Assembly (NCBI RefSeq): GCF_001457595.1
Contig: NZ_LN831039.1
Coordinates: forward strand, 5,940,001 to 5,972,000
Source of the DNA: Mycolicibacterium smegmatis
GTDB lineage: Bacteria; Actinomycetota; Actinomycetes; Mycobacteriales; Mycobacteriaceae
DNA: 32,000 nt
Direction: 5' to 3'
In this document: positions 1 through 32,000 of the stretch, piece by piece
How the letters are laid out: each line of letters opens with the position of its first letter
How positions within the stretch are numbered: the first letter of the stretch is position 1
Position numbers and translations under genes: made by a program
Notes under the pieces: model-generated
The model's database searches: none
What the model saw: only the letters and a program-made list of their open reading frames with translations
Told to the model about the DNA's origin: nothing

Positions 1-843
1 GCCGGCCGCGGCGCGGTGGTCGTCGGCGGCAGCCGGGGCATCGGTCTCGCGGTCGCCGGTCTGCTCGCGGCGCAGGGCGCCGGCGTCGTGGTCAACGGCC
101 GCGACGCCGACGCCGCGGAAGCGGCCGCGAAACGGATTTCCGGTGTGGCACATGCCGGTTCGCCCGCAGATCCCGCGGTCGCCGATGCGCTCGTCGACAC
201 GTGCGTCGCCGAGTTCGGCCGCATCGACATCCTGGTGAACTGCGCGGGCACGGCCGAACCGCACGGGTCGTCGATTCTCGACATCACCAGCGCGCAGTTC
301 CGTGAGCTGCTCGATGCGCATCTGGGCACGGTGTTCGAAACGTGCCGCGCCGCAGCGCCGAAGATGGTCGCTCACGGCGGCGGCGCCATCGTCAACACCG
401 GTTCGTTCGCCTACCTCGGCGACTACGGCGGCACCGGTTACCCCGCGGGCAAGGGCGGGGTCAACGCGCTCACGATGGCGGTCGCGGCCGAACTGCGCGA
501 GCACAAGGTGCGGGCCAACGTGGTGTGCCCTGGCGCCAAGACCAGGTTGTCCACCGGGCCGGAGTACGAGCGGCACATCGCCGAACTCAACCGGCGCGGT
601 CTGCTCGACGACGTGAGCGCCCAGGGCGCGCTCGACGCCGCGGCACCCGAGTACGCCGCGGCCACCTACGCGTATCTGGTCAGCGACGCCGCACGTGACG
701 TGACGGGCCGCATCTTCATCGCCGCGGGTGGATTCGTCGGTGAATTCGCCCGCCCCACACCGGGTTTCCTGGGGTTCCGCGACCACCACACGTCACCGCC
801 GTGGACCGCCGACGAACTGCACCAGATGATCAGTGGCGGGTAG
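1..843 (+). CDS. SDR family oxidoreductase (5' end truncated by the window edge)
   Basis: The reading frame is open from base 1. It has the Rossmann motif GGSRGIG, the NCAG motif (LVNCAGTAEP), and a C-terminal part typical of short-chain dehydrogenases. Third-position GC bias is strong. The stop codon ends at 843. Confidence 0.8.
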   Translation, partial: AGRGAVVVGGSRGIGLAVAGLLAAQGAGVVVNGRDADAAEAAAKRISGVAHAGSPADPAVADALVDTCVAEFGRIDILVNCAGTAEPHGSSILDITSAQFRELLDAHLGTVFETCRAAAPKMVAHGGGAIVNTGSFAYLGDYGGTGYPAGKGGVNALTMAVAAELREHKVRANVVCPGAKTRLSTGPEYERHIAELNRRGLLDDVSAQGALDAAAPEYAAATYAYLVSDAARDVTGRIFIAAGGFVGEFARPTPGFLGFRDHHTSPPWTADELHQMISGG

Positions 844-1162
844 CGCACGTCCCGCGTTCGAAGCGCCTGCCGCGCCACGCCGGACGCGCGCCGTGTGAGA
901 CCGGGACCTTGAACGGGCGGTAGTACGTCAGCACGACGTTGTCGGGGTCATCGGGCGAGTCGGTGCAGTCGAAGAACACCCAACCGTCGACGCCGCGGCG
1001 GATGAGTTCGGGATGGTCGGCCACCTCCCACCAACTCGCGGCGGGGACATCGAGGTCCATCCACTCGAAGCGGTCATCTCGTTCGTTCGGGGAGGCCGGT
1101 TCCTCACCTTCTGCTTCCCACCTGACCGCGTCGGCCACGAGCCCGTCAACTCCTTCGCACAT
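830..1162 (-). CDS. Hypothetical small acidic protein (110 aa)
   Basis: ATG at 1162 has a GAAGGG Shine-Dalgarno-like sequence about 9 nt upstream. The sequence is acidic and Trp-rich ([25 protein letters not shown]) with no recognised family. Its 3' end overlaps the convergent SDR by 14 nt. Confidence 0.4.
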
Positions 1163-1233
1163 CTAATAAGCCCTTCTATCCAACCGCTTGGTCGGCGCGG
1201 ACGCAACGAGACGGTCGTCTCACCGGCGTCACT

Positions 1234-1662
1234 ATGCTCATGTCCATGGCGACCGTCTTCACGAAGATCATCAACCGCGAACTGCCCGGCCGTTTCGTCT
1301 ACGAAGACGACGACATCGTGGCGTTCCTGACGATCGAACCCATGACGCAGGGCCACACGCTCGTGGTGCCGCGCGCCGAACTCGACAACTGGCAGGACAT
1401 CGAACCCGCCGTGTTCGCCCGGGTCATGGAGGTCTCGCAGTTGATCGGCAAGGCGGTCTGCAAGGCCTTCGACACCGAGCGTTCGGGCCTGATCATCGCC
1501 GGCCTCGAGGTGCCGCACCTGCACGTCCACGTCTTCCCCGCGCGCAACCTGTCCGACTTCGGGTTCGCCAACGTCGACCGCAACCCGTCACCGGAGTCCC
1601 TCGACGAGGCGCAGGCGAAGATCAAAGCCGCGCTGGCAGATCTGCAATCCGCGGCAGGCTGA
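1234..1662 (+). CDS. HIT family (histidine triad) nucleotide hydrolase
   Basis: Histidine triad HLHVHVFP plus the conserved N-terminus [24 protein letters not shown]. Three in-frame ATGs (1234, 1240, 1246) are possible; 1246 (MATVFTKII) is most likely. Confidence 0.85.
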
Positions 1663-3061
1663 CGGTGAACCGGGAGCCCTTCCCGAGCGCCGTGGTGACC
1701 TTCACGGTTCCGCCGTGCGCGTACACCAGTGAGTCGACGATGGACAGTCCCAGCCCCGTGCCGCCGCTGGCGCGGGTGCGCGACGTGTCCGCGCGGTAGA
1801 ACCGCTCGAACACGCGGCGCGCATCCTCCTGGCTCATGCCGGGGCCCTCGTCGCACACTTCGAGAACCGCGTTGTCGCCGTCGGTGCCCACACGCACCGT
1901 GATGCCCGCGGTCTCGGGCGTGTGCTGTACGGCGTTGGCGACGAGGTTGCCGATCACCTGGCGCAGGCGGGCCTCGTCGCCCAGCACCTCCGGGGTGCCC
2001 GGGCCGTCGAAGACCTCCATCTTCACCCTGCGCTTCGGCGCGATCGACTGCGCGTCGTGCACGGCGTCGGTGGCCAGGGCGAGCAGATCGACGCGGCGCC
2101 GTTCGAGGGGGCGTTGTGCGTCGAGACGCGCGAGCAGCAGCAGGTCCTCGACCAGCAGGCCCATGCGGCGCGATTCGCTCTCGATGCGGCCCATCAGCAT
2201 CTCGATGTCGCGCGCCGCGCCCTGCCGGTACAACTCGGCGAAGCCGCGGATCGTGGTCAACGGCGTGCGCAGTTCGTGGCTCGCGTCGGTGATGAAGCGC
2301 CGCATGCGGTCCTCCGACGACCGTGCCTGTTCGGCCGAGGCCTCCGACGCCGCCACCGCGCGCTGGATCTGCGCGAGCATGCCGTTGAGCGCCGACGACA
2401 ACCGTCCCACCTCGGTGCGCGGATCCCGTTCCGGCACACGACGATCCAACTGTCCCGCAGCAATCGCCGCGGCCGTGCGCTCGACCTCGACCAGCGGGCG
2501 CAGGCTGCGGTGGACGACGACGTAGCCGACCACGCCGAGCACAAGAAGGACCGCGGCGCCGATGCCGACCTGCGACCACACCAGGGCCCGCACCGACGAC
2601 TGCACCTCGGACAGGTCGATGGCGACCGTGGTGAGTTCACCGTTGGGGCCGCGCACCGTCATGGCGCGCCATTCGACGTTGGACTTGTCGATCGAGCCGA
2701 CGGTCACCGGTACCGGGCCGACGTCGTTGTTCTCGGGCAGCGCCGGTTCGGCCTCGCGGTCGTTGACGGCGATCCAGGTGCGGCCGTCCTCATCGAAGCC
2801 GCGCACGTAGAAGTTCGACGGCGGACGGGCCGGGTTGGGGCCCTCCAGCGGTGTGGTGGGCGCGCGCCGCGGGGCCTGCGCCCAACTCCTGGACGCGTCG
2901 AGAAGGGTCTGGTCGATGCGGCTGACCTCGGTGTGCCGCATGATCGACGTGACGGCGATACCCGAGGCCAGCAGACCGCATGCCACCAGCACAAGCGCGG
3001 CGGCCACCAACCCCACGCGCAGTGGGATGCCGCGTCGACCACGGTTCACCCGGTCAAGCAC
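1622..3061 (-). CDS. phoR: Sensor histidine kinase PhoR
   Basis: Two TM helices flank an extracytoplasmic domain of about 120 aa. It has a HAMP region, the HisKA H-box [13 protein letters not shown], and the HATPase G-box [10 protein letters not shown]. It lies 29 bp downstream of the phoP orthologue on the same strand. GTG start at 3061. Confidence 0.85.
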
Positions 3062-3090
3062 CTATGAAGTATGCCGCTGACGCGTGCCCG

Positions 3091-3810
3091 TCAGCGCGGC
3101 TCGCGCAAAACGTAGCCGACGCCGCGCAGCGTGTGCAGCAGTCGCTTCTCGCCGGTGTCGATCTTGCGTCGCAGGTAGGACACATAGGACTCCACGACAT
3201 TGACGTCACCGCCGAAGTCGTAGCGCCACACGTGGTCGAGGATCTTGGGCTTGGACAACACCGTGCCCGCGTTGATGATGAAGTAGCGCAGCAGTGTGAA
3301 CTCCGTGGGCGACAGCGAGACCGGCTCGCCGGCCTTCCACACCTCGTGGGTGTCCTCGTCGAGTTCGATGTCGGCGAAGGTGAGCCGCGCGTTGCGGGTC
3401 TCCTCGACGCCGCGGCCGGAGCGGCGCAGGATCACCCGCAGGCGGGCCACGACCTCTTCGAGGCTGAACGGCTTGGTCACGTAGTCGTCGCCGCCGAGGG
3501 TGAGACCGGCGATCTTGTCCTGCAGGCTGTCGCGCGCGGTGAGGAACAGGGCGGGTGCGTCGATACCGTCGGCGCGCAGGCGGCGCAGCAGTCCGAAGCC
3601 GTCCATACCCGGCATCATCACGTCCAGGATCACGGCGTCGGGCCGTACCTCACGGGCTTTGTCGAGGGCCGCCGCGCCGTTGGACGCGGTGTGCACCTCG
3701 AAGCCCTGGAACTTCAGGCTCACCGAGAGCAGCTCGACGATGTTCGCCTCGTCGTCCACCACCAGGACGCGAGCTTCTGGAACGTTTTCGGGAAGAGCGG
3801 GCATGGCCAT
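3091..3810 (-). CDS. phoP: OmpR-family response regulator PhoP
   Basis: The translation is near-identical over most of its length to my recollection of M. tuberculosis PhoP (EARVLVVDDEANIVELLSVSLKFQGFEV...LHTLRGVGYVLREPR). It has a receiver domain plus a winged-helix domain. The start is ATG 3810 or ATG 3804. Confidence 0.9.
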   Translation of the reverse strand: MAMPALPENVPEARVLVVDDEANIVELLSVSLKFQGFEVHTASNGAAALDKAREVRPDAVILDVMMPGMDGFGLLRRLRADGIDAPALFLTARDSLQDKIAGLTLGGDDYVTKPFSLEEVVARLRVILRRSGRGVEETRNARLTFADIELDEDTHEVWKAGEPVSLSPTEFTLLRYFIINAGTVLSKPKILDHVWRYDFGGDVNVVESYVSYLRRKIDTGEKRLLHTLRGVGYVLREPR

Positions 3811-3842
3811 TACCCAATGCTGTCGCTATCTGTTGGAGTATT

Positions 3843-3871
3843 CCTGCACGCTACCTGTGTGCTTCCTGTGA
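3843..3871 (-). promoter_or_regulatory. Three 11-bp-phased direct repeats (PhoP-box-like) in the phoP promoter
   Basis: The minus strand reads TCACAGGaagcACACAGGtagcGTGCAGG. Plus-strand units start at 3843, 3854 and 3865. The array lies 33-61 bp upstream of the phoP start and resembles the TCACAGC-n4-TCACAGC PhoP site. Confidence 0.5.
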
Positions 3872-3949
3872 ATGTGGGCGAGATACCCCGGCAGGAAGCC
3901 GCCCGAAACCCACGAAAACGATGCGAGTCACCGCCCTAGACTGGCTCAC

Positions 3950-4768
3950 ATGAACCTCGGCAAGACCCTCGTCCAGGTTGCCACGGCCCCGGTTCGCATC
4001 GGCATCGCGATCGCCGACGCGGGCCTGGGGATAGCCGGGGAGACACTCACCGCGGTCCAGCGCACCGTGACCGACTCCAACCCGCTGACCAGCAGGTCAT
4101 CACTGGCGCAGATGCTCGGTCTCGACGACGCCGTCGAGCGTGCCAACCGGCTCGCGCGGCTCATGGACGACGACGCACCACTCGGTCGCGCACTCGCACC
4201 CGACGGCCCCGTCAATCGGTTGCTGCGCCCGGGCGGTCTCGTCGACCAACTGACCGCAGAGGGCGGTCTGCTCGACCGGTTGACCGCCGAGAACGGTCCC
4301 GTCACGCGCGCGGTCGCACCCGGCGGACTCGTCGACCAGATCACCATGGAGGGCGGTCTGCTCGACCGGCTGACCACCGACGACGGCGCCCTGTCGCGCG
4401 TCATCGCACCGGGCGGGCTCGCCGATCAACTGCTCGCGCACGACGGTCTCATCGAGCGTGTGCTGCGCGAGGACGGTGTGGCCGACCGCCTGCTCGCCGA
4501 GGGCGGGCTGCTCGACACCCTCACCGATCCCGACGGCCCGCTGCTCAAACTCGCTGATGTCGCCGACACGCTGAACCGTCTGGCCCCCGGACTCGAGGCC
4601 CTCGCGCCGACCATCGACGCGCTGCACGACGCGGTCATCACCCTCAGCCAGGTGGTCAACCCGCTGTCCAACATCGCCGACCGGATCCCGCTGCCCCGCC
4701 GCTACGGCAGGCGCTCGACCACCCCGACACCTGTGGTGTCGCAGCGAATTGTCGACGCCGACGAGTGA
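3950..4768 (+). CDS. Conserved hypothetical protein with 12-13 tandem decapeptide repeats
   Basis: ATG at 3950 (MNLGKTLVQVATAPVRIG...). The longer ORF from 3872 would run over the phoP promoter repeats. Codon bias is good and the gene is divergent from phoP. The central 120 aa are [DGN]G-x-h-[DNSE]-[RQ]-h-h-x-x units. Confidence 0.7.
   Translation: MNLGKTLVQVATAPVRIGIAIADAGLGIAGETLTAVQRTVTDSNPLTSRSSLAQMLGLDDAVERANRLARLMDDDAPLGRALAPDGPVNRLLRPGGLVDQLTAEGGLLDRLTAENGPVTRAVAPGGLVDQITMEGGLLDRLTTDDGALSRVIAPGGLADQLLAHDGLIERVLREDGVADRLLAEGGLLDTLTDPDGPLLKLADVADTLNRLAPGLEALAPTIDALHDAVITLSQVVNPLSNIADRIPLPRRYGRRSTTPTPVVSQRIVDADE
4202..4561 (+). repeat. In-frame tandem repeat: 12 x 30 bp, organised as 90-bp higher-order units
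   Basis: The units are DGPVNRLLRP, GGLVDQLTAE, GGLLDRLTAE, NGPVTRAVAP, GGLVDQITME, GGLLDRLTTD, DGALSRVIAP, GGLADQLLAH, DGLIERVLRE, DGVADRLLAE, GGLLDTLTDP and DGPLLKLADV. An identical 21-mer, gagggcggtctgctcgaccgg, occurs at 4259 and 4349, exactly 90 bp apart. Confidence 0.85.
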
Positions 4769-4795
4769 CCCGTTAAGCTATTGCGCGTTCCACCT

Positions 4796-4870
4796 GCCTC
4801 CTTAGCTCAGTGGTAGAGCACTCGCCTTGTAAGCGAGCGGTCGTCAGTTCAATCCTGACAGGGGGCTCCA
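4796..4870 (+). tRNA. tRNA-Thr (anticodon UGU), CCA encoded
   Basis: I folded the cloverleaf by hand. Acceptor stem: GCCTCCT/AGGGGGC. D arm: GCTC-AGTGGTA-GAGC. Anticodon arm: CTCGC-CTTGTAA-GCGAG, with TGT at 4828-4830. T arm: GTCAG-TTCAATC-CTGAC. Discriminator T is followed by CCA. Confidence 0.9.
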
Positions 4871-4911
4871 GCGCACCGGCGGTTGTCGGTGCCCCTCAGT
4901 AGCTTCCAGAC

Positions 4912-5316
4912 ATGAGGCTCTGTCGTGGCTGCGGAACGCCTTTGACGAAGCGCAGTCAGAAGGTCTACTGCAGCAATGTGTGCCAGGGCTCGGCCCGTCG
5001 TCAGGCCAGCACCAAGCGCTGGCTCGAATCCGGTCAGGCATCCATCGGCACTCTTCCCGACCACTACATCCGCCAGTACCTGACCACCGAACAAGGCGGC
5101 TGCTGCGCGATCTGCGGTGGCGCCACCACGTGGCAGGGCCTGCCGCTGACGCTCGTGCTGGACCACATCGACGGGGACCCGACGAACAACCGGCGCGACA
5201 ACCTGCGCCTGGTGTGCCCCAACTGCGACTCCCAACTGCCCACGTACAAGAGCCGCAACCGCGGCAACGGACGCCACTTCCGCAGGCAGCGTTATGCCGA
5301 CGGCAAGTCGTACTAG
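4912..5316 (+). CDS. HNH endonuclease (small, stand-alone)
   Basis: HNH/zinc motif LDHIDGDPTNNRRDNLRLVCPNCDSQL, preceded by CxxC pairs (CRGC, CSNVC, CCAIC). It lies 41 bp downstream of the tRNA-Thr. Confidence 0.8.
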   Translation: MRLCRGCGTPLTKRSQKVYCSNVCQGSARRQASTKRWLESGQASIGTLPDHYIRQYLTTEQGGCCAICGGATTWQGLPLTLVLDHIDGDPTNNRRDNLRLVCPNCDSQLPTYKSRNRGNGRHFRRQRYADGKSY

Positions 5317-5486
5317 TTCTCGTCGGCGATCTGCTCGCGGCTCTCGTGCAGTCCCGGCGCCTCGGGATCCTCACCACGGCGGTCGAACTCGTCCTGCAGT
5401 TCTTCCTGCTGCTCGGTCGCCTGCCGGGCGTCCTCCGGGATGGCCCTGCCGTCGTCGTGTGAATCCATGCTGCACAGGATCACCAC
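5313..5486 (-). CDS. Candidate micro-protein, 51-57 aa, highly acidic (below the ORF-track length cutoff)
   Basis: My hand translation is (MVILCS)MDSHDDGRAIPEDARQATEQQEELQDEFDRRGEDPEAPGLHESREQIADEN*. GTG at 5486 has GGAGGA 6 nt upstream, and there is an internal ATG at 5468. The ORF starts 22 nt after the GH5 stop on the same strand. Its stop overlaps the HNH stop in a CTAG. Confidence 0.35.
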   Translation of the reverse strand: MVILCSMDSHDDGRAIPEDARQATEQQEELQDEFDRRGEDPEAPGLHESREQIADEN

Positions 5487-5508
5487 GCGAGATCCTCCCC
5501 AAACCGGA

Positions 5509-6648
5509 TTACACGCGCGCGGTCAGCTTGCGCAGCGTGGCGTACTCGCTGTCCTTGTAGGGCCGCCCGTCGGGACGCAGCAGATCGTGGAACCAGACGT
5601 TGGGCACCTTGGTGTAGGGCTTGTCCCAGGAATCCCACGGGAAGTAGGTCTGCGTCTTGCCCGCCACCAGACCCCAGCTGTAGGCGCCCACGTTGTGGCG
5701 TTTGGCGACGGGCAGCACCCCCTCAAGCGTGCTGCCCTCGCTGCGTGCCAGGTACTCGGTGCACAGGATCGGCCGGCCGAGTGGCTCCAACTCGGCAATG
5801 CGGGCCTCGAACTCGTCGGGGCCCGCATAGGAGTGGAAGGAGATGACGTCGGAGTTGTCGAGTTGGAAGCTCGCCATCTCGCTGCGGCGCCCTCTCTCCC
5901 AACTGCCCTGCCACACCCCGCTGGTCAGGGGTTGTGCGGCGTTGACCGACCGCGCCCAGCCGAACACCTGGGGCAGCAGCGCGCCGACGGCGTCCAGCTT
6001 GTCGGAGCGCTCGACCTTGCGGTACTGCCTGGCCGGGTTGTCGGGCTCGTTCCACAGATCCCAGCCCAGCACGCGCTGGTCGTTGCGGAACTGGCTCATG
6101 ACGCCGACGACGTAGTCGCGCAGCACGGGCCGGTAGCGCGGATCGTCGATGCGCTGCGCGCCCGGGCTCTGGACCCAGCCCGAATTGTGCACGCCCGGCG
6201 TCGGCGCGCGCTGCGCGCCGGGTTTGGGCAGCGGATCCCAGCACGAGTCGAACAACACGAACAGCGGCTTGATGCCCTGGCGCGAAGCGATCGAGACGAA
6301 CTGGGCGAGCCGGTTCTGGAAGCCCGCGCGGTCCTGCGCCCACAGCAGGTCGTGCAGGAACACCCGCACGGTGTTGAAGCCGAGCAGCCGGCACGCCCCG
6401 AGCTCGCTGTCGATGCGCCGCGGGTCGTAGGTGCCTGCCGAGAACATCTCGAGCTGGTTGATCGCGTTGGACGTGATGAAGTTCGTGCCGACCAGCCAGC
6501 CCTGCGCCTGATACCAGGCGTTCGCGCGTTCCACGGGCCACTGGCCCGGCGCCGCGGACGCGCGCGGTGCGGTGGTCACCAGTGGGGAGATTGCCGCTGA
6601 CGCTGCCAGAACCAGCGGGATCTTGAGGGCCGTTCGACGGTGCACCAC
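5509..6648 (-). CDS. Secreted glycoside hydrolase family 5 (cellulase/mannanase-like)
   Basis: The GH5 acid/base motif WDLWNEPDN and the nucleophile motif ILCTEY lie about 110 aa apart. The N-terminal signal peptide is HRRTALKIPLVLAASAAISPLVTTAPRASAA. The likely start is a GTG at 6645 or 6648 rather than the track's 6699. Confidence 0.8.
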   Translation of the reverse strand: MVHRRTALKIPLVLAASAAISPLVTTAPRASAAPGQWPVERANAWYQAQGWLVGTNFITSNAINQLEMFSAGTYDPRRIDSELGACRLLGFNTVRVFLHDLLWAQDRAGFQNRLAQFVSIASRQGIKPLFVLFDSCWDPLPKPGAQRAPTPGVHNSGWVQSPGAQRIDDPRYRPVLRDYVVGVMSQFRNDQRVLGWDLWNEPDNPARQYRKVERSDKLDAVGALLPQVFGWARSVNAAQPLTSGVWQGSWERGRRSEMASFQLDNSDVISFHSYAGPDEFEARIAELEPLGRPILCTEYLARSEGSTLEGVLPVAKRHNVGAYSWGLVAGKTQTYFPWDSWDKPYTKVPNVWFHDLLRPDGRPYKDSEYATLRKLTARV

Positions 6649-6744
6649 AAGAACATAGTGGGCACGACGAGCCCGCAGGCTGCACGTATCACATTGCAAC
6701 CATTGAGGTTTCGAATTGTTATCGGACGGCCCGCACTGCCGGGA

Positions 6745-7443
6745 TCACAACCGGTCGATCACGTACTGCGCGGCCTGGCCCATCATGCCGTTCACGTTGT
6801 ACAGCGCGTGCGCGAAGCTCGGCCCGCCTGCCGGTGCGCCGTCGCAGATGGTGTCACCCGGCGCGCACAGGTTCAGTGTCTTGTCGACGTAGCGGGGCCC
6901 GATCACGATGGGCGGTGCGCCGATGTCGCGCATGAACTGATCCGACGGTTTGCCGATCAGCACCACCGCGGCGACGTGGTCGGAGACCTCGGCGGGCATC
7001 GGGTCGGGGATGTACTGCCGATACTCGGCCGGGATCTCGGCGGGGATGTCGGCCGCGGTGACGAAACCGGCGACCACCGCGCCTTGCGAGTACCCGCCGA
7101 CCACGATGCGGGTGTCGGGGCAGGTGTCGGCCGTGGCCTCGACGTGCGACGCGGCGTCGGCGATGCCGTCGACCACGGTCCGTGCGAATGCGATGCGGTC
7201 GCCGAAGTCGCCGCTGGCCGGGTAGTCGACCGCGTACACGTCGACCGATCTCGGCGCGGCCTGTGCGCGCAGCGTATCCACGAAGGCCTGTCCCATGACC
7301 CCCACCCCCGGTGGTTCGAAGGTGCCCCTCGCGAACACCACCTCGACGTCGGGACACGGCTGCGCCGACGCGGGCGAGGCAGGGATGACCGGCAGGGCGC
7401 CGAACGCCACCAACGCGGCGCCCAACAATTTGAGAACGTTCAT
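6745..7443 (-). CDS. Secreted cutinase family serine esterase
   Basis: Nucleophile elbow GYSQG and conserved Cys pairs (CPDVEVVFARG..., DTCPD, LCAPGDTIC). The catalytic Asp and His are in the C-terminal part (GDTICDG, FAHALY). Signal peptide MNVLKLLGAALVAFGALPVIPASPASA from ATG 7443. Confidence 0.85.
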   Translation of the reverse strand: MNVLKLLGAALVAFGALPVIPASPASAQPCPDVEVVFARGTFEPPGVGVMGQAFVDTLRAQAAPRSVDVYAVDYPASGDFGDRIAFARTVVDGIADAASHVEATADTCPDTRIVVGGYSQGAVVAGFVTAADIPAEIPAEYRQYIPDPMPAEVSDHVAAVVLIGKPSDQFMRDIGAPPIVIGPRYVDKTLNLCAPGDTICDGAPAGGPSFAHALYNVNGMMGQAAQYVIDRL

Positions 7444-7533
7444 ATCGACTCCAAGCGCATCGGGTCGTGCCGTTCTAGCCGTTCCCCATGCTGACACACC
7501 GTCACAACGAAAGCTCGTGAAGGACGAAAGTAC

Positions 7534-8160
7534 CTACGGCAGCGACACTTTCGGGAAGGGTCGCGGCTGGTCCGCGCCCGGCCCGTCGAAGTGCCACCAC
7601 TCCCCTTCGTACACGCTCAGCCCGCCGGCCTGCATCGCGTCGCGCAGCCGCGCCCGGTTGGCCCGCGCGGCAGCACTCACACCCTCGGTGGCGTAGGCCT
7701 GGCTGCGGGCGGTGAAGTCGTCGAACCCGGTGCCCATGTCCGCACCCGCGATCGTGACGTCCACCGACCGCCCGGCCTCGTGGCTGCGCGCCGCGGTTCC
7801 CGGACGCGCCACCCACGCCGGGTTGGGCACCACCTCGAACATCCGCACCTGCACCTCGTGCGGGCGGTAGCAGTCCCAGAACACCAACCGCTCGGGGCGC
7901 AGCCGCGCCGCGGCCACCGCGAACCCGTGGGCCATCGACTCGTGCACCAGACACCGTGAACCGGTCGGGTACAGCTGTTCGCCCACGAAGTTGTCGGTGG
8001 TTGCGTACCTGAGGTCGACCACCGCGTCCGGCACCACGGTGCGCACGTCCACGAGTCGGTCATCCGACACCGGATCGGCCGCCGCCACCGGCGCAAACAC
8101 CGTCGTCAGGCACCCCGCAGCGGCGATCGCGGCGAGGACCAGCGCGGACACCCGTCGCAT
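7534..8160 (-). CDS. VanX/DdpX-like D-alanyl-D-alanine dipeptidase (peptidase M15D), probable lipoprotein
   Basis: The zinc/catalytic motif SHEAGRSVD aligns to the VanX sequence SRHSRGSAID, and EWWHF is present. ATG at 8160 gives MRRVSALVLAAIAAAGC with a lipobox-like AAGC. Confidence 0.8.
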   Translation of the reverse strand: MRRVSALVLAAIAAAGCLTTVFAPVAAADPVSDDRLVDVRTVVPDAVVDLRYATTDNFVGEQLYPTGSRCLVHESMAHGFAVAAARLRPERLVFWDCYRPHEVQVRMFEVVPNPAWVARPGTAARSHEAGRSVDVTIAGADMGTGFDDFTARSQAYATEGVSAAARANRARLRDAMQAGGLSVYEGEWWHFDGPGADQPRPFPKVSLP

Positions 8161-8291
8161 TACGGAAATGCCACTCTCTTCTTCAGACATATCTCTTTCC
8201 GTTGTACGATAACCGCACTCTTGAGCATGACGTCGGCCCTCACCGGCCCCTGCTTACGCGCAGAAGTCACCCGACGGATTGGAGCGATCGT

Positions 8292-10652
8292 ATGGCGTCA
8301 GCCGCACCGGCAACCGTGACGACGCGGTACGCGGGACGGCGCGTCGAGCGCGTCGAGGACACTCGACTGCTGACCGGCCGCGGAACGTTCGTCGACGACA
8401 TCGTGCGCCCCGGCATGCTGCACGCGTGCTTCGTGCGCAGCCCGTTCGCGCACGCAAAGATCAACGGCATCGACGCGACCGAGGCGCTCGCGCTGCCCGG
8501 TGTGCGCGCGGTGTTCACCGCGGCCGACATCAACCCTGAGGTCAAGGAGGCCTGGCACGCCGTCGCGGGCAGGGACATGCCCGACACCCCGCGGCCGCCG
8601 CTGGCCGAGGGTGAGGTCAAGTTCGTGGGCGATCCGGTGGCCATCGTGATCGCCGAATCGCGCTACGTCGCCGAGGACGCCGTCGACCTCGTCGAGGTGG
8701 ACTACGAACCGCTGCCCGCGGTCGTCGACTTCCGCACCGCGCTCACGTCACCGGTCGCAGTCCACGACGCCTACCCGGACAACAACGCGGGCGGCATGGC
8801 CGGCGCACCGCCGGACGAGGAGACCTTCGACTCGGCGGCACATGTGGTCAAAGAGCACGTGTACCAACAGATGTACGTTCCGGTGCCGATCGAGACGCGC
8901 GGCCTGGTGGTCGAATGGCAGGCGTCGGCCGGCGAGCTCACCATCTGGGCGTCGACACAGACGCCGCACGAACTGCGCGCGTTCGCCGCACGCCTGCTGG
9001 GCATCCCGGCCCAGCACGTGCGCGCGATCATGCGCGACACCGGAGGCGGCTTCGGGCAGAAGGTCGTGCCGATGCGCGAGGACATGTGCATCATGCTCGC
9101 GGCGCGCAAGACCTCCGGCGCGCTCAAGTGGATCGAGGACCGCCGCGAGAACCTCATGTCGGCCGGCCAATCCCGCCACGTCGACGGCGACGTCCGGATG
9201 GCGTTCGACCCCGACGGCAACATCCTGGCCGCCGACATCGACTTCGTGCAGGACATCGGGGCGTACCCGACGCCGTACCCGGTGCTGACGACGGCCGCGA
9301 TCGGCATGTTCTTCCCCGGCCCGTACCGGGTGCCCAAGGCCAGCTTCAACTACAAGACGGTGTTCTCCAACACCGCGGGCCTGCACGCCTACCGCGGCCC
9401 GTGGCAGTACGAGACGCTCAGCCGCGAGATCCTGCTCGACATCGCCGCGCGCAAGATCGGCATCGACCCGGTCGAACTGCGCCGACGAAACCTGTTGCGC
9501 CGCGACGAGATGCCGTACTTCAACCCCAACGGCATGCCGTACGACCACGTGGCGCCCGCCGAGACGTTCGAGCAGGCCGTCAAGATCCTCGACCACGAGG
9601 GTTTCCGCAAGGAACAGGCCGAGGCACTCGCGCAGGGCCGCTACATCGGCCTCGGCTTCTCGGCCTACATCGAGCCCACGGGCGCGGCCACCGGCCACCT
9701 GGCCTCCGAGGGCGCGACGATCCGCATGGAGTCCACGGGCAAGATCAACGTGTACGTCAACGGCGGATCGACCGGAAACAGCTTGGAGACCACGGTCATC
9801 CAGCTCACCGCCGATGCACTGGGCGCCGACATCGACGATGTCGCCACCATCCAGGGCGACACCGCGGTCACCCCCTACGGCGCGGGCACACAGGGCAGCC
9901 GCAGCGCACCGATGACCGCGGGCGCGGTCAATGAGGCGGGCACGATGCTGCGCAACCAGATCGTCGCGATGGCCGCGGCATGGCTGGGTGTCGAGGAATC
10001 CGAGATCGAACTGGGCGGCTCCAAGGCCACCGTGCGCTCGGATCCGGACAAGAGCGTGACGTTCGGTCAACTCGCCTACCGCGCGTATTACGAGCCGCAG
10101 CAGTTGCCGCCCGGGCTCTCGGCGTCGCTGGAGGCCACCGCGCGTTACACCGCACCGCCCACCGCACCGATCCACTGGGCCAACGCCACCCACGCGTGTA
10201 CGTGCGAGGTCGACATCGAGACCGGGCAGGTCACGCTGACGCGCTACATCGTCAGCGAGGACGTCGGGCCGATGATCAACCCCAACGTGGTCGAGGGCCA
10301 GATCGCGGGCGGCACGGTGCAGGGCATCGGCGGCGCACTGCTCGAACAACTGGCCTACGACGACGCGGGCAACCCGCTGTCCTCGACCTTCGTCGACTAC
10401 CTGCTGCCGACGGCCACCGAGGTCCCGGCGATCGAGTACGGCCACGTCGAGATCCCTGGCCCGGGCGTCGGCGGATACAAGGGCGCCGGTGAGGGCGGTG
10501 CCATCGGCTCGACCCCGGCCGTCATCAACGCCATCAACGACGCACTCGCGCCGCTCGGCGTCACGGTGACCACGCTGCCCGCGAGCCCCGCCGCCATCAG
10601 TGCCGCGATCGAGGCCGCCACCGACACAGCCACACAAGGGAAGGACCACTAA
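8292..10652 (+). CDS. Xanthine dehydrogenase family molybdopterin-binding large subunit (CoxL-like, substrate unknown)
   Basis: About 786 aa with typical a/b-hammerhead and Moco-binding regions (GGGFGQK, QGSRS, GAGEGG). ATG at 8292 has GGAG 8 nt upstream. The active-site loop reads AYRGPWQ (9387-9404). Confidence 0.85.
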   Translation: MASAAPATVTTRYAGRRVERVEDTRLLTGRGTFVDDIVRPGMLHACFVRSPFAHAKINGIDATEALALPGVRAVFTAADINPEVKEAWHAVAGRDMPDTPRPPLAEGEVKFVGDPVAIVIAESRYVAEDAVDLVEVDYEPLPAVVDFRTALTSPVAVHDAYPDNNAGGMAGAPPDEETFDSAAHVVKEHVYQQMYVPVPIETRGLVVEWQASAGELTIWASTQTPHELRAFAARLLGIPAQHVRAIMRDTGGGFGQKVVPMREDMCIMLAARKTSGALKWIEDRRENLMSAGQSRHVDGDVRMAFDPDGNILAADIDFVQDIGAYPTPYPVLTTAAIGMFFPGPYRVPKASFNYKTVFSNTAGLHAYRGPWQYETLSREILLDIAARKIGIDPVELRRRNLLRRDEMPYFNPNGMPYDHVAPAETFEQAVKILDHEGFRKEQAEALAQGRYIGLGFSAYIEPTGAATGHLASEGATIRMESTGKINVYVNGGSTGNSLETTVIQLTADALGADIDDVATIQGDTAVTPYGAGTQGSRSAPMTAGAVNEAGTMLRNQIVAMAAAWLGVEESEIELGGSKATVRSDPDKSVTFGQLAYRAYYEPQQLPPGLSASLEATARYTAPPTAPIHWANATHACTCEVDIETGQVTLTRYIVSEDVGPMINPNVVEGQIAGGTVQGIGGALLEQLAYDDAGNPLSSTFVDYLLPTATEVPAIEYGHVEIPGPGVGGYKGAGEGGAIGSTPAVINAINDALAPLGVTVTTLPASPAAISAAIEAATDTATQGKDH

Positions 10653-10654
10653 CC

Positions 10655-11359
10655 GTGGAGCTCAACAACGAATTCCGGGTCGCGGTGCCTGCGGCGAAAA
10701 CCTGGGAGGTGCTCACCGATGTGCGGCGTGTGGCGCCCTGCCTGCCCGGAGCCACACTGCTCGACGTCGACGGCGACGAGTTCACCGGCGCGGTGAAGGT
10801 CAAGGTCGGCCCGATCACGGTGTCGTACAAGGGCGAAGCACGGTTCCAGGAGAAGGACGCAGGCGCACAACGGGTCGTGCTCAAGGCCAGCGGCAAGGAG
10901 ACCAGGGGTAACGGCACCGCCGCGGCCGTCGTCACGGCGCAACTCAAGGAGGAAGGTGCGAACTCCACGCTCGTGGTGGTGACCACCGACCTGCAGATCT
11001 CGGGCAAGGCCGCACAGTTCGGCCGCGGTGTGCTCTCCGACGTCGCGTCCACCCTCATCGACCAGTTCGCACAGAGCCTCGAGGCCGAGTTGCTCGGCGG
11101 AACGTCCCCGACCCCCGGCACAAGCGAAACGATTTCGGACACAACCGGTTCCGAGCAGCCCCAGCAGGGTGCGCCGATCAACGCGCTGGCCCTGGCCAAG
11201 GTCATGGCGGTGCCGATGGCCAAGCGTTTCGCACCCGCCATCGCCGCGGTCGCCGCGGCGGGACTGATCGGCTACCTGGCCGGAAGACGACGCAGCAAAT
11301 CGCAGCCGGGCCTGCGACCCGAGGACCTGCAGGCCGCGCTCCTGCGGTTGGTGTCGTGA
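10655..11359 (+). CDS. CoxG-like SRPBCC protein with a C-terminal membrane anchor
   Basis: CoxG signature N-terminus (ELNNEFRVAVPAAKTWEVLTDVRRVAPCLPGA...GPITVSYKG). This is followed by a low-complexity S/T/P linker and a hydrophobic helix, FAPAIAAVAAAGLIGYLAGRRR. The start is 3 nt after the large-subunit stop. Confidence 0.8.
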   Translation: MELNNEFRVAVPAAKTWEVLTDVRRVAPCLPGATLLDVDGDEFTGAVKVKVGPITVSYKGEARFQEKDAGAQRVVLKASGKETRGNGTAAAVVTAQLKEEGANSTLVVVTTDLQISGKAAQFGRGVLSDVASTLIDQFAQSLEAELLGGTSPTPGTSETISDTTGSEQPQQGAPINALALAKVMAVPMAKRFAPAIAAVAAAGLIGYLAGRRRSKSQPGLRPEDLQAALLRLVS

Positions 11360-12243
11360 AGGCCGCCCCGTTCGCCTACCACCGGCCCGCGTCGGTCACC
11401 GACGCGGTGGCACTGCTCGGCGAGTACGGCGACGATGCGAAGATCCTCGCAGGCGGGCAGAGCCTGGTGCCGATGCTCGCGATGCGGCTGACACACTTCG
11501 ACAACCTCATCGACATCTCGCGGGTGCACGAACTCACCGACATCGACCGCATCGGCGACGAGGTCCGCATCGGAGCGGCCACGCCGCACGCGTTCGTGGG
11601 CCTCGATGACGAAGTGGCCGAGTCGGTTCCGCTGCTCACCCTGGCCACACCACACATCGGGCACTTCCAGATCCGCACGCGCGGCACGCTGGGCGGCGCG
11701 ATCGCACACGCCGATCCGGCCGCCGAGTACGCGGCCGTCGCACTGGCGCTCGACGCGACCATCGAGGCCACCTCGGCGCGCGGCGTCCGCGAGATCCCCG
11801 CCGCCGAGTTCTTCACGGGCCTGTGGGAGACCGCGCTGGCTTCCGACGAGATCCTCACGGCGGTGCGGTTCCCGGTGTGGTCGGGCCGGTGCGGCTTCGC
11901 GGTGCAGGAGTTCGCGCGTCGCCACGGCGACTTCGCGATCGCCGGCGCGGTCGTCGGCCTCCAGCTCGGCGACGACGACCGCGTGACCCGCTGCGGCATC
12001 GGACTGCTGGGTCTGGGTTCGACACCGTTGCGCGCCACCGCAGCCGAGGCCGAGGTGCTCGGAGGGCCGGTCGACGCCGTCACGCCCGAGGAGATCGGCA
12101 GGCTCGCGCTGAGCGACCTCACCGAGATTCCCGCCGACCTGCAGGGCACGGCCGAGTACCGCCGCAGGGTCGGCGCCACGATGGTGGCCAGGGCCTTCGA
12201 GCAAGCACGTACGCAAGCCACCGAAGGGGCTGTCGATGCATGA
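11356..12243 (+). CDS. FAD-binding molybdopterin dehydrogenase medium subunit (CoxM-like)
   Basis: FAD-binding motifs KILAGGQSLVPMLAMR and TLGGAIAHADPAAE. The GTG start overlaps the CoxG stop (GTGA). Confidence 0.85.
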   Translation: MKAAPFAYHRPASVTDAVALLGEYGDDAKILAGGQSLVPMLAMRLTHFDNLIDISRVHELTDIDRIGDEVRIGAATPHAFVGLDDEVAESVPLLTLATPHIGHFQIRTRGTLGGAIAHADPAAEYAAVALALDATIEATSARGVREIPAAEFFTGLWETALASDEILTAVRFPVWSGRCGFAVQEFARRHGDFAIAGAVVGLQLGDDDRVTRCGIGLLGLGSTPLRATAAEAEVLGGPVDAVTPEEIGRLALSDLTEIPADLQGTAEYRRRVGATMVARAFEQARTQATEGAVDA

Positions 12244-12748
12244 ACTGCCGGTTGAGGTTTCGGTCAACGGCCAGACCTACCAGGGCCAGGTGGAACCGCG
12301 CGTCACCCTGGCCGACTTCCTGCGGGAGAACTGCGGCCTGACGGGCACGCACCTGGGCTGCGAGCACGGCGCGTGCGGCGCCTGCACCGTGCTGCTCGAC
12401 GGTCAGGCCGTGCGGTCCTGCCTGATCTTCGCGGTGCAGGTCGACGGCCAGGACGTCACCACGGTCGAGGGCATCGCCGAACCGGACGGGTGCCTGTCAC
12501 CCGTGCAGGCCGCGCTCAAGGAGTGCCACGGCCTGCAGTGCGGGTTCTGCACGCCGGGCTTCGTCACGTCGATCACGGCGTTGCTGCGTGACAACCCGGC
12601 CCCCACCGACGACGAGATCCGCGAGGGGTTGTCGGGGAACTTCTGTCGCTGCACGGGTTACCAGGGCATCATCAACGCCGTGCACCGCGCCGCCGAACTG
12701 TCCACCCGGGAAGCGCAGCGCGACCTCGAGGTTCACGCCCAGCAGTAG
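12236..12748 (+). CDS. (2Fe-2S)-binding small subunit (CoxS-like)
   Basis: Both cluster motifs are present: CEHGACGACTV and CGFCTPG...CRCTGY. It overlaps the upstream subunit by 8 nt. Confidence 0.9.
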   Translation: MHELPVEVSVNGQTYQGQVEPRVTLADFLRENCGLTGTHLGCEHGACGACTVLLDGQAVRSCLIFAVQVDGQDVTTVEGIAEPDGCLSPVQAALKECHGLQCGFCTPGFVTSITALLRDNPAPTDDEIREGLSGNFCRCTGYQGIINAVHRAAELSTREAQRDLEVHAQQ

Positions 12749-12780
12749 CGCCGCCGCGCGCAAGCGGTGACAGTGGACTG

Positions 12781-13680
12781 ATGAGAATCGGATTCATCGG
12801 ACTGGGCAACATGGGCGCGGCCATGGCCGCCAACCTCCTTGCGGCCGGACACGACGTCGTCGCGTACAACCGCTCACCGCAGAAGGTGGCCGCACTGGCC
12901 GAACAGGGCGCCACGGCCGCCGAGTCGGTGCGTGACGCCGCGCAGGCCGACGTCGTCGTCACGATGCTCGCCGACGACAACGCCGTCGAGACCGTCGCGT
13001 TCGGCGGAGCGGACCCTGCCGAAGGCCTGGTGGCCGCGATGCCCGCCGACGCGATCCACGTTTCGTCGTCCACGATCAGCGTCGACCTCGCGAAACGGCT
13101 CGCCGCGGCCCACGCCGAGGCCCGCAACCAGTTCGTCAGCGCACCGGTGTTCGGGCGGCCCGATGCCGCCGCGGCGGCCAAGCTGTTCGTCGTGGCCTCC
13201 GGTGCACCGGCCGCGGTCGAGGCGGCCACACCGGTGTTCGACGCGATCGGGCAGCGCACGTTCGTCGTCGGCGACGAGCCCAGCGCTGCGAGCCTGGTGA
13301 AGATCAGCGGCAACTTCCTCATCGCGTCGGTGATCGAATCCCTCGGCGAGGCAATGGCTCTCGTGGGCAAGGCCGGTGTCGACAAGCACCAGTACCTGGA
13401 GCTGCTCACCTCGACGCTGTTCGACGCGCCGGTGTACCGCACCTACGGCGGGCTCCTGGTCGACGAACAGTTCACCCCGCCCGGTTTCGCCGCGCCGTTG
13501 GGGCTCAAGGACGTCAAGCTCGCGCTGAGCGCAGGAGAGGAACTCAAGGTGCCGCTGCCCGTCGGGAGCCTGTTGCGCGACCGGTTTCTCACACTGCTGG
13601 CCACCGGTGGCGGCGAGCTGGACTGGTCGGCGCTCGGTGCGCTGCCCGCGTGGGAGGCAGGCGCACCACACCCGGCCTGA
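12781..13680 (+). CDS. NAD(P)-dependent 3-hydroxyisobutyrate / 6-phosphogluconate dehydrogenase-like oxidoreductase
   Basis: N-terminal dinucleotide fold MRIGFIGLGNMGAAMAANL and the conserved KISGNFL region typical of the HIBADH family. Confidence 0.85.
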   Translation: MRIGFIGLGNMGAAMAANLLAAGHDVVAYNRSPQKVAALAEQGATAAESVRDAAQADVVVTMLADDNAVETVAFGGADPAEGLVAAMPADAIHVSSSTISVDLAKRLAAAHAEARNQFVSAPVFGRPDAAAAAKLFVVASGAPAAVEAATPVFDAIGQRTFVVGDEPSAASLVKISGNFLIASVIESLGEAMALVGKAGVDKHQYLELLTSTLFDAPVYRTYGGLLVDEQFTPPGFAAPLGLKDVKLALSAGEELKVPLPVGSLLRDRFLTLLATGGGELDWSALGALPAWEAGAPHPA

Positions 13681-13683
13681 CCG

Positions 13684-14559
13684 TCAGCCGTCGGTGACGA
13701 CTCCCCGCAGGCCTTCGGCGCCGAACAGCGGTTCCAGCATGCCCGAGATGTCGGGACCGCGCCGCAGCCCGTGGCCGCCGTCGACGTTGATGGCCTGGCC
13801 GGTGATCCAGCCCGCCGCGTCGCTGAGCAGGAACACCGCGAGGTTCGCGATGTCCTCGACCTCACCGAAGCGCGGCAGCGGCGTGCAGGCCGCGTAATCG
13901 TCGGTGACCGCGGGGACACCCAGGATCGGCTCGACCATCTCGGTGCGGGTGAGCCCGGGGCGGATGCTGTTGACCCGCACCCACGACGGCCCGAGTTCGT
14001 CCGCGGCGAGCTTGAGCAGGTGATCCAGCGCGGCCTTGCTGACGCCGTAGGCGCCGAACCAGCGGTGGATGTTGCTCGACGCGATCGAGGAGATCCCGAC
14101 GAACGATCCACCGCCGCCGCGCACCATCTCGCGGCCCGCGTGCTTGAGCAGGTACATCGTGCCGTTGATGTTGAGATCGATGGTCTGCCGCCACAATTCG
14201 GAATCGATCTGTGTGATCGGCCCGATGGTCTGCGATCCGCCCGCGCTGTGCACCACGCCGTGCAGACGCCCGTGCCATGCGGTCGCGGCGTCCACGGCGC
14301 GGTGCACCTCGTCCTCGTCGGTCACGTCGGCGGGTTCGTAGCGCACCGAACCCGGACCGAGCGCGCCGATCTCGTCGGCGGCGGCAGAGAGCTTGTCGGC
14401 GTTGCGACCGACCAGCATGACGTCGCCGCCCGCCGCCACGATCGCCGCGGCAGCGCCCTTGCCGATACCGCTTCCGCCACCGGTCACCAGATATGTACGT
14501 TCCGCCAACGACAGCTGCACTGCTGCGCCCTTCATCCAGTGGGAATGGTTCTGCGTCAA
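13684..14559 (-). CDS. SDR family oxidoreductase
   Basis: TGGGSGIGKG Rossmann motif, an HSAG (NxAG-type) motif, and the YGVSK catalytic Y-x3-K. A TTG start at 14559 overlaps the upstream hydratase stop (TTGA). ATG at 14535 is an alternative start. Confidence 0.85.
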   Translation of the reverse strand: MTQNHSHWMKGAAVQLSLAERTYLVTGGGSGIGKGAAAAIVAAGGDVMLVGRNADKLSAAADEIGALGPGSVRYEPADVTDEDEVHRAVDAATAWHGRLHGVVHSAGGSQTIGPITQIDSELWRQTIDLNINGTMYLLKHAGREMVRGGGGSFVGISSIASSNIHRWFGAYGVSKAALDHLLKLAADELGPSWVRVNSIRPGLTRTEMVEPILGVPAVTDDYAACTPLPRFGEVEDIANLAVFLLSDAAGWITGQAINVDGGHGLRRGPDISGMLEPLFGAEGLRGVVTDG

Positions 14560-15473
14560 GGTGTATCACGTCGGGCGAGCTTGGGAGCGCCCAATGTGCG
14601 CCAATCGGGAACATCCGGCGGCATGCCGACGGGCCAGCGGTTCTCGTTGGCGGCGGCCCAGTGCGCATGCCCGAGTTCGTGGATGTGGAACGCGTGGTGC
14701 AACGCCTCGGCGAAGCCCATCGAGTCGGCAGCGGCGTTCACCGAATCCTTCACCAGCAGCGCAGCCATCGTGGGCCGTTCGGCGATCCGCCGCGCGAACT
14801 CCAGGGTCTTGTCCTCCAGCTCTTCGCGGCCGAACACCTTGGACACCATGCCCAGCCGGTAGGCCTCGTCGGCGTCGATCGAATCGCCGGTCAGCAGCAG
14901 TTCTTTGGCCTTGCGCGGGCCGAATTCCCAAGGGTGCGCGTAGTACTCGACGCCGGGCATGCCCATCCGGACGGCCACCACGTCGCTGAACCTGGCGTCG
15001 TCGGCGGCCACGATCAGATCGCACGCCCAGATCAGCATCAGGGCCGCCGAGATGGCGTTGCCCTGCACCTGGGCGATGGTGATCTTGCGCAGATCGCGCC
15101 AGCGTTTGGTGTTCTCGAAATAGAAGTGCCATTCCTGCCGGTAGGTGCGCTCGGCGACGCCGGCCACCGTCGCGCCGTAGCCGGCGAACGTCGGGTGCTG
15201 CCCGGGGCCGGGTTCGCGTTCGGCGAGTGCCTCCTCGGAACCGAGGTCGTGGCCGGCCGAGAAATTCTTGCCGCGCGCGGCCAGGATGACCACGCGCACG
15301 GTGTCGTCGGCCTCGGCGCGGGCGAACGCCTCGTCGAGTTGCACGAGAAGCGTGCGGGACTGCGCATTCTGCGCCTGCGGGCGGTTGAGCCAGATCCGGG
15401 CGATACGCCCTTCGTCGAGCGTCTCGTACTCGATCTGGCGGGCCTGGCCGCCGTCGCCGTCGGAACCGGTCAT
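14556..15473 (-). CDS. Enoyl-CoA hydratase/isomerase (crotonase) family protein
   Basis: Crotonase fold motifs (RIWLNRPQAQNA, GKNFSAGHDLG, AQVQGNAISAALML). The likely start is ATG 15473 (MTGSDGDG). Confidence 0.85.
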   Translation of the reverse strand: MTGSDGDGGQARQIEYETLDEGRIARIWLNRPQAQNAQSRTLLVQLDEAFARAEADDTVRVVILAARGKNFSAGHDLGSEEALAEREPGPGQHPTFAGYGATVAGVAERTYRQEWHFYFENTKRWRDLRKITIAQVQGNAISAALMLIWACDLIVAADDARFSDVVAVRMGMPGVEYYAHPWEFGPRKAKELLLTGDSIDADEAYRLGMVSKVFGREELEDKTLEFARRIAERPTMAALLVKDSVNAAADSMGFAEALHHAFHIHELGHAHWAAANENRWPVGMPPDVPDWRTLGAPKLARRDTP

Positions 15474-15541
15474 GTCGAACCACCTCATCAGCAGGTATGG
15501 CACTTAACAAAATGCACCATACGTGTATCGCCCCAGTCATC

Positions 15542-15585
15542 TCACACCGGGATCACAGCAATCGAACAGAATCATCACAGCAGAC
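15542..15585 (+). promoter_or_regulatory. Four 11-bp-phased direct repeats, two of them perfect TCACAGC (PhoP-box-like array)
   Basis: The sequence reads TCACACCgggaTCACAGCaatcGAACAGAatcaTCACAGCagac, with units starting at 15542, 15553, 15564 and 15575. It sits in the 264-bp divergent intergenic region between the hydratase start (15473) and the first small secreted protein gene (15738). Confidence 0.5.
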
Positions 15586-15737
15586 ACCAAGCCGGCATTG
15601 GACGCCGCGACTATCGCGCGCTTATCCGTTGTCGCGCGTATGATGTCGTACGCGAAGCGATACCTGGCCGCCACCCCAACGCGGACCCGACGGGCATCTA
15701 CAGCAAACATACAGGAACCTCAGAAAAGGGCACGCGA

Positions 15738-16109
15738 ATGACCATCTCCCAGTTCACCGCCCGCCGGCTGCCCCTCGCCGTCGGCATGGCGTGCGCAGCC
15801 GCCGCGGTCGCTGTCGCTCCGGTGTTCTCGGCGTTGTCCGCACCCACGTCGGCTCTGGCGGCGTGCCCCAACGGGGAAACCGAGGACACCTTCACCAACC
15901 AGTGCGTGCCCGATCTGGTGCCCAACTCGCCCGAGCCCGCGTTCTCCACTGCCCCCAACCAGCTGCCGCAGATCGACGGCATCCCGTGCACGGGCGCCAA
16001 CACCGGACAGTGCATCGGCCTGGGCGAGGAGCAGCAGGCGCAGGGCCCGGCCGCCGTCCCGCGCTCGTCGGTCGGCAGCAGCCCCACCGTCACCGGCCAC
16101 ACGAACTGA
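15738..16109 (+). CDS. Small secreted (possibly lipidated) four-cysteine protein, paralogue 1 of 3
   Basis: The signal peptide ends ALA|AC. The mature part is ACPNGETEDTFTNQCVPDLVPNSP...IPCTGANTGQCIGLGEEQ. It is homologous to the two downstream ORFs. Only the last 123 codons of the 538-aa track ORF are taken as real. Confidence 0.7.
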   Translation: MTISQFTARRLPLAVGMACAAAAVAVAPVFSALSAPTSALAACPNGETEDTFTNQCVPDLVPNSPEPAFSTAPNQLPQIDGIPCTGANTGQCIGLGEEQQAQGPAAVPRSSVGSSPTVTGHTN

Positions 16110-16204
16110 TCAGATCCGGCCTGGATCCGATCCGACGCAAATCACATACGCGGGCTGATCGCGATATAGCCCGATTTCGCCCCCGGCGGCCATAAACTGC
16201 TGGG

Positions 16205-16537
16205 GTGATTCGCACTGTCTTTGCTGCGGCGGCCTGCGCCCTCGGCGTGTCGGCGCTGGCCCTCGTCCCCGCACCGGCCGCATCGGCCGCGTGCCACAAC
16301 GGGGAAGAAGAAGACACCTACACCATGGTGTGCACCCCGTTCATGGTGCCCAATTCGCCTGGGGCGTTCAGCGGGATCCCGGGCAATCCGGACCTCCCGG
16401 CCGTGAACCTGCCCGGCGGCGGTGGCGCCATCCCGTGCACGGGCCACAACGCGGGCGAATGCATCGGGCTGGCCGAGGAGGACGCGGCCGAGGGACCGAT
16501 GGCGCAGCCACGGTCGATCATCAGCGCGAGCCCGTAA
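16205..16537 (+). CDS. Small secreted four-cysteine protein, paralogue 2 of 3
   Basis: The signal peptide ends ASA|AC. The mature part is ACHNGEEEDTYTMVCTPFMVPNSP...LPAVNLPGGGGAIPCTGHNAGECIGLAEED. Differences from paralogue 3 are mostly at third codon positions. GTG start. Confidence 0.7.
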   Translation: MIRTVFAAAACALGVSALALVPAPAASAACHNGEEEDTYTMVCTPFMVPNSPGAFSGIPGNPDLPAVNLPGGGGAIPCTGHNAGECIGLAEEDAAEGPMAQPRSIISASP

Positions 16538-16647
16538 CGAACGCCCAGTTCAGGGCCGCATTTCAGGGAGCTCCAAGAACTGATGCAGATTATTCCCAGC
16601 TTCCTTAGAATTCTTCCCGACGAAACAGTCAGACAACTACAGAAAGC

Positions 16648-17043
16648 GTGACAATGGCGACCTTCCCGTACTCACTGCGACGACTGATCCTTGCCGGCGG
16701 ATTCGTGGTCGCTGCGGCCGCCGCTCCGGCGATCACCGTGTTCGCCGTTCCCGATTCCGCCATGCCCACGGCGGCGTGCCCTGGTGGTGAGGAAGAGGAC
16801 CTGTACACCGGCGTGTGCGTGCCGCACACGGTCCCGAACTCGGGCGGGTCGTTCAGCCCGATCCCCGGTAACCCCAACCTGCCCGCGGTCAACCTGCCTG
16901 GTGGCGGCGGATCCATCCCCTGCACCGGCAACAACACGGGTCAGTGCATCGGCCTGGCCGAGGAAGCCCAGTCCCAGGCCCCCTCGGTGACCCCGGAGTC
17001 GTCGGTCGGCAGCAGCCCGACGGTCCACGGTTCGATCGGCTGA
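16648..17043 (+). CDS. Small secreted four-cysteine protein, paralogue 3 of 3
   Basis: The signal peptide ends PTA|AC. The mature part is ACPGGEEEDLYTGVCVPHTVPNSG...LPAVNLPGGGGSIPCTGNNTGQCIGLAEEA. The C-terminal SSVGSSPTV is shared with paralogue 1. The start is GTG 16648 or ATG 16654. Confidence 0.7.
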   Translation: MTMATFPYSLRRLILAGGFVVAAAAAPAITVFAVPDSAMPTAACPGGEEEDLYTGVCVPHTVPNSGGSFSPIPGNPNLPAVNLPGGGGSIPCTGNNTGQCIGLAEEAQSQAPSVTPESSVGSSPTVHGSIG

Positions 17044-17053
17044 CCAGCGGTGA

Positions 17054-17078
17054 GGCGACCGGGATTTTCCCGGTCGCC
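17054..17078 (+). terminator. Perfect 11-bp stem, 3-nt loop hairpin after the paralogue cluster (no U-tract)
   Basis: ggcgaccggga-ttt-tcccggtcgcc, starting 11 nt after the stop of paralogue 3. It is GC-rich, like the tail-less terminators common in mycobacteria. Confidence 0.45.
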
Positions 17079-17091
17079 TACAGTTGTTCTC

Positions 17092-17256
17092 ATGCCTGCG
17101 AAAACTGATCCCGCCGATCTCGGCGACGTGGAACCGCTAGCCGACGACACCGCCAGCCAGGCGCGCCGGGTGGTCGCCACCTACGCGACCGACGCCGACG
17201 AATGCCGCATGTTCCTGTCGATGCTCGGTATTGGGCCCTCGAAGACCGAGGTCTAG
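17092..17256 (+). CDS. Small conserved hypothetical protein (54 aa) abutting otsA
   Basis: ATG at 17092 (MPAKTDPADLGDVEPLADDTASQARRVVATYATDADECRMFLSMLGIGPSKTEV). Its TAG stop is immediately followed by the otsA ATG (TAGATG). The longer track ORF would start inside the hairpin. Confidence 0.45.
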   Translation: MPAKTDPADLGDVEPLADDTASQARRVVATYATDADECRMFLSMLGIGPSKTEV

Positions 17257-18764
<1,508 letters not shown>

Positions 18765-18768
<4 letters not shown>

Positions 18769-19250
18769 ATCGGCTTGATGGCGTCGATCAGCCACTTGCC
18801 GTCGACCTTGCGGTACTCGACGCGCAGCCGGCTGCCGTCGTAGAGCGGCTGGCGCGACTTGTCGGTGACCGTGCGGTTCATGTACACCAGCACCGATCCG
18901 GTGTCGCGCTGCGCGGCCTCGACGCCGACGCCGACGATGTTGATCTGCACCACGAGCTCGCGCTTGCGGGCCTCCGGGATCACCTTCTGCTGGGCGTCGC
19001 TCTCGAACTGCTGCCGGAAACCGGGCGTGAGCAGCGGATAGGTCTCCATCAGGCTGCGCTCGACGGTCTGGTAGTCGTACCCGAACACCCGAGGGATCTG
19101 CTCGATCGCCAGCGACGGCAGTTCGGCGCGCGTCGCCTCCTGCCCGCGCTGCTGCACGCGGCTCCAGTACATCGCCCCACCCAGCGCCGACAGCGCGATG
19201 AAGGCCACGGCAAGGACACCGACCAGCGCCCCGACGAGCTTGGAGCGCAT
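18765..19250 (-). CDS. mam4B: Mce-associated membrane protein (Rv3492c-like)
   Basis: Single N-terminal TM helix and a periplasmic SnoaL/NTF2-like body. It is the last gene of the mce4 operon and is coupled to the upstream gene (start overlaps that gene's stop by 1 nt). Confidence 0.8.
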
Positions 19251-19954
19251 CAGTTACCCCCGTCCGGGTACTTCAGGTCGTACCCGGTCATGTGTCCGTT
19301 GTCGTCCTCGTGCACGATCACCCGCAGCCGGTACGGCTTGGTGGGCGCGTTGACCCCGTCGATGTCGGTCACGGTCACCCACACCGAGATCAGCACCGAC
19401 GCGTTCTTCGCGATCTCGTCGATCTTCTCCAGCGCCGCACCGTTGACGACAGCCTCCGAGCTCGCCTGGGTGTCGCGGAACAGCGCCTTGAGGTTGTCGG
19501 CGTTGTTGCCCTGGCTCATCATGTCGCGCAGCGGCCCGCTGGTGCCGTCGATGAAGCGGTTCACGCTCTCGTCGATGGTGTCCTGCGTGTAGCTGAACAT
19601 GTTGACCACGGTCTGCTTGGCCGTGTCCACGAAGCGCTGGTCACGCTCCTGGGCCGCCTCGTAGGTGCGCTGCTGGTCGACCAGGACGTACGTCAGCCCG
19701 CCGACCACGGCGGTTCCCACGGCCAGCACCACGGCCGCAACGATCGCGACGAGCCTGCGGTGCGGCCTGCGCCGCGCCACCCTGGCCGGCTTCAGCTTGG
19801 GCGCCGGTCGCGGTGCGGGCGAGGTCGACTCGGCCCGCACCTCTGGCGCCGGGGTGGTGGTGTCCAGCGGCTCACTGCTCACGGGCCCCGCCGGGCGTGA
19901 CGCACGGCGGCGCACCGGCCTCGAACTGTCTAAGGCCGTTCTTTCGGTCATCAA
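19250..19954 (-). CDS. mam4A: Mce-associated membrane protein (Rv3493c-like)
   Basis: Pro/Arg-rich cytoplasmic N-terminus, one TM helix (LVAIVAAVVLAVGTAVVGGLTYVLV), and a periplasmic domain homologous to the downstream paralogue. There is a 4-nt overlap with mce4F. Confidence 0.8.
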   Translation of the reverse strand: MMTERTALDSSRPVRRRASRPAGPVSSEPLDTTTPAPEVRAESTSPAPRPAPKLKPARVARRRPHRRLVAIVAAVVLAVGTAVVGGLTYVLVDQQRTYEAAQERDQRFVDTAKQTVVNMFSYTQDTIDESVNRFIDGTSGPLRDMMSQGNNADNLKALFRDTQASSEAVVNGAALEKIDEIAKNASVLISVWVTVTDIDGVNAPTKPYRLRVIVHEDDNGHMTGYDLKYPDGGN

Positions 19955-21645
19955 GCCTGCCTTGGATCCAGCATCAGGTCTACCCAGGTCTCCGCCGGTG
20001 CGATCGCATCGGCACCCGCGTACACACCGGTGCCTCCGTCGGCGTCAGCGAAGACCCCACTGTGCTGATCGTAGGTGCCGATCCCGGCGGGGGCCGCCAG
20101 CGGGGCTTCGGCGGGCAGTGCCCCCTCCGGTGCGGGCGGCGCCGGTGGTGGCGGTGCCGGGGTCCCCGCAGGCGGCGGAGGCGTGCGGCCGTACGGCGGC
20201 ACGATCTGATCCGGCGGTGCGTAGTACGGCAGCGGTGGAGGCGGCGGTCCCACCGTGTTCGGCGGCACCGGCAGCGGGAACGGCGCGTGCGGCGCGGGCC
20301 CGGGTCCCGGCTCGACGCCGGGCGGCAACTGCACCACCGGCGGACCCGGATCCGGGTCGACCTGCGGCGGGATCATCGGGAACTTGTTGGGTGGCAGGAT
20401 GTTCCGGCCGTCCTCAATCGGCTGGCCGTACGGGACCGGCGGACCGCGCCACGGGTTGCTGCCGATCGGCACGTAACCGTTGGGGTCACGGCACAACTGC
20501 ACCGTCGGTGCGCGCTTGCCGGGGAACTCCTGGCACGGGTAGTTGCGCGCGCCGCGCACCACGGCCGGATCGTTCTGCGCGGTCTTGCAGTACAGGTCCG
20601 TCGGCAGGTCGCGCACCGTGGTGTCGGCGGGCGAGCGGATCTCGGTCGCGGGGAGGAAGCCCACCGAGCACGGCGGCGGATCGCCGAGGTCGATCTTGAA
20701 GTCCAGCTTGCCGCCCTCGTCGCTGGGCACGCCGCCCGCCACGGTGTTCAGTGCGGCCATCAGGGCCGGGAAGATCACCAGCGCCTGCTCGAGGGACTTG
20801 CTGTAGATGACGCCGATACGCCCGAAGTTGGCCAGGTTGGCGGCCAGGATCGGGAACGACGGGCGGATGCCGGAGAACGCCGTGTCGGCCGCCTCGGTGG
20901 TACCGGGTGCGGTGCGCAGCGTCGTGCGCAACTGGGGATCGGCGTTGTTGACCTCGCCGGTGAGACGTGCGAGACCGTCGGCCAGAGACCGGATGTCGTC
21001 ACCGCTGCGCAGCTGCGCCTCCAGGAACGGCCCGGCCTGGTCGATGAGCTGGGAGGTCTGCGGAAAGTTCGCGTTGGCCTCGTCGATCAGCAGGCGTGAC
21101 GACTCGATCAGGCGCGCGAGCTCCGGTCCGGATCCGTTGAACGCCTTGAACGTCTCACGCAGCAGATCCTGTAGGCGCGTGTTGCTGACGCTGCTGACCA
21201 GGGTGTCGGCCTCGTGCAGCAGGCCCGAGATGTCCTGGCCGACGCGCGTGTTCTCCTGAGCGATCGTCGCGCCGTTGCGCAGCTTGCCCACGTGCGTGTC
21301 GTCCGGCGGCACCAGGTCGATGTACTGCTCGCCCACGGCCGACACGCTCTTGACGGTGGCCGTGACGTTCTCGGGGATGGACGTGTTGCTGTTGAGCCGC
21401 ATCTTGGCGACCACACCGTCGGGAGCCAGGCCCACCGACTCGACCCGGCCCACCGTGACACCGCGGTAGGTGACGTTCGCGTTCGGGTAGATGCCGCCGC
21501 CGGCAACGAAATTCGCGTTGACGTGGTAGGTGCCGATGCCCACCGCGGCGGGCAACTGCAGGTAGAACAGCGAGATGGCGCCCACGGTGAAAACCGTGAC
21601 GATCGCGAAGATCGTCAACTGCAGGCGTGTCAGCCGGTCGATCAT
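19951..21645 (-). CDS. mce4F: Mce family substrate-binding protein Mce4F
   Basis: N-terminal TM helix, MCE/MlaD domain (YRGVTVGRVESV) and a long helical region. The C-terminal tail of about 170 aa is proline-rich. It is the sixth mce gene of the operon. Confidence 0.9.
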   Translation of the reverse strand: MIDRLTRLQLTIFAIVTVFTVGAISLFYLQLPAAVGIGTYHVNANFVAGGGIYPNANVTYRGVTVGRVESVGLAPDGVVAKMRLNSNTSIPENVTATVKSVSAVGEQYIDLVPPDDTHVGKLRNGATIAQENTRVGQDISGLLHEADTLVSSVSNTRLQDLLRETFKAFNGSGPELARLIESSRLLIDEANANFPQTSQLIDQAGPFLEAQLRSGDDIRSLADGLARLTGEVNNADPQLRTTLRTAPGTTEAADTAFSGIRPSFPILAANLANFGRIGVIYSKSLEQALVIFPALMAALNTVAGGVPSDEGGKLDFKIDLGDPPPCSVGFLPATEIRSPADTTVRDLPTDLYCKTAQNDPAVVRGARNYPCQEFPGKRAPTVQLCRDPNGYVPIGSNPWRGPPVPYGQPIEDGRNILPPNKFPMIPPQVDPDPGPPVVQLPPGVEPGPGPAPHAPFPLPVPPNTVGPPPPPLPYYAPPDQIVPPYGRTPPPPAGTPAPPPPAPPAPEGALPAEAPLAAPAGIGTYDQHSGVFADADGGTGVYAGADAIAPAETWVDLMLDPRQA

Positions 21646-22857
21646 CTACGGCCCCTCGTGCTGCGTCGCGGTCCCCGGCGGGATCTTGAACGGGTCGGCG
21701 GCCTGCCCGGACAGGTTGGCCAACGCCCCGGTGAGGAACTCCGGCGGGTTGAGCACCTCGGACATGTGCTTCATGTTCGGGTCGAATCCCGATGTCGTGA
21801 ACACCGATTCGCCTGTGCGGCGCAGCGTCAGGTCGAACGTCGCGAACACGTTCAGATAGTCGCCTCGGACCGCGTTGCGCAGGTACTTGTAGTGGAACGG
21901 GAACGTCGGCAGGAGCTCGAGGTCCTTGATCAGGTAGTCGACGTGGTCGTTGAGTTCCTTGACCACCGCGTACAGGTCCTTGAAGTCGGCCGCGAAGTCG
22001 TCCTTGGTCTCCGACAGGATCCGTGCGCCGACCTCGGCGAAGCTGCGCAGTGCGGTGAACGCGTCGACGATGTTGGTGCGGCTGTCGTTGAGCACCTTGA
22101 GCGCGGCGGGCAGCGTGTCGAGCGTGCGGCCCAGGCTGTCGCTGCTGCGCGCGAGGACCGACGCGAACCGGTTGAGCCCGTCGGCCGCGGCGATGATGTC
22201 GTCGGTCTGCGCGTCGAGCGACGCGGTCAGTTCGGCGAGGCGGGGCACCAAATCGGCGAAGCTGCCCGAACGGCCTGACACCGCGGCGTAGACCTCGTCG
22301 GTGATGTCCTGCAGCGCACCGAGATTGCCCTTGTTGACCACCACGCCCAGCGAGGACAGCACTTCCTCGGTGGTCGGGTAGCGACCTGCATCGTCCAGCG
22401 AGATGTTGGAGCCCTCACGCAGCTCACCCTGCGGTGGTTTGCCGACCGGTTCGAGCAGTTCGACGTGCTGCGAACCCAACAGCGAGGTCTGGGCAACGCG
22501 CGCAACGGCATTCGCGGGCAGCTTGACGTCACCGTCGAGCGACAACTGCACCGCTGCGTAGAACGTGCCGTCGGGGCGTTGCACGGCGTCGATGCCCGAG
22601 ACGCTGCCGACGGTCACGTCGTCGATCATCACCGGCGAGTTCTGCGGCAGCGTCGCGACGTCGGGCAACTGAACGGTGATCTTGAAGGATCCCGGTCCGT
22701 GGCCCGCCGTGCCCGGCATGTTGAGCGAGTTGAGACCACCGAACTGACAGCCCGCAAGCAGCACCGCGCCGCTGCCGATCGCCAGGGTGCGCACGCCCAG
22801 GCGGGTTCCCTTACGTCGCAAGGCCTTGTCCTTCGATTTCCCTCGTACAGTCGTCAT
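21646..22857 (-). CDS. lprN: Mce family lipoprotein Mce4E (LprN)
   Basis: Lipobox LLAGC after the signal sequence, and an MCE domain (VMIDDVTVGSVSGI). It is the fifth mce gene. Confidence 0.9.
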   Translation of the reverse strand: MTTVRGKSKDKALRRKGTRLGVRTLAIGSGAVLLAGCQFGGLNSLNMPGTAGHGPGSFKITVQLPDVATLPQNSPVMIDDVTVGSVSGIDAVQRPDGTFYAAVQLSLDGDVKLPANAVARVAQTSLLGSQHVELLEPVGKPPQGELREGSNISLDDAGRYPTTEEVLSSLGVVVNKGNLGALQDITDEVYAAVSGRSGSFADLVPRLAELTASLDAQTDDIIAAADGLNRFASVLARSSDSLGRTLDTLPAALKVLNDSRTNIVDAFTALRSFAEVGARILSETKDDFAADFKDLYAVVKELNDHVDYLIKDLELLPTFPFHYKYLRNAVRGDYLNVFATFDLTLRRTGESVFTTSGFDPNMKHMSEVLNPPEFLTGALANLSGQAADPFKIPPGTATQHEGP

Positions 22858-24218
22858 CCGCCCGCACCTCCGGGAGCCTGCGCGGGGCCAGGCGCCGCGG
22901 CGGGGCCACCGTGTTCGGTGGCCGTGGCCGGGTCCGGCGGGACGATGAAGTCACTCAGGTTGGCATCGGCCGGGATCTGCGGCGGCGTGACACCGGGGGC
23001 GTTCTGCCACTGCAGGTACGGCACCGGGGTCTCGGCCTTGGCCTGGGTCTCCGGGGTGTCGTAGATGATCTGCCCCTTGTAGGCCGTGATGCTGTTGATC
23101 GGGTGGAACAACACCGGCGGATAGTTCATCGTGATGCGCTTGAGCACCGGCCCCATGCGCTGGCGGCAGATCTCGGCACGCTTGTAGTTCTCCGGGTTGG
23201 CGCCGGTGTCGAACGTGCCGCCGCAGATGAACTGCACCGGGTTGGCGAAGTTCGGCAGCGACAGCAGACCACCCACGGTGCCCTGCGCGGGGTTGTAGAT
23301 GTTGTAGAAGTTCGCCAGGCCGTTGGGCGTGACGTGCAGCAACTGCTCGATGTCCTCGCTGTGGTCGGTGAGGATCTGCGTGAAGTCGGCGAGCTTGCTC
23401 ACCTGCGCGATCAGCGAGTCGTTGCTCTCGTCGAGGAAGCCGCGCACGTCGGACAGCGCCTGGTTGAGCGTGTCGAGCGTGCTGTCGAGGCCGTTGGCGC
23501 TGTCGGCGAGCACCTGCGACACTGACGCGACGTGGTTGGTGAACTGCACGATCTGCTCATTGCTGTTGGACAGCGCGTCGACGAGGATCTGCAGGTTGCG
23601 CACGGTGCCGAACAGGTCGGTGCGCGAATCCCCCAGGCGTCCCGCGGTCTGCGAGAGTTCGCGCAGCGCATTGCGGAACGAGTCGCCGTTGCCGTCGAAC
23701 GTGTCGGCGGCCTGGTTGACGACCTGCGCCAGCGGGCCCTGCACGGAGCCCTCCTGCGGGCCCAGCTGCGACGAGAGCTGCGTGAGCTGTTCCTTGACCT
23801 GGTCCCACTCGACCGGGACCGCGGTGCGGTCCAGCCCGATCGAGGTGCCGTCGGCCATCTCGTCGCCCTCGGTGTAGGCCGGGGTGAGCTGGATGAACCT
23901 GGCGGCCACCAGGTTCGGCGCGATGATCAGCGCCTTGGCATCCGCGGGCACCTTGACGCCCCGGTCCAGCGTCATCTCGATCTTGACGTCCGACGGGCGC
24001 GGTTCGATCGAGTCGATCGTGCCGACGGGCACGCCGACCACACGCACCTGGTCGCCCGGGTACAGGCCGACGGCGTTGGTGAAATACGCCGTGAGCTTGA
24101 GACCGCCGCGCGACGGCCACACCTGGTAGATCCCGACGCCCAGGGTCACCAGCAGCAGCGCGGCCAGCGCGAGGCGCACCCAGCGGCCGCGGTTCGATGT
24201 CGAATTCGAATGTGTCAT
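22854..24218 (-). CDS. mce4D: Mce family protein Mce4D
   Basis: TM helix plus MCE domain (VRVVGVPVGTIDSIEP), a helical region and a Pro/Ala-rich tail. There are 4-nt overlaps with both neighbours. Confidence 0.9.
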   Translation of the reverse strand: MTHSNSTSNRGRWVRLALAALLLVTLGVGIYQVWPSRGGLKLTAYFTNAVGLYPGDQVRVVGVPVGTIDSIEPRPSDVKIEMTLDRGVKVPADAKALIIAPNLVAARFIQLTPAYTEGDEMADGTSIGLDRTAVPVEWDQVKEQLTQLSSQLGPQEGSVQGPLAQVVNQAADTFDGNGDSFRNALRELSQTAGRLGDSRTDLFGTVRNLQILVDALSNSNEQIVQFTNHVASVSQVLADSANGLDSTLDTLNQALSDVRGFLDESNDSLIAQVSKLADFTQILTDHSEDIEQLLHVTPNGLANFYNIYNPAQGTVGGLLSLPNFANPVQFICGGTFDTGANPENYKRAEICRQRMGPVLKRITMNYPPVLFHPINSITAYKGQIIYDTPETQAKAETPVPYLQWQNAPGVTPPQIPADANLSDFIVPPDPATATEHGGPAAAPGPAQAPGGAGG

Positions 24219-25273
24219 GGCGACTTCGGCCTCACGATCGTGCGCTCGGCGATGTAGCCGCGCAGCATGTCGGCAAGGCTGTCCGGCAGCTTCCCGGGCT
24301 GGAAGTAGGTGTCCAGCAACACTTCCGAGATCGCCGCGGGCGGCAGGCCGTACAGGTTGATCTGGAAGCCCGGCCCGGAGCCAACGACCTCACCGAGTGC
24401 GGTGGCGTACGGCGGCAGGCGGCGCAGCGCCTCACCGATGTGCTCGCGGCGCTCCAGCAGGTTGTCCATCACGAGGTTGAGCTTGTCCAGCGCGGGTTTG
24501 AACTCGCGGCGGTTGTCGGCCACGAAGCCCGACAGCTGCCGCGACACGTCGTCGATGCCGTCGATCAGCGTGCTCAGCGCCTGCCTGCGCGCGTCGAGCG
24601 CGGCGAACAGCTGGTTGCCGTCGGTGATCAGCTGGTTGACCTGGCCGGCCCGCTGGGCCAGCAGGTCCGACACCCGCTTGGCGTGCTCGAGCAGCTGGCC
24701 GAGCGCCTCGTCGCGGCGGTTGATGCTGCGCGACAGGTTGGCCACGCCGTCGAGCGCGCTGCGCAGTTGCGGTGTGGCGTCGCGCAGCGTGTCGGTCAGC
24801 GTCTGCAGGGCCTGCTCGAAGCGCGGCTTGTCCAGCTCGCCGACATTTTGCCCGAGGTCCTGCAGCGCGGTGTTGAGCGTGTACGGAGTCGTGGTGCGCC
24901 CCAACGGGATCACCGACGGCGAGCCCGCACCCTTGGGCGTCACCGAGAGCGACTTCTGTCCCAGCACGGTGTCGGTCTTGATGGCCACCAGCGACTGGTC
25001 GCCCACCTTGATCTTGCGGTCGACGGTGAACGTGACCTTCGCGGCGTCGCCTGCGAGTTCCACGTCGGACACCTTGCCGACCGTGATACCCGAGACGTTG
25101 ACGTCGTTGCCGACCTCGATGCCGCCTGCGTCGGCGAAGTACGCCTCGTACGGCTTGCCCTGCGGGAAGAACGGCAGACCCGTGTAGCCGAAGGACACCA
25201 GCACCACCGCGGTCACCAGGACGATGCCGAAGATCCCGGTCCGCAGCGTCTTGTCGTCGCGCAGACTAGCCAT
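24215..25273 (-). CDS. mce4C: Mce family protein Mce4C
   Basis: TM helix plus MCE domain (VNVSGITVGKVSDVEL). It is the third mce gene. Confidence 0.9.
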   Translation of the reverse strand: MASLRDDKTLRTGIFGIVLVTAVVLVSFGYTGLPFFPQGKPYEAYFADAGGIEVGNDVNVSGITVGKVSDVELAGDAAKVTFTVDRKIKVGDQSLVAIKTDTVLGQKSLSVTPKGAGSPSVIPLGRTTTPYTLNTALQDLGQNVGELDKPRFEQALQTLTDTLRDATPQLRSALDGVANLSRSINRRDEALGQLLEHAKRVSDLLAQRAGQVNQLITDGNQLFAALDARRQALSTLIDGIDDVSRQLSGFVADNRREFKPALDKLNLVMDNLLERREHIGEALRRLPPYATALGEVVGSGPGFQINLYGLPPAAISEVLLDTYFQPGKLPDSLADMLRGYIAERTIVRPKSP

Positions 25274-26300
25274 TCTCCGAGCACCTCCCCTTGGACGGGT
25301 CCGGAGGACCGCCGAACGGAATCAATATGTCGCTGCCTGCCGGTCCGTTCACCTTCAGCCGGACCGAGCAGTAGAAGATGTTGAAGAACGAGCCGTACGC
25401 GCCGAGCGCGTTGAGCCGCAGGTAGTTCTCGGCGAGCGGCTCGATCACCTTGTTGATGTCGTCTTTGCGTTCGTCCATCCGTCCCGCCATGGGCCGGACG
25501 TTCTCGATGACGCCCTGCACCGGGCGGCGCGACTTCTCCAGCATCTCGGTCAGATCGGACTCGGCCGACGCGAGCGGTTCGATGGCGCCCGCGATGGGGT
25601 CCTTGTTCTCGGCGAGCCCGGTGATCAGCTGCTGCAACTGGTCGACGCTGGCGTCGAACTGTGCGCCCTTCTCGTCGACCGTGCCGAGCACGGTGTTGAG
25701 GTTGGCGATGACGTCGCTGATGAGCTGATCGCGCGCGGCGAGGTTCTGGGTGAACGCGCTGGTGCTGGTCAGCATGTTGGCCAGCGCACCGCCCTGTCCC
25801 TGCAGCATCTCGATGACCGCGTTGGACACCTCGTTGATCTTGGCGCCGTCGAGGCCCTTGAGCACGGGCCGCAGGCCGCCGAGCAGCGCGTCGAGATCCA
25901 GTGCGGGCTGGGTGTTCTGCAGCCCCAGCGTGCCGCCGGGCGCCAGCTTGCGCAGCTCACCCGGACCTGACGTGATCTCCAGGTAGCGGTCGCCGACGAG
26001 GTTCTCGTACCGCACCACCGCCCGGCTCGACGTGTAGAGCTGATACCGCTTGTTGACGTCGAACCCGACGTCGACGGTGTTGTCGGGGTTGAGTTTCACC
26101 GATTTCACGGTGCCGACGGGCACACCCGCGATGCGCACGTCCTGGCCGGCCTTCAGGCGCGAGGCTTCGCTGAACGTCGCGTGGTAGCTCTGGCCCGCGG
26201 CGAAACGGAACTCGCCGAACACCACCACGAGCCCGGCCGCCACCAGCAGCATCACCATGGTGAAGATGCCGACCTTGAGCATGGTCCTGTCGCGGTGCAT
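25266..26300 (-). CDS. mce4B: Mce family protein Mce4B
   Basis: TM helix plus MCE domain (VRIAGVPVGTVKSVKL). The start ATG abuts the mce4A stop. Confidence 0.9.
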   Translation of the reverse strand: MHRDRTMLKVGIFTMVMLLVAAGLVVVFGEFRFAAGQSYHATFSEASRLKAGQDVRIAGVPVGTVKSVKLNPDNTVDVGFDVNKRYQLYTSSRAVVRYENLVGDRYLEITSGPGELRKLAPGGTLGLQNTQPALDLDALLGGLRPVLKGLDGAKINEVSNAVIEMLQGQGGALANMLTSTSAFTQNLAARDQLISDVIANLNTVLGTVDEKGAQFDASVDQLQQLITGLAENKDPIAGAIEPLASAESDLTEMLEKSRRPVQGVIENVRPMAGRMDERKDDINKVIEPLAENYLRLNALGAYGSFFNIFYCSVRLKVNGPAGSDILIPFGGPPDPSKGRCSENG

Positions 26301-27503
26301 CTAGAAGTCGTCCCTTTCCGCGAACGCGCCGTTGAACAGGAACTGCAGCGTCGCGGGCGCGTCGAACTGCAGCTCGGTGTTCGGCTGGTACGGCACGTAG
26401 ACGTTGTCGGTGACCAGGAACGGCGAGCGGTACCAGCTGCCGCCGTACTGCTTGGACGGGACGTCGGGCAGGCCGCGGCAGTTGGGCCCGCCGGAGGCGT
26501 TCACGATCGGCAGGCTCTCGGGATAGGTGTATCCCGGTGACCCGGGCAGGAAGTTCGAGGCCACGTACAGGCCGGGGCGGATGCCGCCGATGATCGGCGC
26601 GAAGCGGTCCACCGCGTTGGCGGTGCCCTCCAGGATGCAGCCGAACTCCGGCGAGTAGTCCCCCGCGACCTTCAGCGGGGCGCGCAGACGCTGGACGGCC
26701 GCGATGTAGTCGTCGGCGGCGGGCTGCAGTGTCGCTGTGCCGTTGTTGGCCAGCCCCGTCGCGGCCAGCAGCGTGGCGTTGAGGTTGGCCTGCTCGTCGA
26801 TGATGGTCTGGTTCACCCCTGGCACGTTGTCGAGCACCTTGGCGATGTCGGGCCCGGCGTCGCCGTAGATGCCTGCGACCACCGCGGCCTTCGAGAAGTC
26901 GTCCTGCAGTGTGGGCAGCTTGGGGTTGAGCTGGCCCAGCAGTGTGTTGAGACCCGCAAGCGTCGCGCCGAGGTCGTCGCCGTGGCCGCGCAGACCCTCG
27001 CCCAGCGCGGTCAGCGTGCCGTTGAGGCTCACCGGGTCGATCTTGTCGAGCAGGTCCGACAGCGTCTGGAACAGCGTGTTGACCTCGAGTTGCACGTCCT
27101 GCGCGGGCACGCTGGTGCCCGGGCGCAGCGGCGTGTCCGTGGCCTTCTCGGGCGGCAGGAACTCGACCGACTTGGCGCCGAAGATCGTGTTGCCCGCGAT
27201 CCGCACGGTCGCGTTGGACGGGATGTACTGCATCTCGCCGCGCTTGAGTGACAGCGTCAGCTTCGCCTCGCGACCGGCGTACTCGATGTCGGTGACCTTG
27301 CCGATCTGGATGCCGCGGTACTTGACCTTGGCGTCACGTTCCATCACCAGGCCCGCGCGCGGTGCGGTGACCGTGACCTTGTCGGTCGGGGTGAACGCAG
27401 CTGTGTACGACAGGTAGGTGAAGACCACGGCCGCGAGCACGATCAGGGCCAGGATGGCAGCGGCGATCCGCACGTGGCTGCGTTTGGCGTTTCCGTTCGA
27501 CAT
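26301..27503 (-). CDS. mce4A: Mce family protein Mce4A
   Basis: TM helix plus MCE domain (VKYRGIQIGKVTDIEY). It is the first mce gene after the permeases. Confidence 0.9.
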   Translation of the reverse strand: MSNGNAKRSHVRIAAAILALIVLAAVVFTYLSYTAAFTPTDKVTVTAPRAGLVMERDAKVKYRGIQIGKVTDIEYAGREAKLTLSLKRGEMQYIPSNATVRIAGNTIFGAKSVEFLPPEKATDTPLRPGTSVPAQDVQLEVNTLFQTLSDLLDKIDPVSLNGTLTALGEGLRGHGDDLGATLAGLNTLLGQLNPKLPTLQDDFSKAAVVAGIYGDAGPDIAKVLDNVPGVNQTIIDEQANLNATLLAATGLANNGTATLQPAADDYIAAVQRLRAPLKVAGDYSPEFGCILEGTANAVDRFAPIIGGIRPGLYVASNFLPGSPGYTYPESLPIVNASGGPNCRGLPDVPSKQYGGSWYRSPFLVTDNVYVPYQPNTELQFDAPATLQFLFNGAFAERDDF

Positions 27504-27509
27504 CGTGTT

Positions 27510-28352
27510 CTACCCCGAGAGGTTGAAGTTGCCGGACGCGCCGTAGACGGCGAGTGAGATGAACAGGGTGATGGTGACGACGACGATGAGCGAGGTGCGC
27601 ACGGCTTGGCCCACCGCGATGCCCACACCGACCGGGCCGCCGGAGGCGTTGTACCCGTAGTAGGTGTGCACGAGCATGACGGCGATCGCCATCACGATGG
27701 CCTGCAGGAACGACCACAGCAGGTCGCTCGGTATCAGGAACGTGTTGAAGTAGTGGTCGTAGAGGCCCGCGGACTGCCCGTTGATGAACACCGTCGTGAA
27801 CCGCGCCGCGAAGAACGCCGCGAGCACCGAGAGCGAGTACAGCGGGACGATCGCGATCAGGCCTGCGAGAAGCCGCGTCGACACCAGATAGGACACGGCG
27901 TGCACGGCCATGGATTCGACGGCGTCGATCTCCTCGGCCACCCGCATGGCCCCGAGCTGGGCCGTGGCGCCCGCGCCGATCGTGGCGGCCAGCGCGATAC
28001 CCGCGATGACCGGCGCGACGATGCGCACGTTGAGGAAGGCCGACAGGAAGCCCGTGAGCGCCTCGATGCCGATGTTGCCCAGCGACGAGTAGCCCTGCAC
28101 CGCGATGACGCCGCCGGAGGCCAGCGTCAGGAACGCCGCGACACCGACAGTGCCGCCGATCATCACCAGGGCGCCCGCGCCCATGGTCATCTCGGCGACC
28201 AGGCGGATGGTCTCCTTGCGGTAGCGCGTGAAGGCGTTGGGCAGGTACCGCATGGTCTCGCCGTAGAACAGTGCCTGCTCGCCGACCGTGTCGACGGTCT
28301 TGGGCACGCCGCGGAACAGCCTGCGGAATCTGAGCGTGGCGTCGTAACTCAT
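27510..28352 (-). CDS. yrbE4B: MlaE-family ABC permease YrbE4B
   Basis: Polytopic membrane protein of the MlaE/YrbE family. ATG at 28352 gives 280 aa (MSYDATLRFRRLFRG...), the length I recall for the M. tuberculosis orthologue. Confidence 0.9.
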   Translation of the reverse strand: MSYDATLRFRRLFRGVPKTVDTVGEQALFYGETMRYLPNAFTRYRKETIRLVAEMTMGAGALVMIGGTVGVAAFLTLASGGVIAVQGYSSLGNIGIEALTGFLSAFLNVRIVAPVIAGIALAATIGAGATAQLGAMRVAEEIDAVESMAVHAVSYLVSTRLLAGLIAIVPLYSLSVLAAFFAARFTTVFINGQSAGLYDHYFNTFLIPSDLLWSFLQAIVMAIAVMLVHTYYGYNASGGPVGVGIAVGQAVRTSLIVVVTITLFISLAVYGASGNFNLSG

Positions 28353-28407
28353 CGGCTTCTCTTTTTTGCGCAAGAAACCATCATCGCGCCTCCCGCGCCC
28401 GCACCCG

Positions 28408-29172
28408 TCATCGCGTGAGCACCCTGACGCCGACTGCGGTCATGATCACATTGATCACGAACAGACAGATGAACGCGTAGACCACGGTCTCGTTGACAGC
28501 GTTCCCGACGCCCTTCGGGCCACCTTTGACCGTCAGGCCGCGGTAGCAGCCCACCAGACCTGCGACGACGCCGAACAGCAGGGCCTTGATCTCGGCCAGC
28601 ACCAGCTCGCCGAGACCCGTGAGCACGGTCAGCCCGTTGATGAAGGCACCGGGGTTGACGCCCTGCAGGAACACCGAGAACACGTAGCCGCCGGCCAGGC
28701 CGATCGCGCACACCAGACCGTTGAGCAGCAGCGCCACGAAGGTCGACGCCAGCACGCGCGGCACCACCAGACGCTGGATGGGATCGATGCCCAGCACCCG
28801 CATGGCGTCGATCTCCTCACGGATCGTGCGCGCTCCCAGGTCGGCGCAGATCGCCGTCGCGCCGGCACCGGCGACCACCAGCACGGTCACCACGGGACCG
28901 AGCTGGGTGATGGTGCCGAAGGCCGTGCCCGCGCCGGACAGATCGGCCGCGCCGATCTCACGCAGCAGGATGTTCAGCGTGAACGCGACCAGGACGGTGA
29001 ACGGAATGGCCACCAGCAGCGTTGGAACCAACGACACGCGGGCGATCATCCAGGTCTGGTCGAGGAACTCCTTGAGCTGAAACGGCCTCCGGAAGATCTT
29101 GGCGAAGGTGTCCAGGGACATCTCGACGAAACCGCCCACGGCCCGGGCTGGAACCGCAAGCTGTTCGATCAA
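28408..29172 (-). CDS. yrbE4A: MlaE-family ABC permease YrbE4A
   Basis: A 254-aa MlaE/YrbE family permease (EIDAMRVLGIDPIQRLVVPRVLA). It is the first gene of the mce4 operon. Confidence 0.9.
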   Translation of the reverse strand: MIEQLAVPARAVGGFVEMSLDTFAKIFRRPFQLKEFLDQTWMIARVSLVPTLLVAIPFTVLVAFTLNILLREIGAADLSGAGTAFGTITQLGPVVTVLVVAGAGATAICADLGARTIREEIDAMRVLGIDPIQRLVVPRVLASTFVALLLNGLVCAIGLAGGYVFSVFLQGVNPGAFINGLTVLTGLGELVLAEIKALLFGVVAGLVGCYRGLTVKGGPKGVGNAVNETVVYAFICLFVINVIMTAVGVRVLTR

Positions 29173-29306
29173 CCTCAGCTCCGTTCATTTGGGGCGGGGT
29201 GGGCATTCGCCGGAATTCACTCCGGCGAAAATTCTGGGCCACCGGATCGGCGGCCTTCCCACCCTGGGGTCTGACATGGCGCTCACGTGAGCCGGATCAT
29301 ATTAAC

Positions 29307-29320
29307 TAGAACAAGTTCGC
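29307..29320. promoter_or_regulatory. KstR-type operator, near-consensus
   Basis: TAGAACAAGTTCGC matches 7 of 8 constrained positions of TnnAACnnGTTnnA. It lies 135 bp upstream of the yrbE4A start. Confidence 0.45.
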
Positions 29321-29395
29321 AGTGTCAAAGAACAGCGAACTATGGGAAAACTCCAGCGTCTTCCCAGTTCGGAGCACATAGAGCAGATCGAAATC

Positions 29396-29409
29396 TGAAA
29401 CGTGTTCTA
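29396..29409. promoter_or_regulatory. KstR-type operator, perfect consensus match
   Basis: TGAAACGTGTTCTA fits TnnAACnnGTTnnA at all constrained positions. It lies in the hsd4A-yrbE4A intergenic region, 224 bp upstream of yrbE4A. Confidence 0.6.
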
Positions 29410-29440
29410 ACGGCCCTCGAACGACTGACAATTGAGACTG

Positions 29441-30391
29441 TCAGTCTCGCGACTCCATCAGTGCAGTCGCCGAGAACCCACGCTCCGGATCCCGATCAGC
29501 AAAGTAGTCCCGCAGCGTCACGCTGAGGTCTGCCGGTTCCCACGCGTCCTCGTCGGCGACGAACTGCTTCTCCGCGGTGGGTGCGGCGACCAAGGTGACA
29601 GATGGACCATAAACGATGAACAGCTGACCGTTCACACCTTCCGAGGCCGGTGCCGCCAGGAACTGCACGAGCGTCACGACGTGATCGGTCGACAGCGGGT
29701 CCACCTGCCCCTCCGCCAGTTCGGGCGCGTCACCGAACACGCCCGCGGTCATCGCGGTGCGGGCGCGCGGCGCGATGGCGTTGGCCCGGACCCCGAACCG
29801 CTCCAGCGCCCTGGCCGCCGACAGCGTGAGCGCGGTGATGCCGGCCTTGGCGGCGCCGTAGTTGGGCTGGCCGACCGGACCCGACAGACCGGCCTCCGAC
29901 GACGTGTTGATGATGCGGCCGTAGACCGTGCCGTCCCCCGCCTTGGCCTTGCTGCGCCAGTACGTGGCGGCGTTGCGGGTCAGCAGGAAGTGCCCGCGCA
30001 GGTGGACCGCGATGACCGCGTCCCACTCCTCGTCGGTCATGTTGAACAGGATGCGGTCGCGTGTGATGCCCGCGTTGTTGACGACGATGCCGAGCCCGCC
30101 GAGGCCGTCCGCGGTCTCGACGAGCTCGTCGGCCGTGGACCGCGCGCTGATGTCACCCGCGACGGCGACACCCTTGGATCCGGCCGCGGCGATCTCGTCG
30201 AGCACGTCGGAGCGGTCCAGCGCGCCCGCGATGTCGTTGACCACGACGGTGGCGCCGGCCCTGGCCAGTCCGATCGCCTCGGCCCGGCCGAGGCCCGCGG
30301 CGGCGCCGGTGACGACGGCGACCTTTCCGGACAGGTCGAGATCGGCCCCTCGATCGGGCCCGGTGTCGGAGGGGTGGCTGTCGTTGGTCAT
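29441..30391 (-). CDS. hsd4A: SDR-type hydroxyacyl-CoA / 17-beta-hydroxysteroid dehydrogenase (Rv3502c-like)
   Basis: Motifs GKVAVVTGAAAGLGRAEA, NNAG and YGAAK. ATG at 30391 has a GAGGAG Shine-Dalgarno sequence. Its position between fdxD and yrbE4A matches M. tuberculosis. Confidence 0.85.
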   Translation of the reverse strand: MTNDSHPSDTGPDRGADLDLSGKVAVVTGAAAGLGRAEAIGLARAGATVVVNDIAGALDRSDVLDEIAAAGSKGVAVAGDISARSTADELVETADGLGGLGIVVNNAGITRDRILFNMTDEEWDAVIAVHLRGHFLLTRNAATYWRSKAKAGDGTVYGRIINTSSEAGLSGPVGQPNYGAAKAGITALTLSAARALERFGVRANAIAPRARTAMTAGVFGDAPELAEGQVDPLSTDHVVTLVQFLAAPASEGVNGQLFIVYGPSVTLVAAPTAEKQFVADEDAWEPADLSVTLRDYFADRDPERGFSATALMESRD

Positions 30392-30433
30392 GCGGCTCCT
30401 CGCGTGCGCGGCTGGGTCAATTTATGAATACCT

Positions 30434-30625
30434 CTAGTCTTTGCGGATCAGCGCGGCCCGGGGGCACTCGTTGACCGCCTGCTCGGCCAGATCCTCCTGA
30501 TCGGCGGGCACCGGATCGGATTTCACCACGGCGTAGTCCTCGTCGTCGAGTTCGAACAGATCCGGGGCAATTCCCACGCACACTGCGTTTCCCTCGCAGC
30601 GATCGCGGTCAACTTCAACTCGCAT
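30434..30625 (-). CDS. fdxD: Small [3Fe-4S]/[4Fe-4S]-type ferredoxin (63 aa)
   Basis: ATG at 30625 has GAGGAGG upstream. The sequence is MRVEVDRDRCEGNAVCVGIAPDLFELDDEDYAVV...ECPRAAL. Size and position match Rv3503c. Confidence 0.85.
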   Translation of the reverse strand: MRVEVDRDRCEGNAVCVGIAPDLFELDDEDYAVVKSDPVPADQEDLAEQAVNECPRAALIRKD

Positions 30626-30731
30626 GACGACCTCCTCACGGCGTGTGCGCGCACCGGTCTGGCGGCGCGCAGGCACAGAATACGACCCGATCCGGCCGAT
30701 GGTGGCCAGACACCGGTCTGGACCCCAAGAC

Positions 30732-30745
30732 TAGAACGTGTTACA
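30732..30745. promoter_or_regulatory. KstR-type operator, perfect consensus match, in the fdxD/fadE26 divergent promoter
   Basis: TAGAACGTGTTACA fits TnnAACnnGTTnnA. It lies 45 bp upstream of the fadE26 ATG and 107 bp upstream of the fdxD ATG. Confidence 0.6.
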
Positions 30746-30789
30746 ACCGGGTGAGAAGTCAGGTCGCTTGAGCAGTGAGGATGCAGCGG

Positions 30790-31968
<1,179 letters not shown>

Positions 31969-31987
31969 GGGAAGACGGAGACTTCAC

Positions 31988-32000
31988 ATGGACTTCACCA
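31988..32000 (+). CDS. fadE27: Start of acyl-CoA dehydrogenase FadE27 (truncated by the window end)
   Basis: ATG at 31988 has GGAAGACGGAG upstream. The translation MDFT matches the N-terminus expected for the gene following fadE26. Only 4 codons are visible. Confidence 0.45.

Follow-up and report, generated by a model that had tools for sequence, protein, structure and literature searches.

A conserved four-unit repeat array predicts PhoP control of small secreted proteins beside crsL-otsA in a fast-growing Mycolicibacterium

PhoPR is a major virulence switch of Mycobacterium tuberculosis (Mtb), and its inactivation underlies a live vaccine candidate. The targets known best are mostly pathogen-specific. 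To our knowledge, what defines the PhoPR regulon comes nearly all from work on the tuberculosis complex, and we know little of the role of PhoPR in environmental mycobacteria, and hence of its original function.

The PhoP site of Mtb is a direct repeat of the form TCACAGC-N4-TCACAGC in which the 4-bp spacer is strict, and repeats of three or four units bind PhoP more tightly than the dimer site does (PMC4832192). In the PhoP-DNA structure, the middle three base pairs of the half-site are the most heavily contacted (PMC4832192; the same paper quotes the PHO-box consensus of Streptomyces coelicolor PhoP). Cryo-EM has resolved tandem PhoP dimers, tetramers, and hexamers on promoters (PMC11825685), and in these complexes the downstream dimer overlaps the -35 region. 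The Mtb sites at phoP, lipF, mcr7, pks2, and fadD21 and the other sites found by ChIP-seq have the same half-site, 4-bp spacing, and A-rich spacer as the array analyzed here, which lies in a 32,000-nt stretch of DNA (the window) from a fast-growing soil Mycolicibacterium near the M. fortuitum group.

A preliminary description of this DNA had recognized TCACAGC with a 4-bp spacer as the Mtb PhoP half-site, in agreement with the published work (PMC4832192), and had placed phoP and phoR 12 kb from the array and a related three-unit array in the phoP promoter. Both genes and the promoter array are present as claimed. The response regulator gene phoP (3091-3810, minus strand) matches the Mtb PhoP structures at 8.9e-142, and phoR (1622-3061, minus strand) encodes a sensor kinase with HAMP, HisKA, and HATPase_c domains. 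The window PhoP and Mtb PhoP share ~93% identity across the aligned region; their recognition helices are identical, as is the segment GGDVNVVESYVSYLRRK, which bears all of the published base-contacting residues. The phoP promoter array (TCACAGG-aagc-ACACAGG-tagc-GTGCAGG, 3843-3871, minus strand) served as an internal positive control for autoregulation.

The predicted PhoP-box array occupies positions 15542-15581 of the plus strand and consists of four 7-bp units, TCACACC (15542-15548), TCACAGC (15553-15559), GAACAGA (15564-15570), and TCACAGC (15575-15581), separated by ggga, aatc, and atca. All three spacers are thus 4 bp long, giving an 11-bp period and the strict spacing of a PhoP box. 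The units match TCACAGC at 6/7, 7/7, 4/7, and 7/7 positions and all contain the central ACA, so that 24 of 28 positions are identical to four phased copies of the half-site. This is the reading of the preliminary description, with units exactly 11 bp apart and two of them perfect, and the judgment that such an array is unlikely by chance is upheld by the calculation. At least 24 matches in 28 are expected at 2.3e-11 per start position (analytically, at the base composition of the window), or 1.5e-6 times in the 64,000 strand positions of the window. The top scores of 60 first-order Markov random windows ranged from 17 to 20, and the real window reaches 18 at its best unrelated position. On its two strands the window has just two copies of TCACAGC, both inside the array, and the only other occurrence of TCACAG is in the phoP promoter. 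Weak in-phase units flank the array on either side: CCCCAGT (15531-15537, plus strand, 4/7 matches) keeps the CAG core, and ACCAAGC (15586-15592, plus strand) also has 4/7 matches.

For a test independent of the consensus alone, an 18-position matrix was built from the 28 primary motifs of the Mtb PhoP ChIP-seq peaks (PMC4038636, Table S1) and run over both strands of the window. The phoP promoter ranks first at 18.1 bits (3871, minus strand) and the array register at 15553 second at 17.2 bits, within the range of genuine Mtb PhoP sites, which have a median of 16.8 bits under the same matrix. Further array registers score 14.4 and 13.0 bits; the 14.4-bit dimer match starts at 15575 and includes the flanking unit ACCAAGC, and the dimer of CCCCAGT and unit 1 reaches 7.3 bits. 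The 1.6-kb small-protein region holds six matches of at least 12 bits, all on the plus strand, and the rest of the window no further match of at least 14 bits on either strand. In related genomes, the background is 3 matches of at least 14 bits in 752,224 strand positions.

The array lies between two divergent groups of genes. On the minus strand are genes for an enoyl-CoA hydratase (PRK08290, 14556-15473), whose counterparts in M. fortunisiensis and M. frederiksbergense share 91-93% identity with it, and for an SDR oxidoreductase (13684-14559), orthologous to Mtb Rv3485c with 75% identity. On the plus strand are three paralogous genes whose small protein products all have four cysteines and begin with a signal peptide. 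The first (15738-16109) encodes 123 aa, with an RRL motif in the signal peptide. The second (16205-16537) is preceded by a predicted -10 element, TAAACT (16193-16198), and since its GTG start comes 6 nt later, its mRNA is probably leaderless. The third (16654-17043) likely starts at ATG 16654, with an in-frame GTG at 16648. Annotations and translations agree with the neighbors originally named, that is, the divergent hydratase/SDR genes and the triplicated Cys-rich secreted proteins. None of the three small proteins matched Pfam or NCBIfam, and their named homologues are all annotated as hypothetical. The family is uncharacterized and narrow, with 119 representatives among 1.84 billion. A terminator-like hairpin (17054-17078, plus strand; -27.5 kcal/mol, z = -6.1) follows the third gene. 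It is succeeded on the same strand by crsL (17092-17256), a gene not in the original list of reading frames, whose product is a 54-aa orthologue of Rv3489 and MSMEG_5890 that binds CarD and was recently named CrsL (PMC12709188), and by the trehalose-6-phosphate synthase gene otsA (17257-18768; NCBIfam TIGR02400, 4.9e-158). Beyond otsA lies the final part of the mce4 operon. MSMEG_5889 and crsL of M. smegmatis are co-transcribed from an upstream promoter, P0 (PMC12709188).

The predicted array is conserved in about 60 related species, in a pattern typical of PhoP. Among 80 orthologous hydratase loci from different species, the array is present in 61-68, and 66 have a match of at least 11 bits at its position, in plus orientation every time. 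A base-by-base profile was compiled from 61 arrays anchored by their distance to the downstream -10 element. Positions C4, A5, and G6, the C-A-G core, of three units are invariant in 61/61 of these loci, and the fourth, upstream unit follows nCnCA(G/C)C. The spacers have diverged except for an A-rich second position, which is also seen in the Mtb sites. Compared with the Mtb matrix, the profile gives r = 0.84-0.87 in phase, with 0.66 for the fourth unit, and about 0 at all other offsets; because the orthologue arrays were found by their similarity to TCACAGC, the match is inflated at the unit positions, with the spacers and the alignment described next unaffected.

This alignment (MAFFT) covers 14 diverse intergenic regions and was made without reference to the motif. 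Its invariant columns fall into four blocks only: the hydratase promoter block (15507-15526, alignment columns 64-83), the three CAG cores of the array (15555-58, 15567-69, and 15578-80), the TA of the TATGAT hexamer described below (15639-40), and CAGCAAA in the predicted leader of the first small-protein gene (15701-07). An Rfam scan of 15300-17400 (E up to 1) returned no family, and the conserved leader elements thus correspond to no known RNA. In eight or nine loci, the small-protein genes are present behind another promoter that lacks the array (for example L026, L032, L033, L036, L041, L042, L045, and L051), indicating that control by the array is not obligatory.

Downstream of the array, a -10 element for the small-protein genes is predicted at 15639-15644 (TATGAT, plus strand), which would put the transcription start near 15651. 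A TANNNT hexamer stands 57-60 nt after the array in 53/68 loci and at 69-70 nt in 6 more, in which the search frame had slipped by one unit. In the alignment, T196, A197, and T201 of this -10 element are invariant or nearly invariant, and the sequence between it and the array is not conserved. The promoter was assigned by a single feature, the conserved TANNNT hexamer. A consensus promoter and terminator scan of 15400-15800, which demands a good -35 hexamer, returned nothing; such a hexamer is often absent from mycobacterial promoters. A placement of the array itself at the -35 region of the plus-strand genes was rejected, as the interval 5-30 nt past the last unit holds no conserved TANNNT. 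The array is oriented towards the plus-strand genes, and if the predicted -10 is correct, it would span -109 to -70. The strong PhoP dimers of lipF and mcr7, which are the PhoP-activated Mtb promoters studied best, lie closer to the start, at about -61 to -43 by our calculation.

The small-protein genes have additional PhoP-like sequences of their own. Upstream of the third gene, four phased units, TTTCAGG, TCCAAGA, ATGCAGA, and TCCCAGC (at 16561, 16572, 16583, and 16594, plus strand; 11.1 and 13.8 bits), are followed after a 5-nt gap by a predicted -10 element, TAGAAT (16606-16611), the whole putative promoter covering 16561-16611. The same layout, with its four units and 5-nt gap, was seen in 33 matches from about 20 loci. 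In fortuitum-group loci it stands before the second gene, where the units of the window are degenerate. A second PhoP-like site was found in the predicted 5' leader of the first gene (15698-15726, plus strand; CTACAGC aaac ATACAGG aacc TCAGAAA) and scores 16.6 and 12.8 bits. Only its first half, TCAGCAAAC, is conserved across species, so it is no more than a candidate for a conserved PhoP dimer.

We consider it probable that the array is a multi-protomer site for phosphorylated PhoP with the small secreted-protein cluster as its main target, although the divergent hydratase-SDR operon has to be weighed against that cluster. The predicted -10 of the hydratase promoter (TATGGT, 15516-15521, minus strand) lies inside the invariant block 15507-15526, and from the predicted start near 15509 the units would fall at -33 to -72, the classical position for the OmpR/PhoB family and one typical for PhoP activation. 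A PhoP bound over the -35 region could activate or repress this operon, and the distance from the hydratase block to the array is indeed fixed at 30 nt in 48/68 loci. In 17 loci, however, insertions of 22-100 nt on the hydratase side bring this distance to 52-132 nt, and the spacing to the plus-strand -10 stays at 58-59 nt. The orientation of the array is also reversed for this promoter, since it points away from the hydratase gene; motif and gene orientation are equal in 22/29 Mtb ChIP peaks and opposite in the other 7/29, so that facing away is not without precedent. No PhoP-like match was found on the hydratase strand in any of the orthologous loci scanned. Finally, in M. kansasii, M. xenopi, and locus L073, where the hydratase gene is directly beside crsL, the small-protein genes and the array are both missing, and the hydratase promoter block is fully kept despite the absence of the array. 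Main control of the hydratase-SDR operon is therefore unlikely. The fixed -10 spacing, the orientation, the joint presence and absence, and the paralogue promoters all point to the small secreted-protein genes, which are likely the main target.

The identity of the regulator and the possibility of a functionless repeat were judged on the same loci. Other OmpR-family regulators also use 11-bp direct repeats, chiefly MtrA, for which both GTCACAgcg and cGTnACc-N4 have been described as the motif in mycobacteria. The first of these forms contains TCACAGC, and MtrA boxes resemble the array in period and TCACA core. Their G-T prefix, in contrast, is not conserved. Across the loci, the three core units have G at position 0 in 52%, 3%, and 0% of cases, and only 33% of loci have T or A at position 1 of the first core unit. 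In the window, the bases directly before the four units are C, A, C, and A, where MtrA boxes have a 5' G-T (or G-A). As a further comparison register we used GTTCACC, which we take to be the RegX3/PHO-box consensus. The window units have TCACA in common with this type as well, but the GT(T) prefix shows no conservation among the loci, and the motif does not include the invariant AG. The A5-G6 pair, unspecified by the MtrA motif and invariant in all 61 loci, is PhoP-specific, and the conservation profile, which the PhoP matrix fits, led us to reject the MtrA and PHO-box readings; a different OmpR-family regulator is very improbable, although sequence by itself would not separate PhoP from a regulator of equal specificity. 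It is also conceivable that the repeat arose by chance, or that it is a neutral remnant of promoter duplication in the small-protein family. Because the paralogous genes resemble one another upstream, common descent accounts for part of the motif recurrence, and the eight or nine loci without an array would fit a dispensable element. The rarity calculated above, the strictly kept spacing to the -10 element, and the invariance of the CAG cores in 61 species whose spacers and surrounding intergenic DNA have diverged beyond recognition make this explanation exceedingly improbable.

If the array is a PhoP site serving the small-protein cluster, PhoP protomers would bind it head to tail, one per 7-bp unit, as the biochemistry and structures of the Mtb protein suggest. 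The protomers would lie on one face of the helix and could form a cooperative tetramer on units 15542-15581, with the perfect units 2 and 4 supplying most of the affinity. In this respect the array, with its four phased units, would resemble the 4PhoP and 6PhoP activation complexes in holding a tandem tetramer (PMC11825685). It differs in lying about five helical turns further upstream than the downstream dimer that overlaps -35 in those complexes. The geometry of the cryo-EM complexes does fit the paralogue 3 promoter (16561-16611) and the paralogue 2 promoter of fortuitum-group loci. The gap between array and -10 is 57-59 nt for the first array and 5 nt for the paralogue arrays, a difference of about five helical turns, which suggests that the upstream array faces the same side of the helix as the promoter-proximal one. 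PhoP would most likely activate the small-protein promoter from units at -109 to -70, in a class I manner, and the third gene may be driven by its own PhoP-type promoter, with four units ending 5 nt before the -10. Because P0 co-transcribes MSMEG_5889 and crsL in M. smegmatis, some PhoP-dependent transcription may extend past the hairpin at 17054-17078 and reach crsL-otsA. A secondary effect on the hydratase-SDR operon, probably repression, is a speculative addition, raised because unit 1 would cover the -35 region of that promoter (-33 to -39) in this clade.

The array differs from the known Mtb sites in being a predicted site in a fast-growing Mycolicibacterium, in its predicted distance from the promoter, and in having targets without a counterpart at the Mtb locus. 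In its matrix score (17.2 bits against the Mtb median of 16.8 bits) and in a cognate regulator with an identical recognition helix, it resembles them. In a contig of the tuberculosis complex, Rv3486, lipF, and Rv3488 fill the slot between Rv3485c and Rv3489-otsA, and a tblastn search of the Mtb locus detected no remnant of the hydratase or small-protein genes. One of the strongest PhoP sites of Mtb (GTACAGC-aaac-TCCCAGT) lies between lipF and Rv3488, with a 39-fold ChIP signal and a 151-fold RNA-seq change. We take the lipF promoter of Mtb to be PhoP- and acid-dependent. Its PhoP site thus occupies the same syntenic slot as the array, between Rv3485c and crsL-otsA. If TGTGAT is taken as the -10 of lipF, the promoter has, in our own reading of the sequence, four phased units, a 4-nt gap, and then the -10. 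The lipF site reads away from otsA, towards lipF, which is opposite to the array.

The slot from the SDR gene to crsL-otsA would accordingly be under PhoP control in both lineages, by prediction in the case of the window. Homology of the array region with the lipF site was not upheld: in local alignments with all loci, the published 68-nt lipFa1 fragment did not outscore shuffled queries, a profile built from the paralogue promoters for nhmmer matched the lipF site only at a nonsignificant E of 7.7, and tblastn gave the result stated above. Common descent of the two sites is speculative. On a broader evolutionary reading, which we regard as doubtful, the slot would be an ancient PhoP locus from which environmental mycobacteria express the small proteins, and these, cysteine-containing, secreted, and possibly Tat-exported, would belong to the core of an ancestral, non-pathogen PhoP regulon. 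In the Mtb lineage, the cassette and the hydratase gene would then have been replaced by Rv3486-lipF-Rv3488, with lipF inheriting or re-creating the promoter.

The array leads to the well-supported prediction of a PhoP target not described before, in mycobacteria other than those of the tuberculosis complex. The literature searched describes no PhoP regulon in fast-growing mycobacteria and contains no phoP-mutant transcriptome of a fast-growing mycobacterium, and the link between PhoP and the flanking genes, thought to be undescribed when the array was noticed, was absent from it as well. What has been found is a further predicted PhoP target and not a new kind of element. As such, the array represents a high-confidence predicted PhoP target across dozens of non-tuberculous species, and one that is directly testable. 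The predicted target is a set of uncharacterized small secreted proteins encoded beside crsL, whose product binds CarD and modulates transcription, and the trehalose gene otsA. As a natural four-unit array, it is suited to testing the cooperative oligomerization of PhoP at a distance from the promoter. It also invites one to ask whether PhoP already controlled the locus at which the strongly PhoP-dependent lipF promoter of Mtb arose.

The promoter of gene 3, one of the three paralogous small secreted-protein genes, contains the phased PhoP-like units TTTCAGG, TCCAAGA, ATGCAGA, and TCCCAGC followed by TAGAAT (16561-16611, plus strand), with a gap of 5 nt between the last of the four units and TAGAAT. 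This layout, ATGCAGA-N4-TC(A/C)CAG(C/T)-N5-TA(G/C)A(A/C)T, has 33 matches across approximately 20 loci, and matching promoters are present at about positions 1120-1190 (window orientation) of the orthologous loci L002-L025. The gene 2 promoter of fortuitum-group species includes strong phased units (ACACAGT-aaat-CCTCAGC-agtcc-TAGACT), unlike that of the window, where the units ahead of gene 2 are degenerate. Since TAAACT lies only 6 nt ahead of the GTG start codon (16193-16207, plus strand), the gene 2 transcript appears to be leaderless.

A second PhoP-like site, CTACAGC-aaac-ATACAGG-aacc-TCAGAAA (15698-15726, plus strand), scores 16.6 and 12.8 bits with the PhoP matrix and is located in the predicted 5' leader of gene 1, about 12 to 40 nt ahead of the ATG. 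Conservation of this site across species is limited to its first half, TCAGCAAAC, which forms one of the four blocks of the intergenic region that are invariant. TCAGCAAAC could represent a half-site for PhoP, be bound by another protein, or act at the RNA level. The -10 element of the hydratase promoter lies within the block AAAATGCACCATACGTGTAT (15507-15526; consensus CTGCACATTACGTG). All species, slow growers among them, share about 20 invariant bp here, which is more than a -10 hexamer needs. This block shows partial palindromic symmetry (CAC-N5-GTG) and is a possible operator for a further regulator.

Many species share a conserved leader element, GCTAGCAGATGCC-N-CTGC(C/T)ACAACTTCGG, located just 3' of the plus-strand -10 element and with a potential AGCAG/CTGCT stem; the loci include L016, L028, L034, L046, L048, L059, and others. 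The window lacks this element, and a comparison of the window region (15300-17400) with Rfam gave no match.

Directly 3' of gene 3 is a perfect 10-bp GC-rich hairpin (17054-17078, plus strand; -27.5 kcal/mol, z = -6.1). It probably acts as a terminator between the small-protein genes and crsL-otsA. The crsL ORF (54 aa; 17079-17256 including the upstream TACAGT, plus strand) is shorter than the 80-aa cut-off of the initial ORF listing and is orthologous to CrsL (Rv3489, MSMEG_5890), a CarD-binding protein (PMC12709188). TACAGT is located 7 nt 5' of the crsL ATG, suggesting that this transcript is leaderless; M. kansasii and M. xenopi share this TACAGT. The crsL stop codon directly abuts the start of otsA. 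Within the otsA coding sequence, GCTCAGCgaatTCACCGG matches the PhoP matrix at 13.5 bits (18486-18503, plus strand), and M. kansasii and M. xenopi have a similar sequence of about 11 bits, probably also in the otsA coding region. This match is probably conserved for coding reasons rather than as a binding site.

In M. tuberculosis, Rv3486-lipF-Rv3488 replace the hydratase and small-protein genes between Rv3485c and Rv3489-otsA, so that the lipF promoter, itself strongly PhoP-dependent, sits in the syntenic slot that holds the predicted four-unit PhoP box in the window. In this comparison of positions 7630-8000 of L088, a tuberculosis complex contig, with window positions 13684-17256, no sequence homology was detected between the lipF promoter and the four-unit array. 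M. tuberculosis also has a PhoP ChIP peak 5' of yrbE4A, the first mce4 gene; its counterpart in the window, the intergenic region adjoining the start of the mce4 operon (about 29300-29400, plus strand), has only weak matches, of 8.7 and 7.7 bits, and these are on the opposite strand.

The small secreted protein family has just 119 representatives among 1.84 billion, all proteins of 100 to 150 aa apart from P0401, a metagenomic homologue of 1422 aa in which the domain occurs in 13 tandem copies. Small proteins 1 and 3 (TARRLPL, 15738-15800, and SLRRLIL, 16654-16720, both plus strand) and most orthologues have a conserved RRL motif in their signal peptides, suggesting export by the Tat pathway. 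Tat secretion in M. tuberculosis is under PhoP control via the small RNA Mcr7.

What the first reader, a model, noticed from the sequence alone, without database searches (positions are those of the whole stretch)
15738..17043. Tandem triplication of an uncharacterised small four-cysteine secreted protein family next to otsA and mce4
Three consecutive same-strand ORFs of 123, 110 and 131 aa each have a signal peptide ending A-A-C. Each has an approximately 80-aa mature domain with the shared pattern AC-x-[NG]GE-x-ED-x-[FY]T-x2-C-x-P-x2-VPNS ... IPCTG-x-N-x-G-x-CIGL-x-EE. The four invariant Cys are spaced C-x11-C and C-x6-C, which probably form two disulfides, and an acidic patch follows the first Cys. 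Paralogues 2 and 3 differ mainly at synonymous third positions in the LPAVNLPGGGG-IPCTG block. That pattern argues for real coding sequence and an old duplication kept under purifying selection. Paralogue 1 has a plausible lipobox (LAAC); the others look like signal peptidase I substrates. I recognise no catalytic or structural family. The size, disulfide pattern and multiplicity would fit a secreted effector, ligand or pheromone-like molecule, or a cell-envelope-binding module.
Basis: seen in the sequence. Interest (0 to 1): 0.7.

Follow-up and report, generated by a model that had tools for sequence, protein, structure and literature searches.

The report
Three exported four-cysteine miniprotein genes
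Three real, anciently duplicated genes in Mycolicibacterium smegmatis encode small, acidic, probably exported four-cysteine proteins; the family is restricted to soil mycobacteria, matches no characterised family, carries a baseless database name ("intersectin-EH binding protein Ibp1"), and its function is still unknown.

Summary
Three same-strand genes (15738-16109, 16205-16537, 16654-17043) encode 50-58% identical paralogues. Each has an N-terminal export signal and an 81-88-residue mature part with four near-invariant Cys (exactly four in 238 of 240 homologues).

The window is M. smegmatis, and by gene order these are MSMEG_5887-5889. The family matches nothing in Pfam, NCBIfam, PDB, PHROGs or PADLOC. 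NCBI calls it "intersectin-EH binding protein Ibp1". That name is unfounded: there is no ENTH domain and no NPF motif in any of 240 homologues.

In all 77 related genomes examined, all Mycobacteriaceae, 2-3 copies sit between an enoyl-CoA hydratase gene and crsL-otsA. Copies group by array position, so there are three old orthogroups, with dN/dS about 0.3. Each gene appears to have its own promoter. The last copy has a strongly conserved promoter and ribosome-binding region, and published RT-PCR shows it co-transcribed with crsL.

Two AlphaFold runs gave pLDDT about 61. Only the hairpin between Cys1 and Cys2 was moderately confident.

Best reading: Sec-exported, disulfide-stapled, largely flexible acidic envelope proteins. 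Their function is unknown. This is a genuine orphan family of moderate interest.

The parts
15738..16109 (+). First-position paralogue F, 123 aa; by gene order MSMEG_5887. It has an RR-containing hydrophobic N-terminus ending LAAC (lipobox-like). The 81-aa acidic mature part has 4 Cys and a long C-tail ...SSPTVTGHTN.
   Evidence: ORF and translation. It is 100% identical to an M. smegmatis protein named Ibp1. The F orthogroup has a strict lipobox in 61/77 and RR in 70/77. Median dN/dS is 0.33. A CrsL ChIP-seq peak is annotated to the 5' end of MSMEG_5887.
16205..16537 (+). Middle paralogue M, 110 aa, GTG start; by gene order MSMEG_5888. It has a short, Sec-like signal with one Arg. The mature part carries the GGGG insert and ends ...SASP.
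   Evidence: In the M orthogroup RR occurs in only 17/46 and the short C-tail in 45/46. Median dN/dS is 0.29.
16193..16198 (+). A -10-like hexamer, TAAACT, starts 12 nt before the GTG start of the middle gene. This layout is typical of a mycobacterial leaderless mRNA.
   Evidence: TANNNT occurs at -12/-13 in 33 of 46 middle copies. A ChIP-seq peak is annotated to the 5' end of MSMEG_5888. Leaderless initiation is inferred, not shown.
16654..17043 (+). Last paralogue L, 129 aa; MSMEG_5889. It has an RR-containing N-terminus (MATFPYSLRRLILAGGF...), no lipobox (TAAC), the GGGG insert and a long tail ...SSPTVHGSIG.
   Evidence: In the L orthogroup a strict lipobox occurs in 2/77, RR in 73/77, the GGG insert in 63/77 and the long tail in 61/77. 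Median dN/dS is 0.31. RT-PCR shows co-transcription with crsL.
16584..16611 (+). Conserved promoter-like element upstream of the last paralogue: TGCAGA (16584-16589), a 16-nt spacer, then TAGAAT (16606-16611). It is probably the P0 promoter reported for MSMEG_5889-crsL.
   Evidence: It is nearly invariant across 34-77 genomes. P0 is described in PMC12709188. That this element is P0 is my inference.
16640..16659 (+). Near-invariant block CAGAAAGCGTGACAATGGCG, comprising the AGAAAG Shine-Dalgarno sequence, a 7-nt spacer and the ATG start.
   Evidence: No conserved RNA structure and no Rfam match.
17053..17079 (+). GC-rich 12-bp hairpin (AGGCGACCGGGA / TCCCGGTCGCCT) lying between the stop of the last paralogue and crsL. 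It looks like a partial terminator or insulator, and its 3' arm abuts the crsL -10 element.
   Evidence: A hairpin in this position is seen in most of the 77 loci, with arms that differ in sequence but stay complementary. For the 65-nt segment starting at the stop codon, the minimum free energy is -31.4 kcal/mol in the window and the median over 77 loci is -27.4. Its function is inferred.
17079..17256 (+). Context: the crsL -10 hexamer TACAGT (17079-17084) and the 54-aa gene crsL (17092-17256). crsL encodes the CarD/RNA-polymerase-binding protein MSMEG_5890. otsA follows directly (17257-18768).
   Evidence: TANNNT occurs at -12/-13 of the crsL ATG in 76/76 loci. Identity and function of CrsL come from PMC12709188. 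otsA carries Glyco_transf_20.

Best explanation
These are three ancient paralogues of a Mycobacteriaceae-specific family of small exported envelope proteins.

**Shown here**
- The genes are real and under purifying selection. They are kept as a 2-3-gene array immediately upstream of crsL-otsA in all 77 related genomes examined.
- Each copy has an N-terminal export-type hydrophobic signal.
- The mature part is 81-88 residues. It is 57-62% Pro/Gly/Ser/Thr/Asn/Ala and carries 7-10 acidic residues against 0-1 basic.
- It has four near-invariant Cys arranged as two close pairs.
- No confident globular fold is predicted.

**Inferred mechanism**
- The precursors cross the plasma membrane by the Sec route.
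- Envelope thiol oxidoreductases close two short-range disulfides. Cys1-Cys2 staples a 14-residue beta-hairpin that carries the GE-x-ED acidic patch. Cys3-Cys4 closes the 9-residue CTG-x-N-x-G-x-C loop.
- These two rigid, highly conserved loops sit on a flexible acidic Pro/Gly-rich chain. They form the recognition surface for a conserved envelope partner or a cation.
- The first copy may stay membrane-tethered, either as a lipoprotein or through an uncleaved signal. The middle and last copies are probably released by signal peptidase I.

**Expression**
- Each gene appears to have its own promoter. The middle gene looks leaderless.
- The last gene has a strongly conserved promoter and an extended ribosome-binding region.
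- Part of the last gene's transcription reads through a conserved hairpin into crsL-otsA. This couples it to that heat and trehalose stress operon.

The biochemical role is not known.
For: **Existence and paralogy:**

**Organism and annotation:** the proteins are 99-100% identical to M. smegmatis proteins, and the gene calls match.

**Cysteines:** exactly four in 238/240 homologues. They are still kept in relatives only 24-43% identical to one another (alignment A4).

**Selection:** median dN/dS is 0.29-0.33. Ten of 11 differences in a conserved block are synonymous.

**Age of the duplication:** copies cluster by array position.

**Synteny:** sdr(-) ech(-) | 2-3 copies(+) | crsL(+) otsA(+) in 77/77 loci. 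Fifty of the 81 loci scanned (these 77 plus four further M. smegmatis strains, L001-L004) have 3 copies and 31 have 2.

**Export signal:** positive n-region, 19-residue hydrophobicity 2.1-2.2, and no hydrophobic segment afterwards.

**Composition:**

**Structure:** two AlphaFold runs gave mean pLDDT 61.3 and 60.7 and pTM 0.26 and 0.23. Only the Cys1-Cys2 hairpin reached about 75-80.

**Disulfide role of Cys1:** the divergent subfamily next to the suf operon has AKC before Cys1, which cannot be a lipobox. This favours a disulfide role for Cys1.

**Promoters and leader:**. Hairpin.

**Experimental expression evidence:** RT-PCR of an MSMEG_5889-crsL transcript, RNA-seq signal for MSMEG_5889, and CrsL ChIP-seq peaks at the 5' ends of MSMEG_5887, 5888 and 5890 (PMC12709188). 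A microarray signal exists for MSMEG_5887 (PMC5445863).
Against: - Nothing shows export, cleavage, disulfide formation or lipidation directly. No signal-peptide predictor could be run, and no proteomic detection was found in the searchable literature.
- If the first copy is lipidated on Cys1, its Cys1-Cys2 disulfide cannot form. The two ideas conflict for that copy.
- The pre-Cys region is long (41-42 residues in copies 1 and 3) and unusually conserved. An uncleaved signal anchor is therefore possible.
- Low AlphaFold confidence may mean an unpredicted small fold rather than flexibility.
- Conserved synteny within one bacterial family is weak evidence for a functional link to crsL-otsA. Divergent family members sit in unrelated contexts.
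Confidence: 0.6

Rival explanations
1. The proteins are Tat-exported metal- or iron-sulfur-binding proteins. The twin arginines direct folded, cofactor-loaded protein through the Tat pathway, and the four invariant Cys ligate a metal or cluster, as in periplasmic HiPIPs.
For: - RR followed by hydrophobic residues occurs in 208/240 homologues, with a long signal (median 34 residues from the residue preceding the RR to Cys1).
- All four Cys are invariant.
- A divergent subfamily lies directly after the sufRBDCSUT operon and before a thioredoxin gene in three genomes.
- Another divergent member lies near feoAB and a NifU gene.
Against: - The middle-copy orthogroup lacks RR in 29/46, and the suf-adjacent members have RK, RR or a single R. 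The same mature domain is therefore exported without a twin-arginine motif.
- The residue after RR is hydrophobic (RRLIL) rather than polar as in S/T-RR-x-FLK.
- The mature part has only 16-21% hydrophobic residues and 2-3 aromatics, which is too little to bury a cluster.
- The Cys spacing (x12, about 27-35, x7) is not that of HiPIP, ferredoxin or rubredoxin.
- There is no PDB or Pfam match.
- The sufT-trxA interval may simply be a variable insertion site. From memory, M. tuberculosis has unrelated genes there.
Confidence: 0.1
2. The proteins are membrane-anchored rather than secreted. The conserved N-terminal hydrophobic segment is an uncleaved signal anchor, or a lipid anchor in the first copy. 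The proteins act as short acidic tethered modules on the outer face of the plasma membrane.
For: - The hydrophobic stretch is 23-35 uncharged residues long, enough to span the membrane.
- Its sequence (RRLILAGGFAVAVAAAPA) is unusually conserved, with dN/dS 0.38-0.48 for the signal part.
- Many last-copy orthologues have LAQC before Cys1, a poor signal-peptidase I site.
- The first copy has a lipobox in 61/77.
Against: - The middle copy has a short, classical signal ending ASAA|C.
- A conserved Pro in mid-helix and the A-x-A-like motifs fit cleavage.
- This was not testable here.
- This rival changes the location, not the nature, of the proteins.
Confidence: 0.2
3. The proteins are a secreted signal or antagonistic peptide, pheromone- or bacteriocin-like. 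The mature 8-9 kDa peptides are released to act on other cells.
For:
- The strong, conserved promoter and ribosome-binding site of the last copy suggest abundant product.
Against: - No immunity, transporter, modification or receptor/kinase gene accompanies the array in any of 77 loci. The neighbours are always sdr, ech, crsL and otsA.
- There are no homologues on plasmids or phages.
- The sequence is highly conserved between species, whereas pheromones and bacteriocins usually diversify.
- The charge is acidic rather than cationic or amphipathic.
Confidence: 0.07
4. The ORFs are spurious and arise by chance in GC-rich DNA.
For: GC-rich genomes give many long chance ORFs. Several overlap this region on both strands.
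Against: - 567-757 homologues were found with E-values down to 1e-76.
- dN/dS is about 0.3, and the substitutions are at third positions.
- The start regions are conserved.
- Transcripts and promoter-associated ChIP peaks are reported.
Confidence: 0.01

Closest known systems
Intersectin-EH binding protein Ibp1 (mammalian epsin-type endocytic adaptor), the name these proteins carry in NCBI and UniRef
   Same: Only the database label is shared, plus a general richness in Pro, Gly, Ser and Asn.
   Different: There is no ENTH domain or any other Pfam hit. No NPF motif, the EH-domain ligand, occurs in any of 240 homologues. These are bacterial proteins with an export signal and four Cys. The name is an annotation artefact propagated from the original M. 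smegmatis annotation.
Mycobacterial small Sec-exported proteins and lipoproteins (Lgt/LspA substrates with a lipobox Cys)
   Same: They share an N-terminal positive and hydrophobic signal. The first copy and 61/77 of its orthologues have [LVI][ASTVI][GAS]C. The Ser/Thr/Pro-rich tails resemble the O-mannosylated regions of mycobacterial exported proteins (comparison from general knowledge).
   Different: Cys1 is invariant even where no lipobox is possible (LAQC, AKC). The signal before the Cys is about 42 residues, much longer than typical lipoprotein signals. There is no sequence relationship to any named lipoprotein family.
Small disulfide-stapled extracellular modules (EGF-like, LDL-receptor class A, TNF-receptor-type hairpins such as BCMA and BAFF-R)
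   Same: Both have a short beta-hairpin closed by a disulfide and an acidic character. These were the top Foldseek matches, which are not significant.
   Different: All matches have E > 1 and cover about 17-30 residues of a low-confidence model. The Cys number and spacing differ. No membership is claimed.
High-potential iron-sulfur proteins (HiPIP): small Tat-exported four-Cys proteins
   Same: They share small size, four Cys, an RR-containing signal and periplasmic location.
   Different: The Cys spacing differs. Aromatic and hydrophobic content is too low. RR is not conserved in the middle copies. There is no sequence or fold match.

Membership tests
Epsin / intersectin-EH binding protein Ibp1 | ENTH domain (Pfam PF01417) | tested here: not met
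   No Pfam family reaches threshold. The only hits are DUF7155 at E = 0.2-0.5, on the signal region.
Epsin / intersectin-EH binding protein Ibp1 | NPF motifs that bind EH domains | tested here: not met
   0 of 240 homologues and none of the three window proteins contain NPF.
Bacterial lipoproteins | Lipobox [LVI][ASTVI][GAS]C at the end of the signal peptide | tested here: inconclusive
   The feature is met by copy 1 (LAAC) and 61/77 of its orthologues. It is met by only 14/46 middle copies and 2/77 last copies. The Cys lies about 12 residues beyond the hydrophobic core, which is atypical.
Bacterial lipoproteins | Diacylglycerol modification and LspA cleavage | not testable with these tools
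   This needs labelling, globomycin treatment or mass spectrometry.
Tat substrates | Twin-arginine motif (S/T-R-R-x-F-L-K) conserved in the family | tested here: inconclusive
   x-RR-x-hydrophobic-hydrophobic occurs in 208/240 homologues. However, the x position is hydrophobic. RR is absent from 29/46 middle copies and variable in the suf-adjacent subfamily.
Tat substrates | A folded or cofactor-bearing passenger domain | tested here: not met
   No confident fold is predicted (pLDDT about 61). The passenger is only 16-21% hydrophobic.
HiPIP and other four-Cys Fe-S proteins | Characteristic Cys spacing and sequence or fold similarity | tested here: not met
   The spacing is C-x12-C ... C-x7-C. 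There are no PDB sequence hits at E <= 10, no Pfam hit and no Foldseek hit below E = 1.
Sortase substrates (LPXTG sorting signal) | LPXTG followed by a C-terminal hydrophobic segment and a basic tail | tested here: not met
   IPCTG resembles LPXTG. However, it is followed by an acidic, non-hydrophobic region (maximum 15-residue hydrophobicity 0.53-0.83) with 0-1 basic residues.
Pfam DUF7155 (PF23710) | Score at or above the gathering threshold (27 bits) | tested here: not met
   The scores are 10.9-12.3 bits and cover only the signal-peptide region.

The most novel reading that the evidence does not exclude
The family is a new kind of extracytoplasmic stress protein. These would be abundant, acidic, mostly disordered miniproteins with two disulfide-stapled recognition loops. 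They would form the envelope-side arm of the CrsL-OtsA heat, desiccation and trehalose module of soil mycobacteria, for example as an envelope hydrophilin or cation buffer, or as a ligand-binding module with a new disulfide-rich fold.
Probability: 0.1. Interest if true: 0.6.

Novelty: new variant of a known kind. Interest (0 to 1): 0.4.

Why it matters
- **Annotation error.** The genes are real, conserved and expressed. They carry a misleading eukaryotic name that has been propagated to many genomes. Correcting it removes that error.
- **A tractable orphan family.** The family is compact: about 205 clusters at 50% identity among 1.84 billion representative proteins. It is specific to environmental mycobacteria and has very clear conserved motifs. 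That makes it workable for finding a new envelope function.
- **Relevance to crsL work.** The last copy is physically and transcriptionally coupled to crsL-otsA. Genetic work on crsL, such as complementation constructs that lack the upstream promoter, has to take this gene into account.
- **Limits.** No catalytic or system-level novelty is demonstrated, and no homologue was seen in pathogens. Interest is therefore moderate.

Tried and rejected
- **Profile searches.** Pfam, NCBIfam, PADLOC and PHROGs gave nothing significant.
- **Solved structures.** A PDB sequence profile search returned zero hits at E <= 10.
- **Structure prediction.** Full-length copy 2 with 36 sequences and mature copy 1 with 136 sequences both gave pLDDT about 61 and pTM about 0.25. 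Foldseek against PDB gave nothing below E = 1. The AlphaFold-database library was unavailable.
- **RNA element upstream of the last copy.** There was no Rfam match. The alignment gave no conserved structure: 3 predicted pairs and no covariation. The conservation is read as promoter plus ribosome-binding site.
- **Mobile-element origin.** tblastn found no hit in phage or plasmid collections.
- **Sortase signal.** IPCTG read as LPXTG was rejected because there is no C-terminal hydrophobic anchor.
- **Bowman-Birk-type loop.** This was considered for the 9-residue C-T-...-C loop. I rejected it from general knowledge, because the P1 position is Gly and the loop prolines are absent.
- **Simple promoter scan.** It found no sigma-70 consensus site in 15400-17400. 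The mycobacterial -10-only pattern was detected by cross-species conservation instead.
- **TSS tables.** The supplementary tables of PMC6448022 were truncated in the held copy and did not list these genes.
- **Literature.** Searches for MSMEG_5887-5889 and for Ibp1 found only a microarray table and the CrsL paper.
- **M. tuberculosis.** All named members seen are Mycolicibacterium or environmental Mycobacterium species.
Full report
**1. Observation**

The three ORFs exist as described, on the + strand: 15738-16109 (123 aa), 16205-16537 (110 aa, GTG start) and 16648/16654-17043 (131/129 aa). They align over their whole length. Forty-six columns are invariant, including the four Cys and the motifs AAC, GE-x-ED, C-x-P, VPNS and IPCTG-x-N-x-G-x-CIGL-x-EE.

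tblastn between the copies gives E-values of 1e-21 to 1e-33, and the 32-kb window holds no fourth copy.

In the LPAVNLPGGGGxIPCTG block, copies 2 and 3 differ at 11 of 51 bases. Ten of these are synonymous third positions.

Two small corrections apply:
- The Cys spacings are C-x12-C and C-x7-C.
- The third gene most likely starts at ATG 16654, not GTG 16648. The invariant AGAAAG Shine-Dalgarno sequence is 7 nt from the ATG, and homologues start MATF.

**2. Identity of the locus**

The proteins are 99-100% identical to Mycolicibacterium smegmatis proteins. Exact copies of the middle protein lie on M. smegmatis chromosomes with the same neighbours. The order is a Mo-hydroxylase cluster, a short-chain dehydrogenase and an enoyl-CoA hydratase on the minus strand, then the three genes. 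A 54-aa gene, otsA (Glyco_transf_20), two small Mce-associated genes and the mce4 genes follow.

The 54-aa gene is crsL (MSMEG_5890). It was recently shown to encode a disordered protein that binds CarD and RNA polymerase, and it forms an operon with otsA (MSMEG_5892) (PMC12709188). By gene order the three paralogues are therefore MSMEG_5887, 5888 and 5889. MSMEG_5887 is listed as "intersectin-EH binding protein Ibp1" in a 2010 microarray table. MSMEG_5889 is named in the CrsL paper as the gene upstream of crsL.

**3. Are they genes?**

Yes.
- There are 567 and 757 database homologues at E <= 1e-3 for copies 3 and 1.
- Median pairwise dN/dS against orthologues in 45-76 other genomes is 0.29-0.33.
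- Exactly four Cys follow the signal region in 238 of 240 homologues.
- Published RT-PCR detects a transcript spanning MSMEG_5889 and crsL. RNA-seq tables list MSMEG_5889.
- CrsL ChIP-seq peaks are annotated to the 5' ends of MSMEG_5887 (enrichment 63), MSMEG_5888 and MSMEG_5890. The authors say such peaks mark promoters of actively transcribed genes.

**4. Family and distribution**

Nothing matches in Pfam, NCBIfam, PADLOC, PHROGs or the PDB sequence set.

An exhaustive profile search of 1.84 billion representative proteins finds only 205 clusters at E <= 1e-3. The long hits among them are frameshift chimeras.

Every member that carries an organism name is a Mycolicibacterium or an environmental Mycobacterium species. 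No phage or plasmid carries a homologue.

The NCBI/UniRef name "intersectin-EH binding protein Ibp1" has no basis. There is no ENTH domain and no NPF motif in any of 240 homologues.

**5. Array structure and history**

I retrieved the 77 best-matching loci from species-representative genomes. In all of them, 2 or 3 copies lie between the enoyl-CoA hydratase gene and crsL-otsA, on the same strand as crsL. Counting the four additional M. smegmatis loci as well, 50 loci have 3 copies and 31 have 2.

In a neighbour-joining tree, the copies group by position in the array rather than by species. The array therefore consists of three old orthogroups:

| Orthogroup | Strict lipobox | RR | Other features |
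|---|---|---|---|
| F (first) | 61/77 | 70/77 | |
| M (middle) | 14/46 | 17/46 | short signal; short ...SxSP end in 45/46 |
| L (last) | 2/77 | 73/77 | GGG(G) insert in 63/77; long ...SSPTVTGSIG tail in 61/77 |

Two-copy arrays keep F and L.

**6. Expression signals**

*Last copy.* The region upstream is strikingly conserved across genomes. It reads TGCAGA, a 16-nt spacer, then CAGCTTCCaTAGAAT (window 16584-16611). The block ACAGAAAGCGTGACrATGGCG at the start is almost invariant. No Rfam family matches and no conserved RNA structure is present. I read this as a promoter plus an extended ribosome-binding region. It is probably the P0 promoter that the CrsL authors invoked.

*Middle copy.* It has TANNNT 12-13 nt before its GTG in 33/46 genomes (window TAAACT, 16193-16198). 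This is the arrangement of mycobacterial leaderless mRNAs.

*crsL.* It has TANNNT at -12/-13 in 76/76 loci (window TACAGT, 17079-17084).

*Hairpin.* Between the stop of the last copy and that -10 element lies a GC-rich hairpin (17053-17079). Its arms vary in sequence between species but remain complementary. It probably acts as a partial terminator or insulator, which fits the reported read-through.

**7. The protein**

The N-termini have a positive n-region and a hydrophobic core (19-residue hydropathy 2.1-2.2). Nothing hydrophobic follows.

The mature parts are 81-88 residues and 57-62% Pro/Gly/Ser/Thr/Asn/Ala. They have 7-10 Asp+Glu against 0-1 Lys+Arg, and only 16-21% hydrophobic residues.

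Two AlphaFold2 runs were made: full-length copy 2 with 36 sequences, and mature copy 1 with 136 sequences. They gave mean pLDDT 61.3 and 60.7 and pTM 0.26 and 0.23. Only the hairpin between Cys1 and Cys2 reached about 75-80. Foldseek against PDB gave no match below E = 1. The top non-significant matches were disulfide-stapled hairpins of EGF, LDLR-A and TNFR-type modules.

Distant relatives, only 24-43% identical to one another, still keep three features:
- CP-x-GE-x-x-D-x-x-T-x-x-C-x-P;
- LP-x-V-x-G-[IV]-PC-x-G-x-N-x-G-x-C-[IV]-GL;
- a C-terminal P-x-S-x-[IV]-S-x-SP.

The two Cys-bounded loops and the extreme C-terminus are therefore the constrained parts.

**8. Interpretation**

The best-supported reading is a set of Sec-exported, disulfide-stapled, otherwise flexible acidic envelope proteins. 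Their two rigid loops would bind a conserved partner or cation.

Cys1 is most likely a disulfide partner. It is invariant even where a lipobox is impossible, as in LAQC in many last copies and AKC in a divergent subfamily. Lipidation of the first copy remains possible. It would conflict with a Cys1-Cys2 bond in that copy.

The Tat/metal-binding rival gains something from the RR motif (208/240). It also gains from an unexpected second context. A divergent subfamily lies directly after sufRBDCSUT and before a 207-aa unknown gene and thioredoxin, in M. komossense and two metagenome-assembled genomes. Another member lies near feoAB and NifU.

However, RR is missing from most middle copies and varies in the suf-adjacent members. 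The residue after RR is hydrophobic. The domain is also too poor in hydrophobic and aromatic residues to shield a cluster. I give this rival about 0.1.

A pheromone or bacteriocin role lacks any accompanying immunity, transporter or receptor gene in 77 loci.

**9. Novelty and verdict**

The family is genuinely uncharacterised, clade-restricted and mis-named. It is linked to crsL-otsA by conserved position and by reported co-transcription, more than to mce4. Nothing found points to a new type of system, and the function remains unknown. Interest is 0.4.

Noticed in passing
window 17092-17256 (+), with -10-like TACAGT at 17079-17084: The 54-aa ORF just before otsA is crsL (MSMEG_5890, homologue of Rv3489). 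It encodes a recently described CarD/RNA-polymerase-binding disordered protein. TANNNT lies 12-13 nt before its ATG in 76/76 related loci, so it is probably translated from a leaderless mRNA.
   Followed up: partly
window 17053-17079 (+): A 12-bp GC-rich hairpin lies between the stop of the third paralogue and the crsL promoter. A hairpin at this position is present in most of the 77 loci, and its arms differ in sequence but stay complementary. It is a possible partial terminator or insulator that overlaps the -35 region of the crsL promoter.
   Followed up: partly
window 15552-15560 and 15574-15582 (+), in the divergent ech / paralogue-1 intergenic region: A direct repeat of ATCACAGCA is spaced 22 nt apart. 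The CACAGC cores are among the few conserved blocks of this intergenic region across 76 genomes. It is a possible regulator binding site.
   Followed up: no
L082/L083 6001-6462, L087 6001-6456, L088 6001-6423: A divergent subfamily of the same four-Cys family (140-153 aa, with a long Ser/Thr/Pro tail) sits immediately after the suf Fe-S assembly operon (sufR-B-D-C-S-U-T). A conserved 207-aa unknown gene and a thioredoxin gene follow it. This is seen in M. komossense and two metagenome-assembled genomes.
   Followed up: partly
L084 6001-6393; L085/L086/L089-L091 around 6001-6500: Other divergent members lie in unrelated contexts. One is next to an L,D-transpeptidase, feoAB and a NifU gene. Others lie near a transposase, a GH65 phosphorylase, and small secreted or haem-binding (MHB) and HMA-domain genes.
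   Followed up: no
protein P0342 (438 aa, metagenomic): The N-terminal approximately 380 residues look to me like a phage major capsid protein; no domain search was run on them. They are fused to the C-terminal half of this family (…AANPDIPEIDGIPCTGHDSGACIGLAED…TITGSTN). This may be an assembly chimera. No homologue was found in the phage collection.
   Followed up: partly
L001 12561-13622 (-), versus the window and L002-L004: One M. smegmatis strain carries a DDE_3/HTH transposase gene inserted between otsA and the Mce-associated genes. The window and three other strains lack it.
   Followed up: no
supplementary tables of PMC12709188: MSMEG_5889 appears among the differentially expressed genes (log2 fold change -1.35) in one RNA-seq comparison of the CrsL study. 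I did not determine which comparison. It could reflect CrsL/CarD control of the P0 promoter or a polar effect of the dCas9 roadblock.
   Followed up: no
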